From Thecamonas trahens ATCC 50062 (lineage: Eukaryota > Protista > Apusomonadida), in the NCBI RefSeq assembly GCF_000142905.1, contig NW_013657629.1, positions 62,001-126,000 of the forward strand: 64,000 nucleotides of DNA, written 5' to 3'. The translations under genes were made by a program, and so were the position numbers. Numbering within the stretch: the first letter of the stretch is position 1; the number at the start of each line of letters is the position of its first letter. The notes beneath the pieces are model-generated. The model ran no database searches. It saw only the letters and a program-made list of their open reading frames with translations, and was not told the DNA's origin. Positions 1 through 64,000 of the stretch are shown one piece after another.

Positions 1-2630
1 GGTTGTCAAAGTAGTACGGATCCTCGATCTCGGGAACCTCAAAGTTCTCCGAGTCGACAAAGTACTCGACCGAAGGGGCGAACCACTTCAGGCGAGCACA
101 GTAGCCGACGATGAGGCCGGAGAGCATGGCGTGAGCGAGGGTGATGACGAGGAATATGATCTGCATGGTGCCCTGGGCAATCATGGAGCAGTCCGACGAC
201 GAGGTCGAGAACGAGGAGTAGTGCTGGGCGAGGGCCTCCTCGCCGCCAAACTTGTAGCACGAGGCCGACCAGGCGACAATGGCCGAGGCAATGCCGGAGA
301 GGATGCCCGGGAGGCCGTGGAGGGCCTGGACACCGGCGGTGTCGTGGATGCCGAACCAGTTCTGGAGCTTGGGGAGGAAGACGACGTAGCCCGTGACCGA
401 GATAATGGCACCAAGGGTGCCGACCAGGATGGCGGCGTAAGGCTCGATGGGCATGTTGGCGATGGAGCCAACGGCGACGCCGCCGGCGAGCACGGCGTTC
501 TGGATGTGGACCATGTCGAAGCGCATGGTGTCGGAAAAGTACGACGAGGCGGCAAAGGCGGTGACAGCCGACGCCGAGATGGAGAGCACCGTGTTGACGA
601 TGGTACGGTGGCGGAGGTCCTCGGCGGCCGGTGCGGCGTTGAACGACGGCCAGTAGAGCCAGAGGAAGACGGTGCCGATCATGGCAAACAGGTCCGACCG
701 GTACGACGAGCCATTCTCCGAGCCCGGTGCCATAGCAGCCCGCGTGGTGAGCATGTACGACGCTGCCACGCCAAAGTACGCGCCAAAGACGTGGACCACC
801 ATCGAGCCACCGACGTCGGCAATCTCGAGGTGGAGCCCAATCTCCTCGTTGACGGCAAAGAAGATAACCTCCCAAAAGGCCACAAAGAGCATCTGCAGCG
901 GCGAGATCTTGCCCAGCAGCGCGCCAAACGAGATGAGGACGGCAGCGGCGGCAAAGTCGGCCACAAGCAGCTTGTTGATGTCGATGGCGACTTTGTGCGT
1001 AAAGCCGCCGTCAAAGACGTTCTCGAAAAAGCCTGAGACAAGAATGTGCCACTCGATGACAAAGGCGGCCACGAGGAGCGTGACCGAGACCGACGAGAAG
1101 CCGTACTTGCGGAGGTAGGTCATGAGGAAGCCAAAGCCAATGAAGATCATGACGTGGACGTCCTGGTAGAGTGGGTAGGTGTCAAGCTGGGCGTTCGGCT
1201 GGAGCTTGCCGTCCTGCAGCGCGAGGTCGCGGTCGGCGTCGTCGCCATAGGTGGCAAAGAGAGCAAAGAGCACAATGAGGACAACCTGGAGGACGGCGAG
1301 GGCCACGAAAAAGTGGTTCTGGTAGAACTTGTGGTGCTCGGCAGAGCCAGCGGCGCCGGCAAGCATGTCATACAGGCGGTTCGAGCCGGCGTGCGCCCGG
1401 TGGCGCTCGGCCTCGTCAAGCGGCGTGACACCAAAGATGTCCTTGTGCAGCGGGTCGGCGCCGGCCTTGAGCAGGAGCAGCGCAATGTCCTCCGAGCCGG
1501 CCACAACCGCGCGATGGAGCGGCGTCCGCCCACGCTCGTCGGTCACGTCGGCCTCGGTCCCACCGATGACCATCTCCTTGGCCGCCTCAAAGTCGCCCAG
1601 TGTAGCGGCATCGTGCAGCGTCTCAGCCTTGACCCGGTTCCGCGAGCCGCCGGCCTCCACAAGCAGCGCGTGGACCCGCTTCGACGAGTGCTGCAGCGCC
1701 TTGTCCAGCGGCGTGTACTTGCGCCGATCCTTGGCATTGACATTGGCCCCGTGCTTGAGCAACATCGACGCCAACGCGTAAAAGTCACCCTCGGCCGCAA
1801 TGTGCAGCCCCGTCCGCTCGTTCTTCCCATGCGCCGTGTTGACATCCACCTTGTTCTTCTGGATCATCCGGAGCGCACGCTCCTGGTCGCCACGCCGGCA
1901 CGCCTTGAAAAAGTCGTCGAGGTTGGCTGCAACCACCGTCTGTCGCCGCCACAGGAATCGTGATTGTGATCGCCATCATCGTCATCATCATCGTCACAAG
2001 TGGGTTGGGTGAGGTGAGGTGAGGTAGGGGGAGAGCGGGGGAGGGGGGGCGGGCTGGTGCAGAAAAAGGTCGTCAAGCTTGGCATGGCTGATCGCGATCA
2101 TGACGGCGATCGATCACGGCAGGGGCTGAACCTAAGGGGGGACCACGCTGAGGCACTGGATTGAGAGGAAGACGGGAGAGGAGGAGGTCATAAAAGTGTC
2201 GGGGTATGCGACATGTGCAGAGGACGGAGGAGGGGGGGGGGAGGGGGGAGGGGGAGCGAGGGGAGAGCGAGGAGGGGAGGACGGGGGGGGGGGTGGTGCG
2301 GGAGTGTGATCGATCATGCTGAAAAAGGGGGGGGGGGAGAGGGCGGTGGGCGACAAGGAAGAAACACTGCGGGTAGAGAAGGGCGGGAGGCGATGCAGGT
2401 GGAGGCGAGAGGGAGACATGGTTTGGGGTACGTACCGAGTCTTCATCCGACTGATAGCGGACGGAGGACATGGCCTCGAGGGTGTTGGAGGAGGTGGAGG
2501 AGGAAGATGCGGCCGACGAGTCAGACTTTGACGAGGCCGACGGCGATGCCGACGACGACGACTTGTTGCTGGCAGAGCTGCTTTCGCCCGATGACGACGC
2601 CGTCGAGCTGGCGGTAGACGAGCGAGCCAT
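1..2630 (-). CDS. Rh-family ammonium transporter fused to N-terminal ankyrin repeats (2 exons; 3' end runs off the window)
   Basis: Manual translation; absent from the ORF track because no stop lies in the window. Exon1 2630-2436 (Ser-rich MARSSTASS...DEDS), intron 2435-1940 (GTACGT...GACAG, phase 0), exon2 1939-1. Ankyrin motifs RTGLHIAAEG..LLKHGANVNAKD and GRTPLHRAV..LLLKAGADP. Rh signatures YQDVHVMIFIGFGFLMTYLRKYGFS, ADVGGSMVVHVFGAYFG, SDLFAMIGTVFLWLYWPSFN, HIQNAVLAGGVAVG, IHDTAGVQALHGLPG. Confidence 0.93.
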
Positions 2631-3637
2631 AGTTCTCAGTCGCCTCTGACTTTCAGCGCGAGTTGAGTGGTACTCGATGGCTTTCCGCCGACGAGCGTCT
2701 GTGGAGGAGGGTACCTGTCGGCAAGAGAAGGGGCCAACGATTAATCTCCCAACAGATAATCGTTGACAACGGTACGAGTTTTTTGTTGGAAGAACCATGA
2801 ACGACCTGCCTGAGGGCGCGTCATCGATTAATTTGAATAACAAACAATGAATGCGGCTCGGGAGGGGGGGGAGAAGGCAACGATAAACGAAAGGTAAAAT
2901 GATGGATGGTGCTAGCAGGGCGGCAAAGCAGGAACCAGCACCTCTCGTGTCGCCATGGCTCAGTACGCCCGGCTTCTCACGCGCGTAGCACTCGCATCCC
3001 TTGGTGTTGGAGGTGCATTCGCCGGCGTTGAACAGTGCCTGTACACTGGTACGTAGAAAGATGGCAGTACTTGTCATCATACATCCCATCTTCTCCATAC
3101 CCCCTCGTGAGTGGCGCAGAGAGCTCTGACTAAGATTGATTTTGCCTCGCCACAAACGCTTCACCATGGCGACACTGTCACCTCCCACCGCAAACCACTT
3201 GCTCTGCCACACCCACAAACCACATCCGCGTGTTCTCCGTTAACTCCTCTATCCCCTTGTCTGATTTTCTTCTCTCCCCTTCACCGCATTCGTCCTCCAT
3301 CCCCTCTTCCCCCTTCTCCCGCCGTCACCGCTCCGTGGATGCCGCGTCGCCTCGCATGGCCAACCGTGTGCCAACCCGCCTCTCCTCGCCTCGCCTCGTC
3401 TCGTCTCGTCTCGCCCCGCTGTCTCGTCTATCAGCACTGCTCGCCGCCACCGCTGTCATTCGGCCTCAATTGGCACGCTGGTCTCCGTCGTTTCTCTCGT
3501 CCACACCCAGCTTAGCCTGCTCCTGATCATTGGCTGATGAGCTTTGGCTCATCATCAGCCAGCCAGCCTCCTCGGGGAGGTCCGCAGGGCGAGCTGGAGA
3601 CGGCGGTCAAGCTGCTGGAGCTGTGGTGTGGGAACAG

Positions 3638-4503
3638 ATGGCATGGCGTGGTGCGGTGATGGTGATGGTGCTGAGTGAGAGGAACAGACAGGAAGGCTGG
3701 GAGGCGGGCGAGCAGGCAGCCGACAAGCCAAGCCGGAGACTCACCAGAGTGATGATGATGGGAGATTAGTCGATGCTGGTCACCGTGCGGTGCTGTTCAA
3801 CCGGTGGTCTGGTATTCAGAAGGATGTTGTGGGCGAGGGAACGCATTTGCTGATTCCGTTTGTGCAGACACCGATCATCTTCTCGGTCCGGACCGAGCCC
3901 TTTGTGGTGGCCTCGCAGACTGGGTCGGCCGATCTCCAGCAGGTCACCGTCGCGCTGCGTATCCTCCAGCGGCCGCAGGTCGAGGCACTCCCGGTCATCT
4001 ACGGTACCTTTGGTGAGGACTTTAAGTCGCGCATTCTGCCGTCGATTGTGCCCGAGGTTCTCAAGGCCGTTGTCGCCCGGTTCAACGCCCATGAGCTCAT
4101 CACCCAGCGTGAGGCCGTCTCGCGGCTCATTCGCGAGCAGCTCACCCGCGACGCTGCCCGCTACCACATTGTCCTCGACGACATCGCCATCACCGAGCTC
4201 CGCTTCGGCCGCGACTTTACGGTCGCCGTCGAGCGCAAGCAGGTCGCTCAGCAGGAGGCCGAGCGCCAGAAGTGGGTCGTTCAGCGTGACGAGTATGAGC
4301 GCCAGGCTTCGGTCATCCGCGCCCAGGGTGAGTCGGCCGCCGCCAAGCTCCTCTCGGATGCTTACAAGCAGGCCGGTCTTGCCCATCTCGAGCTCCGCCG
4401 CATCGAGACCGCCCGCCACATCGCAGAAACCCTCGCGCGCTCGCGCAACATTGCGTACCTGCCGTCGTCCGGCAACATCCTCCTCAACCTCGGCTCGTCG
4501 TAA
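3638..4503 (+). CDS. PHB: Prohibitin (SPFH/band-7 family); 5' end uncertain
   Basis: Main exon 3770-4503 reads (V)DAGHRAVLFNRWSG..GEGTHLLIP..TGSADLQ..ILPSIVPEVLKAVVARFNAHELITQRE..AVERKQVAQQEAER. Probable intron 3651-3769 (GTGCGG...TTAG). The true start may lie further upstream. Confidence 0.9.
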
Positions 4504-4790
4504 ACGCCGTATGCCATCCACCAATCATTTGCCGCCGTCGCTCCGCAGGCCATGACGGCCGCCCAAAGCAGCGAGTTTGGGCGATCCATGGTGATCACGC
4601 GTCACAGGAGTTGCCCCGGCCACAGCGATGATTGCACTGCCAACCCTGCCTACATCCCTATACTCGTGGATCAGCATTGTTTACGTCATGGGAGGGGGGT
4701 AGAGTGTTGTCTGTGTCAACTTGAATGCCACCTGGCAGATGTGGGCAACTCGGGCGCGACGACGGGTGCAGTGACGGGCGGTTGTCGAGC

Positions 4791-5798
4791 CTACGGGTCA
4801 TGGACAATGGGGAGAGGATCGGCCGGCAGCGAGTCGCGGTTGTGCGGCTTGAGCAGGTCTGCGGGGTCGGGGCCGAGAGCGTAGATGCCTGTCGGGTTGA
4901 CTGAGTTGTGGGAGCAATAGTAGTGGCGGATGATGTGGTCAAAGTTGACGGTGGAGGCGATCTTTCCGTCGGCCATCTGGTAGATCTCGCGGGTGTAGGC
5001 CCAGAGGTTGGGCAGCTCGCGAATGCGGTGCTTGTTGGTCTTAAAGTGCGTGACGTAGACCGGATCGTAGCGGATGAGGGTGACAAAGGCGCGGATGTCG
5101 GCAAGAGTGAACCGCGAGCCGACAAGGTAGCGCGATGAGGCGAGGCGGTCCTCCATCCACTCGAGCGTGTCGTTGAGGGCGTGGAAAGCCTCCTCATACG
5201 CCTCCTGAGTCTTGGCAAAGCCGCACTTGTACACGCCGTTGTTGAGCGAGTGGTACACCCGCTCGTTGACCTCGTCGATCTCGTCGCGCAGCTCAGCTGG
5301 ATACAGATCGAGCGCCGCGGCCTCGGGCGTGGCCGACAACGCGTTGAACGCCGAGTTGAGCATGACAATGATTTCTGACGACTCGTTGTTGACAATGGTG
5401 TCGTTGACCTTGTCGTACAGGATGGGAACCGTGAACCGGCCATCGTACTCGGGATCGGCGGCGTAGTAGATCTCAGAGACCTGCTTCCGGCCATTGATGG
5501 TGTCTCCCGTTGCGCCCTCATCCTTGGCCTCAAGCGTCCAGCCCGTGTCCGGGAGGACGACGTCGACAATGTTAACCTCAATGACCTCGGTCAGGCCCTT
5601 GAGCTCGCGCATGGCCAGCGTCCGGCATGCCCACGGGCACGCCATCGCAGCATAGATCACATACCGCCCAGCCTCGGCCGGGAACTCCGCATCGGGGTCT
5701 GCCTCGATCCATCGCCGGAACAGCGAGTCCTTTCGCTCGTACCGGCCCTCCTTCACGTCCTTGTTCCAAGACACATTGCCTTCACCGCTTTTGCTCAT
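4791..5798 (-). CDS. Glutathionyl-hydroquinone reductase (GST Xi/omega-like, YqjG/ECM4 family)
   Basis: FPAEAGRY..ACPWACRT active site; FTVPILYDK..IVNNESSEI; NNGVYKCGFAKTQEAY; NPTGI. Confidence 0.95.
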   Translation of the reverse strand: MSKSGEGNVSWNKDVKEGRYERKDSLFRRWIEADPDAEFPAEAGRYVIYAAMACPWACRTLAMRELKGLTEVIEVNIVDVVLPDTGWTLEAKDEGATGDTINGRKQVSEIYYAADPEYDGRFTVPILYDKVNDTIVNNESSEIIVMLNSAFNALSATPEAAALDLYPAELRDEIDEVNERVYHSLNNGVYKCGFAKTQEAYEEAFHALNDTLEWMEDRLASSRYLVGSRFTLADIRAFVTLIRYDPVYVTHFKTNKHRIRELPNLWAYTREIYQMADGKIASTVNFDHIIRHYYCSHNSVNPTGIYALGPDPADLLKPHNRDSLPADPLPIVHDP

Positions 5799-5889
5799 GA
5801 TGATGTGATGTGAGTGTGTGTGACTCAAACCACCGTGATACATCCCCGCCACCGGCGCTACTCATTTTGTGGCGAAATGGTTGGACATC

Positions 5890-5909
5890 ACGTCATCACG
5901 TGATGACGT
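5890..5909. promoter_or_regulatory. Perfect 20-bp palindrome containing an E-box and two CRE half-sites
   Basis: ACGTCATCAC|GTGATGACGT, about 90 bp upstream of the GST-like gene in the divergent GST/GDH intergenic region. Confidence 0.5.
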
Positions 5910-6505
5910 TCAAGTGATGACGGCACGTCGACGAAGGCCCCATCCCCATTTGCTAGTCAACGGAGAATTGGGAGAGATCAGGACGACGAAACGAGCTCGT
6001 ACCCATGGGTAAGGACAAAAGTGCGGACGGCCGGAACCAAGGCGGTGTGAGCAACACTGCGGGTGGCGGTACGGGTAAAGCTGAGCATGGTTGGAGACAG
6101 CAGTGGAGCGCGTCAGTCGTTGGCGGAGCTGCCGAACAATAATCCGTTGGCACGAGAAATATGTCTCGGCAAAGAATTCCGTTGCCGAGCCTGTCAACGA
6201 TGGAGAGCCATCTGGCTGCCTGGTTGCAGCGATTGCAGAGTCGTCAAGCTTGATGTATTCTGTGCCGTGCATAGGTTCACGCGAGCGGAGGAACGTTGGA
6301 CTAGCAAGATATTGACGAGATAGGGGGGGTATCAAGCTGTTCAAGCTGGCTGTCGTCAGAGAATAGACTTTTGAGTGAAATAATCACGACATCGGCCCAG
6401 ACTGACCCAAGATGTCGGGGATAAAACACGGCCATTTCCACGCACTTCCATAACGTACACATAACCGCACAGACACGAAGAGCAAACGGAAGAATAAGCG
6501 AAATA

Positions 6506-7882
6506 ATGTCCACCAGTTCAAGCAAAGCGGAAGAGGCAACGTCAAAGCCGAGCGTGGACGAGGTTGTGGAGGCGGCGAAGCAACGTGATCCGGACCAGCC
6601 CGAGTTTTTCCAGGCTGTCGACGAGGTGGTGGCGAGCGTCAAGCCGCTCCTAAAGGAGCGGCCCGAGCTTGTGGATGTTCTCGCGCGGATGCTGGAGCCT
6701 GAGCGTGTGCTGCACTTTCGGGTTGCGTGGCAGGACGACGATGGGAGGACAGAGATCAACCGCGGGTTCCGGGTGGTGATGAACACGGCGTGCGGGCCGG
6801 GCAAGGGCGGGCTACGGTTCCACCCGTCTGTGGATCTCTCGACACTCAAGTTCCTTGCCTTTGAGCAGACGTTCAAGAATGCGCTGACGGGTCTGCCGCT
6901 GGGGGCAGCCAAGGGCGGATCGGACTTTAACCCGCGTGGGCGGTCGGACGACGAGGTCATGCGCTTCTGCCAGGCGTTCATGTCTGCACTCTACACCGAG
7001 ATTGGGCCGGACACGGACGTGCCTGCCGGCGACATCGGAGTTGGGGCGCGCGAGATCGGGTTCCTGTACGGGCAGTACAAGCGGCTGACGCGGCGGGCCG
7101 ACGGCGCGATGACGGGCAAAGGCTCGAACTGGGGCGGATCGCTGGTGCGGCCTGAAGCAACCGGCTACGGGCTGGTGTACTTTGCGCGCCACATTGTGGC
7201 CGATGCCGACGAGTCGTTCGACGGCGCGAAGTGCCTGGTCTCAGGATCGGGCAATGTGGCGCTCCATGCGGCGGCCAAGCTCATTTCACTCGGCGCCAAG
7301 GTGGTGACGCTGTCGGACTCGTCGGGCGTCATCCACGAGCCCGACGGCCTAACCGAGGACGGGCTGGCGTTCATCACCGAGCTCAAGACCGTTCGCCGCG
7401 GGCGGATCAAGGAGTACACCGAGGAGTTCTCCGAGTCGGCCGAGTACGTCGAGGGCGGCAAGCCGTGGCAGTTTGCCGGCGACTACGCTTTTCCGTGTGC
7501 GACGCAGAACGAGCTCGACGGCGACGATGCTGCGGCGCTGGTCGACGCCGGCGTCCGCGGCGTGTTTGAGGGTGCCAACATGCCATGCACCGCCGAGGCC
7601 ATCGAAGCCATCAAGTCTGGCAGCCTGATGTACTCGCCGGGCAAGGCGTCCAACGCTGGCGGTGTCGGGGTCTCCGGCCTGGAGATGGCGCAGAATGCCG
7701 GGCACGTTTTCTGGGATGAGGAGGAAGTCGACAGCAAGCTGCAGTCCATCATGGAGGACATCTACACCGCAGCCAAGGACACAGCCGACCGGTTTGATCT
7801 CGGCGGTGACCTGCAGGCCGGCGCCAACATTGCCGGCTTTGAGCGCGTGGCCGATGCCATGGTTGCGCAGGGGGTGTGGTAA
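6506..7882 (+). CDS. gdhA: NADP-specific glutamate dehydrogenase
   Basis: GPGKGGLRFHPSV, KFLAFEQTFKNALTGLP.G.AKGGSDF, DVPAGDIGVG, RPEATGYG, SGSGNVA, PCATQNE, EGANMP, PGKASNAGGV; intronless. Confidence 0.97.
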   Translation: MSTSSSKAEEATSKPSVDEVVEAAKQRDPDQPEFFQAVDEVVASVKPLLKERPELVDVLARMLEPERVLHFRVAWQDDDGRTEINRGFRVVMNTACGPGKGGLRFHPSVDLSTLKFLAFEQTFKNALTGLPLGAAKGGSDFNPRGRSDDEVMRFCQAFMSALYTEIGPDTDVPAGDIGVGAREIGFLYGQYKRLTRRADGAMTGKGSNWGGSLVRPEATGYGLVYFARHIVADADESFDGAKCLVSGSGNVALHAAAKLISLGAKVVTLSDSSGVIHEPDGLTEDGLAFITELKTVRRGRIKEYTEEFSESAEYVEGGKPWQFAGDYAFPCATQNELDGDDAAALVDAGVRGVFEGANMPCTAEAIEAIKSGSLMYSPGKASNAGGVGVSGLEMAQNAGHVFWDEEEVDSKLQSIMEDIYTAAKDTADRFDLGGDLQAGANIAGFERVADAMVAQGVW

Positions 7883-8447
7883 ACCAGGACAAGCGAGGAG
7901 GACGAGCGGGGCAGGCCTGGCACGGACAAAAGCCGAGCCGATGATGACACAGTGCCCCCTCTGTTTGCACGGGGAGATGAGCGTGACAGGCTTGCCACAA
8001 CGAGCATGAGAAGGCAAAGAGCCGCCTCCCCATCTTGCGGGGGAAAAAAAAGGGCGACGCGAGCGGGAGCAGCCGGATTGAGCAGCAGCCAACAAGACAA
8101 GCACTTAGAACAGGAGCCGAGCTTGCACAGAGTCCTTAGAGCATATGATTCTCTATGGATGCAAGATGAGTATGTGCGATGCGAGCCATACCGGGACAGG
8201 GAGGTTGAACCGCCATGACCCTCGCCCTGGCGCAACCCCCAAAAATAGGATCAATATTTTGAATGCGCGAAAATAGATGGCAGGTTCGACCAACGACCAC
8301 CATGTGGTGGCAGTCGAGCCAGCAGGCTCCGCTGAGCACCAGCACCAGTACCACCACCAGCACCCGCACCAGCAGCCACCTGACTCTCACACACTGACGG
8401 GACGGGTGTAGAGGGAGAGGAGCGACAGTCACCCACATCACCACCCG

Positions 8448-8448
8448 C

Positions 8449-8480
<32 letters not shown>
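8448..8480 (+). repeat. (GCAGAC)n microsatellite just upstream of the CASP start
   Basis: About 5 direct copies of ACGCAG. Confidence 0.8.
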
Positions 8481-8505
8481 TCAGGCAGTGCAGAGAAAGG
8501 CGGTC

Positions 8506-8804
8506 ATGGCGAGCACCACCACCTTGCAGTCGCTGACCACCGCGCTGGTCCATTGGCAGAGTACGTGGCATGGCAGGGGGGGGGGGGGGGGCGATGACCT
8601 GGCTGGGGACGGGCATGGCCTGGCTGGGGACGGGCATGGCCTGCCAGGGAACGGGCATGACCTGGCTGGGGACGGGCATGGCCTGCCAGGGGACGGGCAT
8701 GACCTGGCTGGGGACGGGCATGGTCCGCCAGGGGACGAAAGGACAGACATGACCTGCTCCGGGACGAGGGGACGAAAGGACAGACATGACCTGCAGCGGG
8801 CGGG

Positions 8805-8840
<36 letters not shown>

Positions 8841-8853
8841 ACACACACACACA

Positions 8854-8911
<58 letters not shown>

Positions 8912-11145
8912 TGGCAGACTTTGGCCTCTCGGCGCAGCGCGAGTCACTCGACTCTGCGGGCGAGAAGATTGCAGCTAATCAGGACGCCTCGTCTGCTTCG
9001 CGGAAGAGCCTAGCTGCTGCGACCAAGGCGTTCAACAAGTCGAGCGAGGGCAACGGAAAGGCGGATGATGGGGGAGAGGCAGGGGCGGGAGGAACAGAAG
9101 CGGGTGCCGGGGCGAGCAAGCCCAAGAGTAAGCCCAAGTTTGCTGTCCTCCTCCGCAAGTACCAGAAGGAGATCGATGCGCTGACTGTCCGCGCCCGCTT
9201 TGCGGAGAAGCACTTTCTCGGCCTGTACAAGGACCTTGCCGAGGTGCCTGATCCTGCTCCGCTGCTGGAGCTCTCCATCGCTGCTCTCCGCGACGCTGCT
9301 GCCGACAACGCTGCCGACGAGCTTGCTGCCGAGAACGCCCGCCTCCAGGCGGAGCTTCAGGCCAACGCGGCCGAGTTTGCCTCGCTCCGCAACCAGGACG
9401 TGACCATTGCCCGCCTGGAGAAGGAGGTCCGCGAGCTCAGTGCCGAGCTCGACGGGCAGGTCACCGCCAAGTCGGAAGAAGTCGTCGCCGTCCTCGAGGC
9501 CGAGTACGAGGCCAAGGCCGCGCTGCTCGCCGAACGCGAGGCCCGGACCCGTGCCCAGATGGCTGCCATGGAGGAGGACTACGCTCGCCTCCGCGCCCAA
9601 CTCTCCACCGCCCAGACCACCTCGTTCGGCGAGTCGCAGGCTGCCCAAGAGGCCGATGACGTCCGCGACGCCCAGATTGCCGCGCTCTCCGCCGAGCTCG
9701 GCCGTGCCAAGGCGCGCGTCATGGCTCTCGAGGCCGAGCGCGCGGCTGCGGAGCGGACTGCAGGCACCGACGTCGGTGGCGCCGCCAGCGCCGGCGCTGC
9801 CTCGGACATTGGTGTCCTTGTCGACCAGGTTGCCGCCCTCGAGCTCGAGCTCTCGCGCAAGGACGTCGAGATCTCGGACCTGGTCGACGAGCTTGCTGCC
9901 GCCCGCGACGACGCCGCCGCCGCCGCCCGTGCCGCAGCCAGTGACCTTGCCCGCCTCCGCGACCAGCTTGTCGCCAAGACCGCAGAAGTCGACGAGCTTG
10001 TAGCCGAGATGGCGCTCGCGCCGTCGACCGATGTCGATGCGCTCCTCCGCGAGCTCGCCCTCCTCAAGGGCATCGAGTTTGGCGAGGAGACGCCGGGCGA
10101 CGCCCCGCTCGATGCCCTGCTCATGGCCAAGAACAAGGAGCTGGAGGCCGGCACCGCCGCGCTCCGCTCCTCCCTCGCCGCTGCAGAGCGCGACGCCGCA
10201 GACATCGCCGCAGAGCGCGACGCTGCTGCTGCCGCCCTTGCCGACAAGGACGCGCTCATCGCCCAGCTCGAGGCTGACATCCTCAACGTGTCGGCAGCAG
10301 CAGCGGCTGGCCCGCAAACGCCACGCGCTGCGCCCGCAGACGCCGCAGACGCCCGCGAGGCCGCGCTAGTCCAGGCACTGTTGCCCGGCTCGGCCGGCGA
10401 GGCCCGGAGCCCGGCGCAGCTCGCGCCGCCAGCAGATGCATTTGCCGTCGTCGTCGCACAGCGCGACCGGTTCAAGGCCCGCGTCCTCGAGCTCGAGACC
10501 GAGAACGCCACCCTTCACGAGCGGGTCCACACCGCCCGCGCCGCCGCCGACGCCCTCGAGGCCGACAACCTCGAGTTGTACGAGAAGATCCGCTTCCTCG
10601 AGTCGTACGACGACATTGCTCGCGAGCGTGACGCAACCATGCTCCGCATGGAGTCTGGCGAGCTTGGAGGCCCGCTCGCCATGCCCGCAGGCACCGCAGG
10701 CACGAGCTCGGCAGCCGGCGGAGCAGGTAACGCCGGAGGAGGCACAGGTGGCTCGGCAGAGCTCCGTTACCGCAAGCTCTACGAGGACTCGATGAACCCG
10801 TTCACCCTCTTCCATCGCAAGCAGCGCGACTCGTCTTACAACGAGCTCAACGCCGCCGAGAAAGTCACCCTCAACACCTCGCGCATCCTCCTCGGCACCA
10901 AGTTTGCCCGCACCTTTGTCTTCTTCTACTCGCTCCTCCTCCACGTGCTCGTCTTCTTTGTCCTCTATCGCCTCTCGGCCTCGTCCTCAACCTGCTCCAC
11001 CGCCTCGGGCGTGCCCTCGACTTTCCGCCCGGCGGCAACCGCAGGCGCTCTCAGCTCCGCAACCGCAACCGCAACCGCCCTCGCTTCGGCCTCATCGTCG
11101 GCCTCGTCGTCGGTTGCCTCGGTCGCCGCCCGCCTCCTCCGATGA
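8506..11145 (+). CDS. CASP/COY1 golgin (CUX1 N-terminal-like domain, coiled coil, CASP_C, tail anchor); 2 exons
   Basis: Exon1 8506-8560, intron 8561-8917 (GTACGT...GGCAG), exon2 8918-11145. Motifs LLRKYQKEIDALTVRARFAE..Y..L.EVPDP; QRDRFK..ELE; DNLELYEKIRFLESY; YEDSMNPF; C-terminal TM FVFFYSLLLHVLVF. Confidence 0.93.
8595..8908 (+). repeat. Intronic 21-bp minisatellite plus (CT)n/(CA)n microsatellites
   Basis: About 6 copies of GGGGACGGGCATG(A/G)CCTG(GCT/CCA), two GGGGACGAAAGGACAGACATGACCTG units, then long TC/AC tracts. Confidence 0.9.
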
Positions 11146-11191
11146 CGCTCATCTCTCGCTGGCCTCACTTACGACCGTGTATTGACTGACG

Positions 11192-13743
11192 CTACAGCGA
11201 CTGCAGGTATGCACGGCGCTCATCAACTCGCTTCTTTCCGTGGCGGCGCACCAGCTTCTTGAGTGCCTTTGACGAGCCCATGAGGATGCGGGCATCGTCG
11301 GCCGGCGAGAACGGGTCCTTGATCTTGGCCACCAGCGCTTCACCGGGCTCGGCGCCGCGCTCGACGAGCTTGCGCAGGTACCTCTCGGTCCGGCCCACCG
11401 AGCCGTTAAAGTTGAAGACAAGCCGAACAAGGGTGGCAATCGGAACGCCATAGTTGGTGGAGAGCGCCTGAAGTGCCTCGGCAGCCGACAACATCCTGTT
11501 TTCTGTCCCGACTGCCTCGTCCGCCGCCGCAGCCTGCGCCTTGGTTCGCGACTTGGCCTTGGCCTTGGTCTTGGCCTTGGCCTTGGCCTTGGTCTTCTTG
11601 CTTGATGACTTGCCTGGTCTGTCTGCCAACGACACTTCTTTGGTCGACGACGCCTTTTGGGTCGACGACGCCGGGCGGGCCAATGCTGGGCTGGCCTTCG
11701 CGGGCGTGGATGGCTTAGCCGCGGCCGACGCCGACGCCGGAGGCGGGGATGACGTCTTGCGCCGCGGCGGCGTCGGCAGCGGATCGCTGCCCTTGTTCTT
11801 CCACCACGGCCTAGTCGAGAGATGCTGGCGGACAGCAAGGAGCGCAGCGCGTGCATCTTCATCGTCCGAGTCTGAGAGCTCCATCGTTGCGAGCTTGGCC
11901 CACTCGTTGCGCTCCCCGTCAACGTAGAGGAACATGCTCGAGTTGGCAGCCATCTCCATGGCGGCAATGTCCAGCGGCTGCACGTCGCTGACTACTGCTG
12001 CTCCGCTCAGCGACTTGGCCTTCTTGGCCGCGGGCGCCGCGTCGGACTCGGCGTCGCCTGGCGCCTGGCGCTTGTTTGTGCCACTTGTCGCCGGCGGGAC
12101 GTCCAGAAAGCCAGCCAGCCGCTGCATGGTCAACTCCGGTTGGGCGGCAAGGCCGTTAAAGCGGATGCACAGCGCCTGAAAGGTCCGAGTCGGGAACAGA
12201 CCATCGCCCGTCGCCTGCCTGAAAATGTCCCTCGTTGAGATGCCCTCATGGGCCGCCTGCATTGCCGTCGCATACTGCCAAATCGCCGCGTCCTCCGCGT
12301 CGGTGTACTTGCGCGACTTGCTCGACGAGAGCTTCTCGGTCATGGCCCGGGCCATGGCCGCTGCCGCCTCCACCGAGACCGTTGACTGGTCCGGCGTCGC
12401 AGGCTGCCTGGTCGCCGCTGCTGCCACCGCCGCCGCCTCGGCGCTGGCCTTGGCTCCCTTGCCATTCTTGGCATTCTTAGCTTCCTTGGCCGCGGCCGCC
12501 GCTGCAGCCTTGCCGGCCTTGACCGCCGCTGCACGGGCGCCCCTGACCTGCTTCTCCGTCGGCAGACGGGCTTCAACGTTGATGCGCGTGAGCTGGGCCT
12601 GACGAGTCTTGGGCAGCTGGACCAGCTCGGCCCATTGCTCCTTGAGTGCGGCGGCCGACATGCCGTCGACGAGCCCCAGCACGGCTGCAACCTCCCACAG
12701 CCACTTGCTGTCAGCATGCGCGGCGGCATATCTGAGGATGACCGCGTTGTCGACGTCGGTAAAGGCAGCGTCAAGTCGAGCCTCGTCCTCAGCGTCATCT
12801 TCGGCCTTCTTACTGTTCTGATGCGGCGTGAGCTCGTCGACCGCAATGGCGCGGAGGCGGGCTTTGTATGCGTCGGGCTTTCCCACGATGGAGCGCCACC
12901 GCCCGTAGAGAGCCTCGGCGTTGCGGCCTTTGATGAGACCAATCCGCTCCGCCAGCTTCCACGTCTTGCGCGACATGATTGTCGCCCCAGCCGCGATCTC
13001 GGCCTCAGCAAACCGCAGCATCACCGCCTCATCCATCATGGAATACGGCTGGCGGGCTTGCGAATGTGCGGCGACAGGCTCGGGCTTGTCAGTCGCGGCG
13101 TACTCGCTGAGCGGCAGCAGCTTGCCGGCCGCCACTGAGTCGGTGACAAATCGCTCCAAGTACGCCTTGCCCACCCGCTTAGACTGCCCCGGCGACAGCT
13201 TCTTTGGCACCAGTACAATGCAGTCCTTCACCTTTGTCGTCGCCATCCGACCGCCGTGCTTCTGTCTCCCGCAACCAGCCGCAACCGACCAACAGCACCA
13301 TCATCACCATCGCCCGTCGCCACGCCACCACCAGTAGCAACGCCACCACGTCCCACCACCATCAGCATTGCCAATCACCACGATTACCACGCCCACCACG
13401 CCGCACCGCGACCACCGCGACCACCACCAACACCACCACCACCACCCGCAGCACATCCCCCACCAACACCACCACCACCACCACCCGTAGCACATCCCCC
13501 GCAAACACCATCACCAACCCAGCCCGCACCATGAGTACACTGCCCTTCCTCTCTTCCCTCTCTCCTCCACCAACCCTTGCCTTTCCCTTGGCGCCAACCT
13601 TGGCGCCACCGGCCACCAGCCGCCGCCCATGCCCGCTGTGTACGTACCGTGATAAGCTCCCGCATTTGCTTCTTTGTCTTTCCCATGCTCATGTAGAACA
13701 CCATGGGGAGGCCACCTGCTGTGAACAGCTTGGATGCCGACAT
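11192..13743 (-). CDS. RAP1: RAP1/TERF2IP-like telomere protein (BRCT, three Myb-like repeats, Rap1 C-terminal domain); 2 exons
   Basis: Exon1 13743-13648 (MSASKLFTAGGLPMVFYMSMGKTKKQMRELIT), intron 13647-13262, exon2 from 13261 (KHGGR..FVTDSVAAGKLLPLSEY), resembling the RAP1 BRCT. Myb starts RQPYSMMDEAVMLRF, FTDVDNAVILRY, RKYTDAEDAAIWQY. RCT-like end FSPADDARIL..LVRRHGKKRVDERRAYL. Confidence 0.8.
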
Positions 13744-14107
13744 GGTGGTGGGTGAGGTGGTGTCAGGGGAAGGCTAAGTGGCCGTGTCCTCGCAGCCAGC
13801 TCCCGCTCTACGACCTTTTTCGGAGCGTGACAAGCCGTCGTCCTGCTCCCCATCATCTCCCCTTACACACACACACGCATGCGACCTTCCCATAATACCC
13901 GTTACGGGCCGTGCTCAGGCCCTCGCCATCTCTTCTGGATGCATGTGTCGCCTTGTTTGTCCCCTGAACTCTTGAACGGGGCGGCAGGGTGGCTACGACG
14001 AGGTGTGCCAGGCAGAGGTGGGGGAGGGGGGCGGGTGGTGACCGTGATCACCATCGATCATGATCGGGCTTGTGATCAATGGCAACACACCTCACGCGCT
14101 CTTCACC

Positions 14108-14404
14108 ATGGCGACGTCGACGGCGACCAAGAACACCATTACCCTCCGCGGCTCTACCGCCATTGTCACTGAGTTCTTTGGCTACTCCATCAACTCGTAC
14201 GTATCCCTCCCTCTCTCCCCCGCTCCCTGCTTCCCGCTCACACCTCCCGCTCCTGTGGAAGGGTAAGGGCGGAGAGGAAGGGAGGGGGGGGGGGGTGGCC
14301 AGCCGAATGGCGCGCACTGTTTTGGCGCGCCTGGCGGAGGGAGGCACACCGGTGCCACACACACATGCATACATACATGCCGACACATGGATGAACACAT
14401 ACGC

Positions 14405-14450
<46 letters not shown>

Positions 14451-15356
14451 GTATGCACTACGCATACACACTCTGTACACACGTATGCCTGTACGGGCTC
14501 ACACATGCACATACACGCACATCCGTTCAGACTACCGTCACCACCACCAGGTCCACCGGCCCACACACATACCCATGCATCCCCCCCCCCCCCCCACACA
14601 CACACATCCCTACATACATGCGCACACACATCCCACATACCAACAAGGCACACTGGCAAGTACAACTGTTTCACACCCCCCACCCCCCACCCCCCCCCCC
14701 CACACACACACACACGCAGCATCCTCTACCAGCGCGGCATCTACCCTCCCGAGTCGTTTGTTCGTGTCAACAAGTACGGTCTCACCATGCTTGTCACAGA
14801 CGACGACGGGCTCAAGGCTTACCTCGGCGATGTGCTCGCTCAGCTGAATGGTACGCTGCGTCTTTTTGCTGCACCCTCTCCGAAAATATTTCCCCGTTCC
14901 GAACCCCCCCCCTTCCTCCCTCCCCCCAACCCCTCACCCCTCACCACACATGTCCTTCTCCCCCGTCCAGACTGGCTGCTTGGCCACTGTGTGCAGAAGC
15001 TGGTCCTTGTCATCACCTCGGTAGCCACCAACGAAGTGCTCGAGCGGTGGACGTTTGACATCGAGGCCGACAAGGCCGTCGACGACGGCGCCACAGTCGA
15101 GGCCCGTCCGGACAAGGAGGTCAAGGGCGAGATCCAGGCCATCATCCGCCAGATCACCGCCTCGGTCACCTTCCTGCCCATGCTCGAGGAGGCGTGCACC
15201 TTTGATCTGCTCGTCTACACCGACAACGACCTCGCCGTCCCGCTCGCATGGGAGGAGTCCGATCCCAAGTACATCGCCAACTCGGAGGAGGTCCGTCTCC
15301 GCTCCTTCACCACCCAGATCCACAAGGTCGACACCATGGTCTCGTTCAAGGCCTAG
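14108..15356 (+). CDS. MAD2: Mitotic spindle checkpoint protein MAD2 (HORMA domain); 3 exons
   Basis: Exons 14108-14196, 14720-14850 and 14971-15356 join to ITLRGSTAIVTEFFGYSINSILYQRGIYPPESF..KYGL..LERWTFDI..EIQAIIRQITASVTFLP..WEESDP..LRSFTT.IHKVDT.VS. Confidence 0.96.
14355..14715 (+). repeat. CA-rich simple repeats ((CATACA)n, poly-C) in MAD2 intron 1
   Basis: Directly visible low-complexity tracts. Confidence 0.85.
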
Positions 15357-15527
15357 CGCGCCAAGCCTATGCTGTTCCTCCTCCTACCCTCCCCCCATCA
15401 CACACCGGCCGGCCCAAACCTCTCATTCGCCCCTCGCGGCGTTAAACCCTACTGTAACCACTTTACCACCACACTCGCAGCTCTCACGCCGTCATCAAGG
15501 AGTGTGCTGCTTCCTGTCGACTGAGAG

Positions 15528-16841
15528 CTAAGACGACGACGACGAGGATGACGAGGAGGAGGAGGAGGAGGAGAAAGACTTCTGGCCATTGTTGTGTGTG
15601 GAGGCGGCGGTCGGAGGAGCATCAGCATCGATGTGCTCATCGCCCTCGATACTCTCACCGTCGTCACTGCTCTCACCATCGTCACCGCTCTCGCTGCTCT
15701 CGCCCGAGCCCGAGTGCGGGGAGTCTTGGTTCTCGACGCCAAAAGACCATCCGCGGACGAGGCCAGCAGCGATGCGGGCAATCAGATCGGGCTGGGTCTC
15801 GACCGCCGGGTTGCCGTCCACCTCGCACACTCGCAGCTGGGCGAGGGCGGCAAAGACAGGCGGCAGGTGGGTGAGTGCGTTGCGGGCGAGATGAAGAAAC
15901 TTGAGCTCTGGATGGGATTCGGCCCAAGGGTAGCCGTCGACGCTCGCGATGCGGTTATCGTTGAGCGAGAGGATCTCAAGCGCTGAACCGAGCGGCGGCT
16001 GAGGGAGCAGAGTCAGCTCGTTGCCGTTGGCGTACACCTTGTTGAGCATCGGCAGCTCCGCGAGGCTTGCTGGAAGCGCAGAGAGTGCATTGTTGTTGAT
16101 GTAGAGCTCTTCCAATGCGACAAGGTTGCCGACGGCATCCGGCAGCTCGGCGATGGCATTGTCCGAGAGGTACAGCTTCTGGAGCGAGGTCATGGCGCCG
16201 ATCGAGTCCGGAACCGCTGCCAACGCGTTGTCCATCAGAAAGAGCTTTTCGCACGCAGCCCAACTCGCGAATAGATCGTCGGGCAAGGCTGCGAGCTGTT
16301 TGTTGCCGTTGATGGCGATGTGGGCCAGCGCAACGCAATCGCGCAACTCGGCCGGCAGGGCGGTGACCGCCGTCCCGCACACATGCAGGACAACAAGCCG
16401 CGGCCATGCCGGCGCCGGAGGCAATGCAGCCAGCAGCGGCAGATCGTTGAGATACAGCTGGCGCAAGTCGGTGTAGCCCGACCAGGCCGCAGGCAACGCC
16501 GCCAGCTCTGGGTTGCCCGACACGTTGAGCTCCTGCATCGCAATCAGAGCCTCCGCGACGTCATCCGAGAGCTCAACAAGCGCGTTGTTGGCCAAATACA
16601 GCAGCTGCAGGTCAGCCATCAGAGCCAGCGAGTCCGGCAGCGCGGTCAGCGCGTTATCCTGTAGCCATAGCTCTGTGACGGGCACCTTGCAGGTACGTAC
16701 GGCCTTGATGAGACTCTTCTCGCTCAGCACCTCGAGCCCGAGCCCCTGACAATGGAGCTTTCCCGTCTCCTTCCCGGCCTTGACCGCCGCCTTCACCGCC
16801 CGCTCACTGGCCTTGGCCTCCTTGCTCGTGCTGCTGCCCAT
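15528..16841 (-). CDS. Leucine-rich repeat protein, probably N-myristoylated
   Basis: Starts MGSSTSKE (MGxxxS); many LxxLxLxxNxLxxLP repeats; acidic/Ser-rich tail. Confidence 0.88.
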   Translation of the reverse strand: MGSSTSKEAKASERAVKAAVKAGKETGKLHCQGLGLEVLSEKSLIKAVRTCKVPVTELWLQDNALTALPDSLALMADLQLLYLANNALVELSDDVAEALIAMQELNVSGNPELAALPAAWSGYTDLRQLYLNDLPLLAALPPAPAWPRLVVLHVCGTAVTALPAELRDCVALAHIAINGNKQLAALPDDLFASWAACEKLFLMDNALAAVPDSIGAMTSLQKLYLSDNAIAELPDAVGNLVALEELYINNNALSALPASLAELPMLNKVYANGNELTLLPQPPLGSALEILSLNDNRIASVDGYPWAESHPELKFLHLARNALTHLPPVFAALAQLRVCEVDGNPAVETQPDLIARIAAGLVRGWSFGVENQDSPHSGSGESSESGDDGESSDDGESIEGDEHIDADAPPTAASTHNNGQKSFSSSSSSSSSSSSSS

Positions 16842-17237
16842 GATGGCCGCCAAGTCCGCGGATCAGCGAATGCTTCGGTCGATTACGTGGTCAATCTCTG
16901 CTTGCCTGGCGCCGCTAGCCTGTCCAAACTCCAACTGCTCGAGCTGTTGCTCGTCAGGTCGATGTGTGATGTCGCTCGCCCGGTCGGTCGACGGCACAAC
17001 TCGCGCGACTGCCTGCGGCCGCAGACTCCCACGCCGAATACTCCAAGCTGTGCCCTTCGCCGCTGCTCTGTTCGCCTCGCCGCTCGCCGTCTGTTGGTCC
17101 CTGGCCAGCAACTCGCTCTCCTCCTCTCCTCGCCTCTACTCTGCCCGTACCGGTGTCCGAGTCGAGTTGCCTCTCCTGCCGCGCCCACTCGCACTCGCTT
17201 CTGTTCTGGCATGCGGCCGCCGGGCTGATGGCCTACT

Positions 17238-20200
17238 TCAATCCTGAGGAGACAACAACGAGCGCCGCCGAGGCTCGGAAGAGGGGGTGACGGGAAGGAC
17301 GCCTGCGTTGGCGACGGAGGAGCGACGGGAGCCGGGGCGGGAGCCGGGCTTGCCCGAGTTGGTGTTGGTCGGCGTTGCCGAGCGCTGGTACTTGGCCTGG
17401 GCGAGGCGCTTGATGAGCTCCATGCGCTGACGCTCGAGCTCGCCCATGACGGCGCCCTTGACCTTGACCTCGCGGGCGGCAATGGTCTTGATCTCGTTCT
17501 CCTTAGCCTTGCGCTTCTCCTCCTTGTTCTTGGTCTTGACCTCCATCAGGCGGTCGCCGAGCAGTCGGTTCTTGGCCTTGACCGAGTTGGCCTTCTCCTG
17601 GGCAACCTTGAGCAGCTTCTTGGAGACCTTGAGCTTGGCGCGATACTTTTCGGCGGCGGTGCGGATGGCCTCGACGTCGCCAGCAAGCTCAGAGTTCTTC
17701 TTGCGCTCGGCGATGAGCGCCTCCTTGAGTGCTTTGCGCGACTTGGACTTGTCCACGAGTGCCGTGCGGTACTGCTCGAGCGAGGCCTCGAGCTCGTTGA
17801 TCCGCAAGTGTGCCTCTTGCAACGTGAGCTGCGACGTCGCCGCGAGCTTCTTGGACTCGGCCTTGGCCATCGAGATGGCCGACTGCGACTGCGAGAGCTC
17901 GGCGGACATGTCCGAGTTCTGCGACTCGAGAGTGGCAATCTTTTCTAGCGCGGCCTCGAGCTCGGCCTCGACGTCGATGAGCTTGAGGTGTGCTGCGTTG
18001 GCGTCACGCGTCTTGGACTCGAGCGCCTTCTCCACCACCTTGAGCGATTCCTTGAAGCCAGCCGCCTTTGTCGCCGTCTCTGAGAGCTTGTTCTCGAGCT
18101 GTGTGTTGGTGGCTGCTAGCGGCTCGGCCGCCGCCTTGGCTGCGGTCACCTGAGCCCGCAGCTCCTTGAGCGTCGCGCCGGCCTCGTTGTTCGACGCCAC
18201 GTGCGCGGCCTGCTCGGCCCGCAGCGCCACCATCAGCTCCTCAATCCGCTTTGACATGCGCTCCTTCTCTGAGAGCAGGTCCATCTGGACCTGCCGCGCC
18301 TCCTGCGCTGCCATGGCCGCCGACGCCGCCGCCGAGGTCTTGTGCGCCTCGACGGCGGCGGCGACCTTGGCGTCGAGCTCGGCCTGCGTGTACATGCGCC
18401 CACCGTTGCTTGGTGCTGCAGACACGGGTGCTGTCGTCGGTGCGTCGGGTGCTGCCGCCGCAACCGCGGCGTGTGCATCGGTGTCCTCCACCGAGATGGA
18501 GAACGTAGTGATAGCCGACGCCTTGGCCTCGGCCTCGTCCTCAGCGGCCAGCGCTGCGTTGGCGGCCTCGATCTTGGCCGTCCGCTCGGCAGCGCGCTTG
18601 CCGGCAAGGTGCGCCCGAAAGTATGAGACGTACGTCATGATCGAGTGCGGATCGGGCGCCTTGACGACTGCCTCGGGCACCAGGAGCTGCGGAATGTCGA
18701 GCTCCATGTCGGCGGTGGCAAAGGCATTGGACATGGAACGGACCGGGTCGTCCAACGACATGCCGGCATAGTTAAAGGCATCGGCGCCCGCAGCAAGCTC
18801 GGTGAGGGCGCAGAAAGCACGCCCATCCTGGAAGCATGAGCCAAAGTTCGTCACGGTGATCGAGTACGCCTTGAGCTCAGACGCCACCCACTGGAGCAGG
18901 CTCTGCGTACCGGCCATCGACTGTGAGAGCGAGACGGCACGCTCGCCGACGCGCGGGACTGCCAGGCCGCCCGACGTGCCTGACGAGCGGCCCTCAGACG
19001 ACGACGATGACGAGTTTCGGAGCTGGCGCGAGCGCCGCCGCGCCATGCGGTCGGCGAGCGATGTCGGCGCCGAAGACGACGTCGACGCAGCTGCTGCCCG
19101 CGATGCCGCTGCCGCCACAGAGTCTTCGGCAATGGCATTGATCTGGTACTTGCAGATAAGGAGCCAAAGGAAGCCGAGGACCATGCGGACGTCTGTGGCC
19201 GAGGTGACAAGAAAGTTGTCGGGATCGCACGTCACCCGGATCCCGCGGTCCTCAATGTGCTTGAGCGCCAGCTGGATGTTTTCTACAATCTGGATCCGGA
19301 TCCGCGGCGACGTCTTGTACTTGCCGCCGTTGACGTCCTCGCCTGTCAGATTACGCACAAACGTGATGAGCGTCAACCCGTCGGCAAACTGGGCAATGTC
19401 GTCCATCCGCTCACCCGTCTTGCGCAGATACGAGTTGACCCATGCCGTGAACGTCTGTTGCGGTTGCGCCACAGGCAGAGCATTGCATGCCAACACAGGG
19501 GGGGTCACGGTCCAGGTCCAGGACGGCCGACATCAACGATATGCCACCCATCATGCACGTGAGGGTTCCACCAAGCCCGAGAACCAGCCACCAAGCCCGA
19601 GAACCGAGAACCAGCCAGCCAGCCAGCCACCAAGCCCAAGCAAGCCAAGCCCAAGCAGACCAGCCCAAGCCCGAGCGAGAGAGATAGTGGGCAGACCAGC
19701 GGAGAGATGGGGGGGGGGGGCGNNNNNNNNNNNNNNNNNNNNNNNNNNNNNNNNNNNNNNNNNNNNNNNNNNNNNNNNNNNNNNNNNNNNNNNNNNNNNN
19801 NNNNNNNNNNNNNNNNNNNNNNNNNNNNNNNNNNNNNNNNNNNNNNNNNNNNNNNNNNNNNNNNNNNNNNNNNNNNNNNNNNNNNNNNNNNNNNNNNNNN
19901 NNNNNNNNNNNNNNNNNNNNNNNNNNNNNNNNNNNNNNNNNNNNNNNNNNNNNNNNNNNNNNNNNNNNNNNNNNNNNNNNNNNNNNNNNNNNNNNNNNNN
20001 NNNNNNNNNNNNNNNNNNNNNNNNNNNNNNNNNNNNNNNNNNNNNNNNNNNNNNNNNNNNNNNNNNNNNNNNNNNNNNNNNNNNNNNNNNNNNNNNNNNN
20101 NNNNNNNNNNNNNNNTCCTGGCCACCGGTCCGGAGAGGGTTTGGCGACCGGAGAGTGTGTTGCGATAACGTAGGCAGAGGTAGCGGTGGAGGGGGAGGGG

Positions 20201-20389
20201 GGTGGGGGGTGGGGGTAGAGACGGGGGAGGGGATGGGGATGGGGATGGGTGGGTGCAACACTATGTCCTCTCCCTCTATCCATGGCTGTGGTGGGGGGTG
20301 GCGGGGTGTAAAGGTGGGCGTACAAGCTTCTGCGTCTGGTCGTAGTCGCTGAGAACAATGGGTTTGCGGGCGCGTGAGCGGGAGGACAT
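17238..20389 (-). CDS. Tandem calponin-homology actin-binding protein with long coiled coil (cortexillin/actinin-like); 2 exons
   Basis: Exon1 20389-20324 (MSSRSRARKPIVLSDYDQTQKL, then GTACGC) joins across an intron spanning the N gap to exon2 at 19454 (TFTAWVNSYL..ENIQLAL..LGFLWLLI). CH2: LLQWV..TNF..FQDGRAFCAL..PDPHSIMTYVSYF. Lys-rich coiled-coil C-terminus. Confidence 0.88.
19723..20115. other. Assembly gap (N run) inside a G-rich intron
   Basis: Run of Ns next to a poly-G tract. Confidence 0.99.
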
Positions 20390-21159
20390 GACCGCAGACA
20401 GCGACAAGTACCCACCAGCCGTCCTTCAATTAATGTCCTTCCATTTAATCGTTCGTTGGCCACCCGTCCCCTTCAGTCGTGGCCTGCCACCACCGGGCGG
20501 ACACCGGCCACTCCGTTACTGCTACGGCATTTGCTGCTCGCCCTGTTGCCTGCTATCACGCTGATGAACAACAAGAACACATGCACACAAACACACACAC
20601 ACACACTCATACCATACATTAGTTCGTCTGCTCAATGGCATCGCTGCACCTCGATAGCGGTGAGGGATGGTCGGATGTAGCTCAGAGGTGCCACCGACGC
20701 GCTGTGAGCTACAGTACGACAGCGATGTAGGGACAGCAATGACAGGACGAGGCCATATCACACTGATACTGCTAGCACACCTCCCTGCCCACCCATCATC
20801 CGACCAATCTCGCCATCGCCCTCGCCCTCGCCATTGCCATCGCCGCCACCACCGCACTCCCGACCAGCCCACAGACGCAAGTCATCGACAAGGCCACATC
20901 ACACCGACTCGACTCGCACTCGCACTCCATCCCCATCCCCATCCCCCTCCCCCTCCCGCGCATGCGCCAAGCCGATCCCGATCCATTCGATCCCCTTCTG
21001 TCGCCATCATGAGCCGTTCTTCCCTGCCGTATCCCGCTCCGCTCCGCCCCGCTCGGCACCGAGCCGAACCCTCCGCCCGCCGTAAGCGACCGCCGCAGGA
21101 GGGCCGAGCGTGACCGGCAGCAAGCGGGCCACACCTCTCCAGACACGCACCCGACAGGC

Positions 21160-21588
21160 ATGGCGACTACAGAGGCTGCACTCCCTGCTCTTGAGCAGAC
21201 GACAAAGACGGTGCACTTTGCCGACACCCCCTTTGTCCTCCGGGTCACTCCCCTCGCCGGCGCCCTCATGGTTACCGCCTCGGCCGGTGCCTCCCTCCCG
21301 GCGGCTCTCGGCAGCTTTGCCGTCAGCTACCCGACGAGTCTGACGCCATCAGCGAGTGGCTCGAGCACGGCAAGCGGTCCTCTGCCAGCGGCTGGGCTCA
21401 TTGGCTCGGGATCGACCTCGTGCGATGTGGCAGAGGCCATGGCCAAGCGCATCGCTGCCGTCACCAACGTGCCGGTCTATGTGGCCTACGCCCCGCCGCC
21501 CGGCGGTATTGACCCCATGGTCGACGCCTGGGTCGAGAAGGAGGTCCTCAAGTTTGTGGTCGAGGTAGCTCCGGCAGAGGCCCACTAA
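21160..21588 (+). CDS. Proteasome assembly chaperone 4-like (PAC4/PSMG4)
   Basis: 142 aa; LGSFAVSYP..LIG...AEAMAKRIA...PVYVAY..VEKEV pattern and size resemble PAC4. Confidence 0.7.
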   Translation: MATTEAALPALEQTTKTVHFADTPFVLRVTPLAGALMVTASAGASLPAALGSFAVSYPTSLTPSASGSSTASGPLPAAGLIGSGSTSCDVAEAMAKRIAAVTNVPVYVAYAPPPGGIDPMVDAWVEKEVLKFVVEVAPAEAH

Positions 21589-21609
21589 CTATGCGCATGT
21601 TGGCCTACT

Positions 21610-23526
21610 TTAGCTCGATCCGTCCACAACCGGGCACCCAGCCGCCTCCCACCGCGCCAAGAGCCCAGCATACCGCCCCAACGCCCGCGCCATCGGGCGT
21701 CCCGGAGCAATCGCCGCTGCAAAGGCTGCGCGCCCGGTGGCGTCGTCGGCAAGGACCCGCACCAGCTCGTCGTCGCTCACGCTGGCATCGCCGAGGAGAG
21801 CGTTGACGCCACGGCCGCCGATGCTAGTCGAGGCGCGGTGGGCGCGGGCGCCGGCCTTGCGCACCTCGCCCATCATGGCCGAGATGGCGGCAGCCAGCGC
21901 AGCGTCCGAGTAGTCGATATGCGCCGGCTCCGCCTGCGCCGGCTCGGACTCGTCGCTGTCGAGACTCGCCACCCATGCGCTCAGCAGCGCGATCTCGTTG
22001 TCGGAAAAGATGCAGTACATGGGCCCGCGGAAGCCGACGAGTGTGGTGACTAGGGCCGAGCGGTGCGGCTTGCCCGGGACGACGTGCGGCGAAGCCGCCA
22101 GCGCCGCCCGCAGCGCCGCCGCGCCGCCGGTGTGTTCGCCACGCTCCAGCGCCGCAAACGCGTCGTTGAGGCTCCCGCCGGCGACCACGGCCTCGCCGTG
22201 CAGGTCCTTGGCAAAGGCGGCTTTTTGCACTAGTAGCGCGTCGACAGCGGCGTTGATGGCATCCACTGGCTCGTGCGCCCATGCGCGGACTGGCGCCACC
22301 TCAGTTGCAGGAGAGGAGCCGCCGCCGCCGCCTGCGACTCGCGCCAGCGGCGCGTCGAGCGTCTCCAGCTCGGCCATGACGCTGTCCATGGTGGTTTGGA
22401 AGGCGACAAAGCCGCGCCAGACCCGGCGGAAGAGCGCCTCCCGCTCGGCGCCTCGTGGTACCGCGCTCAGCAGGTCGTGCACGGCATCGAGCGCCTGCCG
22501 GCCGTGCCCGGCGGCAACGTTGTCGATGGCACCATGGAGGCGGAAGAAAATGGTGTCTGGAAGAAATGGCGCTGCCTCACGCGCGAGGCGGGCATTGATC
22601 GGCGAGGCAAAGAACTCGAGCCAGAGCGTAAAGCCGCAGATCTCGGGCTTGTACCGCAGCGGGAGCAGCGACGCTGCCAGCTGCATGGCTGCGTTGTCAA
22701 AGGCCGAGTCGAGGAAGAGTGGCGAGGCGGCAAAGGCCGGCGCGCCGATGATGGGGTGTCCGCTTCCGCCGGCTTGCTCGCGCCAGATCGGCTCGACAAG
22801 ATCCATGGCCTCAAGCAAGTCGAGGTAGACCTTGGCGTGATTCTGCGCCACCACCCCGTTGCCGGTCTCGTCGTAATGAATCGAGTGGAGCGCGGCCGAG
22901 ACCGAGTCTGTCGGCCCCACCAGAGCCGCCGTACCTGCCAGCCACGCACCGTCGACAAGATTGAACGGTGCTAGCTGGGCCACGTACTCACGCCACTGCC
23001 AGGCCTCGGGCCACCGCGGGACGGCGCCGTCGGCCTCCCACGCGCGCACCTCCTCGGCCACCAGCGCGTCGTACAGCGCCATCATGCGGGCCTCAAACGC
23101 CGCGGCGTCACCGTACTCGCCGTAGAGCAGATTGTTGCCCTGCGGCATGGCGGCAGCATGGACTGACCAGTCGACGACAGCCTTGCCCGCTGCCACCGCT
23201 GCCGCCGCTGCCAGCGCAGCCTCCATCACCGCCTCGGCCGCCGAGTACGCCGCCGCCGGTGCGTCCTCCACCGCCAGCACCGCCGCAAAGGCCTCCCGAT
23301 TGGAGATCTGGTCATCCGATGCGGCGCCGTGGCCTTTGTCAGCGCCCACACCTGCCGGGGAGCGCACAATGTCGTCTCCGTCCGCAAAGCTCAATTTTCC
23401 GCAATCTTTTCCGCTGCATGCACCCGCATGTGCGCCTGCCGACCGCAACGCGGCATACGTGGCCAACGCCGCCACCGCCGCCGCCGCTGCTGCTCCCGCT
23501 GCCGCCAGTGTGCCCGACGTCTTCAT
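21610..23526 (-). CDS. Iron-containing redox enzyme (heme-oxygenase-like diiron, Haem_oxygenas_2-type)
   Basis: Start MKTSG at 23526. QLAPFNLVDGAWL, YDETGNG...NHAKVY, EICGFTLWLE, FFRLHGAIDNVAAGHG. Confidence 0.82.
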   Translation of the reverse strand: MKTSGTLAAAGAAAAAAVAALATYAALRSAGAHAGACSGKDCGKLSFADGDDIVRSPAGVGADKGHGAASDDQISNREAFAAVLAVEDAPAAAYSAAEAVMEAALAAAAAVAAGKAVVDWSVHAAAMPQGNNLLYGEYGDAAAFEARMMALYDALVAEEVRAWEADGAVPRWPEAWQWREYVAQLAPFNLVDGAWLAGTAALVGPTDSVSAALHSIHYDETGNGVVAQNHAKVYLDLLEAMDLVEPIWREQAGGSGHPIIGAPAFAASPLFLDSAFDNAAMQLAASLLPLRYKPEICGFTLWLEFFASPINARLAREAAPFLPDTIFFRLHGAIDNVAAGHGRQALDAVHDLLSAVPRGAEREALFRRVWRGFVAFQTTMDSVMAELETLDAPLARVAGGGGGSSPATEVAPVRAWAHEPVDAINAAVDALLVQKAAFAKDLHGEAVVAGGSLNDAFAALERGEHTGGAAALRAALAASPHVVPGKPHRSALVTTLVGFRGPMYCIFSDNEIALLSAWVASLDSDESEPAQAEPAHIDYSDAALAAAISAMMGEVRKAGARAHRASTSIGGRGVNALLGDASVSDDELVRVLADDATGRAAFAAAIAPGRPMARALGRYAGLLARWEAAGCPVVDGSS

Positions 23527-23647
23527 GGACGTGGTGAGTAGAGGGGAAGGGGGAAAGAGAGGTGCAGTGCGCGGGTACCGTCTGCCTCCGGATGCTGCCG
23601 GTTGCCGGAGGAGAGCGGCGTGAACGACATCCGACTGTACGTTGGCC

Positions 23648-23850
23648 ACCATCACCCCATCATCACCACAGCCATCACAATCACAGCCATCACCATCACT
23701 GCCATCACCATCACTGCCATCATCATCACTGCCATCACAACCATCACCATCACTGCCATCACCATCACTGCCATCACTGCCATCACAATCACTGCCATCA
23801 CTGCCACCGCAACCATCGCCATCACTGCCATCACTGCCATCCCCATCCCC
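23648..23850 (+). repeat. (CCATCA/CCATCACTG)n degenerate tandem repeat in a divergent intergenic region
   Basis: Direct repeats visible; they generate spurious His/Thr/Asp-rich ORF extensions. Confidence 0.9.
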
Positions 23851-23994
23851 AGTTGGCCCCATCCCCATCCCCACCACGTGACCTGCACATGCCACCACCA
23901 CCACCTCCCCCCTCCCCCCCCCCCACCGCCACCGCCACCCACACGTGCGACCCCACCCACCCGCGCACCCCTCCCACTGCACTCACCCCATACC

Positions 23995-25356
23995 ATGGCC
24001 ACAGGCGTCGACGTCCTCGCGGCGTTCAACATCGCCAAGGATGCCTTCTCTGTGGCCTCGCTCACACTGCCGTACATCTTCCTCTCCACAGGCCTCCCGC
24101 TCGCCGCTGCCTCTGTTCTCGTCCTCGGCCTGGCCTCGTGGGCCGGCGCTGTCTTCCTCCATCGCGCAGCAGAGGATGCACAGACAAAGATCTCTGGCTC
24201 TAGCGCCTCGTCGGCCTCTCTCCTTGCCGCCGATCGCCTCGTCGACGCCCCGCCTGTCAGCTACTCGCACTGTGTCGAGCTGCTCTGGGGCCGCCGCGCA
24301 AAGATGGCCGCAGACGTCACCATCGTCGTCGTCGACACCTCGGCCTCGTTCGCCATGCTCATCGCCGCTGGCCAGGCCCTCCACTCGGTTGGCGCCATCG
24401 CCGCCTCACACGCCTTTCTCGCCCACTATCCTCCGCTCGTTATCGCTGTTGGCCTCGTCGTCGCCGCCGTCTGCGTCGCCCTGCCCTCGGGCGATGCCCT
24501 CAAGTACCCGTCCGCCCTCGGCGCCACCGCCTTCCTCGCCCTCCTTGTCCTCACAGGCGTCCTTGGCGCCCGTGGTGAGCTGCACCAAGCCGACTTGCCG
24601 CCGCCGCCGCCGCGTTCCCACGTCTGGAGCTCGCTTGGCTGGCCGAACTCGCTCCGTGCCGCCGTTCTCGCCCCGGGCGTCCTCAAGTTCTGCTTTGCCG
24701 GCATCGAGTCGTGGCCCTCGCTCGCCGTCCCGCTGGGCCAGGCCTACATCCCCACCCTCGCCCTCGCCACCGCCATCATGATGAGCTTTACTATGGCCAT
24801 GGGCCTCGTCGGCTACGCCTACGCGCCAGCTGACGTCGCCGAGAACCTCCTGCTGGATCTCCCGGACTCGGTCGCCGGCAACTCGGCTCGCATCGCCACT
24901 GCTGCCATGCTCGCCTTTACCACTCCCATCCTCCTCTTTGCCGCCTTTGAGATCCTCGAGTTTGCCACCGCAGCCGCCTTTCCCTCCCTCGCCGCACGTC
25001 CCTCTCCCGCCGGCCCGCCCGCCTCCCTCACCGCCTCGCCGTCCGACCCGCTGCTGCCGTCCATCAACACCGTCCTCTCGCAGAGCCCGCAGAGCCCGCA
25101 GAGCCCGCCAACCGCCTCCCGCCCGGCCGCCACCGCCATCCGCCTCCTCCTGGTCATCATCGCCTCTGTCGCCGCAGCCTCCTTCCCCAACCTCGTCTAC
25201 GCCGTCTCGGTCACCGGCGCCGTCGGCGACTCTGCCCTAGGCCTTGTCATCCCGGGCATCGCCGCCTGTGGCCATCGCTCGCCCATTGCAGGCATCGCCC
25301 TCGTTATCATCGGTCTCGTCTGCATGATTTGCGGTCTCATCGTTCCCTTCACCTAA
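23995..25356 (+). CDS. Amino-acid transporter (AAAP/Aa_trans, SLC36/38-like)
   Basis: AAFNIAKDAFSVASLTLPY.F..G; SY...V..L.G; FCFAG; GLVGY.Y...V.ENLL..LP; SVTGAVG...LGLVIP; about 11 hydrophobic segments. Confidence 0.88.
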   Translation: MATGVDVLAAFNIAKDAFSVASLTLPYIFLSTGLPLAAASVLVLGLASWAGAVFLHRAAEDAQTKISGSSASSASLLAADRLVDAPPVSYSHCVELLWGRRAKMAADVTIVVVDTSASFAMLIAAGQALHSVGAIAASHAFLAHYPPLVIAVGLVVAAVCVALPSGDALKYPSALGATAFLALLVLTGVLGARGELHQADLPPPPPRSHVWSSLGWPNSLRAAVLAPGVLKFCFAGIESWPSLAVPLGQAYIPTLALATAIMMSFTMAMGLVGYAYAPADVAENLLLDLPDSVAGNSARIATAAMLAFTTPILLFAAFEILEFATAAAFPSLAARPSPAGPPASLTASPSDPLLPSINTVLSQSPQSPQSPPTASRPAATAIRLLLVIIASVAAASFPNLVYAVSVTGAVGDSALGLVIPGIAACGHRSPIAGIALVIIGLVCMICGLIVPFT

Positions 25357-25668
25357 ACTCCCCCCTCCCCTCCCCCTCTCCCCCCAACCACTTCCTGGTA
25401 TCCGCCGCACCCCGCCGCTGCTCGTCTGCCCGCCACCGGCCACCGACCAAAACACGGCCAGACAGCCTACCACCGCCACCGCCACCGCACTCCAGACACA
25501 CCCACCACCACACACCACACACACACACACACATCCCCCGCCACCGCAACCCAACCCACTTCTCGTCGGCTCTGACCGCGCGTGTCTCCGCCGCTCCCCG
25601 CACGTGCCTCCGCTTCCCCGCGCCTCACACCCCGCTGCCGCCCTCTGCCGCCTGCTGGGCTCCGACCG

Positions 25669-27601
25669 ATGAAGAGTAGGTTCGACGGGGGGTACACGTA
25701 CCTGTCCACAAATTGTGTCATTGTGTTGTCCCGGTACTCACACCTTCCTTCTCTCCCGACCGCGCACAGCCGCTCACTTTTCTGGCGATCGCGCCGCGTT
25801 CAAGACCTCGATCGAGCGCGCCGGCGCTGCGAGCGTCACGAGACTCACCGTCGCACCGTCGTCGTCGGATGGTGAGGTCGAGTACGCCGCATCACTGGTG
25901 TCTTCCATCGTCGAGCTCGACCTCGCGCGGTGCTCGTACGTCACCGACGCCTCCATCAGCGCCGTCGCCGCCTCGTGTCCAGCGCTCACGTCGGTCAATC
26001 TCTACTGCTGCGAGCGGGTGGGTGACGAGGGTGTGGCCGCGCTCTCGCACGGCTGCCCGCAGCTGGCGACGATCAACCTCCGAGGCTGTCCGTCGATCAC
26101 AGCAGCCGCGCTGGCCGCACTGGCCGACGGCCGCGGCCGCATGCTCCGCGAGCTCAACGTCCACGGCTGCCATCTGGCAGTGACCGACGACGCGCTCGCG
26201 CACATTGCTGCCTCATGCCCATCACTCTGCAAGCTCGACATTTCCGGGTGCAAATACGTGACCGACGTCGCGCTTCGGGCCCTAGCTGCCGGCTGCAGCC
26301 AACTCACGTCTGTCGTCGCCGCCCGCTGCCGCGAGCTGACCGACACCGGCGCCATTGCCGTTGCCGCCGGCTCTCCCAACCTCCGCACCCTCGACCTCGC
26401 GGGCTGCCGCAAGACCGGCTCGGTCCGGTCCGCCACCTCGGCCCGCCGCGCCTACCTCGAGTGGATGGCCAACACGCCACCGACCGAGTGGGACTCGCTG
26501 TATGTCGGTCACGCCAACGCTGCGCTCTGCAACCTCGCTGCCCTCGGCGGCCTCACTCCGGCGACTGTCCGCGCAGCCCTTGCCGAAGGCATTGCTCTCC
26601 CGCCAGAGCTCCCGCAGGTCATTGCCGACTCGATGCCGCACGCCTCGGCGCTCGCCGCCACCGTCCACGACCTCCTTGGCGCCGCCGCCAGCCGTCCGGA
26701 GAGCCAGCCGCCGGCGTACTCGCTCGATCCACCCGACGTTGCCGACGTGCCCGACGACGAGATTGAGCCGGACGAGTCGCCGTTTGGCGCGTCGTCGCCG
26801 CCGGCCTACGTCTCCCCGCCGCAGCCGGCCCCCCCGTTGCTTCCCTCGAACTCGGGCTCGACGCCGACAGCCGCGCGCATCTGCGCCGCGCCGTCGTGCG
26901 GTGCCGGCGTTGAGCTCGGTCGCACCTGCTCTGCGGTCTGCCGTGCTCGCTACGCGGCTGCCAAGTGTGCACTCTGCGCGGCACTGATCACGCCGGCCGA
27001 GGGTTATGTGCTCGGCTGCTCGGCGCCATGCGACGCCGAAGCCTTTTTTCTCGCCGCCTCGCCGCCATCCACCGCCACCCTCCGTCCCATCGCCACCACC
27101 TCACCGCTTGGCGCCTTTGTCCTCTCCACCATCGTCGCTTCTTGGTCGCGGACCTCCTCCTTTGACCGCTCACGCCTCCGGAGTTTGCACCTTGTCCTCC
27201 CGTCCACCGCGCAGGCTGCTGCCTTTGCCTCTGCCCGCAGCCGCCACGCCGCTCTCCGTTGGGCATTTTATCCGCTCCGAGCCGTGTGCACGCCATCGGC
27301 ACCTGCTGTGCTGCCGTGCGGTACCGCCGAGTGCTCGCTTTGCAACACTGCCGTCGCAGGCTTTGCACCCGACTACACCGGCGACATCTCACTCACGACC
27401 GTCGCCTCACATGCGGCGTTCTCCGCAGCCTCGTCGTCGTCGTCGGCCCCTGCATCGTCGGCCACCGCCTCGCCGTCGTCGCTTTGGTTTGCTCTTGCCG
27501 CCGTAGCTGGTGGTCACTCTGCAGCCGACACCGTCAGCGTCACTGCCACCGACGCCGCCCGCCCTGTCGTCTTTGTCGAGCTTGCCATCACCAGTTGGTA
27601 G
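25669..27601 (+). CDS. AMN1/FBXL-type Cys-containing LRR protein with Cys clusters and a degenerate ADP-ribosyltransferase-like C-terminus
   Basis: Repeats of LxxLxLxGCxxVTDxxLxxIAxxCP. Probable micro-exon ATGAAGA then intron GTAGGT 25676-25769. Tail WAFYPLRAVC..CGTAECSLCNTAVAGF. Confidence 0.75.
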
Positions 27602-28114
27602 CCTCCCAGCCTCCTCTCGGCGAATTCCTCGGTGTCAATATTTTTATCTCGGCACATAAACGCGACTTCCCTCCTCCGTCATATTGTTGTCTGCACGCGG
27701 CAGCCATCTTTGCGTTGCAACTCACCCGCAACAGGGACGGCTGTGGGGGGATGGATGCCGTGAGTGGGAAAGGGAGCAGTCGCAAGACACGACTTGCAGG
27801 CGGGACACAGCATGGCGGAGTCCACATGTGCAGGGCACGTGTCCAGGTCAAGACCCGCCCCCATGCCTGCCGTGCTATGCCCGCAAGTCAAGCCGCCCGC
27901 GGTGCGGGTGAGCTCGTCGGCCTGGGCGCCGAGAACGGATGGGGCGAGCAAAGCGGCTGGAGCGGCAGAGGTGGCGGCAATGATGGCTGAAGTGGCGGCA
28001 ATGACGGTAGAGCCGACAATGGCGATGATCGTCGCTGTGGCATTGGCCGAGTCGACCACTGGCTCCGCCCCGAGCTTGAGCCGAGGACCCATCGCTAGCC
28101 CGAGCCGAGTGCCG

Positions 28115-31100
28115 ATGCCGCGAGGAGGGCGGCCGCGACACGCCCTCACCTTTCCCATCGCCCTCGTACTCGTCCTTGCCCTCATCGCCGCCGCTGGCGT
28201 GTCAGGAGTGGCGGCGTCTAACGCCACTCTCGCCCCGCCGCCGCCAGGTGCCCCGGTCCCGATCTGGCTGCCGCCGCTGGCGACCATAGCAGCCAGCCCG
28301 GCCGGAACCGCCGCCTCGGCCGCCGCCTCGCTGTGGCTTTTGCCACCGCTGGCATCGCCCCCGCCTGATCGCGCGTCGGCTATGCCGCGGATGCTGGCCA
28401 CTCTTCCGCCGGACGCTTGCTCTGCTGGCTGCGTGGTCCGGCTCGTTGCGACGCTCGCCGCCGCGCCGCCGGACGAGCCGCCCGCATCGCCCAGGGTCCT
28501 CCTCGCTGCGCTCGATGCTGACGGTACAGCCATGGCCGCACTGGAGGTTGGCCCGGTTGCCCTGCGCGTCGCCGGCCAGCGTATCCTGCTGCCGCTTACC
28601 CTTCCACTCGCGGATGCTGCCCCATTCTCCCTCGAGATGCACCTCGAATCGGCCGAGCTGCGAATCTCAATCGCCGCCGACGTGGCCAACACTTCAGCGC
28701 GCGCCGACGCACAGGCGGCAGTCGCGCTTGCCCCGATGTTTGTGCCCTCGTCCTTTGCTGTTGGCCCGGCGGTCGGTGAGCTCCTCCCGCACAGTCTCAG
28801 CGTGATTGCGTTCACGGTCTCACCCATCGGCGGCGCACCGGTCATTAACCTTGCGCTACAGGCTGCTGATGTTGGCGCGCCAGACATGGCTGCCGCCTGT
28901 GCCGCCGCCGCCAACGGCCTGCCGCGCCCGGCTTCAGCGTCGCTGACCGACACCGCCGCTGCTGGCGGCTCGATCGTCGTGGTCGGCGGCGATGAGCCCG
29001 GAGCGCAGGTCTTCCTTCTTCCACTCGGCCTCCTTCCGCCCGTAGCTGTCAACGCGCCACTCGTCCTCTGGCTCCCGCCGAAGGCGGTAGCGGCGACGCT
29101 TCGCTCGCCCTTCCGCTGCACTTTCCTTCCAACCCTCCCGGCACCCTCGTATCGGCCACGGTCTCGCCATCGCCTCCAGGCCCACTGGCTGCGACCACGC
29201 CCGACGCCTTGGTCTTCAACTACGGCCTGTCATCGGTGCCGGCACTCCCGGCCTCGGGCACTTCCTTTCGCCTCAACATCACCGACGTGCTTCCAGTCGA
29301 ACTCATCGTGGCTCCGCTCCCGCTCCCGGTCGCACCGTCGACTGCCATCGCTCTCGTCCCGCCGCAGCCCGCGGTCTTCACCCTCCCCGTGGCGCACGCG
29401 GCACTCGCCAGCGTGGCCGCGTCCGTGTCTGCTATCCCGGCGCATGGCACGCTCGATATGTGGGACGCGCAAGCTCTGGTGTGGACCTCGATCACTGCCG
29501 CGCCGTATTCGCTGCCGTCTCCGCACACTCTCCTCCGCTACACGCCCCCGCTGCATCCGCGTGCCAACGCACTCGCCGCTGCGCCGTTTGTGGGCTACAC
29601 GCTGGCGCTCGGGACATACTCTGTTGGAGGCTCAATTGCGCTCATCCTCGTCCCGGTCAACACGCCGCCGAGTGCATCGGCCGCCGGCGGCGCGCTGGCG
29701 CTCGATGGGCGCGACGACGGCATCGACCTCACGGCACTCAGTCTGCTCGGTCCACCTATCACGGTCCAGGCGTGGCTTGCCCGCGCGCCCGCAGCGACAC
29801 CCGCCGTGGTCATTGCACTCGTCTCGGCGGCAGGCGGAGGCAACGCGTCGGTGGCGCTCCTCGTTGGGCCTGATGGCTCGTTCTCGGTCACAGTCGCTGG
29901 CGCCAGCTACTTGGCAGGCAACGCCTCGCTTCCGATCGCAGCAGTCGGCGAGTGGACCCACGTCTCACTGGCCGCGACGGTCGACGGGCAGCTCACGGTG
30001 ACGGTGCAGAGCACCGATGTGAGCACCAGCCCTAGCGTGGTCGTTGTCCCAGGGCTTGCCCTTTCACCGCCGCTCACCGTCCTCGTCGCTCCGGCTCAAG
30101 TCGCACTCCCGGCGGCGTTGGCAAGCCATAGCGGGGCCTTTGCCGGCACCATCGACGAGATCCGAGTGTGGCACGATGCGTCTCCGGCTCTTGCCGGCTC
30201 CAAACTCGTCACACATCGGCTGGTTGGCAACGAGGCTAATCTTGCGCTGTACCTTCCGCTGGACGAGCTGCCAATGGTCGACGCGTCGCCGTTTGGTGCG
30301 ACACTTCCGATACTGGCGCCGCACGCTGCGCCCTCCCTCGTTGTCTCGGGCGCGCCGATAGCCACGCGGGTGGTGACGCTGGAAGACACTACCGTCGAGG
30401 TGGCATTTCCGGGTTTTGACGTCGATGCGCGCGAGACGGCGTCGACGCTGGCGGTCTTTGTGACAGCGCTTCCGGCCCGCGGTGAGCTGCGGCTACTCGG
30501 GTCGGACGCGCCTGTGCGTGCGGCAGGAGCCGGGCTTGGCTGCCCGCTCCCGGCGAGCGGTGCGGCGCTGACGACAGCGCTGGCTGATCCGGTCCCACCG
30601 GCCGCAACCGATCCAGCAGTGCCCGGTGGATACACGCCGGCACAGGTGCTTGGCGAGCCGAACGTCTACCCGTTCCACACCCGGTCGCCACTGGCCTGGC
30701 GGCCGCGCTTCGACTCGGCGACGACGCCGCTGGTCCTGGCGCTCGACATCTTGCCGGCACCGGCGATCGTGACGGCGATCACCGTGTTCGAGACGCTCAA
30801 TCCGGGCTCGCTCTCGGCCGTGTACGCCACAGCCAATGGGAGCCGGTTCCTGTGGTGGGCTGCGCCGCCGCTCGCCGCGCCGCTTCCGCTCACAGGCCGT
30901 GCGGCAGAGACGCGCGTTCCACTACTTCCTCGGCTCGAGCATGTTGCCCGGCTTGAGCTGGTCTTTGATCCGCGGCGACTGGCCGCCGAGGCGGGCGGCG
31001 AGACCGCTATCGACGCTGTCGTTGTCTATGGCGCCGGCGTCGCCACCGAGCTCGCCGACATCTTTCCGGGCTACTTGCCGAGTGGTACGGCTGTCTTTAC

Positions 31101-34100
31101 GCCCGATGCCAACACCGCCGATCCCGACTACGCCACCATCGGGTACACCGTGTTTGACGCCGAGTGCGGCGTGGCGGCGCCTGCAGAGCTCGCCATCGCT
31201 GTCGACGACTCGAACGACCGCCCTGTGGCGCTGACAGACACCATTTCCTTCGACGCTGCCGCGCCCGAGGCGCTTGTCCTACTGCGCTTTGCAGACCTAG
31301 CATCCGACGTCGACTCGCCGACACTGACCTTTACCATCGCCACCGCGCCACCGCGCGGCGTGCTGTACAACACGCCTGACGGTGTGACCCCGACCTCGGT
31401 TCTCACCGCCGGCGACAATGTCCTGCATCCGGACGGGCTTTGCCTGTACACTCCAGGCTCGCCGCAGATCGACGGCATGGCTGCTGGTGCGCCGGCCTAC
31501 GCCGTGATCACGTTTACCGTCTTTGACGGCGCGTCGTACTCGCGCCTGCCAGGCGCGCTGACCATCTCAGCGCTCTGCCCGTCGGGTACTGCGCGTGCCG
31601 GCGAGAGCAGCACTGGCGTCACCATCGGCGACGACGAGCTTGTTGTGTGTGCACCATGCGTCCGCGGCGCGTACCAGCCGTTCCCTGCGCTGACTGAGTG
31701 CCTCCTGTGTGAGCCCGGAAGCACGTCGCTGACCGGATCGCCGGCTTGTGCGCCGTGCCTGCCCGGATCTGCGGCGCCGACACCTGGGGCGAGCAACTGC
31801 TCGCTGTGCGCGCCTGGCCTGGTGGCTCCGGCCGCCGGGGCAGCGGCGTGTGAGTTGTGTCCGCCAGGCACGTTCGCTCCGGACATTGGCCGCACCGTGT
31901 GCACCCCATGCTCGGCCGGTAGCTACGCGGCGGGATCGGCGTCGGCGTCATGCACGGCGTGCCCGGCTGGAACAACAACGCTTGCCGCAGGCGCTGCCGA
32001 CAAGGCGGCGTGCATCTGCGCGCCGGGCTTCTACAACGCATCAGCTTCGGCGACGTGCGTGGCGTGCCCGACGGGTGGGGTGTGTGCCGGCGGCGATGCA
32101 GCGCCGGTGCCGGCGCCAGGCTACTGGGCAGCGACGCTCGATGCCGAGGCTTTTCTGCGATGCGCCACGGTGGCGGCGTGTCCGGGCGGGTCAGCGGCGC
32201 GGTGCGCGGTCGGATACACTGGCGCGCTGTGCGCATCGTGCGCGGCTGGATACGCACGGACTGGCGCAGCTTCCGAGACGCCGGCCTGTGTGCGCTGCGA
32301 CGGCGGGCAGGGCCAGGCACTGCTGGGCATCGCAGTGATGGCTGGACTTGCGGTTGCCGGTGTGCTGGCAACGACGTCGAGCGGCGGGCCGGGTGCGCGG
32401 CTGGTGCGGCGGCGGACGCTTGTGCGGGCGATGGCGTGCCTCTCGCTCGGCGTGGCCTTCTTGCAGCAGGTTGGCGTTGTCGGCTCGCTGGCTCTGTCGT
32501 GGGGCCCGGGTATGCGGACGATGGGTCCTGTGCTGAGTGCAGTGTCGCTGGATGCGACGCGGCTCCCACTGGGGTGTGCACTCCCGGGTCCGCCGTCACC
32601 GTCGGCACACTACGCGCTGCTACTGGCGCTCCCGCTGCTGGTCCCGGCCTGGCTCTGTGTGTTCTACGCGGCGATGGGTGTGCGGGCGGCAATTCCCGCG
32701 ACGGTGGCGGCGATGCTGCCAGCTGCAGTGACGCGGATGTGGAAGCCACTGGCGGCGCCGCGGGCGGTGGCCACGCTCCTGGTCTTTGCGGAGATCGGGT
32801 TCATCGCCATCACCACCACGCTCTTTCTCCCGTTCCGCTGCTTTTTGCAGACCGACGGCGAACTTGTCCTCGCCTGGGCACCCGACACCCGTTGCTACAG
32901 TGGGGCATGGGCTGCGGCCTTTCTCCCGCTCCTTGTCCCGGCGGTAATTGTGTACCTGGCGGGCATTCCGCTGTATCTGGCGCGGGCGGTGATGGCGGCG
33001 GCGGCGCGGCCGCTGCGCCCGGCGCACATCGCCGCCCACGCCCCGCTGTTTACCAAGTACCAGCCCCGGACGTACTTTTGGGGGCTTGTGGAGCTGACGG
33101 CCAAGGTGGCGATTACTGCCGCCGCCGCCGCCCTCGCGGCCTCGCCGCTCTCGGCTGCGCTCATCACGCTCACGGTGGTTGCTGCCCTTGCTGCCACGCG
33201 GACGACACTTGCGCCGTTCTTTGATCCGTCTGTCAACCGGCTAGCGACCGGTCTCGCCGTGGTGCTCTCGGCCTTGCTTGTCCTTGCGCCGCTGCACTAC
33301 GTGCCCGCAGCCGGCACGCCTGCCCCCGTGGTCGCCGATCCCGCGCTCGGAACCGCGATTTCAAACGCGGTCATCGTCCTTGTTGTCGGCGGGGGGTGGC
33401 GGCGTGTGCAACGGCGGTGTGGATTGTGTGGTCAGCGCGGTCTGGGCCGGCGGCAAGCGCGGCTGAAGCCGCCGATGCGGCGCGGGCGGCCATTGTGGCA
33501 TCGCTTGCAACGCTGGGCACGCCGCGTGTCCTAGAAGCCATTGCCGGCGACAAGGCTGGTGCGTGGCCCGAACTGGCGCCGGCCGAGCTCGCTGAGCTCC
33601 GTCGCGGGCTCGATGCGTTGTCTGCAGCGTATCTCGGGCTCCACGGGCCGACGCCGCGGATTATGGCCGAGGCCGACACTTCCCTGGTGGCGCTCATCAC
33701 GCCGCGCGACGGCGGTGACAACGATAATGGCGCCTCGTCGGTCCTCTCCGAGTCGTCATCGTCTTCGATCTCGCCATCGTACTCGTACGTTGAGTACTCG
33801 GACGCCACCGTTGATGCCGAGGCCACCAAGGCTGAGGCGGCCGCGCGGGCGCGGGAGGCGCGGGCTGCTGCAGCCGCAGCACGACAAGACGCGGTCTTTC
33901 TCACCGCCGCGCTTGGTCCGTCACGCCCGGGATCGCCTGCTATCTCACCGCGGGTGTCGCGCCCGGGCTCGCGCCAGAGGTCCCTACTCGGCTCGCGCCA
34001 GGGCTCGCGCTCGAGCTCCCCGGCATCGGTCCTCACAAGCCGGCCGCGGTCGCGGCCACGCGTTGAGTCGCCGATAATGAGCCGCTGGTCACAGTTCCTC

Positions 34101-34322
34101 GCTACGTCGCCGCAGCCGGATGCGTCACCTCGTCTAGATGTCTCGCCGGCCGTGAGCCGGAGATCCAAGACACCGATGAGTGCGCGCAGTGTTTCGCTGC
34201 CCGGGGCGGCGCTTGAAGCCATTCCACGCAACCGGTCTTCGCCGTCACTCACCTTCCTGGCACCGATCCAAGAGCCAGACGCGTACGAGCCGGATGCGCG
34301 CGAGGGCGGTGGGCGGGTGTAA
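28115..34322 (+). CDS. Giant cell-surface multi-pass protein (signal peptide, LamG-like, cadherin/Ig-like, GCC2/3 Cys repeats, about 7 TM); two apparent -1 frameshifts
   Basis: Signal MPRGGRPRHALTFPIALVLVLAL; LamG-like LALDGRDD..GEWTHV..FAGTIDEIRVW; NDRPVA..D.D; CxxCxxG repeats; TM block with Y..RTYFWGLVE. The frame switches near 29075 and 33393, joining ORFs 27764, 29209 and 33396. Confidence 0.75.
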
Positions 34323-34382
34323 GGAAGAGTGCGTGTCCGTGTGGTTTGTTACTGTTTGGCAAATGAAGGGACAAACGCGCGC

Positions 34383-34960
34383 AGCCCTTGGCCGAGTTGT
34401 GTCGCACGATGGGCCCTTGGCCGCACGATGAGCCCTTGGCCGAGTTGTGTCGCACGATGAGCCCTTGGCCGAGTTGTGTCGCACGATGAGCCCTTGGCCG
34501 AGTTGAGCCCTTGGCCGAGTTGTGTCGCACGATGAGCCCTTGGCCGAGTTGTGTCGCACGATGGGCCCTTGGCCGAGTTGTGTCGCACGATGGGCCCTTG
34601 GCCGAGTTGTGTCGCACGATGGGCCCTTGGCCGCACGATGAGCCCTTGGCCGAGTTGTGTCGCACGATGAGCCCTTGGCCGAGTTGTGTCGCACGATGGG
34701 CCCTTGGCCGCACGATGAGCCCTTGGCCGAGTTGTGTCGCACGATGGGCCCTTGGCCGCACGATGAGCCCTTGGCCGAGTTGTGTCGCACGATGAGCCCT
34801 TGGCCGAGTTGTGTCGCACGACGAGCCCTTGGCCGACTTGTGCCGCACGACGAGCCCTTGGCCGAGTTGTGTCGCACGATGGGCCCTTGGCCGCACGATG
34901 AGCCCTTGGCCGAGTTGTGTCGCACGATGAGCCCTTGGCCGAGTTGTGTCGCACGACGAG
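34383..34960 (+). repeat. Minisatellite of 29-bp units interspersed with 19-bp deletion variants
   Basis: G(A/G)GCCCTTGGCCGAGTTGTGTCGCACGAT and GGGCCCTTGGCCGCACGAT; roughly 20 or more units, no unique spacers. Confidence 0.95.
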
Positions 34961-35535
34961 TACGACTCGGACTGGACCGTGACACTCCCCTCCTGATTGG
35001 CGGCGGAATATCGGCCAATACAATGGGTGAACCACCACTCCCTCCGCCTTTGGAGAGGAGCAGTGCTGCGAACCCAGCATACTCGACTGAGGTACGCCAC
35101 CACGCAGGGAAGGGGGAGGGAGGGGAGGGGGGGAGAGGAGGGGGGACAGAATGGGGAGAGGACGCAGGGAAAGGGGGGCAGAGTGGGTTGCTGTGGCAAG
35201 CAGGGCGGTGGGCGGGCGTGGCCGGTGGGGCGGTGGGCGTGGAAGGCCGGGTGATCCCGTTCTTCGCCTTAACCTACTTTGTCTCCCGGAGCAGGCCGTG
35301 CCGGCGCCAGGAACTCGCCGGCCAACCTGGCCCTCGCTTCCCTTCCCGTCAGCCCTTCCCCTCTTGCTCCCTCTTTGTGTGCACACCCTCTACCCGTGTT
35401 GCTCCTGCTGTAGCCGTGTCGTGCCGTGCCGGACGGAGGGGGAGGTGGAGTGCGGCGTGCGCGTGCGTCAGCCAACTCACGTGGGCTGCTGAGCGAGGCG
35501 GGCGCAGCAGCTGGAGCGAGTTTCAGCTGGAGGGC

Positions 35536-37347
35536 ATGGGCAGTGTCTCGGCAGCGAGTTTGCTAAGAAAGGTGGGCATGGTGGGCGTGCTGGTGCTGGT
35601 GGCTCTGGTGGCTCTGGCTGCGGCGGAGGAGGTCCCAGAGCAGGTGATGGGCAGGATGGGCGGCGAGGCGGCGGCGATGCGGGCCGAGGCGCGGCGGGCG
35701 ATGGCGGCGGTGCATGACGGGCTCGGAACGCGGCTGGGCGAGCTGCGGGCGATGGTCCCGGGAGGACTTCAGGCTGTCTCGTCCGAGTGCGAGGTGGCGG
35801 CGAACAGGGTGGTGGGCATCATGAACGCGGCCGAGTGCGCGGTGGTGTTTGACGAGAACGACTCGAGGAACATCTGGAAGGCGAGCGAGAAGGCCGAGCT
35901 GGAGGTCACGATCCCGCAGTTCTGCGAGTCGTCGTGCCGGAGCGAGCTAAGCCCGGCGTTCAAGTCGCTGTTGCGGACGTGCAGCCGGGAAGAGCTCGGC
36001 GATCTTGGGATCAGCGACAAGACCGTGGTGGACCTGCGGGTCACGCTCACGCTGCCATGCTTCCAGGTGGAAGGGCGTTACTGCTTCCCCGAGGTTGTGG
36101 AGTTTGGCCAGCTGTTTGGCGGCAACACGGTGCTGACGCAGCAGATCCTGGACACGGCGTGCTCGCAGTGCAAGCGCAAGTACTTTTACACGCTGGTCAC
36201 GCTCTCGACGGTGGACGTTGATGCGGCGCGGAGCCTGGCGGCGACATTTGAGCTGACGTGCCTGCGGGCGATACCAAAGACCGGCAAGTACTGCATGCTC
36301 GAGTTCGAGGATATCAACGAGTTCAAGCGGCAACGGCCCGAGCCGAGTACGGCGGCGGTGTTTACACGCATGTGTGCGACCAACTGCATGGCGCGGCTGG
36401 GCGCGGTCTCGCGGGCGTTCAATGTAAGTGGGACGTCGAACGCCGACTTTCGGACGTCGCAGACATTCTGCCACCGCGACCCTGCGGGTGAACTGTGCGT
36501 GGTGCGTGTGGTCAACGCGCTTGGCGAGCTGTCCTCGTGCCCATCGACCACGTGTCCGGGATGCGCTCCCGAGACCGGCCAGGGATGTGCAAGCCAGCAG
36601 GCGCCGTACTGCGACGGCGACCGCGGGTCGGATGCGCAGCAGGCGGCCGGGTACTGCAACGCGACCATGTGCGGTGGAGCCATCGACACCTTTCTCTCGG
36701 CCACGGGCTGCTGCTCGTCCACAGTGGTGGCCGTCATGCCGTCAGTGGCGGCGCAGCACCGGCTGGTCTCGTGGGTCACCCGGCCGCCGCCGGTTGGCTG
36801 CGACCGCACGTTCAACGCCGTCTGCATCGGCGAGCTCGTGGCGGTCCGTCTCGTTGTCCGTAACCTGCGGCGGGCGTGGGTCGAGAGCAATCGCGCCGCG
36901 CTGCAATCCGCCATCGTCGCGGACCTGGCCGCCAACACTGGCATCCAGCCGCAGTACATGGCCAACTTTGTGGTGGTGAGCACCGGCGCTGCCGCCGTGC
37001 CCAGCTCGGAGAGCGAAGCGGCTGTTGCTGCCGACCCGATCGCCACAACTGCCACCACGGTGACCATCGACATCAACGCGGCGTCGTCGGCCGACGCGCG
37101 ATCGGTATCGCTCATCCTCGCAACTGGCACCTTTGTCTCACCGCAAACCTCAGCGCTGGGCGAGGATGCGGTGGACAATGCCGAGCTCGGCATTGCAGTT
37201 GCCCCCGCCGCCACCTCGTGCTCGTCGTGCGTCCAGGAGACGCCGGCGTCCGGCGCTCGTGCTGGCGCTCACGCCATCGCGCCACTTCCTTTGCTCCTCG
37301 CCCTCTTAGCAGTTGTGTGTGCACAGTGGCTGTTTCTGTCGTCATAA
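35536..37347 (+). CDS. Secreted Cys-rich, probably GPI-anchored surface protein, paralogue A
   Basis: Signal peptide MGSVS..VLVLVALVALAAA; about 30 Cys; hydrophobic C-terminus; collinear with 38060-39841. Confidence 0.85.
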   Translation: MGSVSAASLLRKVGMVGVLVLVALVALAAAEEVPEQVMGRMGGEAAAMRAEARRAMAAVHDGLGTRLGELRAMVPGGLQAVSSECEVAANRVVGIMNAAECAVVFDENDSRNIWKASEKAELEVTIPQFCESSCRSELSPAFKSLLRTCSREELGDLGISDKTVVDLRVTLTLPCFQVEGRYCFPEVVEFGQLFGGNTVLTQQILDTACSQCKRKYFYTLVTLSTVDVDAARSLAATFELTCLRAIPKTGKYCMLEFEDINEFKRQRPEPSTAAVFTRMCATNCMARLGAVSRAFNVSGTSNADFRTSQTFCHRDPAGELCVVRVVNALGELSSCPSTTCPGCAPETGQGCASQQAPYCDGDRGSDAQQAAGYCNATMCGGAIDTFLSATGCCSSTVVAVMPSVAAQHRLVSWVTRPPPVGCDRTFNAVCIGELVAVRLVVRNLRRAWVESNRAALQSAIVADLAANTGIQPQYMANFVVVSTGAAAVPSSESEAAVAADPIATTATTVTIDINAASSADARSVSLILATGTFVSPQTSALGEDAVDNAELGIAVAPAATSCSSCVQETPASGARAGAHAIAPLPLLLALLAVVCAQWLFLSS

Positions 37348-38059
37348 ACATCGGCCGCAAATCTATTTGCGGAAGCGGGGGGGATTGGGGGGTGGGGGGG
37401 GGTGGGGTGGGGGGGGAGGGTGGGGGGGGTGGGGAGGCAGGAGAAAGAACGAAGGTACTTCACTGTTTATCCATGTACGCCCTCCACCACTCACCACCAC
37501 CGCCACCACCCCCGCCAGCCGTAGCCCCCACCCCCACCCCCACCCCCTCCCACACACGCACACATGCACATAAGCACAAACGCCCATCCCCACCGCCTCC
37601 GCCCCTCCCTTCCTCCCTTCCTCCCTTCCTCCCTCCTGCTCCTCGCAACTCCCCAGAGACAACAGCGCCATTAAAGCCGCAGCCGTACCCAATATCGGCG
37701 TCCCCCTTGCCACTGCCCACCTCCACTGCCCACCACCACCACCACCCCCACTGCCCCACCCCCACCACCACTACCACCACCCACCACCACCACTCCCTCC
37801 TCCCTTCTTTTCTTTTCACCCTCCCCCGTCATCCCCCCTCATCCCCTCATCCCCCCCCCCCAACCTCCCCGTCCTCTCTCACCACAATTTTTGTTCGCCA
37901 ACGTCACTGCGACTGCTGCGCACTTCTTCCGTTTGTCTTCGTCTTTCCTTCGCCCGCTTTTTTTTGCCCTCCACCTAAAAAGGGAGTCTTTTTCCACAAC
38001 ACTCAGCGGCGACTGACAGACACTCACTCAAACACCCCGCTGCACAGACGGTATCTATC

Positions 38060-39841
38060 ATGATGATGAAGACTCTGCTTGTGGTGGCCATCGTGCTGGT
38101 GGTCGCTGCAGTGGCCGACGAGGAGCACGAGCGCCACCTTCGGACGATGGCCAAGGCCCGTGCCTTTGCCTCGCACCCCGACAACGGCAACAAGCTGGCC
38201 GGCGTCCATGGACGCATCTCAGCCAAGCTCGGCGAGATTCGCCAGCAGGCGCAGGAGCTCCAGGCGCATGCCTCGCGCGCGCTCTCTGCCCGTGCAGTCT
38301 CTGACGACTGCGCCGCCGCCACGGCTCTTGTGTGGCAGTCCGTCTCGGCCGAAGAGTGCAAGGTGGTCTTTGACGACAACAACCCGCAGAACATCTGGAA
38401 GTCCACGTCCAAGTCTGAGCTCGAGCAGACGATCCCTGCGTTCTGCGAGTCGGACTGCCGCGCCACCCTTCTGCCGCGCTTCCGCTCTATGCTCCGCACC
38501 TGCAACCGCGCTGAGCTCCGCGAGCTCAACGTGACGGTCGAGACCATTGTCCACGTCCGCCTTGCCCTCAAGCTCCCGTGCTTCCAGGTCAACGGCCAGT
38601 ACTGCTTCCCGGAGGTGACCGAGTTTGAGACGGCCTTTGCCAACAACGCCAATCCGACCCAGGAGTCGCTTGGCCAGGCATGCACAACGTGCAAGCGCCG
38701 CTACGTTCTCGCCATGGTCGCCCTGCACACTCAGGACCCCGAGGCCGTCAGCGGCGTCGCTGCCCTCTTCCAGATCCTCTGCCTCCGCTCGCGCCCGCGC
38801 ACCGGCAAGTTCTGCCTCCCCGAGTTCCACGCGATCGGCGAGTATGCCAAGACCTCGCCGCCTGTTGCCGATCTCTTCAAGCGCCAGTGCGAGACCAACT
38901 GCATTGCCCGCCTCGGTGCCCTCGCCCGCGCCTTTAACTTCTCGGGCTTCTCTGGCGACGACTTTAAGAACACCCAGCTGTTCTGCTACCGCGACGACAA
39001 CAACAAGCTCTGCCTTGTCCGCATCTTTGAGACCATCGACTCGCTCAAGGCGTGCCCGTCGACGACCTGCACCGGCTGCGACACCGAGACCGGTGCCGGC
39101 TGCGACAACAAGACTGCGCCTTACTGCGCTGGCGACCGCGGCGCGGACGCCCAGCAGAAGGAGGGTTACTGCGACAACGCCATGTGCGGCGGGGCCATCG
39201 ACACATTCATGTCCAACACAGGCTGCTGCTCCAACCTCATCGTCGCCCTCGCCGACACCCAGGAGAAGCGGGCCCAGTTGCACAACTGGGTGACCAAGCC
39301 GCAGCCGGCCGGCTGCGGCCGCACGTTCAACACCAAGTGCGTTGGCGAGAAGATCTTTGTCCGCCTCGTCGTCCGCAACCTCCTCTCCACCTGGGTCGAG
39401 GCCAACCTCCGCCAGCTCGAGGCCGCCATCATTGCCGACCTTGCCGCCAACACCGGCATTGAGGCCGAGTACATGTCCAAGTTCACCGTCGAGGGCACCT
39501 CGGCCTCCTCCCGCTCGGAATTCGAGCTTATCAAGCCCTCGTCTTGGTTCTCTGCCCGCTCCACCGGCACCGAGACCACCATCTCCATCGAGCTCGACGC
39601 CCCGTCGTCGCGCGAGGCCCACGAGGCTTACCTCCAGCTCTCTGCCGGTGAGTTCATCTCGCCCAAGACCTCGACCTCGGTCTCCGAGGACGGCGTGGCC
39701 AACCAGGAGGACGGTGTGACCGTCGAGTCCAAGTCGACCTCGTGCAACTCGTGCACTTCGGCTGCCACCAACGCCTCGCGCCTCCCGGCCTTTGCCGTCG
39801 CCGCCATTGCCGTCGTTGCCGCTTTTTTTGCCATGCTCTAG
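38060..39841 (+). CDS. Secreted Cys-rich, probably GPI-anchored surface protein, paralogue B
   Basis: MKTLLVVAIVLVVAAVA signal; shares NIWK, FCES.CR, LPCFQV.G.YCFPEV, MCGGAIDTF...TGCCS and IADLAANTGI with paralogue A. Confidence 0.88.
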   Translation: MMMKTLLVVAIVLVVAAVADEEHERHLRTMAKARAFASHPDNGNKLAGVHGRISAKLGEIRQQAQELQAHASRALSARAVSDDCAAATALVWQSVSAEECKVVFDDNNPQNIWKSTSKSELEQTIPAFCESDCRATLLPRFRSMLRTCNRAELRELNVTVETIVHVRLALKLPCFQVNGQYCFPEVTEFETAFANNANPTQESLGQACTTCKRRYVLAMVALHTQDPEAVSGVAALFQILCLRSRPRTGKFCLPEFHAIGEYAKTSPPVADLFKRQCETNCIARLGALARAFNFSGFSGDDFKNTQLFCYRDDNNKLCLVRIFETIDSLKACPSTTCTGCDTETGAGCDNKTAPYCAGDRGADAQQKEGYCDNAMCGGAIDTFMSNTGCCSNLIVALADTQEKRAQLHNWVTKPQPAGCGRTFNTKCVGEKIFVRLVVRNLLSTWVEANLRQLEAAIIADLAANTGIEAEYMSKFTVEGTSASSRSEFELIKPSSWFSARSTGTETTISIELDAPSSREAHEAYLQLSAGEFISPKTSTSVSEDGVANQEDGVTVESKSTSCNSCTSAATNASRLPAFAVAAIAVVAAFFAML

Positions 39842-40184
39842 ATGGCGACAGCTAAACAACCATTTGTCCCGTATGCACTGATCTTTGTGGGCGAGCCAAG
39901 GTGTGAGTGCGGGCCGAGTAGGGTGCGGACCGGGCGAGCGCAGGTGAAGCGAGAGCAAGCCAAGCGAGGGCATGGCATCACGCGAGAGCGAGCAAAGTGC
40001 CAAGCAAGCGAGAGGAGATCGAAGAAGAAGAAGCGAGGCTTGGGTTGGGGGTGGAGGAGCGTGGGGGCGTGGGGGGCAGGGGGAAGGGGTTGGGGCTTCT
40101 AAATCGAGTAACTGCGCCGGTGTACCGGGACATGAGATAGAAGTGATGTGGTGGCTAAACATTTGGTCCGAATCACGATTTGGC

Positions 40185-40320
40185 ATCAAAACTATAAATA
40201 TATATATTCTAATCCGTAGAATAATATAAATAATTGGCTTCCAAATGATAATTGATTTTTGTTACAATATATTATAAATAACTATATAAATTTTCTGCTA
40301 GCCCTAGATTTTCAGAAAAC
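40185..40320. other. Short, strongly AT-rich island
   Basis: ACTATAAATATATATATTCTAA...TATATTATAAATAACTATATAAATTTT in an otherwise very GC-rich window. Confidence 0.85.
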
Positions 40321-40926
40321 TGTGTCTTATTGTGTCTCCACACCTGTAGAGACCTCTGCAATGCTCTTTCCCCTCTGTGGTGCTTGCTAGGTACATGCAA
40401 TTCCTTTCAAAGTCCTTGCAAACGAGAGTCCAGCGTGTGATCTATATAGCTATGTGCTTCTTGCCATATCATCTGATCTACAGTGTACAAAAAGCCCAAA
40501 AATCTCATGCATGTCTGCGGGCAGAGACTCGCAGCGCGTCTTCTTCAACAAGCGGGACCAAACAGCCACGCAATAGGAGCCGCGCGATGCATGTTTCATA
40601 GCTCGCGGCATACACGTCGCGGCGGTATCGAGCTTAGTTGTGCGCCGAACTCGCGATCCGATCGCCGCACCCTCCCTCCCTCCCTCCCTCCCTCCAACGG
40701 AAATTCAATCCGGTTCCTGCTTGCGACAAGCCCAGACACACACATATCCGCCTCAGGCCACCATCAAGAGCTGGGCCTAAAGCAGCCACTTGTAGGGGCC
40801 GTTGGTAGTACCACCCCGCAAGCCCATGGCTGCAAAAACGACGCGCAAAACTGTCAGCGCACGCGTGTGGCGAGCTTCCATTGCTGGCACGGGTGTGCGA
40901 CCAATGCCACACTCGACGACAGGCGT

Positions 40927-42493
40927 ATGGCGCCAAGAGGACGGAATGCGGCCAGAGCGGCGGGGGGGATGGCTCTTGCTGTGGTGCTGCTGCTAGTAGG
41001 CGTGGTGGGTGCGGCGTCGCCGCTCCGTGTGGGCTTGGTGACGGACCTCGAGCCCTTTGTCTTTGCCGACCCGGCCGGTCGCTTGCGCGGCTTCGACAGG
41101 AACCTCCTCGATGCGCTGGCCGGCGAGATGAAGCGTGAGGTGGAGCCTGTGTTGTTTGCGACGATTCCTGAGCTGCTCGATGCGCTGGCGGTCCCTGCAG
41201 GCGCGTCGAACGCGTCGCTCGACTTTGCGCTCTCGGCGCTCTCGGTCACCCTCCCGCGGCAGCAGGCGTTTGACTTTTCGCAGCCGTACTTTGACTCGGG
41301 CTTGGCGGTGCTGGTTAGCTCATCGAGCGGCGGGCACGCCGCGATTGTGGACGCGCTCTTCTCGCCACTCTTTCTTCTCCTCATCTTCATATTTGTCCTT
41401 GGCCTGCTCGTCTTTGGCCACTGTCTCTGGCTCTGCGAGCGGCGGACGAACTCGGAGTTCTCACCAGGCTACGCCGCAGGCGCTTTGATGGCGTGTGGTG
41501 GGCGTCGGTCACCGCCACCACCGTCGGCTACGGCGACATCTCACCGCATTCGCGCGCTGGCAAGCTCGCTGCCATCTTCATCATGTTCTGGGGCCTTGTT
41601 GTTACTTCGTTTTTGTCGGTACCGTCTCGTCAGCCCTCACTCTCTCCGCGCTCGCCTCCTCAATCAACGGCGTCAGCGACTTGCCTGGCAAGCGCGTCGG
41701 CATTGTCATGGGCCAAGCCTCGGCAGACTACGCCACCACTCACATTCCGGCCCAATTTCACAACTACGTCGATCTCAACCGGGCCGTCGACGCTCTGCTG
41801 GCCGGCGAGCTCGACGCCATTGTCGACGACGCCCCGCTCGTCCTCTACTTTGCGTCGAAAGCATCTGGGGGCCGCGCCAAGGTTGTCGGCGACATTTTCA
41901 ACGACCAGCGCTACGCCGCCGGACTCCCGTTTGCCTCGCCCATCGCCGAGGAGCTCAATGTCGCGCTGGCCAAGCTCGAGTCCGACGGCACCATTGCCAG
42001 CCTCTACCAGCGCTGGTTCGTGCCGACCCATGGCGAGACTGGCGAGAACGGCAGCGATCAGATCAATGTCTCACATGGTAACCTTGTCGGCTTTGGCACC
42101 GCCATGGGTGTCGTTCTCACCATGACTCTTGTGGGCTGCATCGCCGCAACCGCCTTTGCCCGCAACCGCGACGCTGCCGATGCGAGCCGCCTACCCAGCA
42201 CTCCCGGCATGGCTGACGCCCTCGTCGCCAAGCCTGGCGGCGGTTGTGACTTGGAAATGGCCCCGCTTGTTCCGCCTCGTAACGCCGACTCGCAGCTCTC
42301 GCTCCTCACGGCCGAAGTTCTCGAACTGAAGGCCATGGTTGCCGCCCTCGCTGGTGCATCGACGACCGCCCGGCCAGCTGGCGCCAGGCGCCGCGGCCAC
42401 CTTGAGCCGTCCCGATTCGAGGGCGCGCCTGGGTCGAGCGGCGGCGACGAGCCGCTGGATTCGACCGGCTACGCTGCATGGAAGGACGAGTAG
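40927..42493 (+). CDS. GluR0-like ionotropic glutamate receptor with K+-channel filter (S1-M1-P-M2-S2 plus extra TM); two apparent -1 frameshifts
   Basis: Signal peptide; S1 LRVG..EPFV..GFD..ALSVTLPRQQAFDFSQPYFDSGL; M1 then WLCERR.N; pore WWASVTATTVGYGDISP; M2; S2 INGVSDLPGKRVG..DAIVDDAPLVLY..YQRWF. Frameshifts at about 41485 and 41612. Confidence 0.88.
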
Positions 42494-42513
42494 CGACAGT
42501 CGCTGCACGTATG

Positions 42514-44893
42514 CTACTCGCGCTTGGTGGTGAAGAAGATAAAGTCCTTCTTGGTGATCACGCCCTGGAGTCGCCCGCGGAAGCAGATCCACATGTGTGA
42601 AACGCCGGCCATCTTGAACAAAAAGTCGACTCGTTGGAGCGTTGTCGACGGCGCAAGCGTAAACGGCGCGTCGTCGACGACCACCTCTGGTGCGGCAAAT
42701 GGAAACGGTGTAGCGTCGAGAATATCACGGACAGAGCGGTTGACGAGCGCGTCGAGTGCAGCGGTCCGCGGCGCAGAGAGCGGGATCGGGCCCTCGACAT
42801 CCGCCAGCGACCGAGTCCATCCCGAGCCGAGCGTGCTGACGCTTGCCGCTCGTCGCCGCAAAGGTGGTGATGCCAGCAAGCCGGCTTCGGGGTCACCACC
42901 GTCATCGACCACGCTCAGGTACGCAACATCATCCTCACCCGCCACAGCATCGGCGCCAACAACCGGTGCCGGCGTCCACATACCGCCCCAACCGCCAGAC
43001 GCCAGCTCGACCGACGCAGTGGTGGAGGCGCGCATGCGGCGATCCGCCGCGAGCGTCGGCAGTGCAGTCCCGCTACTGTCGTCGTCGTCATCATCATCAT
43101 CATAGGAATCGCCAAGTGAGCAATCGGCACTGTGTCGTCATTGACACCTTTCTCGCTGTCATCGGTCGATCCTGTCACCTCCCACGCCGGCTGGACAAGG
43201 CCGCGAGTGGGTGGGTGTCGGGCAATGGGGCCGAGGTCGGCCGCCGAGTGGCCGGCAGAGCGGAGCGAAGTGGCAAAGGCGTAGAGCTCGTCCTCAAGTG
43301 AAGCGCGCGCCACCACACCAAGAAACACATCGTTGTCTGTGGAGTCGACCCAGGGTAGACCCATGTAGTCGTGACCGTGGAGTGCGTCAAGAACGTCGCC
43401 GTACGTCGAGTTGAGGGTGAGCGTAATGAGCTCAGTCCGCATCAGCGACGACGCCGGTGCGTAGTACTGCTCAGGCTTGACTTTGGGTAGGAATGGGATG
43501 TTCTTGATGGAGAGCAGCACCTCATAGAACGGGAGTGTGAGCAGGTTGCCGACCGAGTAAGCAATGAGGACGGCGAGGAACGACGGGACAAGGTGATGGG
43601 TCTGGCCTGTCAGCTCGACAGCAATGATGGCGGTGGAGATGGTCCGGGTGACACCTGCGGTCATTGCCGCGGCGCCGACAATGGCGTACCCGCCAGCAGC
43701 AACGTTGAGGGTCGGGAAGAGGTGCGACATGATTTCGCCGACAAACCGGCCAAAGGCAGCGCCATAGGCAAAGACTGGCGAGAAAACGCCCGAGGGAATC
43801 GGGAGGACGACAGCAGCAGTGGTGAGCACAAACTTGATGGGCACGTAGATACCGAGGTCGAACAGGATGTGATTGAGTGACTCGATCTCCTCGTGCGAGA
43901 CAAGCCGCTCGATGTTGGTCTTCTCGTCCTCATGCAGCAGGCGGTTGAGGAACCAGGTGACTGTGGCCGACACCGCAGTGACGACCGCCACCGAGGTGAG
44001 CGGCCACTTTGCGCCGAGCGCAGGAACGCGGGCCCGCAGATAGATGAGCCGCGAGACAACAAAAACAAGCCAGCGCCCATCAGGCCGGCAGCAAGGCCGA
44101 GGCCGGCGTACGCCACAAACTCTGGGAACGAGTACGGGAGCTGGGTGATGTCGGTCGAGAAGAGTGCGAGGTTCTTGTACACGTCGATGATGGGGATTTC
44201 GGCGAGGGCGCGGACAAAGAAGAGGCCGACGACGGCGGCGTAGTACGCCTTGGGTAGGTTGTCGACAAAGTAGTATGTGGCGGTGACTTCGACCGAGAAG
44301 AGGACCGCGCCAATGGGTGCGCCAAAGGTGGCAGTGACCCCAACCGCCACCGCAGCCGCAAGCAGCTGGATCCGCAGTGGGCCGGCGGCGTAGAGTGGCG
44401 CAAAGAGCGGAATGGTGAAAAGGACAGCGGCCGTGGCAGCGGCAAGATGCACAAACGGGCCTTCCTTGCCGATCGAGAGCCCAGCCGCTTGCGCGGCCAC
44501 AAGGCCAACAAACTTGGTGCCGAGTGTGCGCCCGGAGAGGAAGCCCGCGTGGACCACGCCCGCCAGGTGGCTCTTCATCTCGGGAATACCCGAACCAGCG
44601 GCGGCAGGCGCAATGTACTTGACCAGCGCGGCGGCAACAAGGCCGGCAGCAACCGAGATGCCCACATACGCCACCAGTGAGAGCGCCGCCGGGAGCCCAC
44701 CCGACACCGCCGCCCGCGCCTGCTGGATGTAGGCGATGGCCGCGTTGGCCACGTAGCACACCGTCGTCGCCGTCATGCCCATCGCCGTCAGAAAGACGAG
44801 CGTCAGCAGCGGAATCGGTGCCATAGCCTGCGGCGCCGCCGCCAGCCGCTTGCCCCCGCGCCTGTGTGGCGCCCCAGCCGCGCTCGCCGCCAT
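42514..44893 (-). CDS. CLC chloride channel (ClC-1/2-like) with two CBS domains; two apparent -1 frameshifts
   Basis: GSGIPE, GKEGP, FGAPIGAVLFSVEVT, PSGVFSP..GAAFGR, GYAIVGAAA..VTRT.S..ELTGQ; CBS2 PFTL...LFKM..GRLQGVITKKD. Frameshifts at about 44067 and 43114. Confidence 0.92.
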
Positions 44894-45258
44894 CGTCGTC
44901 GTCGCCACCGCCTCGCCGCCACGCCCGCCGCCGTCGTCTGTCGCCCTCACGTGCCCGCCTGACAGCCCGCCACCTGCGCCCGGAAGGAGCGCCGAATAGA
45001 AGTCAAGCACAAAGTAGCGGTCGACCCGTGGGGGGGGGTTGCAGAGCCATGATATGGTGGGGGGGGGGGGGGGGGGGGGGAGGGGAGGGGAGGGGGGCGG
45101 GTTCGGCGGGTGTGGTGGAGTGTGTCTTCCATTGCGTGGTCTCTGACAGAAGACTGGGTGTTTTTTTTCACTCTGTTCATGCGCCCGGCACGTGATCGAC
45201 AACCTGTCATGGGCACTCTCCGCTCTGTCTTGCGTGATCGGGTGGCAAAGCCGCAGCT

Positions 45259-46188
45259 TTATCGTACTTGTGCGACCGACTGTGGCTGTCGGCCAGCCCG
45301 CGGCTGGGGCTTGCGCCCGCAGACAATGAGCAGACTCGGCGCCGGAGCATACTTGGCGGCGGCGGGATATGCGGCGAGGTCGAGGCCCGAGACAGCAAAC
45401 GGGATCTCGGTCAAGCAATCAAGAATGAGGCCTGCGTCGAGCACGGCGTTGACATAGTCGGCGACGCCGTGGAGAGCAGCGCCGAGGCGGAACTCGATCT
45501 CCTCGCCCGATGCGGTGTCGACGGTGCGAAAGTTGGCCTCGGCTCCCCGGTACGCCATATACGGGTGGTACGCCGAGAGCAGCAGCCGCCCGCCGGGCGC
45601 TGTTGCGCCGGCCAGCGCAGCCACCGTAGCCGCCAGATCGGTGATGTGCTCGCCGACAAGGGCGCATACAACAACAGCGCACCCACCCTCCGGCGCCCAG
45701 CTGCTTGTCTCGGCGCTGACGTTGAGATCACCCTCACCCAGCTGCCAGCAGACTCTGCCGTGACCATCGCGGCTGCCGAGCCGCTCGCGAGCGACAGCAA
45801 GCATGCCAGGTGCAAAGTCGATGCCGACAACGTCGACATGAATGCCGCCGTCGTCGCCGCTACCCGCGCCCGTCGCCTCCATCGCTTCGACCGCAGCGTC
45901 GACAATGGCCGCCGTGACTCGCCCAGTCCCGCAGCCTGCGTCCAGGACGGAGATCGCTTGCGGCACCTTGCCAGATGTCGACGCCGCAGCCGCCTGGACC
46001 GCAGCCGCAGCCGCCGCCTCGGCTACAGCATCGGCCACGGCCGCGGTGACGAGCGGCACAAAGACACCACTGTCCATGGCAACGACAAAGTTGGGCGTCG
46101 CATCGTACGTCGCTGCCCATGCGTTGTAGCCCTCGCGCGTGTCGACTGAGACTCGTCGCATCCCGTCTGAAGCTGGCGCCTTCTCCAT
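45259..46188 (-). CDS. Class I SAM-dependent methyltransferase
   Basis: GYNAWAATYD; VLDAGCGTGR; GIDFAPGML; LVGEHI.DL..PGGRLLLS.YHP. Confidence 0.9.
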   Translation of the reverse strand: MEKAPASDGMRRVSVDTREGYNAWAATYDATPNFVVAMDSGVFVPLVTAAVADAVAEAAAAAAVQAAAASTSGKVPQAISVLDAGCGTGRVTAAIVDAAVEAMEATGAGSGDDGGIHVDVVGIDFAPGMLAVARERLGSRDGHGRVCWQLGEGDLNVSAETSSWAPEGGCAVVVCALVGEHITDLAATVAALAGATAPGGRLLLSAYHPYMAYRGAEANFRTVDTASGEEIEFRLGAALHGVADYVNAVLDAGLILDCLTEIPFAVSGLDLAAYPAAAKYAPAPSLLIVCGRKPQPRAGRQPQSVAQVR

Positions 46189-47125
46189 GCCCGTTGCTGT
46201 GGCTCTGTGTGTCGAGAGACCTCACCTCTGGCTCGTCGGCTGCCTGTCGCCTGTTTTGACCAGTCGCGAAAGTTCCAATCGAATGCTCAGCGCAAAGACT
46301 CGGATTCCCAGGCAACCGACTGCCTGTCGGCCCGGCCTTGTATATGGTGGTGACTTGCTCGCGCTGGCGGTCCTGGTCCAAAGCGCGGCAGCAATAGTGA
46401 TGATTGAAACCGAGCGTCCATTACTCTCCCCGCATGAGGGAGGAAGGTGGAGATGGTGGTGCCCACGAAAAAACATGATCGCCCCTTTTCGCCATCCACC
46501 CCCTCCCCCTCATCTGTGCAAAGTAAAACACATCCTTCTTTCGCTAGTCACGTGAAAAAGGCCGACCTCGTCAGAAGACGTCGCTGATGTTACCAAGCTC
46601 GATATCAACGAGCGCGATGATGACGAGCGATGACGACGAGAGCGACGTTGAAGTGGAGACGGATGGCAGAGAGTGTTGACGTCGACGTCGCTGGCGGCTG
46701 GACGACAAGCGGAGCATCTGTCGAGTGCCACGACGGATCGAGTGCTGGCGCGACAGCCCGAGACGAGGTGGACGGCTTGGCTGTTGAAGCTTTCCGCGAG
46801 GCTGCCGACGCTTTCGACGCCACGGACTCTGACGACGATTGAACGGTAGGCAAAGACGGGAGCTTCCACGCAGGCTGTGATAGGCTGGGCTGCGGCCTGG
46901 CGGAGACAGTCGTGTCTCCACGTTGTCTGTTCAAGCATCGCGGGAGCTCGCCAACGAGGTAGCCGATGAGGACTCGGGTGAGAGCGCAATCGGTGGGTCG
47001 TCGGGAAGGGTCACCTCCCAATACTCGGTGGTGGTCTTGCCGATTGGTTGCGTCCGTACATTTGCAGCAAGTGTCTACCACAGCCATGTCCAACGTAAGA
47101 CCTGCATTCGTACATTTCTCATCGC

Positions 47126-48769
47126 CTACGCCTTGGCACGCTTCCCTGCCGGCTCGCCTTCGGCTCCGCTGACCCGGCGCTTGCTCCCAACAGCCGCAGC
47201 ACTGCTGCCTGCGTCGTTCCCCCCGGCAGCCGCGCTCGGATCGCCGCGGCGCTTGGCCGCGTAGGCAGCCTTCATCTTGGTAAGGTTCGCAGTCTTGGCT
47301 GCCGCATGGTCAACGATCGGCTCTGGATAGTCGCGCCCAAGGACCACGCCCGCGTCGGCGAGCACGTCCTCCGGTGCGTCGAACGGTGCCATGAGGTGCT
47401 TGTCTGGCAGACGGGCAAGCTCGGGAACCCAGCGGCGGACATAGGCGTGGGCAGACGCTCCATACTTGTTGCCAAAGCTGATCGGTGAGTACACCCGCCA
47501 GTACTGGTGGAAAAAGGCCGAGGCTGAGAGCCAGAGCCAGTTGCCGATGTTGAGGTAGTGGTCGGCGTCGAGAAGGAGCGAGTTGAACACTCCCGCACCG
47601 GCCTCCCAGCTCTGCCACAGGTAGCCGCGGGTGAGGAAACAGGCCACAAGGTGGCGCGCCAAGTGATGAACCCATCCTGTTGCCCGCAGCTGTCGCATCA
47701 CTGCGTCGATGAGGGGGAAGCCGGTCCGGCCCTCGGCCCACGCCGCCACCTTGTCCGGCTCGTCATCCCACGGAATGATGCGGGAGAGCGGATTGGTGGC
47801 CATCGCCTCGTAGCCTGGCGTCCGGCTCCCAACCACTGTGTAAAACTCGCGCCACAGGACCTGGCCCACCAGCGAGACCGGCGGCTGACTCACACTCCGC
47901 TTGCTCTTCTCCTCCACCGCTCGCAGCTGCTCGTAAAACCGCCGCACAGAGAGCGTGCCAAATTTGAGATGTGCAGAAAGGCCCGTAGTAGATGGCGGCT
48001 CGGCGAATGGATTGGTCTTGGGCTTTTCAAACGTCACAACTCGGTCCACGTCCGCAAGGAACGCACGCATCCGCTCTTGCGCCTCGGCCTCACCGCCCGG
48101 AAACGCGCGCGAGCTGCCGTCGCCCTCGCTTCGCCCAGGAAACGCAGCCATACCCGGAACAGCAAACCGCTCAGTATCCTTTGCTACCGCGTCGACCGCA
48201 GCCTGAGGCAGCGGTGGCAGCTCTGTCGGCGCCTCAATCGGCGCCTGCGGCTGCCACCCGCGCTTGGCGATCAGCTTCCTCATCCCACCAAACGTCGTCG
48301 GTAGCGCGGCATCCGGCACACTCTCCCACACTTCCATCGGATAGATCAGGTTGGGCTCGCTCGTCTCCACCGCGAGCTTGTCATCGGCCGCCATCCGTGT
48401 CGCCTTGGCGTCGCGGATCTTGGCGTATGGTTCGTAGTCGGCCTCAAAGTGGAGCGAGTCGGCCCCGACCTCGCGCCACAGCGCCTGAAGTGTGTCCAGC
48501 GCTCCCTTCTCCGGCGTGCCCTTGATCACCAGCAGCTGCGAGCCGAGCGCCCGCAGCGACGAGTCCAGCGCCAACAGCGACTCCAGGAGGAAGACTAGCC
48601 GGGTGTCGCCGACGTACGCCCGGGTGAGCAGGTGCGGATCGAGGACAAAGACAGGAACCACCGCGGCTGCCGCATCCGCCGCCGCCGCCAGCGCCGGGTT
48701 GTCGTCCACCCGTAGCGCCTTGCGGAACCACACCATGGCCACCTGTCGCGAACCCATCCTTGCTGCCAT
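47126..48769 (-). CDS. (6-4) photolyase / animal-type cryptochrome family protein
   Basis: VWFRKALRVDDNPAL; FPGGE.EA; FEKPKT; TTGLSAHLKFG.LS; LWREFY; GRTGFPLIDA.MRQL..GWVHHLARHLVACFLTRG; LLDAD..N.GNWLWLS.SAFFHQY.RVYSP. Confidence 0.96.
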   Translation of the reverse strand: MAARMGSRQVAMVWFRKALRVDDNPALAAAADAAAAVVPVFVLDPHLLTRAYVGDTRLVFLLESLLALDSSLRALGSQLLVIKGTPEKGALDTLQALWREVGADSLHFEADYEPYAKIRDAKATRMAADDKLAVETSEPNLIYPMEVWESVPDAALPTTFGGMRKLIAKRGWQPQAPIEAPTELPPLPQAAVDAVAKDTERFAVPGMAAFPGRSEGDGSSRAFPGGEAEAQERMRAFLADVDRVVTFEKPKTNPFAEPPSTTGLSAHLKFGTLSVRRFYEQLRAVEEKSKRSVSQPPVSLVGQVLWREFYTVVGSRTPGYEAMATNPLSRIIPWDDEPDKVAAWAEGRTGFPLIDAVMRQLRATGWVHHLARHLVACFLTRGYLWQSWEAGAGVFNSLLLDADHYLNIGNWLWLSASAFFHQYWRVYSPISFGNKYGASAHAYVRRWVPELARLPDKHLMAPFDAPEDVLADAGVVLGRDYPEPIVDHAAAKTANLTKMKAAYAAKRRGDPSAAAGGNDAGSSAAAVGSKRRVSGAEGEPAGKRAKA

Positions 48770-49629
48770 TTGCTTCGGCTGCGTGACGTGTGGCCGCAAC
48801 TCGTCGTCGGTGACTCCGCTGGAACCTCCGCCATGCTAGCAACAGATGTTGGCTGATGTGACATGTTTGTTCGGTCTGGGTGCTCCTGTCATTAAACCCA
48901 TTTGGCGAGGGGACAATTTGGCAGTGGAACCAATAAAATGCTCAGCCGGACTCCCTGGGTTTGAATGCGTTCATCCTATGCTGAAAATACCCGATCCCGT
49001 CTCGCTCTCGGAAGTCAAGCAGCATGAGGCTTGGTTAGTACTGTGGTGGGGGACCACACGGGAATACCGAGTAACGCATTCTTTCTTCTTTTTGCCCAAA
49101 CACACACCCTCCCTGTCTGCATCCCCCCCCCCCCACACACATACATCGTCGCACTTTGGGGGACAAATGATCTGAGCTTGGATCGGGTTGGTTAGTCTAC
49201 GGGGAGCCTGTCGCCAAGTTGCGTGTTCGCTTGGCGATCTCGTTCACGATTTCCGACGGCCGGTCACTGGGACCAAACGGGGCGAAACCGTACTCGAGGA
49301 GGCGGAAGACAGTGGCGACGTGATCGGCCCTCCCATCACATCATGCATCTCACTCGGCTCAGCTGGGCCTAGCGGTGGTGCAGCGAATACGTCAAAGTGT
49401 GAGAGAGCGAGCGGGTGGTATGGTTCACGAATAGCCCACACACTCCGACAAATCGCCGTCTCCGCCAATTACCTTCCACACAACACGTGTCGTCAACTGT
49501 CCGCACGCGTCAAGCTATCGTCATCGATCGGGAACGCAAGGAAATTGGCTGACGCAGACAAAGCTCCTCGCGCACTCAGTGCTACTGAACCCCGTACATC
49601 TCTCTCTGCATCACCTTGCTCCCGCAGTT

Positions 49630-50751
49630 ATGCTCGGAAGCCGCAGCAGGTTGCTCTACGCGGCGTCGACCGTTGTCCAACTCTGCTTCTCCTTCGCCTT
49701 CTCGCGACTTGCGGGCCGCGCCAACAATGCCGTCCGCTGTCGGCTCGCCACCCTCTCGGCCATGGCGACGTCTATTGCCGCCCTCGCCGCTCTCCTCCAA
49801 GCCGGGGACATCGGTATTATCGCAGTCCATGGGCGTCCGGTTGCCTGGTCTCGCTACGCCGACTATGCGCTTGCTACCCCATGTATGTTGCTAGGTGTGG
49901 TACAAGCGTCTCCCCTATCCAACCCTGCGCTTTTTTTCTCACTTTCACTCACCCCCCTTCACCCGCACTCCCCCAACACAGTGCTCCTCCATCAGCTCCA
50001 GCTTCTGGTAGACATGGGCAGCGACGACTGCGCACGTGGCATGCTCTTCCAGGTCCTTATCATTTGCGCCGGAATGGCCGGGGCAATGATCGATGACCTT
50101 CCGGTCTCGCTGGCCACCGCTGGCTTTGGCGTTGTTCTCTTTCTCGCCAACGCCGTGTCGCTGCGGTCAGCGTTTACCCGGCTCGAGACCAAGGCCCGAG
50201 TGCGGACCTTTGTGGGCCGCTTTGTGACGGCGACTCTGTGCATCTGGATGCTCTACCCGATGTGGTGGCTTGTTGTCCGACTCGAGCTCATCGCTGACGA
50301 GACGTCGGCGGTGTTCAACCTTGCGTTCGACGCGCTGTGCAAGGGCGGCTTTGGTCTCGTCCTCTGGGCCTTTGCCCACCGCAACCGGGACGCCATCGAC
50401 CATCTCTCCACCGTAATCTCGCAGCCGACGCTGGATACTACGTCGCTCATCGAGCTTCATAGCGGGGCGAAGGCGCCTGCCGATAACGGTGCGTCTGTCG
50501 GGCTGACTGTCGACGTCGGCTTGCGGACGATGTCAGAGTCGTCGTCGTCGTCGTCGTCATCATCGTCATCATCGTCGTTGCTCATTTCGCAATCTGACTC
50601 TGATGATGATGCGACCGGAAAGGTAGTTACGGCCAAGCGAGTCTTGCGTCGGAAACGCCGAGAGAAGAACAGGTCACGGGCGATGTCGCGGACGTCAGCG
50701 CGTGTGGCGCCGGCGCGGTCGCCATCGCTGCCGCACATCATGGGCGTTTAA
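49630..50751 (+). CDS. Divergent microbial (type-1) rhodopsin with long C-terminal tail; at least 2 exons
   Basis: Removing intron 49883-49981 (GTATGT...ACAG) gives helix C WSRYADYALATPLLLHQL. Helix F IWMLYPMWW; helix G FDALCKGGFG with the retinal Lys; 7 hydrophobic segments. An extra upstream exon is possible (CCCGCAG near 49627). Confidence 0.9.
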   Translation: MLGSRSRLLYAASTVVQLCFSFAFSRLAGRANNAVRCRLATLSAMATSIAALAALLQAGDIGIIAVHGRPVAWSRYADYALATPCMLLGVVQASPLSNPALFFSLSLTPLHPHSPNTVLLHQLQLLVDMGSDDCARGMLFQVLIICAGMAGAMIDDLPVSLATAGFGVVLFLANAVSLRSAFTRLETKARVRTFVGRFVTATLCIWMLYPMWWLVVRLELIADETSAVFNLAFDALCKGGFGLVLWAFAHRNRDAIDHLSTVISQPTLDTTSLIELHSGAKAPADNGASVGLTVDVGLRTMSESSSSSSSSSSSSSLLISQSDSDDDATGKVVTAKRVLRRKRREKNRSRAMSRTSARVAPARSPSLPHIMGV

Positions 50752-50766
50752 TAGCCGCGAGTAGCC

Positions 50767-53700
50767 TCATGCCCTCGGACGAGCGGCGCGGGCACAGCCG
50801 ACCACACGCCCGGCCCAGAGGGCAGCAGAGATCGGCGTCTGAGCCTCGAGCTCGATCAGATCAACACGCGCCGGGTTCTCCGGGGCGGTGGCAAGAATGT
50901 GGAGGCTGGTACCGGAAGCCTCGGCGCGAACTATGCGGTCGAGCGGGAGCTCCCAGTTCGGCGAGTCGTCTTCGATCGGCGCGGAGGCAGTAGCTTGGCT
51001 GCCATCACCAGCCTGATTGCAAGGATAAAGCTGCAGAGCATTCGGCGCGATGCGAGCAAATGCCAGCGGACGTGATGGGAGGGCGAGGCCGCGTGAGAGG
51101 CCACCGACAACGTCGCCGCGAAGAGCTGCGGTGAGGAGGACGTCGACATGGTGGGGCCCAACGCCAAGTGAGGCCCGGAGCTCGGCTGGGCTGAGCGAAG
51201 GCACCGCAAGGACGAGCCAGCGGAGGTACGTGAGGTCGCTCGAGGGGCAAGCCCGGGCGGCAGCAGCCATCAGCGGCGTCATGCCGGACTCGTGCGCCAC
51301 ATCGCCAAGCCAGAGGTCGGGTGTATGGAGCAGGAGTGCGTCCAGCAGCTCGGGCATGCTCTCGAGATCGGTGTGGAGAAGAGTGCAGCCGCCGACGCCA
51401 CGCGAGACATCAAGCGTTGGCCGCTGCGCCGCTGCATACGCCACCTCGCTGCGCCCGCACATGATGATTGGCGTTTGGTCGCCGGCAATAGTGACGTTGA
51501 CCTCGGCGCCGGCGGCGATGAGGGCGCACGCCGCAGCGGTGTTACCGGCCTTGACTGCGAGACTGAGCGGCGATGCGCTATCGTTGTTGATGGCGTCGAC
51601 GTCAGCGCCAGCGTCGATAAGTACCGCAACAAGCGTAGTCGCCATCACGTCGCGCACGTGGCTTGCGGCGAGATGGAGCGGATGCGCGCCGCGCTCGTCG
51701 GCCGCAACTACCAGCGACGGCGGTGAGGCGGCGAGGATGCACTCCAAGACTCGTGCAGCATCGCCAGGAGCAGCGGCTGCAGGCGGAGCGCATGCTCGGT
51801 GGGCGGCATTTTGGCCGCGACTGTCAACCAGGCTGACGGTGGCCTGAGCGGCGAGGAGGGCGACGACACCGTCGAACCATGTGCGACTTGCAGCGAGCAT
51901 GAGCGGTGTCTCCGAGCTGGCATTGGCATAGTCGACAGCGGCGGGACAGGCCGCCGTAAGGAGAAGCTCTACCACCGACGCGTTCCGCGATGCGACGGCG
52001 GCGTGGAGCGGGGTGTCGCCGCGGGTGTCGGGGGCAGCAACAAGGTCGCAGCAGGCGGCTGCTTCTGTTGAGAGGAGCTCTGCCACGGCGCCGGGCGAGC
52101 TGCGCGCGGCATGGAGGAGGGTGCGGCCCGAGGCATCGCGCCCGGTGAGCGGCCATCCCAGGCCGCGGAGCATAAAGCTGAGGGCAGCGACGTTGTCTGC
52201 CGCTGCGGCGCGATGGAGGAGATCGGTGGCTGCCGCGGTGCCGAGTGACTGCAGTGCAGGCTCGAGGACGGCCATGACCTCAGTGGGTGCATGGGCGGCG
52301 GCGACAGCGAGCGGCGAGACGGCGGCAGGCGAGAGGGTGTGGGCAGCGGCACCGGCAGCGAGGAGGACAGCTACAATGTCGGCTTTGCCACGGACAATGG
52401 CAGTGTGAAGCGCGGTGTACCCGGCAGTTGTGGCGGCGTTGATCGGCGCACCAGCGTCGATGAGGACCGCCACGGGTGCGGCGGTCGACGCCCACTGCGC
52501 GGCTGTGACGAGAACGGGCGATGCATAGCTTCCGTGTGTTGCATCGAGCGGCGCACAGAGGTCATCGACCAAAACCCGCATGACAGGCACGTGTTCTCCA
52601 GTGGCTGCCAGATGCAGCGCCGACGCTAGGACATCGGGGCCGATGTTACCGACACGGGCGAGGAAGCGGGCGACGTCGACCCGCCCGCGGCGGGCGGCAA
52701 GCTCAAACGCGGTGTGGCCGGCGTCATCCGTGGCAGCCACCGCAGCTGGTGAGAGTTCGACAAGCACTCGGACAGTCTCGAGATGGCCACCCTCAGCTGC
52801 TAGATGCAGCGCTGCGGCAATGCGCTCAGGATCGGCACCGCTCTTGACAAGGAGCGCCACCACTTCGGTGTGCCCCGAGCGGGCCGCGGCTTCGACGGCG
52901 CTGGGCGCGTCGCCGGACAAGCGGTCAAAGGTGCCGTCACATTGACGAGCGCCAGCTTTGAGCAACTCGCGGACGATGCCAAGGTGGCCGGCCTTGGCGG
53001 CGCCTGTGAGCGGCGGAGATTGCGGCGGCGCGTTGACATCGGCACCGGCCGCAACAAGCGCGGAGACGACCCGGGTGCGGCCGCGGGCGGCAGCTAGAGA
53101 GAGCGGCGTCGAGTCGGTGGCGGTCGTCAGCGCGTCAACTGGCGCGCCGGCAGCCAGAAGCGCGCGCACCGCATCGAGATTCCCAAGCAGGGCTGCAGTG
53201 TGGAGCGGGGAGGTGCCGGCAACAGCACGGGTGTCGACGCGGGCGCCGGCGGCAAGAAGCGCAGACGCCACATCAAGGTTATTCTCCTTGACGGCGTGAT
53301 GGAGCGGGGTGAACCCGTCGTGTGAGCGGGCATCGAGGGCAGCACCGCTGGCGATGAGCACTTCGGCGACCGCCAGTGCGCCGGTCCGCGCCGCGAGATG
53401 CAGCGGGGTGCGCCCGCTCTTGCTTTGCGCGTTGATGTCGGCGGCCGAGTGGCCAACGATGACCTTGGCCACTTTCGCATGGCTTCGCAGCGCAGTGACA
53501 TGCAGCGGCGTCCATTCGCGGTCGTTGACAACCTTGGGCGACGCCGCTAGCTTGTTCAGCAAGTGCTCTGTTGCGCTCACATGCCCGCACCACACCGCGG
53601 CGTGGAGCACCCGCCCACCGCAGTCATGAACCCGCGCGTCGATGTCGAACTCGAGGTGCTTGCCAAGGATCGCTAGCATGCCGACGTTGCCCGAGGCGGC

Positions 53701-54171
53701 AGCGAGGGAGAAGAGCTCGCCCACCTTTTCGCCAACCGAGCGGAGATTAGCAGCTAGATTGGCGTGGCCCATGCCCGCCAACAGAGCCTGCGCCGCCGCA
53801 CACCGTCCGCCCATCACCGCCACACGCAGCGGCGACGCATTGTCGTTTCGGACCTGATACGGGTTCGCCGATGTCTTCTCCAGCAAGTACGTGATGACCT
53901 CACCATGATCGCCAGCTGCAGCCACATGCAGCGGTGACGCGCCGTCGGGCGGTGCCCGCTCATTGACGTCCATGGCGACAAACTCCTGTCCCGTCACAGA
54001 CAAGCGGCTGCGGCTTTCACCGCCACCACCACTGGGCCGCCGCTCTGGCCCCACCTCGCCTCGCCCACGCACCCTATCGCCCTCCAACATCCGAGCCACT
54101 CGCCGGACGTCTCCACGTGCACATGCCTCATGCAGCGGTGTCCGCGACCGGCGTGACGGGATGCCTCCCAT
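50767..54171 (-). CDS. Large ankyrin-repeat protein, possibly N-myristoylated, with possible C-terminal PH-like fold
   Basis: Starts MGGIPS; more than 20 TPLHxAA..LLxAGA repeats. Confidence 0.9.
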   Translation of the reverse strand: MGGIPSRRSRTPLHEACARGDVRRVARMLEGDRVRGRGEVGPERRPSGGGGESRSRLSVTGQEFVAMDVNERAPPDGASPLHVAAAGDHGEVITYLLEKTSANPYQVRNDNASPLRVAVMGGRCAAAQALLAGMGHANLAANLRSVGEKVGELFSLAAASGNVGMLAILGKHLEFDIDARVHDCGGRVLHAAVWCGHVSATEHLLNKLAASPKVVNDREWTPLHVTALRSHAKVAKVIVGHSAADINAQSKSGRTPLHLAARTGALAVAEVLIASGAALDARSHDGFTPLHHAVKENNLDVASALLAAGARVDTRAVAGTSPLHTAALLGNLDAVRALLAAGAPVDALTTATDSTPLSLAAARGRTRVVSALVAAGADVNAPPQSPPLTGAAKAGHLGIVRELLKAGARQCDGTFDRLSGDAPSAVEAAARSGHTEVVALLVKSGADPERIAAALHLAAEGGHLETVRVLVELSPAAVAATDDAGHTAFELAARRGRVDVARFLARVGNIGPDVLASALHLAATGEHVPVMRVLVDDLCAPLDATHGSYASPVLVTAAQWASTAAPVAVLIDAGAPINAATTAGYTALHTAIVRGKADIVAVLLAAGAAAHTLSPAAVSPLAVAAAHAPTEVMAVLEPALQSLGTAAATDLLHRAAAADNVAALSFMLRGLGWPLTGRDASGRTLLHAARSSPGAVAELLSTEAAACCDLVAAPDTRGDTPLHAAVASRNASVVELLLTAACPAAVDYANASSETPLMLAASRTWFDGVVALLAAQATVSLVDSRGQNAAHRACAPPAAAAPGDAARVLECILAASPPSLVVAADERGAHPLHLAASHVRDVMATTLVAVLIDAGADVDAINNDSASPLSLAVKAGNTAAACALIAAGAEVNVTIAGDQTPIIMCGRSEVAYAAAQRPTLDVSRGVGGCTLLHTDLESMPELLDALLLHTPDLWLGDVAHESGMTPLMAAAARACPSSDLTYLRWLVLAVPSLSPAELRASLGVGPHHVDVLLTAALRGDVVGGLSRGLALPSRPLAFARIAPNALQLYPCNQAGDGSQATASAPIEDDSPNWELPLDRIVRAEASGTSLHILATAPENPARVDLIELEAQTPISAALWAGRVVGCARAARPRA

Positions 54172-54408
54172 GGCTACAGTGAGGTCTTTGCTGTTCACTG
54201 TGTGCGAGAAAGAGAGTGTGTGTGGGGGGGCGGACTGCGGCTGAGCCGAAGCCAGGCAAGCGTGGGCTGTGTTGGGTTGGCGTGGGGGGTGCTCGGTGGG
54301 AGTCAACGAAAAATTGCAACCCTCTGGTTTTTCGGGTCGGCAGAGAGCGTGCGTCTGCAGGTCTGCATGTCCTTGCAGCGTCGGTATGCTTCTTCACAAC
54401 TTAATAAC

Positions 54409-55869
54409 TCAAAACTCGATGACGCACGCCCCGCTCCCCGGTGCAGATGCAAACAGCACGTTTGCTGCCGCGGCCTCGTCGGCGCTCATCCCGTAGTGGC
54501 TCTGGGCGAGATGCTCTAGGAAGCTGTCCAGCTGCGAGTGGGCCACAAGCGAGACGGTGCAGCCACCCCAGCCAGCGCCGGTCAACCGCGCGCCGAGCGC
54601 TCCAGCGGCGCGCGACGAGGCGACAAGCGCATCAAGCTCGGCGCATGAGCAATCGAACAGCTGTGCGCACGATGCATGCGACGCGTCCATGATGCGTCCG
54701 AGCTCGGCAAGCGCGTCGTCGGCTCCCGAGGCGCAAACGGCGCGGAAGTGAGCCACTCGTCGCGCCTCTGAGTACACATGGGTGGCGCGGGCGTGGAGCG
54801 CGAGTCGCGGCTCGTCGGCTGGCACGCCAGCGAGCGCGCCGTTGGCAGCGTAGCCAGCAACTACCTCGGCGGCAGAGAGGTCCAGCATGGCCGCCACCTC
54901 GGCAATCGAGTAGAGCTTGTCCTTGACCAGCGCGTCATCGACAGCCTGCTCTGCTCCAGCCAGGTCAAGCCCGGCGGCGGCGGCGGCGGCGGCGAGGGTG
55001 CGGCAGGCGTCCGGCTCGGCCACGGCGTGGTGGGCAGCCAGGATCCGGGCCGCGAGCCGGGTCTCGACCACGCGCAAGTTGTACTGCGAGTAATACTTGT
55101 TGGCAGCGACCTGCGAGTGGGCAACAACAAAGACAGCATCGGGCGGGAGCGCCACAGGCGTGCCGCGGACCGGATCAAACTCGATGTACAGCGCCGAGCC
55201 CGCCCGAGCCATCATCGAAATGGCCTGGTCCATCCCGCCGCCCTCGACTCCTGTGTACCGCTCTGCGCCCGCAGCCATACTAGCAAACTCTGCCGGGCTG
55301 TACTTGGTCGAGCACCCAAAACCCGCGGCGGCCGCCAGCATCGACGCGCAGACCAGAGCCGACGACGACGAGAGGCCCGAGCCGGGCGGAACCTTGCCGT
55401 CGATCATGACATTGAGCGCGACGCCAAGCGGCTCCTCATCCCGGCTTCCTTCTGCCACCGCGTCAAGCACGCCCTTGTACCCGGCAAACACGTAGTTTGC
55501 CCAAGAGTGCGCGCCCTTGTCCAGCACGGCATCATCAAGCCCGCCGTGAGCGAGCTCCGCCGGCGGATACCTGTCGCCATCGATGTTGGCCACCGAGAAG
55601 ACGAAGCCCTGCCGCGGCTCACCCGCATCACCACCGTCACTTTGTCCAAGCCCGTACGCCACCCGCACGTCATGCGCTAGCGCCATCGGCAGAACGCCGT
55701 AGCCAGAGTAGTCGATGTGCTCACCGATGAGGTTGACCCGTCCGGGCGCAGAGGCCACACCGCTCGGCACAGCCCCGAACGCTGCCTCGTACGCAGCACA
55801 CAGTGCCACCTCACGTTCCTCGTTGGGCGGGTAGCGCGCAGCCATGTGCGGGATGGTTGCCGAGGCCAT
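54409..55869 (-). CDS. Galactokinase / N-acetylgalactosamine kinase (GHMP family)
   Basis: APGRVNLIGEHIDYSGYGVLPMA; PPGSGLSSSSA; GGMDQAIS; YNLRVVE; GARLTGAGWGGC. Confidence 0.95.
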   Translation of the reverse strand: MASATIPHMAARYPPNEEREVALCAAYEAAFGAVPSGVASAPGRVNLIGEHIDYSGYGVLPMALAHDVRVAYGLGQSDGGDAGEPRQGFVFSVANIDGDRYPPAELAHGGLDDAVLDKGAHSWANYVFAGYKGVLDAVAEGSRDEEPLGVALNVMIDGKVPPGSGLSSSSALVCASMLAAAAGFGCSTKYSPAEFASMAAGAERYTGVEGGGMDQAISMMARAGSALYIEFDPVRGTPVALPPDAVFVVAHSQVAANKYYSQYNLRVVETRLAARILAAHHAVAEPDACRTLAAAAAAAGLDLAGAEQAVDDALVKDKLYSIAEVAAMLDLSAAEVVAGYAANGALAGVPADEPRLALHARATHVYSEARRVAHFRAVCASGADDALAELGRIMDASHASCAQLFDCSCAELDALVASSRAAGALGARLTGAGWGGCTVSLVAHSQLDSFLEHLAQSHYGMSADEAAAANVLFASAPGSGACVIEF

Positions 55870-56126
55870 GGGTGTGGTTGTGGAGGTGGGGGGGGGAGAG
55901 ATAGAGAGAGACGTGCGGGAGGGGGGGAGGGCTCGGCACCTGCCGGCCGCAGGAAGAGGTACTAGGCAGTGATCGCAGCCTTGGCAGGCCGCGAGGCCGT
56001 CGGTTCAGAATCGCAGGCTGCTTTACCTGCTGTTGTTCGATGTTCAGTGTACCGTTGGCTGCAGGAGTCAGGCCGGCAAAGCCCCGAGCTGCGGTGAGGA
56101 AGCCGAGGAGCGTAAGCGAGCTGCGG

Positions 56127-56579
56127 CTAGGCCAGGACGGCGAGGACCGCGGCGAGGATGGCGAGGCGAACGACGTGGTACAGGCCATCGATGAAGATGA
56201 GGCCCTTGGGCCGCGACGCAAAGAGGTACGTAACCGAGAGCGAGAAAAAGGCAAAGTAAGTGCCGAGGATGGCGCCGGCCTTGGCAGCCTCCACCGGATC
56301 GGCCTGGACCGAAGCCGGGAGGATGACCTTCAGAGCGGCAGCAGAGAGGATCGAAGTGAGCATGGCCACTGCATACGGCAGAATCGGGTGGCCGTCAGCC
56401 ATGACCTCTTCCATCTTGCGCCCTGGGAACGAGAGGTTGAACCACATGTTGCCAAACAGCAGCGGCGAGTACCACAGTCCGCCGAGCATAAACGCCGTCA
56501 CAGACGCTCCCAGCACCGCACTATCCGACGCCGCATCAACCACAGTCGCCACATCCAGAAGCTTAGCCAGGTCTGCCAT
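56127..56579 (-). CDS. DUF1761-like small membrane protein
   Basis: AFMLGGLWYSPLLFGNMW..YLF..RP...FIDGLY; 4 TM segments. Confidence 0.8.
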   Translation of the reverse strand: MADLAKLLDVATVVDAASDSAVLGASVTAFMLGGLWYSPLLFGNMWFNLSFPGRKMEEVMADGHPILPYAVAMLTSILSAAALKVILPASVQADPVEAAKAGAILGTYFAFFSLSVTYLFASRPKGLIFIDGLYHVVRLAILAAVLAVLA

Positions 56580-57054
56580 GATGGCTTTCTCTGCCGCCCA
56601 TCGCCCTCACCGAGCCGCCGAACCGCACAGGAGTGAGTGTGCCGAAAAAAGGTAAGCAGTGAGGGAAGTGGGCGGGGGGGGGGGGATGGGCAGCGGGAGA
56701 AAGCAGAGGCACAGGTGTGTACATGCGTGTGTGGGTACCGTACCTTGAGAGGGGGAGGGGAGGGAGGTAGGGGAGGAGGGGGAGATGAGTGTGGTACGTT
56801 TGGCTGGGTCTGGGTCTCTCTTTCTCCCTCCCCGCTTGGTAGAGACACCTCGCCTGCGTCGCCGTGCGGGGTGGAGACCGTTTGGAAGGCGAGCGGCGGA
56901 AAAAGGTCGTGGTTTCGGCCGACTTTGGGCGGTGCCAAAGGCTTGTTTTTAGACTGGCCCGGCGCCATACGGCTCACCAGCACCAGCCAAGGGGCGTGTA
57001 CTTGGCTCGCTCAAACTGCACTGCGGCAGAGCAGAGTGGAGTATCAGGCTGGCT

Positions 57055-57880
57055 ATGAGCTCGCGGGTGATGATGCTGGTGGTCCTGGTAGTGGTGGCTC
57101 TGGTGGCGCTGGGGGCGTGCTCAAGCGCCTCAGCCGCTACCCTTCGACTTGCCAACATCGGCTACTCTCGCGGCGATGACGTCGTAGCTCCCGCACCGCC
57201 ATACACAAACGGAGTAGGTGGTGCTACAGAGAGGGGGAGGGGTGTGGTGTGCGGGGTGCGGGGCAGGGGGGGGCGGGGGGCGGTGAAGGCTGGCTGCCCC
57301 GTGATGGACTCACGCAGGGCGCGGGCGACTGTTGCAGTTCCGTGGCCTCGGCGCCATGGCTGCGGGCCGCAACGAGCGCGCTTGTGGCTCGGGCAACACA
57401 CCGGCGATTGATCTTTATAGGGCGCGAGTTGCTCGGCTGCCGGACGATGCTGACGCTAAGGTCTTTGACGCAGCCGTCGTCTGGTTCGAGGTTGCCGAGT
57501 GCGAGGCTAGCGGCTCGGTCCGGGCCGTCATGGCGCTTGCCAACGGGCCGCAGAGCGATCCCGACTATGCCAACCGCACCGATCTGGCTGTCGTTGGTAC
57601 CGCCGGCGATGTTATACCGGCAGCATGCGGCTCGGGCGCCAACGGCAACATCACCTTTACGCTGCCGTCCGACACACTGCTCGGCCCGTACACGCTCCAA
57701 ATCGAGTACACCTACACGCCGCCCACCTCCACCAACGGCACTGCCCCGCCACCGACCGTCATCATCCAGTGTGCCGATGTGACGGTGGACAAGTTCAAGT
57801 CTGCTGCATCCGCCCTCGCGCCCTCCGTCTCGGCCACTCTTCTCCTTGCCCTCACCCTTGCCATCACCCTATCGATCTAG
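57055..57880 (+). CDS. Secreted GPI-type protein with LPMO-like (X325/Bim1-type) beta-sandwich features; 2 exons
   Basis: Signal peptide; probable intron 57214-57337 (boundaries uncertain); ACG...YTLQIEY...IIQCADVTV; hydrophobic C-terminus. Confidence 0.6.
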
Positions 57881-58124
57881 CCGCACCTCGCGTACCCCAT
57901 CCCCCATCCACTGCCCAATAGCATAATCCAGCTCTGAGCCTCACTTTCTTCAAATCGTGCGAACTGACAAGCCCTCTAGACACAGCAGCAGCCGTGGCGG
58001 GGCGAGGCGACTCTGTCTGGCTTCGATCCCTCCGCTCTCTCTCCCTCTCCCCTCTCCCTCACCTCGCCCGATCCTTCCTCCCTCACCTCTCTCTCTATTC
58101 CCTCACCCCCGCCCGCATCTTGCC

Positions 58125-59086
58125 ATGCCACTGATTACCATGTGCGGGCGACCAGTGACGGGCAAGAGCCGACGTGCGGCCGAGATGGCGGCGTATCTTG
58201 CCGAAGCCGTGCCCGACGTCCGGGTGGTCACCGTCTCGGCCGAGTCCTTGGGCCTCGACAAGGCCGCGTGCTACGCAGGTAAGGGGAAAGAGGGGGGGGG
58301 GGGAGGAGGGGGAAAGGCAGGGGGAGGACGTGACTCATGACGGTGGTGTGGCGCTTGGTATTGGGTGTGTGGACGGGCATGCGGGCGGGTTGTGTGTGGA
58401 CAGAGCCGAGCGCAGAGAAGACGCTGCGAGCTGAGTTCAAGGCGGCGGTGGAGAGGGAGATCGGGCCGGGCGTGGTGGTCATCTGTGACTCGCTTAACTA
58501 TATCAAGGGCTTTCGGTACGAGCTGTACTGTGATGCCAAGGCGCAGCGGACGCCTAGCTGTGTGGTGTGGTGCGACACGGCCGATGAGCTTGCAGAGGGC
58601 TGGAACGATGACGCTGGGCTAGCCGGCGCCCCCAGGTACTCGCATGAGCTCTTCGACGACCTCTGGATGCGGTTCGAAGAGCCGAACGGTCGCAAGCGGT
58701 GGGATAAGCCTCTGTTTGTTGTCGGCCCGGACGACGAGCTCCCGGCCGCAGCCATCACCGCCTGGCTCCTCGAGTCCAAGCCGGTCAAGCCGAACGAGTC
58801 GACCCAGTCGGCGCCGCGGGCCGCCTCGTCGTTTGTCACTGCCCTAGATGGCCTCACCCGCTCAGTCGTCGACGCTGTGTTGGCCTGGGCGGCAGCTGGT
58901 GGCCTTCCGGGAGATCCGATCCTCCTCGACGGCGGCGTCCGCATCATCCTCAAGCGCAAAGTCACTCCGGCCGAGATCCGCCGCGCCCGCAAGCAGTACC
59001 TCAAGCTCGCCGGCATGACTCCGCCACCGGCCGACGCCATCATCGCTTCGTTTGCCGACTTTCTCGCCTCAACCATCAACGGATGA
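58125..59086 (+). CDS. KTI12: KTI12 homologue (Elongator-associated P-loop protein); 2 exons
   Basis: MPLITMCGRPVTGKS; intron 58279-58403 (GTAAGG...ACAG); VICDSLNYIKGFRYELYC.AK; RFEEPNGRKRWDKPLF. Confidence 0.95.
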
Positions 59087-59414
59087 TGATGCCAACACCA
59101 GAGCCCTACAAGCGGCCGTGTTGGATCGCAGCGAGAACTCGATCAAGAACACAACCGTGCATCATCTCCCCCCTGACCGATAGAAGAGCACGAAGAGCAC
59201 TCGATGGCCCGGGGGGGGGGGGTGGGGGAGGTGAGGTGAGGCGAGGGAGCAGACAGGTGAATGAGAGCAACATTGCACGCATGCACAACAAGCGGCGGTC
59301 AAGTGCCAGCAGCAGCCAGCAGCCGCCGCCGTCGCTGGGTGAGCAGCACCGACATCGACTCCTCTCGACAGGGCAGGGTATTGAGAGCTAGCTAGCTATC
59401 GAGCGAGCGAGCGA

Positions 59415-61253
59415 ATGGAGCGAACGAGCAGCGCATACCGCACAGCATCGAGAGCGGAGAAGGGACTTGCGCTGCGGAATAGACAGCAGAGTGATGGTGG
59501 TGGTGGTGGCGAGCGGGAGGACCAACGTGGCCGGCCTGCTCCCCTCCCGCCAGCACTCCTTGGCCTCTGCTGCGTAGCTCTTGTACTCTTTGGTGCTGCA
59601 GACCGAATCTCCTTCAAGCTCATGGCAGATGCAATGCCCCACTATGTGGTACGACCTGGTGGGTGAAGGGGAAGGGGAGGGGGGGAAGGAGGAGGGAGGG
59701 GGGGGGGGCGGTGACCCGGCGGGGGATGGCAAAGACCATCCGCACGCGCAGGTGCTGGCTTGTTGTCTCCGAGGGCGATGGTGGGCAGCGATGGGCAGAA
59801 AGGCAGAGACAATGGCTCACTGGCATGGGTGATGGGTTGTGTATGTGTATGTGTGTGTGTATGTATGTGTGTATGTGTGTATGTGTGTGTGTGTGTATGT
59901 GTGTGAGTGGTCCGACAGTACTTTCTCCATCAGCTGACCATGCTCGTCTACATTGCTGCTTTCTTCACCCCGGTCATCCTCGGTGGTGAGCTCCGGGCGG
60001 TGAGCTGGCCGCTGTTGCGCAAGTTTGCCGTCATGGGCGGCATCGACTGCTGCTGTACGCTCATCGTCATTATGGCTGCCCCGCACGTGGCTGGACCGGT
60101 GCAAATCCTGCTGATGCAGGGCGTGCTGCCGGCTACCCTCCTCGCCACACGCATTGCCTTTGGTCGTCGCTATCTCTGGGTCCACTACCTCGGCGCAGCC
60201 ATCATTGTCATCGGCATTCTATTTTCCATCCTCGACCCATCGACCGACGATCACGCGGCCAGGTCGGGCTCGAAGCCGTCGTCGGCGTCGAACGAGCCGC
60301 AGAGCCACAGGATGGCTATTGTGTGGGGCCTATTCTTCTTCTCGTTCAACATTCCCGCCGCCATCTCGTCAGTGTACAAGGAGTGGGTGTTCAAGACGTC
60401 CGAGACGGAGATCTCCATCAACCTCCTCAACGCCTGGGTCTCGTTCTTCCAGTTCTTCTTTGGCCTTCTCTTTGTGCCTGTGGTGGCGCCGCTGGAGGAC
60501 ACGGCGTTTAGCGACATTCCGGCCAACTTTGGCGACGGCGCCGTCTGCCTCTTTGCCCATCGCGAGAACCGATCGGGCGACTACTGCGCGGGCTACACCA
60601 CCATCGTTGTCTTTCTCTGCCTCTTTTGCAACGTGGCGTGGAACGTGTTCATCCTGCTCATCATCAAGAATGCCACGGCAAGCCTCATGTTTGTGGCCAA
60701 CACGCTCACCATTCCGCTGGCCAATCTCGGCTTTGCCGTCCCGTTTGTGGTCGCCGGCGGGCCGACGCCGCGGTCGCGCATCACGTGGGAGGGCATCATG
60801 GCGCTGGTAGTCACGCTTGCCGGCCTCGCGGTGTACCAGACCAAGGCCGAGCCCGAAGACGAGGCCACTGCGCCGTCGCCGCCGCCGCCCAAGGACCACG
60901 TCAACACGCCGCTGCTCGCTCCGTCGGCGTCGCCGCTTCCGCTGCCGCCGGCATTGGGCGGCTCGATCAACGCGTCGTCGACCGCGCCACGCGCCATTGG
61001 CTTTGGCGGCACCCCGTCGCCGAGCGCAAACATTATCGCCTCGCCGCTCCTGGTCCCGTCGCCGTCGGGCCACACCCGGACTTCCTCCTCGGTCGTCGCC
61101 CGCTCGTTTGGCACGCGCTTTGGCGGCGCTTCCTTCACGGGCCTCCGCATGGCCTCTACGCCGACCTCGGGCCACATCGGCGTTACTGGTGCAACGCCCG
61201 GCTCGCCCGGCGACGCTGTCTGGCGGCCTGGCCGCACCTACTCGCAGTTCTAG
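59415..61253 (+). CDS. CRT-like (chloroquine-resistance transporter-like, DMT superfamily) transporter; 2 exons
   Basis: Exon1 59415-59648 (DRISFKL..AMPHY), intron 59649-59918, then YFLHQL..KFAVMGGID..LLMQ..P..RY...HYLGA; AISSVYKE.VF; LNAWVSFFQ; DGAVCLF...C; NVAWNV. Confidence 0.88.
59838..59906 (+). repeat. (TG)n/(TATGTG)n intronic microsatellite
   Basis: Directly visible in the CRT-like intron. Confidence 0.9.
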
Positions 61254-61573
61254 TCCATCCACAGCCGTACACCTGTAATACCCGTCCTGAGAATCTCGCC
61301 AACTATGAGCAACCTCACTACCTTCACACCTCCCCCTCTCCCTCCTTTTTTTTCTCTATTTTTTTCCCCCGCCCCTCCAGCCGGGGCTCGTGCCCAGAAA
61401 AAAGCGGCACCGCTTGCCACAGGCACGGGCACAACCTCCGCCACCCTTCCCGGACCCGGACGACCCCCCCCTCCCCCCTCCACCCCTGTCACCCTCTCCA
61501 CACCGACAGCGACTCGCACTCGCACCACAGGTCACTTGTCTAGCACGTACCCATCCGTGTGGAGGAGACAGGC

Positions 61574-63481
61574 ATGCAGGCCATGCATGTCTACCTCCAC
61601 ATTGTCTGTGGCTATGCGGCGTCAGGCAAGACGGCCGTCATTGCTGCCGCACGAGGCAAGCAGCATGCGGGGGATGGTGGAGGTGCGGGTGGCGAAGATG
61701 GTGCTGGTGGCGGACGAGCTGGTGCTGGTGGCGGACGAGCTGGTGCTGGTGGCGGACGAGCTGGTGCTGGTGGCGGGCAAGTTGGTGCTGGTGGCGGAGG
61801 GCGGAGACTGGGCGGAGGGCTGACACAGGACGGACATCCGACGGCAGTCGACTCGCGACGCGCTCCTTCGGCTTCGGATCGCCCCGAGGCCGACATTCTC
61901 CTCGCGCCGCCGCCAGAAGCCCATCAGTCGGCCCCGCCGCGGACGGTGCACGATGCTGTGCTAGATGCGCTGCTGGGGGCGCTCAAGGCTGCGGCGGGTG
62001 AAAGTGAGTCCGAGTCGGCCTCTGACGCCGGCTGGTCCTCGTCGCTCTCGCGGTTTGCCACAGAGAGGTCCACCCGCCGCTGGCGGGAGGACTCGAGCTC
62101 GGGCTCGAGTTCGCCGCAGTCGCCGTCGGGCTCGGGCTCTAGCGCCGCACCGTCGTCGGTTCGTGGCGCACTGGGGATACTTCCATCGGCGAGTGACTGC
62201 CGCCGCGATGGCATGTCGCCCGTTCTTGGCTCTTTTGTGTATGCCAGCCCAGCCGATAGCTCGGACTTTCGCCATGTCTGGCTCGAGTGGACTGGCGTGG
62301 TCCCGCCCGAGCTCCGCGCCCGGCTCCTCCGCCTTCCCCTTACCATGCCGCATCTTGTGGCGTCGATGACGGTCGAGCTCATCGCTGTCGTCGACCTCGT
62401 CGAGCTGGCGTACGTCTACGTCCGCGGCGCCGATGACCACGAGGAAGGTAGTAGTGCTTTGACGCGCCGCAGCCCGCTGGCCGGCTATGGCGTTTCGACG
62501 ACGCAGGACCCACAGCTTGCCGACGTACTGGCTCTGGTCGCTGTGGCTGACACAGTGGTGGTGACCAAGAGCGACGTGCTTGGCGCCCAGAACCCGGCGC
62601 AGGGCCTTGTTGGCGTTGTGCAGGAGCTCCGCGGTAGTCCGGCATCACTCTTCACCTTGGTGCCTGTGCCAGGTGGCGGCCACGGCCAGCTAGTCCCGTT
62701 CGACGGCGACGCCGCAGGGCCGCCACCGCTGGTTCCATACCTCGCCTTCCGCGAGTTTAACTCGAACGTCGTAGCGCTCCGCTTCCGCCTCCCGCCGCTG
62801 CCCGAGGCGGCTCACGGCAAAGCACCGCCGTCACCATCGGACGCTCGCCGCCGCGGGCGGGTTGTCATCACCGCGCGGTTCACCCGGTGGCTCCGCGCTG
62901 CAACCACCCGCGCGCCTGAGCCCAGCTCCTCCGCTCCGCCGCAGATATTCTCGGTCACAGCCCTCGTCGCTTCAACCGCGCTTCCTGGCTCGGCCTGGCT
63001 AGTCGTGGCCCAGGGCGAGGAGGTTGTCCGCATCACCGAGGTCGCCTTTGCCGACGGCGCCTGGGACGCACTCCGGATCGGCGGCACCCAGATCGGCGGC
63101 GTCGTGGTCGTCCGCGGCTGGCATTGTACCTCAGCCGGCCTGCAAGAGGCATGGCGTGCCACCCGTGATGACGACTCTCAGCCACTCCTTGAGCTGTACG
63201 TCGTCTCCGACGTTGGCTCCTTGCAGATCCTCGCCGACCTTGGCGTCTACCTCGCCATGGCCGCCACCGCCGCCGTCCTCATCGCGCCGCGCAAGGTCAT
63301 CGGTTTGCTTGGCCCCACCGCGTCGGCCAGCCTCGCCTCGGTTGAAGCCTCACTCCCGCTTCTCTCCACCCTTATCGACAAGCCTGGTGCTGCTCTCTTT
63401 GCCCTCCTCCTCACCATTCTCCTTTTCCACCTCATCTCCATCGTCGCAGAAGTCCTCATCCAGCGCCGTCGTGCCACATGA
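61574..63481 (+). CDS. Degenerate CobW/COG0523-like P-loop protein with C-terminal membrane helices
   Basis: HIVCGYAASGKT (Walker A), VWLEWTGVVPP (ExxG), IAVVD, ADTVVVTKSD (NKxD-like), CobW_C-like region, two hydrophobic C-terminal segments. Confidence 0.62.
   Translation: MQAMHVYLHIVCGYAASGKTAVIAAARGKQHAGDGGGAGGEDGAGGGRAGAGGGRAGAGGGRAGAGGGQVGAGGGGRRLGGGLTQDGHPTAVDSRRAPSASDRPEADILLAPPPEAHQSAPPRTVHDAVLDALLGALKAAAGESESESASDAGWSSSLSRFATERSTRRWREDSSSGSSSPQSPSGSGSSAAPSSVRGALGILPSASDCRRDGMSPVLGSFVYASPADSSDFRHVWLEWTGVVPPELRARLLRLPLTMPHLVASMTVELIAVVDLVELAYVYVRGADDHEEGSSALTRRSPLAGYGVSTTQDPQLADVLALVAVADTVVVTKSDVLGAQNPAQGLVGVVQELRGSPASLFTLVPVPGGGHGQLVPFDGDAAGPPPLVPYLAFREFNSNVVALRFRLPPLPEAAHGKAPPSPSDARRRGRVVITARFTRWLRAATTRAPEPSSSAPPQIFSVTALVASTALPGSAWLVVAQGEEVVRITEVAFADGAWDALRIGGTQIGGVVVVRGWHCTSAGLQEAWRATRDDDSQPLLELYVVSDVGSLQILADLGVYLAMAATAAVLIAPRKVIGLLGPTASASLASVEASLPLLSTLIDKPGAALFALLLTILLFHLISIVAEVLIQRRRAT
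61699..61800 (+). repeat. In-frame 21-bp tandem repeat (GGTGCTGGTGGCGGACGAGCT) encoding GAGGGRA
   Basis: About 4.5 copies inside the CobW-like ORF. Confidence 0.85.
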
Positions 63482-63730
63482 GATGGACTTACCGTGTCCG
63501 ATCCAAGCGCCGGACACCCCAGCAAAGCCCACACATTGTATGGCTCCCGTCTCTCTCTCTCTCTCCCCCCCACCCCTTCCCCTCCCAAAGCTGTTGCCAA
63601 GCCGCCCAGCCGGGCAACCAGCCACCGAGCAACCGGCCAAACTGCCACCGTCCCCGTCACCCGCCCCCCCCCCCCCCCCCTCCCCCCCCCACACAGACAC
63701 ACACCACACCACCCTACTCCACCGACGTCC

Positions 63731-64000
63731 ATGGTCAAGCTGGGCACAGCACGTGCCAGACGGGACGAGGCAGATGGAGCAGTGGACGTGCTCGTCTCCC
63801 ACCTGGCTGCCGGGTTGGCCTCGGCTGCCTTTGCCGACATGGAGCTCTCCTCTCGCCTGGGTGACATCGGTGACGTCCTCACTCCGCTCTTTGTCCCCTC
63901 CATCGCACCCATCCGCCCGACTGCCACCATCGCCACGACCGCCACCACGGCCAGTACCGGCACTACTGCTGCCGCCACGAATGCTGCCGTTGCTGCCGTC
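63731..64000 (+). CDS. Hypothetical protein, 5' part only (runs off the window)
   Basis: CCATGG start, open to the window end (MVKLGTARARRDEADG...) with typical C-ending codons. Confidence 0.55.
   Translation, partial: MVKLGTARARRDEADGAVDVLVSHLAAGLASAAFADMELSSRLGDIGDVLTPLFVPSIAPIRPTATIATTATTASTGTTAAATNAAVAAV

Follow-up and report, generated by a model that had tools for sequence, protein, structure and literature searches.

Gene pair and spacer length

The question raised by this locus is whether a photolyase-family gene and a rhodopsin gene that lie head to head form a functional unit or are neighbours by accident. In the window (the whole 64 kb stretch analysed here) the photolyase gene starts with an ATG at 48769 on the minus strand and the rhodopsin gene with an ATG at 49630 on the plus strand, leaving a gap of 860 bp between the two start codons (48770–49629). 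Both ATG positions agree with an earlier note on this DNA, which described divergent transcription across ∼860 bp. The note's statement that these are the only two light-absorbing proteins in the window also holds: the other rhodopsin and photolyase-family matches of the genome all lie outside, and none of its BLUF, phytochrome or PAS_9/LOV-type matches falls inside the 64 kb. The note went on to propose a bidirectional promoter and a co-regulated module for light sensing and DNA repair. In eukaryotes, genes in a head-to-head arrangement with less than 1 kb between them often show co-expression.

The rhodopsin gene

The rhodopsin reading frame (49630–50751, plus strand) matches Pfam PF01036 with 67.4 bits, which bears out the microbial rhodopsin identity given to it earlier, but the frame as it had been read contains a 99 nt phase 1 intron (49883–49981, plus strand; GTATGT, a polypyrimidine stretch and ACAG). 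As this intron has no stop codon, the unspliced ORF is read through in frame. Exon 1 (49630–49882, plus strand) covers TM1 to the start of TM3 and aligns collinearly with the Manchomonas homologue (P0122) and with an environmental contig (L006); exon 2 (49982–50751, plus strand), placed by PF01036 and by the alignments, covers TM3–TM7 and the C-terminal tail. The L006 sequence is contiguous and lacks exactly the 33 codons of the intron. Splicing out 49883–49981 restores the Gln that is fixed in the ApuR family and the 13-residue TP...VD spacing, and gives a product of 340 amino acids. Splice models with donors at 49895, 49897 or 49900 and acceptors at 49995 or 50011 had Gly or Asp in place of the Gln that corresponds to BR D96; they were dropped because the Manchomonas homologue, the fixed Gln of the ApuRs (PMC12557545) and the intronless L006 all fit 49883–49981. 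The in-frame intron thus hides the diagnostic Gln, and the gene model is now fixed.

The ApuRs are a family of UV/violet-gated anion channels that was published in 2025 (Galindo et al., PNAS 2025, PMC12557545). Their TM3 motif is DXQ or XTQ, with Gln fixed at the BR D96 position, and a further fixed Gln lies in the middle of TM1 (PMC12557545). DAQ-type ApuRs, including TtApuR of Thecamonas trahens, absorb in the near-UV/violet and show light-gated anion conductance (PMC12557545), in keeping with the short-wavelength light theme that had been proposed for this locus. Expressed ApuRs localise to the plasma membrane, and the family is proposed to drive the avoidance of short-wavelength light (PMC12557545).

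After removal of the intron the TM3 motif of the rhodopsin is D-A-Q, with the codons for Asp (BR D85) at 49861, Ala (BR T89) at 49873 and Gln (BR D96) at 49993, and the exons are flush with the Manchomonas (ATQ) and L006 (DSQ) sequences. The fixed Gln of TM1 (codon at 49678) is found in VVQLCF, which corresponds to AVQLAF in P0122 and VVQFTL in L006. In TM7 the retinal Lys (codon at 50341, with the Asp equivalent to BR D212 at 50329) lies in FDALCKGGFG and falls on the corresponding Lys in alignments with sensory rhodopsin II and the ApuR relatives. The C-terminal tail has ∼90 residues and is rich in Ser/Asp and basic residues. The protein thus shares with the DAQ ApuRs such as TtApuR the type-1 seven-helix architecture, the TM7 Lys, the D-A-Q motif, the TM1 Gln and a C-terminal tail that is variable and rich in Ser, and judged by these features the plus-strand gene is a two-exon DAQ-type ApuR. 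The protein may be identical with TtApuR or closely orthologous to it; by family membership, it would function as a near-UV/violet-gated anion channel. The ApuR paper (PMC12557545) makes no mention of genomic context, photolyase or synteny, so that the genomic context of a DAQ-type ApuR, which was not described there, is now placed.

An exhaustive HMMER search of 1.84 billion cluster representatives, run with the in-frame ORF before splicing or with exons taken singly, gave only 16 matches at E ≤ 1e-3. The exhaustive search was needed, as two word-index searches did not return even the query itself. The top three matches are two short environmental contigs and the apusomonad Manchomonas bermudensis, which is the best full-length match. 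By the sequences retrieved, the family is confined to apusomonads and related environmental sequences; the nearest relatives are of apusomonad or marine environmental origin, and they mark the present genome as that of an apusomonad flagellate.

The photolyase gene

The minus-strand gene (47126–48769) is a single exon with an intact reading frame of 547 amino acids and a stop codon at 47126–47128. Both Pfam domains are near full length (PF00875, DNA_photolyase, 123.7 bits; PF03441, FAD_binding_7, 218 bits). The closest named proteins are from green algae and Nannochloropsis (46–50% identity). The best solved relatives are the Chlamydomonas animal-like cryptochrome (PDB entry 5zm0; HMMER E = 3e-131) and the Drosophila (6-4) photolyase (PDB entry 2wb2; E = 3e-122), and mouse CRY2 is matched with an E value of 1e-118; the matches to plant CRY1 (8e-55), class I CPD photolyase (1e-52) and DASH (9e-32) are weaker. 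Ranked by E value, the protein is closer to (6-4) and animal cryptochrome members than to the CPD, DASH or plant cryptochrome classes.

The His–His pair of (6-4) photolyases and animal cryptochromes is present as HHLARH (47651–47668, minus strand; residues 368–373, located by script), which aligns with the MHHLARH of CraCRY. The Pfam domains, the ranking of PDB entries and this motif agree with the (6-4) photolyase/cryptochrome identity that had been assigned from HHLARH. In the alignment, the positions of CraCRY W322, Y373, W376 and W399 are all Trp, giving a full Trp tetrad. The two domains, HHLARH and the complete Trp chain are held in common with the (6-4) photolyases and animal-like cryptochromes of Drosophila, Arabidopsis and Chlamydomonas (aCRY). 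The protein differs from CraCRY in having Trp rather than Tyr at the Y373 position, like the animal enzymes, and in its tail, which is short (∼40 residues), basic and NLS-like.

The (6-4) photolyases repair UV lesions. From the His–His motif, the complete Trp tetrad and the basic NLS-like tail, we infer that the most likely function of the flavoprotein is nuclear repair of UV-induced (6-4) photoproducts, driven by near-UV/blue light. HHLARH and the Trp tetrad are kept in animal cryptochromes too, and the best solved relative is bifunctional; by analogy with the Chlamydomonas aCRY, a cryptochrome-like signalling side-function is possible. A larger role, in which signalling as a cryptochrome is the main task of the flavoprotein and is exerted with the ApuR in an apusomonad blue-light photophobic response, would bear on blue-light avoidance in Podomonas, whose receptor is not yet identified (PMC12714865). 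We consider this role improbable: the C terminus has the short basic tail and no long regulatory extension, the catalytic hallmarks of (6-4) repair are all kept and, as the other photolyase-family genes of the genome resemble a CRY-DASH and another photolyase, the 547-residue protein is the only candidate for (6-4)-type repair.

A 5S rRNA gene in the spacer

The region between the start codons had been taken for a plain intergenic region. Its length of 860 bp was correct, but the sequence as read holds a second transcription unit, a full-length 5S rRNA gene (48963–49082, plus strand) of the kind transcribed by Pol III. The gene matches Rfam RF00001 over the entire model (1–120 of 120) with 104.9 bits and E = 1e-23, against a gathering score of 38. 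A T-run, TTCTTCTTTTT, follows, and AATAAAAT is found ∼25 bp upstream. The genome has at least 24 dispersed 5S copies, and the 120 nt of the spacer gene are 100% identical in 12 of the 12 other copies sampled. The gene is active-looking.

The 5S gene is carried by a dispersed repeat unit (48894–49134, plus strand, by blastn against the 12 other 5S loci), which extends ∼70 bp upstream and ∼50 bp downstream of the gene and has 89–99% identity to those loci across 135–245 bp. The copy on L016 is 94% identical over 440 bp (blastn) and the resemblance to the copy on contig C48 extends to 49327. The size of the unit is 240–430 bp.

With the 5S gene inside the spacer, the photolyase and rhodopsin genes are not immediate neighbours. 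The bidirectional promoter proposed for this region is not supported, as a Pol III gene in a dispersed repeat occupies the middle of the spacer; given this separation, the two protein genes most likely have separate core promoters, which would lie within ∼125 bp next to the photolyase and within ∼300–500 bp next to the rhodopsin. The lesson of the locus is that a Pol III gene can hide in an apparent 'promoter' spacer.

Linkage in relatives and in known systems

The nearest relative is represented by three Tara contigs (L001, L009 and L010), in which a photolyase with 58% identity sits between a gene for a 145-residue protein and an annexin gene. The flanks of the photolyase on these contigs (1.8 kb upstream and 3 kb downstream) contain no rhodopsin. 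The orthologues of the 145-residue protein and the annexin in the present genome (44% and 62–68% identity, respectively) are on contig C13, 11 kb apart, with no photolyase between them. This comparison is with one distant relative, for which no ApuR is known, and the photolyase orthology is from best hits only. On the rhodopsin side the relatives are short: L006 (1.5 kb) begins part-way through the rhodopsin gene, the P0123 contig is 1.2 kb, P0122 is a transcriptome sequence and the single JGI metagenome match (L027; 2.2 kb, 32% identity) is without the 5′ side. The absence of conserved linkage had been set beforehand as refuting the proposed module, and in the only relative with usable flanks the photolyase lies elsewhere, without a rhodopsin. 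On the sequences compared, the juxtaposition of photolyase and ApuR is specific to this lineage.

The operon of Trichococcus flocculiformis likewise has a retinal protein gene beside a photolyase gene; it encodes a heliorhodopsin and a CPD II photolyase for which physical interaction has been demonstrated, and this pair is the only documented functional coupling of the two protein classes (PMC9769723). The view that the present arrangement was undescribed stands for eukaryotes in the literature searched; in bacteria, a rhodopsin–photolyase linkage is published (PMC9769723). The Trichococcus genes form a bacterial one-strand operon for an inverted-topology heliorhodopsin and a CPD class II photolyase that have been shown to bind, whereas the pair described here is eukaryotic, divergent and separated by the 5S gene, and encodes a type-1 anion channel (by family) and a predicted (6-4) enzyme. 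As the Trichococcus heliorhodopsin raises repair by its operon-encoded partner ∼3-fold (PMC9769723), we considered whether the ApuR, perhaps via its long tail of Ser/Asp and basic residues, might bind to the flavoprotein and adjust how it repairs or signals. This appears very improbable. The families differ on both sides (ApuR channel against heliorhodopsin, and (6-4) against CPD II photolyase), the pairing is not conserved and gene adjacency in eukaryotes is weak evidence of protein interaction; in addition, the NLS-like tail of the photolyase and the plasma-membrane localisation of the ApuRs (PMC12557545) would be expected to place the two proteins in different compartments.

Other light-related genes and chance adjacency

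As a by-product, the analysis gives an inventory of light-related genes in this apusomonad genome, which holds two rhodopsin and three photolyase-family genes. Besides the pair described here, there are a histidine-kinase rhodopsin, a CRY-DASH-like gene, a third photolyase, a BLUF-cyclase, a crtI/crtB/beta-carotene-dioxygenase fusion and RPE65, each on a different contig. The carX–carRA–carB–carO genes of Fusarium are a light-induced carotenoid/opsin cluster that is conserved among related fungi and, like the present pair, they physically link a eukaryotic opsin gene to another light-related gene. The Fusarium cluster joins the opsin to genes of retinal/carotenoid synthesis, whereas here neither of the retinal-synthesis genes (the fusion on C6 and RPE65 on C15) is linked to the rhodopsin, nor is the pairing conserved.

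A search of the spacer against the other light-related genes for a common motif, as the earlier note had suggested, found no shared cis-element; the counts of shared 7- to 9-mers in the upstream regions of the eight light-related genes were no higher than in random controls, a comparison of eight short sequences with very low power. The spacer contains a palindrome with a CACGTG core (ACACGTGT; 49482–49491) ∼146 bp ahead of the rhodopsin start codon. CACGTG has a background rate of 0.27–0.33 per kb and is found upstream of only one of the seven other light-related genes, and a G-box/E-box role was rejected on these grounds. A scan for sigma-70 promoters and terminators was set aside as not applicable to a eukaryote.

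The chance of a rhodopsin gene adjoining a photolyase-family gene is ∼0.001 in this genome, and that of any two of the 6–8 light-related genes adjoining is 0.002–0.005; these odds assume roughly 10 000–14 000 genes, as estimated from gene spacing, and the p-value is post hoc. The thematic match of a UV/violet sensor with an enzyme that repairs UV lesions also counts against chance. Together with the head-to-head layout across 860 bp, the rarity and the match of functions are what speaks for a co-regulated module for UV avoidance and repair, in which the spacer would hold an element that responds to light or UV and drives the two genes divergently; the CACGTG palindrome would be one candidate element, and the 5S gene would be compatible with the module or a later passenger, as the dispersed repeat could have arrived after the pair had formed. 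We nevertheless judge this explanation unlikely, as the intervening Pol III gene leaves just ∼125 bp on the photolyase side, the sole relative with usable flanks has no such pairing, the palindrome is neither above background nor common to the other light-related genes, no k-mers are enriched, the retinal-synthesis and other photoreceptor genes are unlinked and the odds were calculated after the pair had been seen. A form of this explanation restricted to the lineage, a unit for sensing, avoiding and repairing UV damage in which a spacer element responsive to short wavelengths co-induces the UV/violet-gated anion channel and the (6-4) photolyase and the 5S gene is embedded in or bounds a shared regulatory region, seems to us slightly less likely again. 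Were it true, eukaryotes would have their first functional linkage of rhodopsin and photolyase genes, and this in the sister group of animals and fungi; a heterotrophic flagellate near the animal/fungal root would then couple UV avoidance to the repair of UV damage by gene order, and the bacterial rhodopsin–photolyase partnership would extend to eukaryotes.

Both genes are members of already described families and this, together with the 5S gene between them and the absence of the pairing from the one available relative, indicates that the adjacency of photolyase and UV rhodopsin is probably incidental. The explanation that we favour, with good though not full confidence, is that two intact and independently working short-wavelength-light genes lie next to each other in a compact genome, where their order is most simply explained as a neutral accident; if the pair is co-expressed, this would then be incidental and not the mark of an evolved module. 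Within one genome the pair is suggestive, yet it is expected many times over across ∼250 000 windows.

The gene pair

The genes do form a head-to-head pair; each is intact and comes from an already described family. The (6-4) photolyase-type gene (47126–48769, minus strand) is a single open frame of 547 codons counted from the first ATG, with Pfam domains DNA_photolyase (123.7 bits) and FAD_binding_7 (218 bits). The solved structure closest to its product is the Chlamydomonas animal-like cryptochrome CraCRY (PDB code 5zm0; E = 3e-131), followed by Drosophila (6-4) photolyase (3e-122), mammalian CRY1/2 (∼1e-118), plant CRY1 (8e-55), class I CPD photolyase (1e-52) and CRY-DASH (9e-32). The HHLARH motif named in the earlier note was located at residues 368–373 (47651–47668, minus strand), and Trp occupies all four electron-transfer positions (aligned to W322, Y373, W376 and W399 of CraCRY). 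The last 40 residues are basic (KRRV...KRAKA) and resemble a nuclear localisation signal. The nearest database protein, on Tara Oceans contigs, has 58% identity; named relatives from green algae, Nannochloropsis, a choanoflagellate and animals have 42–50%.

The rhodopsin ORF (49630–50751, plus strand; Bac_rhodopsin, 67.4 bits) matches solved rhodopsins weakly (E ≃ 1e-7). With the ORF left unspliced and in frame, or individual exons by reference, as the query, a word-index search gave no matches and an exhaustive HMMER search, run against 1.84 billion cluster representatives, found only 16 at E ≤ 1e-3. The best three were P0121 (51% identity), on the 1.5 kb environmental contig L006; P0122, full-length and from the apusomonad Manchomonas bermudensis (EukProt; 36% identity); and P0123, a short environmental fragment. 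The ORF as first read spans an intron free of stop codons: exon 1 (49630–49882) and exon 2 (49982–50751) flank 99 nt (49883–49981; GTATGT...pyrimidine-rich...ACAG), and the spliced product has 340 residues. The exons, with one split codon between them, align flush to the Manchomonas protein TPWLLTQLFLLVD and to the uninterrupted L006 sequence TPMLMRQLQMLVH. Earlier splice models, which gave Gly or Asp at BR 96 (BR being the reference numbering), were rejected; the 49883–49981 intron fits the family.

The spliced protein has Asp-Ala-Gln at BR 85/89/96 and Asp at BR 212 (50329), together with a Gln in TM1 (codon 49678) and the retinal Lys (50341). The apusomonad rhodopsins (ApuRs), defined by Galindo et al. 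(2025; PMC12557545), are specific to apusomonads and have DXQ or XTQ motifs in TM3, fixed Gln residues at the BR D96 position and in TM1, and variable, Ser/Thr-rich C-terminal tails. On these sequence features the plus-strand rhodopsin is an ApuR, and it may be the published TtApuR of Thecamonas trahens or a close orthologue. The DAQ ApuRs, TtApuR included, are anion-conducting proteins with near-UV/violet absorption, and a role in short-wavelength light avoidance has been proposed for the family (PMC12557545); a paper on the photophobic response of Podomonas names no receptor.

The L006 relative (L006:3–952; Logan SRR23274481) has a D-S-Q motif and is intronless where the window rhodopsin has its intron. 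Its two halves appear as overlapping ORF calls in separate frames, suggesting a frameshift or another intron. In the window, the stop codon of the rhodopsin gene has its last base at 50751, and that of a convergent gene for a 1179-residue ankyrin-repeat protein starts at 50767; with ∼15 bp between them, the 3' UTRs must overlap.

The intergenic spacer

The earlier note proposed a bidirectional promoter between the genes. The spacer is indeed 860 bp long (48770–49629), but it is not empty: it contains a 5S rRNA gene (48963–49082, plus strand; full Rfam model, 104.9 bits, E = 1e-23), the only Rfam match in the 64 kb window. Genome-wide there are at least 24 such genes, scattered over different contigs (C7, C23, C33, C34, C39, C48, C54, C62, C64, C67, C72 and C73 among them, besides C51, whose positions 62001–126000 form the window), and 20 of these genes score equally. 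The 120 nt gene is identical to all 12 other copies sampled and is followed by a T-run. Flanks of ∼70 bp upstream and ∼50 bp downstream are conserved among copies (48894–49134 in the window), and 94% similarity to the C48 copy extends to 49327. The copies look like a homogenised, possibly mobile family of single genes rather than a tandem array.

The gene and its shared flanks thus make 240–430 bp of the spacer a Pol III repeat unit, which argues against one bidirectional promoter; outside it lie ∼125 bp beside the photolyase ATG and ∼300–500 bp beside the rhodopsin ATG. In other eukaryotes, chromatin boundaries are known to form at Pol III genes and TFIIIC sites, and we infer that the 5S gene might act likewise here.

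Nor did a motif comparison with other light-related genes, of low power with its eight short sequences, favour shared control. The spacer has a single CACGTG palindrome (49482–49491), whose hexamer occurs at 0.27–0.33 per kb in background sequence and recurs upstream of only one of seven other light-related genes; 7- to 9-mers shared among the upstream regions of eight such genes were at or below random controls.

Conservation and chance

The 58%-identical photolyase lies on three Tara contigs (5.3–6.6 kb) in the order Rpp14 (plus), a 145–205-residue gene (minus), photolyase (plus) and annexin (minus), with no rhodopsin similarity on any of them. Orthologues (best hits only) of the annexin (62–68% identity) and the 145-residue protein (42–44%) are both found on contig C13 of this genome, 11 kb from each other, with other genes and no photolyase between them; the neighbourhood is thus partly conserved and the photolyase located elsewhere. 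Contigs with relatives of the ApuR were of insufficient length or missed the 5' side. The pairing is not shared with the sole relative examinable, a distant one that may or may not carry an ApuR. As a side observation, the annexin match and the partial linkage (marine pelagic contigs L009 and L010 against G000:C13:307665–321336) are evidence that this apusomonad has an uncultured relative in the plankton.

Under random placement (10,000–14,000 genes, estimated from local spacing), a rhodopsin would adjoin a photolyase-family gene with a probability of ∼0.001, and any two light-related genes would be adjacent with a probability of 0.002–0.005, both figures being post hoc in a scan of ∼250,000 windows. 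A true UV avoid-and-repair regulon behind the pair is possible but improbable: the 5S gene interrupts the head-to-head geometry, the pairing is unconserved in that one distant relative and no shared element was detectable upstream. On the same three grounds, incidental adjacency is probably the right reading.

The earlier note's statement that the arrangement is undescribed holds for eukaryotes in the literature searched (opsin or rhodopsin with photolyase, bidirectional or divergent), and the ApuR paper mentions no photolyase, cryptochrome or synteny (PMC12557545). In bacteria, a heliorhodopsin binds the CPD II photolyase encoded in its operon and enhances repair (PMC9769723), and proteorhodopsin-bearing Flavobacteriia have extra photolyase genes (PMC5932025).

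Other light-related genes

In this assembly (28.7 Mb, 131 contigs, G+C ∼64%) the photolyase and ApuR on C51 are the only linked light-related genes. The others are a CRY-DASH-like gene (C74), a third photolyase (C4), an RPE65 oxygenase (C15) and those described below; the genome has no phytochrome, and C51 no PAS_9 match. The second rhodopsin, a histidine-kinase rhodopsin on C11 (L007:5449–8340, plus strand), has 964 residues in the order Bac_rhodopsin, HisKA and receiver, with no HATPase_c at Pfam E ≤ 1e-4. On C6 (L025:2148–6782, plus strand), a single 1545-residue ORF joins Amino_oxidase (phytoene desaturase), SQS_PSY (phytoene synthase) and BCD (β-carotene 15,15'-dioxygenase); judged by its domains, this one polypeptide carries a nearly complete retinal pathway, and the ORF is linked to neither rhodopsin. 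A 1335-residue ORF on C20 (L024:3619–7623, plus strand), which combines two BLUF domains with one adenylate/guanylate cyclase domain, resembles a photoactivated cyclase and is a further candidate blue-light receptor in apusomonad photoavoidance.

Follow-up and report, generated by a model that had tools for sequence, protein, structure and literature searches.

Very probably, the gene at positions 49630 to 50751 of the window (the whole 64,000-nucleotide stretch of Thecamonas trahens DNA analyzed here) is the single apusomonad rhodopsin (ApuR) gene of its genome, almost certainly that of TtApuR(DAQ), and its product acts as a UV/violet-absorbing light-gated anion channel. The gene is already known as a member of a characterized family, the ApuRs and their T. 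trahens representative both having been published in 2025. It is expressed and correctly spliced from two exons, and its product of approximately 340 residues is a type-1 rhodopsin with a retinal-binding lysine, K205, in TM7 (FDALCK). Table 1 lists the features of the gene, its neighbors, and two related loci elsewhere in the genome. Residue numbers are those of the spliced product, in which each residue after the junction carries its read-through number minus 33; the queries for searches, alignments, and the fold model were the read-through open reading frame (ORF) or the two exons separately.

Table 1. Positions of the rhodopsin gene, its parts, its neighbors, and related loci (window positions unless a contig and locus are named)
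Feature	Position	Strand	Description
Rhodopsin gene, ATG to stop	49630-50751	+	Two exons, 49630-49882 and 49982-50751
5' untranslated leader	49596-49629	+	cDNA 5' end at 49596
Exon 1, coding	49630-49882	+	TM1, TM2, BC beta-hairpin, first half of helix C; Q17, S43, T47, A54, R75, D78 (49861-49863), Y79, A82 (49873-49875)
Spliceosomal intron	49883-49981	+	99 nt, GT..AG, phase 1, in frame, stop-free
Exon 2, coding	49982-50751	+	Second half of helix C, TM4-TM7, tail, TAA stop 50749-50751; Q89 (49993-49995), D201 (50329-50331), C204, retinal Lys K205 (50341-50343)
Cytoplasmic C-terminal tail	50377-50748	+	124 residues, no known domain
(6-4) photolyase/cryptochrome	47126-48799	-	Intronless; PF00875 + PF03441; P0021, 547 aa
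5S rRNA gene	48963-49082	+	Full-length; Rfam RF00001, 104.9 bits
Ankyrin-repeat ORF	50767-54306	-	1,179 codons; converges on the rhodopsin gene
Second rhodopsin	G000:C11, L010:2116-5340	+	1,075-codon open frame; Bac_rhodopsin 204-420, HisKA 442-497, receiver 916-1033
Retinal-synthesis fusion ORF	G000:C6, L008:1909-6282	+	CrtI, CrtB, and Blh domains in a single ORF, on another contig

Residues and relatives of an apusomonad rhodopsin

The read-through ORF matches the Pfam Bac_rhodopsin model with 67.4 bits (E 1.7e-18; cut-off 24.6). Exon 1 aligns with profile positions 23-80 and exon 2 with positions 83-222, and the exons therefore abut exactly at the junction. AlphaFold2 modeled the read-through domain with seven helices (mean pLDDT 83.4, pTM 0.79) and a BC beta-hairpin at residues 63-72, and a Foldseek search with this model returned sensory rhodopsin II (SRII), bacteriorhodopsin (BR), deltarhodopsin, and Leptosphaeria rhodopsin at target TM-scores of 0.85-0.90.

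The BR register was taken from the alignment, in which query residues 67-90 correspond to BR 74-97. R75, D78, Y79, A82, and Q89 occupy the positions of BR R82, D85, W86, T89, and D96, which gives helix C a D-A-Q motif with a Tyr at BR W86. In TM4 a Gln and an Ile sit under the Asp and Met of BR-like pumps (D115Q and M118I; alignment A1), and TM7 reads FNLAFDALCK, which supplies D212, Cys215, and K216. Ser makes up 27 of the 124 residues of the tail, including a run of 13 (about 50539-50577), and the tail also carries an acidic SDSDDD stretch and a basic patch, RRKRREK (50647-50667). The helix C motif with W86Y, the two TM4 replacements, the three TM7 residues, and a tail of more than 100 residues with poly-Ser and a basic patch had all been described in an earlier sequence-only reading of this DNA, and all are borne out; so is its assignment to the rhodopsins, which it would have given up had the Bac_rhodopsin profile or a structural match been missing. 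Its description of these residues as atypical holds as to their presence, not as to their being peculiar to this gene: W86Y, D115Q, M118I, and Cys215 are normal for ApuRs, the equivalents in SfApuR2 being Y81, Q110, I114, and C216.

The ApuRs are a family of light-gated anion channels that absorb UV/violet or blue light and comprise twelve proteins, all from apusomonads (Galindo et al., PNAS 2025, PMC12557545). Their TM3 motifs fall into two classes, DXQ and XTQ, rather than the DAE/XXQ motifs that the sequence-only reading had given, and they have an invariant Gln at BR D96, another in mid-TM1, and a Ser and a Thr in TM2; the C-terminal tails are variable and Ser/Thr-rich with putative phosphorylation sites, and the scaffold is BR-like and predicted to be trimeric (PMC12557545). 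The cryo-EM structure of SfApuR2 from Singekia franciliensis is a homotrimer whose pocket includes Y81 at the position of BR W86 together with Q110, I114, N209, D213, C216, and K217, with T54 at the central constriction and A61 in place of the usual Tyr57 (bioRxiv 10.64898/2026.10.19.760008).

The window protein carries the residues of this family. Its D-A-Q motif is of the DXQ class, with the Gln at BR D96, and the TM1 Gln and TM2 Ser and Thr (SfApuR2 Q24, S50, and T54) are present as Q17, S43, and T47. The pocket is of the DAQ type, with Y79, Q108, N197 four residues before the TM7 Asp, D201, and C204, and with A54 at BR Y57 (A61 in SfApuR2). The remaining SfApuR2 residues R77, D80, A84, and Q91 correspond to R75, D78, A82, and Q89, and those of the pocket (Y81, Q110, I114, N209, D213, C216, and K217) to Y79, Q108, I112, N197, D201, C204, and K205. 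Because every named pocket and gate residue of SfApuR2 has a counterpart here, the supposedly atypical residues are the signature of the ApuR family. The two proteins differ in the BC loop, which is longer in the window protein and modeled as a beta-hairpin, whereas the Singekia ApuRs have a short loop, and at SfApuR2 position 194, where a Glu is replaced by Val.

Close relatives are few. When 1.84 billion representative proteins were scanned in full with HMMER, only 16 matched at E<=1e-3; the best three, P0001, P0002, and P0003, are 27-51% identical to the window protein, and the remainder are generic rhodopsins at 21-31% identity. P0001, which has a DSQ motif, comes from a cDNA contig of SRR23274481 that carries a frameshift, and the sequence of the N-terminal frame is RYADYSLSTPMLMRQ. 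P0002, labeled in EukProt as the apusomonad Manchomonas bermudensis, has an ATQ motif and a Glu at BR212, and P0003 is a fragment assembled from ERR4592245. A word-indexed protein search gave no match with the single protein and P0003 as the sole match with the alignment, and a scan of JGI metagenomes found no relative; a marine metatranscriptome holds contigs at least 99% identical to the window gene.

The Logan contig of SRR23274481, L003, encodes at positions 3-952 a DSQ-motif ApuR homologue that is 45-51% identical to the window protein. The homologue is split between two frames, with the frameshift falling between TM4 and TM5 of the assembled contig, and this is probably an assembly error in the transcript of another apusomonad. 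The TM1 Gln and TM2 Ser are found both in P0002 and in the N-terminal part of L003, and the position of the TM2 Thr is occupied by Thr in L003 and by Asn in P0002.

Maximum-likelihood analysis groups the window protein with P0001-P0003 in a clade with 100/100 support, in a thin sampling that set four ApuR-type rows, of which two are fragments, against 13 unnamed outgroups. The stem branch of the clade, with a length of 2.54, separates it from the 13 other rhodopsins, and the genome's own second rhodopsin is among these and lies far from the ApuRs. The HMMER ranking agrees with this grouping. The phylogeny that the sequence-only reading had proposed as a check thus places the protein with apusomonad-type sequences, apart from the 13 other rhodopsins sampled.

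Probable identity with TtApuR(DAQ) and comparison with other rhodopsins

The host, T. trahens ATCC 50062, is an apusomonad, and six-frame searches of its 28.68-Mb genome (131 contigs) with the Pfam model and exon 2 revealed one ApuR-type locus. The ApuR paper likewise includes a single T. trahens protein, TtApuR(DAQ), reports that it has a small residue at the position of xanthorhodopsin G156, and mentions that the Tara Oceans data include a type close to it (PMC12557545). In our alignment the window protein has an Ala at the G156 position. Organism, DAQ motif, a small residue at xanthorhodopsin G156, and near-identical relatives in marine metatranscriptomes are thus common to the two, and on the grounds of host, copy number, and motif the gene is almost certainly that of TtApuR(DAQ).

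The absorption and conductance that we ascribe to the window protein are those published for TtApuR(DAQ). Expressed in COS-1 cells it had a bleach peak at 390-410 nm and was classed as UV-absorbing, and in ND7/23 cells its photocurrents dropped when gluconate replaced chloride, its reversal potential was close to that of GtACR1, and the current reversal followed the Cl- gradient (PMC12557545). The published reversal of TtApuR is nearer to that of GtACR1 than is that of SfApuR2, i.e., there is less H+/OH- leak. Taken with the apusomonad host, the family residues, and the clade, these published properties support the suggestion in the sequence-only reading of a short-wavelength sensory or channel-type rhodopsin of a non-photosynthetic protist that might belong to an apusomonad family of UV/blue anion channels.

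The assembly and the RNA-derived contigs are not identical over the gene. All four RNA runs (X1-X4, described below) have G>A at 49822, which changes Ala65 in the BC loop to Thr, and A>C at 50416, which changes an Ile in the tail to Leu; in addition, the poly-Ser tract (about 50528-50583) is 9 nt shorter in the X3 and X4 contigs than in the assembly. Either the strains differ or the assembly is in error at these sites, and because all four runs differ from the assembly at 49822 and 50416, the expressed or published protein may differ from that of the assembly by a few residues. The two nonsynonymous differences, and an identification with TtApuR made on host, copy number, and motif, leave some room for an ApuR-family gene other than the published one: another locus, a misassigned one, or a variant of the strain, with, for example, blue absorption or weak conductance. 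We consider this quite improbable: the 28.7-Mb genome has a single ApuR-type locus and is that of T. trahens ATCC 50062, the DAQ motif and the Ala at xanthorhodopsin G156 agree with the TtApuR report, and the residues that differ are in the BC loop and in the tail, away from the chromophore.

The closest solved structures raise the question of a BR/SRII-type function, either outward proton pumping or transducer-coupled sensing, since the best matches by both sequence and fold (TM-score 0.85-0.90) are SRII, BR, and related pumps, and R82, D85, D212, K216, and the BC beta-hairpin are all kept. Such a function is nonetheless very unlikely. The T89 and D96 of proton pumps are replaced by Ala and Gln, W86 and D115 by Tyr and Gln, and a long branch with 100/100 support sets the protein apart from the 13 other rhodopsins. 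Family members with the same motif, the T. trahens protein included, gave passive anion currents, and the ApuRs are reported as channels rather than pumps or transducer-bound sensors, their BR-like fold being ascribed to shared ancestry (PMC12557545).

Other known classes were rejected on their defining residues or on the extent of similarity. A DTD/DTE proton pump requires a Thr at BR89 and a carboxylate at BR96, where Ala82 and Gln89 are found, and an NQ-type Na+/Cl- pump (NDQ/NTQ) requires an Asn at BR85, where Asp78 is found. As for a green-algal or cryptophyte channelrhodopsin (CCR/ACR), GtACR1 matches the window protein over TM6-7 only, with an E-value of about 3e-4, and the top folds are those of SRII and BR. 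GtACR1 does share with the ApuR a light-gated anion conductance (published for TtApuR), a Gln at BR D96, and a Cys before the retinal Lys, but it belongs to a separate lineage; the cryptophyte ACRs have no TM3 Asp and absorb visible light, whereas the scaffold of the ApuRs resembles that of BR and they are reported as trimers. Independent origins have been reported for ApuRs and channelrhodopsins (PMC12557545).

Gene structure, expression, and neighborhood

The RNA-derived contigs define the ApuR gene from its transcript start through the splice junction. The X1 contig starts at 49596, behind a loose end that resembles the SMART template-switch oligo (TATCAACGCAGAGTACGGGG), and the first ATG after this cDNA 5' end is that at 49630, with none earlier in the leader. 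The splice joint 49882->49982, with GT..AG ends, is present in contigs of X1, X2, X3, and X4, which come from at least three studies; X2 is a marine metatranscriptome, and the X3 and X4 contigs are identical and could represent a single data set deposited twice. Intron depth is zero and no alternative register occurs in the contigs of all four runs, this being evidence from assembled contigs, in which a rare retained isoform could escape detection. The in-frame, stop-free intron of 99 nt that had been proposed from the letters is thus confirmed, by the kind of RNA evidence that the proposal had named.

The intron starts with GTATGT and ends with CACAG, and it interrupts a Leu codon (T/TG), the first base of which ends exon 1. 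Its G+C content (0.55) and in-frame GC3 (0.56) are lower than those of exons 1 and 2 (G+C 0.65 and 0.61; GC3 0.74 and 0.75). The 33 residues that it would encode form an insert that is absent from every aligned homologue and falls exactly between the TP and LL of helix C, which after splicing reads RYADYALATP-LLLHQ; in the AlphaFold2 model of the read-through form, the intron-coded residues 90-120 have pLDDT values of <50 and split the helix. Being in frame and stop-free, the intron leaves a continuous ORF of 390 codons that ends, intron included, at the TAA at 50749-50751, but the idea that this read-through form (373 aa) is the real product, or that the gene is a decaying pseudogene, is hardly credible given that every RNA-derived contig is spliced with zero intron depth, that helix C would be broken by 33 residues that are missing from all homologues and are modeled as disordered, that GC3 drops in the intron, and that the functional residues are all intact.

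The protein collections searched contained no copy of the read-through product and no sequence above 51% identity to it, and an exact look-up matched neither the read-through ORF nor the neighboring ankyrin ORF. The neighboring photolyase of the same genome is present in these collections, and the absence of the rhodopsin beside it indicates that the ApuR gene is probably unannotated in the public record.

The photolyase gene (P0021), for which the next-best match is only 58% identical, is arranged head-to-head with the rhodopsin gene across a gap of approximately 0.8 kb, and the 5S rRNA gene sits in this gap between the two divergent genes. It is conceivable, if unlikely, that the rhodopsin (UV sensing) and the photolyase (UV repair) form a unit co-regulated from the shared 5S-bearing intergenic region. 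On the other side, the stop codons of the rhodopsin gene and the ankyrin ORF are approximately 16 nt apart. RNA contigs cross this junction, from 50584 to beyond 50900, which makes it probable that the two transcripts overlap at their 3' ends. The second rhodopsin of the genome is a HisKA-receiver fusion in which Pfam detected no cyclase domain.

Proposed mechanism, retinal supply, and significance

Following the published ApuR work, the Schiff base on the TM7 Lys would be deprotonated in the dark, as expected for a DAQ ApuR because its TM3 Asp has no Thr or Ser partner. The Asp at BR85 would be without its Thr89 hydrogen-bond partner, which is Ala here, and for this reason the pigment would absorb in the near-UV/violet. 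For SfApuR2, simulations favor a neutral Asp80 (bioRxiv 10.64898/2026.10.19.760008). The reciprocal swaps SfApuR2 A84S and SfApuR1 S73A switch absorption between UV and blue. Light would isomerize the retinal and open a pore within the monomer through which anions pass passively, and the conserved TM1 Gln, TM2 Ser/Thr, and TM3 Gln would line or gate this pore. The Ser-rich tail could be a site of phosphorylation or regulation. The likely cellular role may be membrane-potential signaling to avoid short-wavelength light, a hypothesis that draws on the behavior of Podomonas.

The organism makes retinal itself, with a CrtI-CrtB-CrtY-Blh fusion enzyme. Translated from the fourth ATG, the fusion ORF yields a 1,458-residue protein identical to XP_013761525.1/KNC54618.1 of Thecamonas trahens ATCC 50062, and its domain architecture has been reported for T. 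trahens only (PMC10016063). With the fusion enzyme encoded in the same genome, the chromophore supply of this heterotroph is accounted for.

With the family and its T. trahens member already in print, the present analysis holds no new biology. What it adds is an exact genomic gene model, with the transcript start, a single phase-1, in-frame intron within helix C, and the stop, together with the RNA evidence for splicing, the apparent absence of the protein from public collections, the retinal-synthesis fusion enzyme in the same genome, and the neighboring genes. Interest in the ApuRs themselves comes from optogenetics, for which they would be UV-driven inhibitory tools, and from the photobiology of the sister lineage of animals and fungi.
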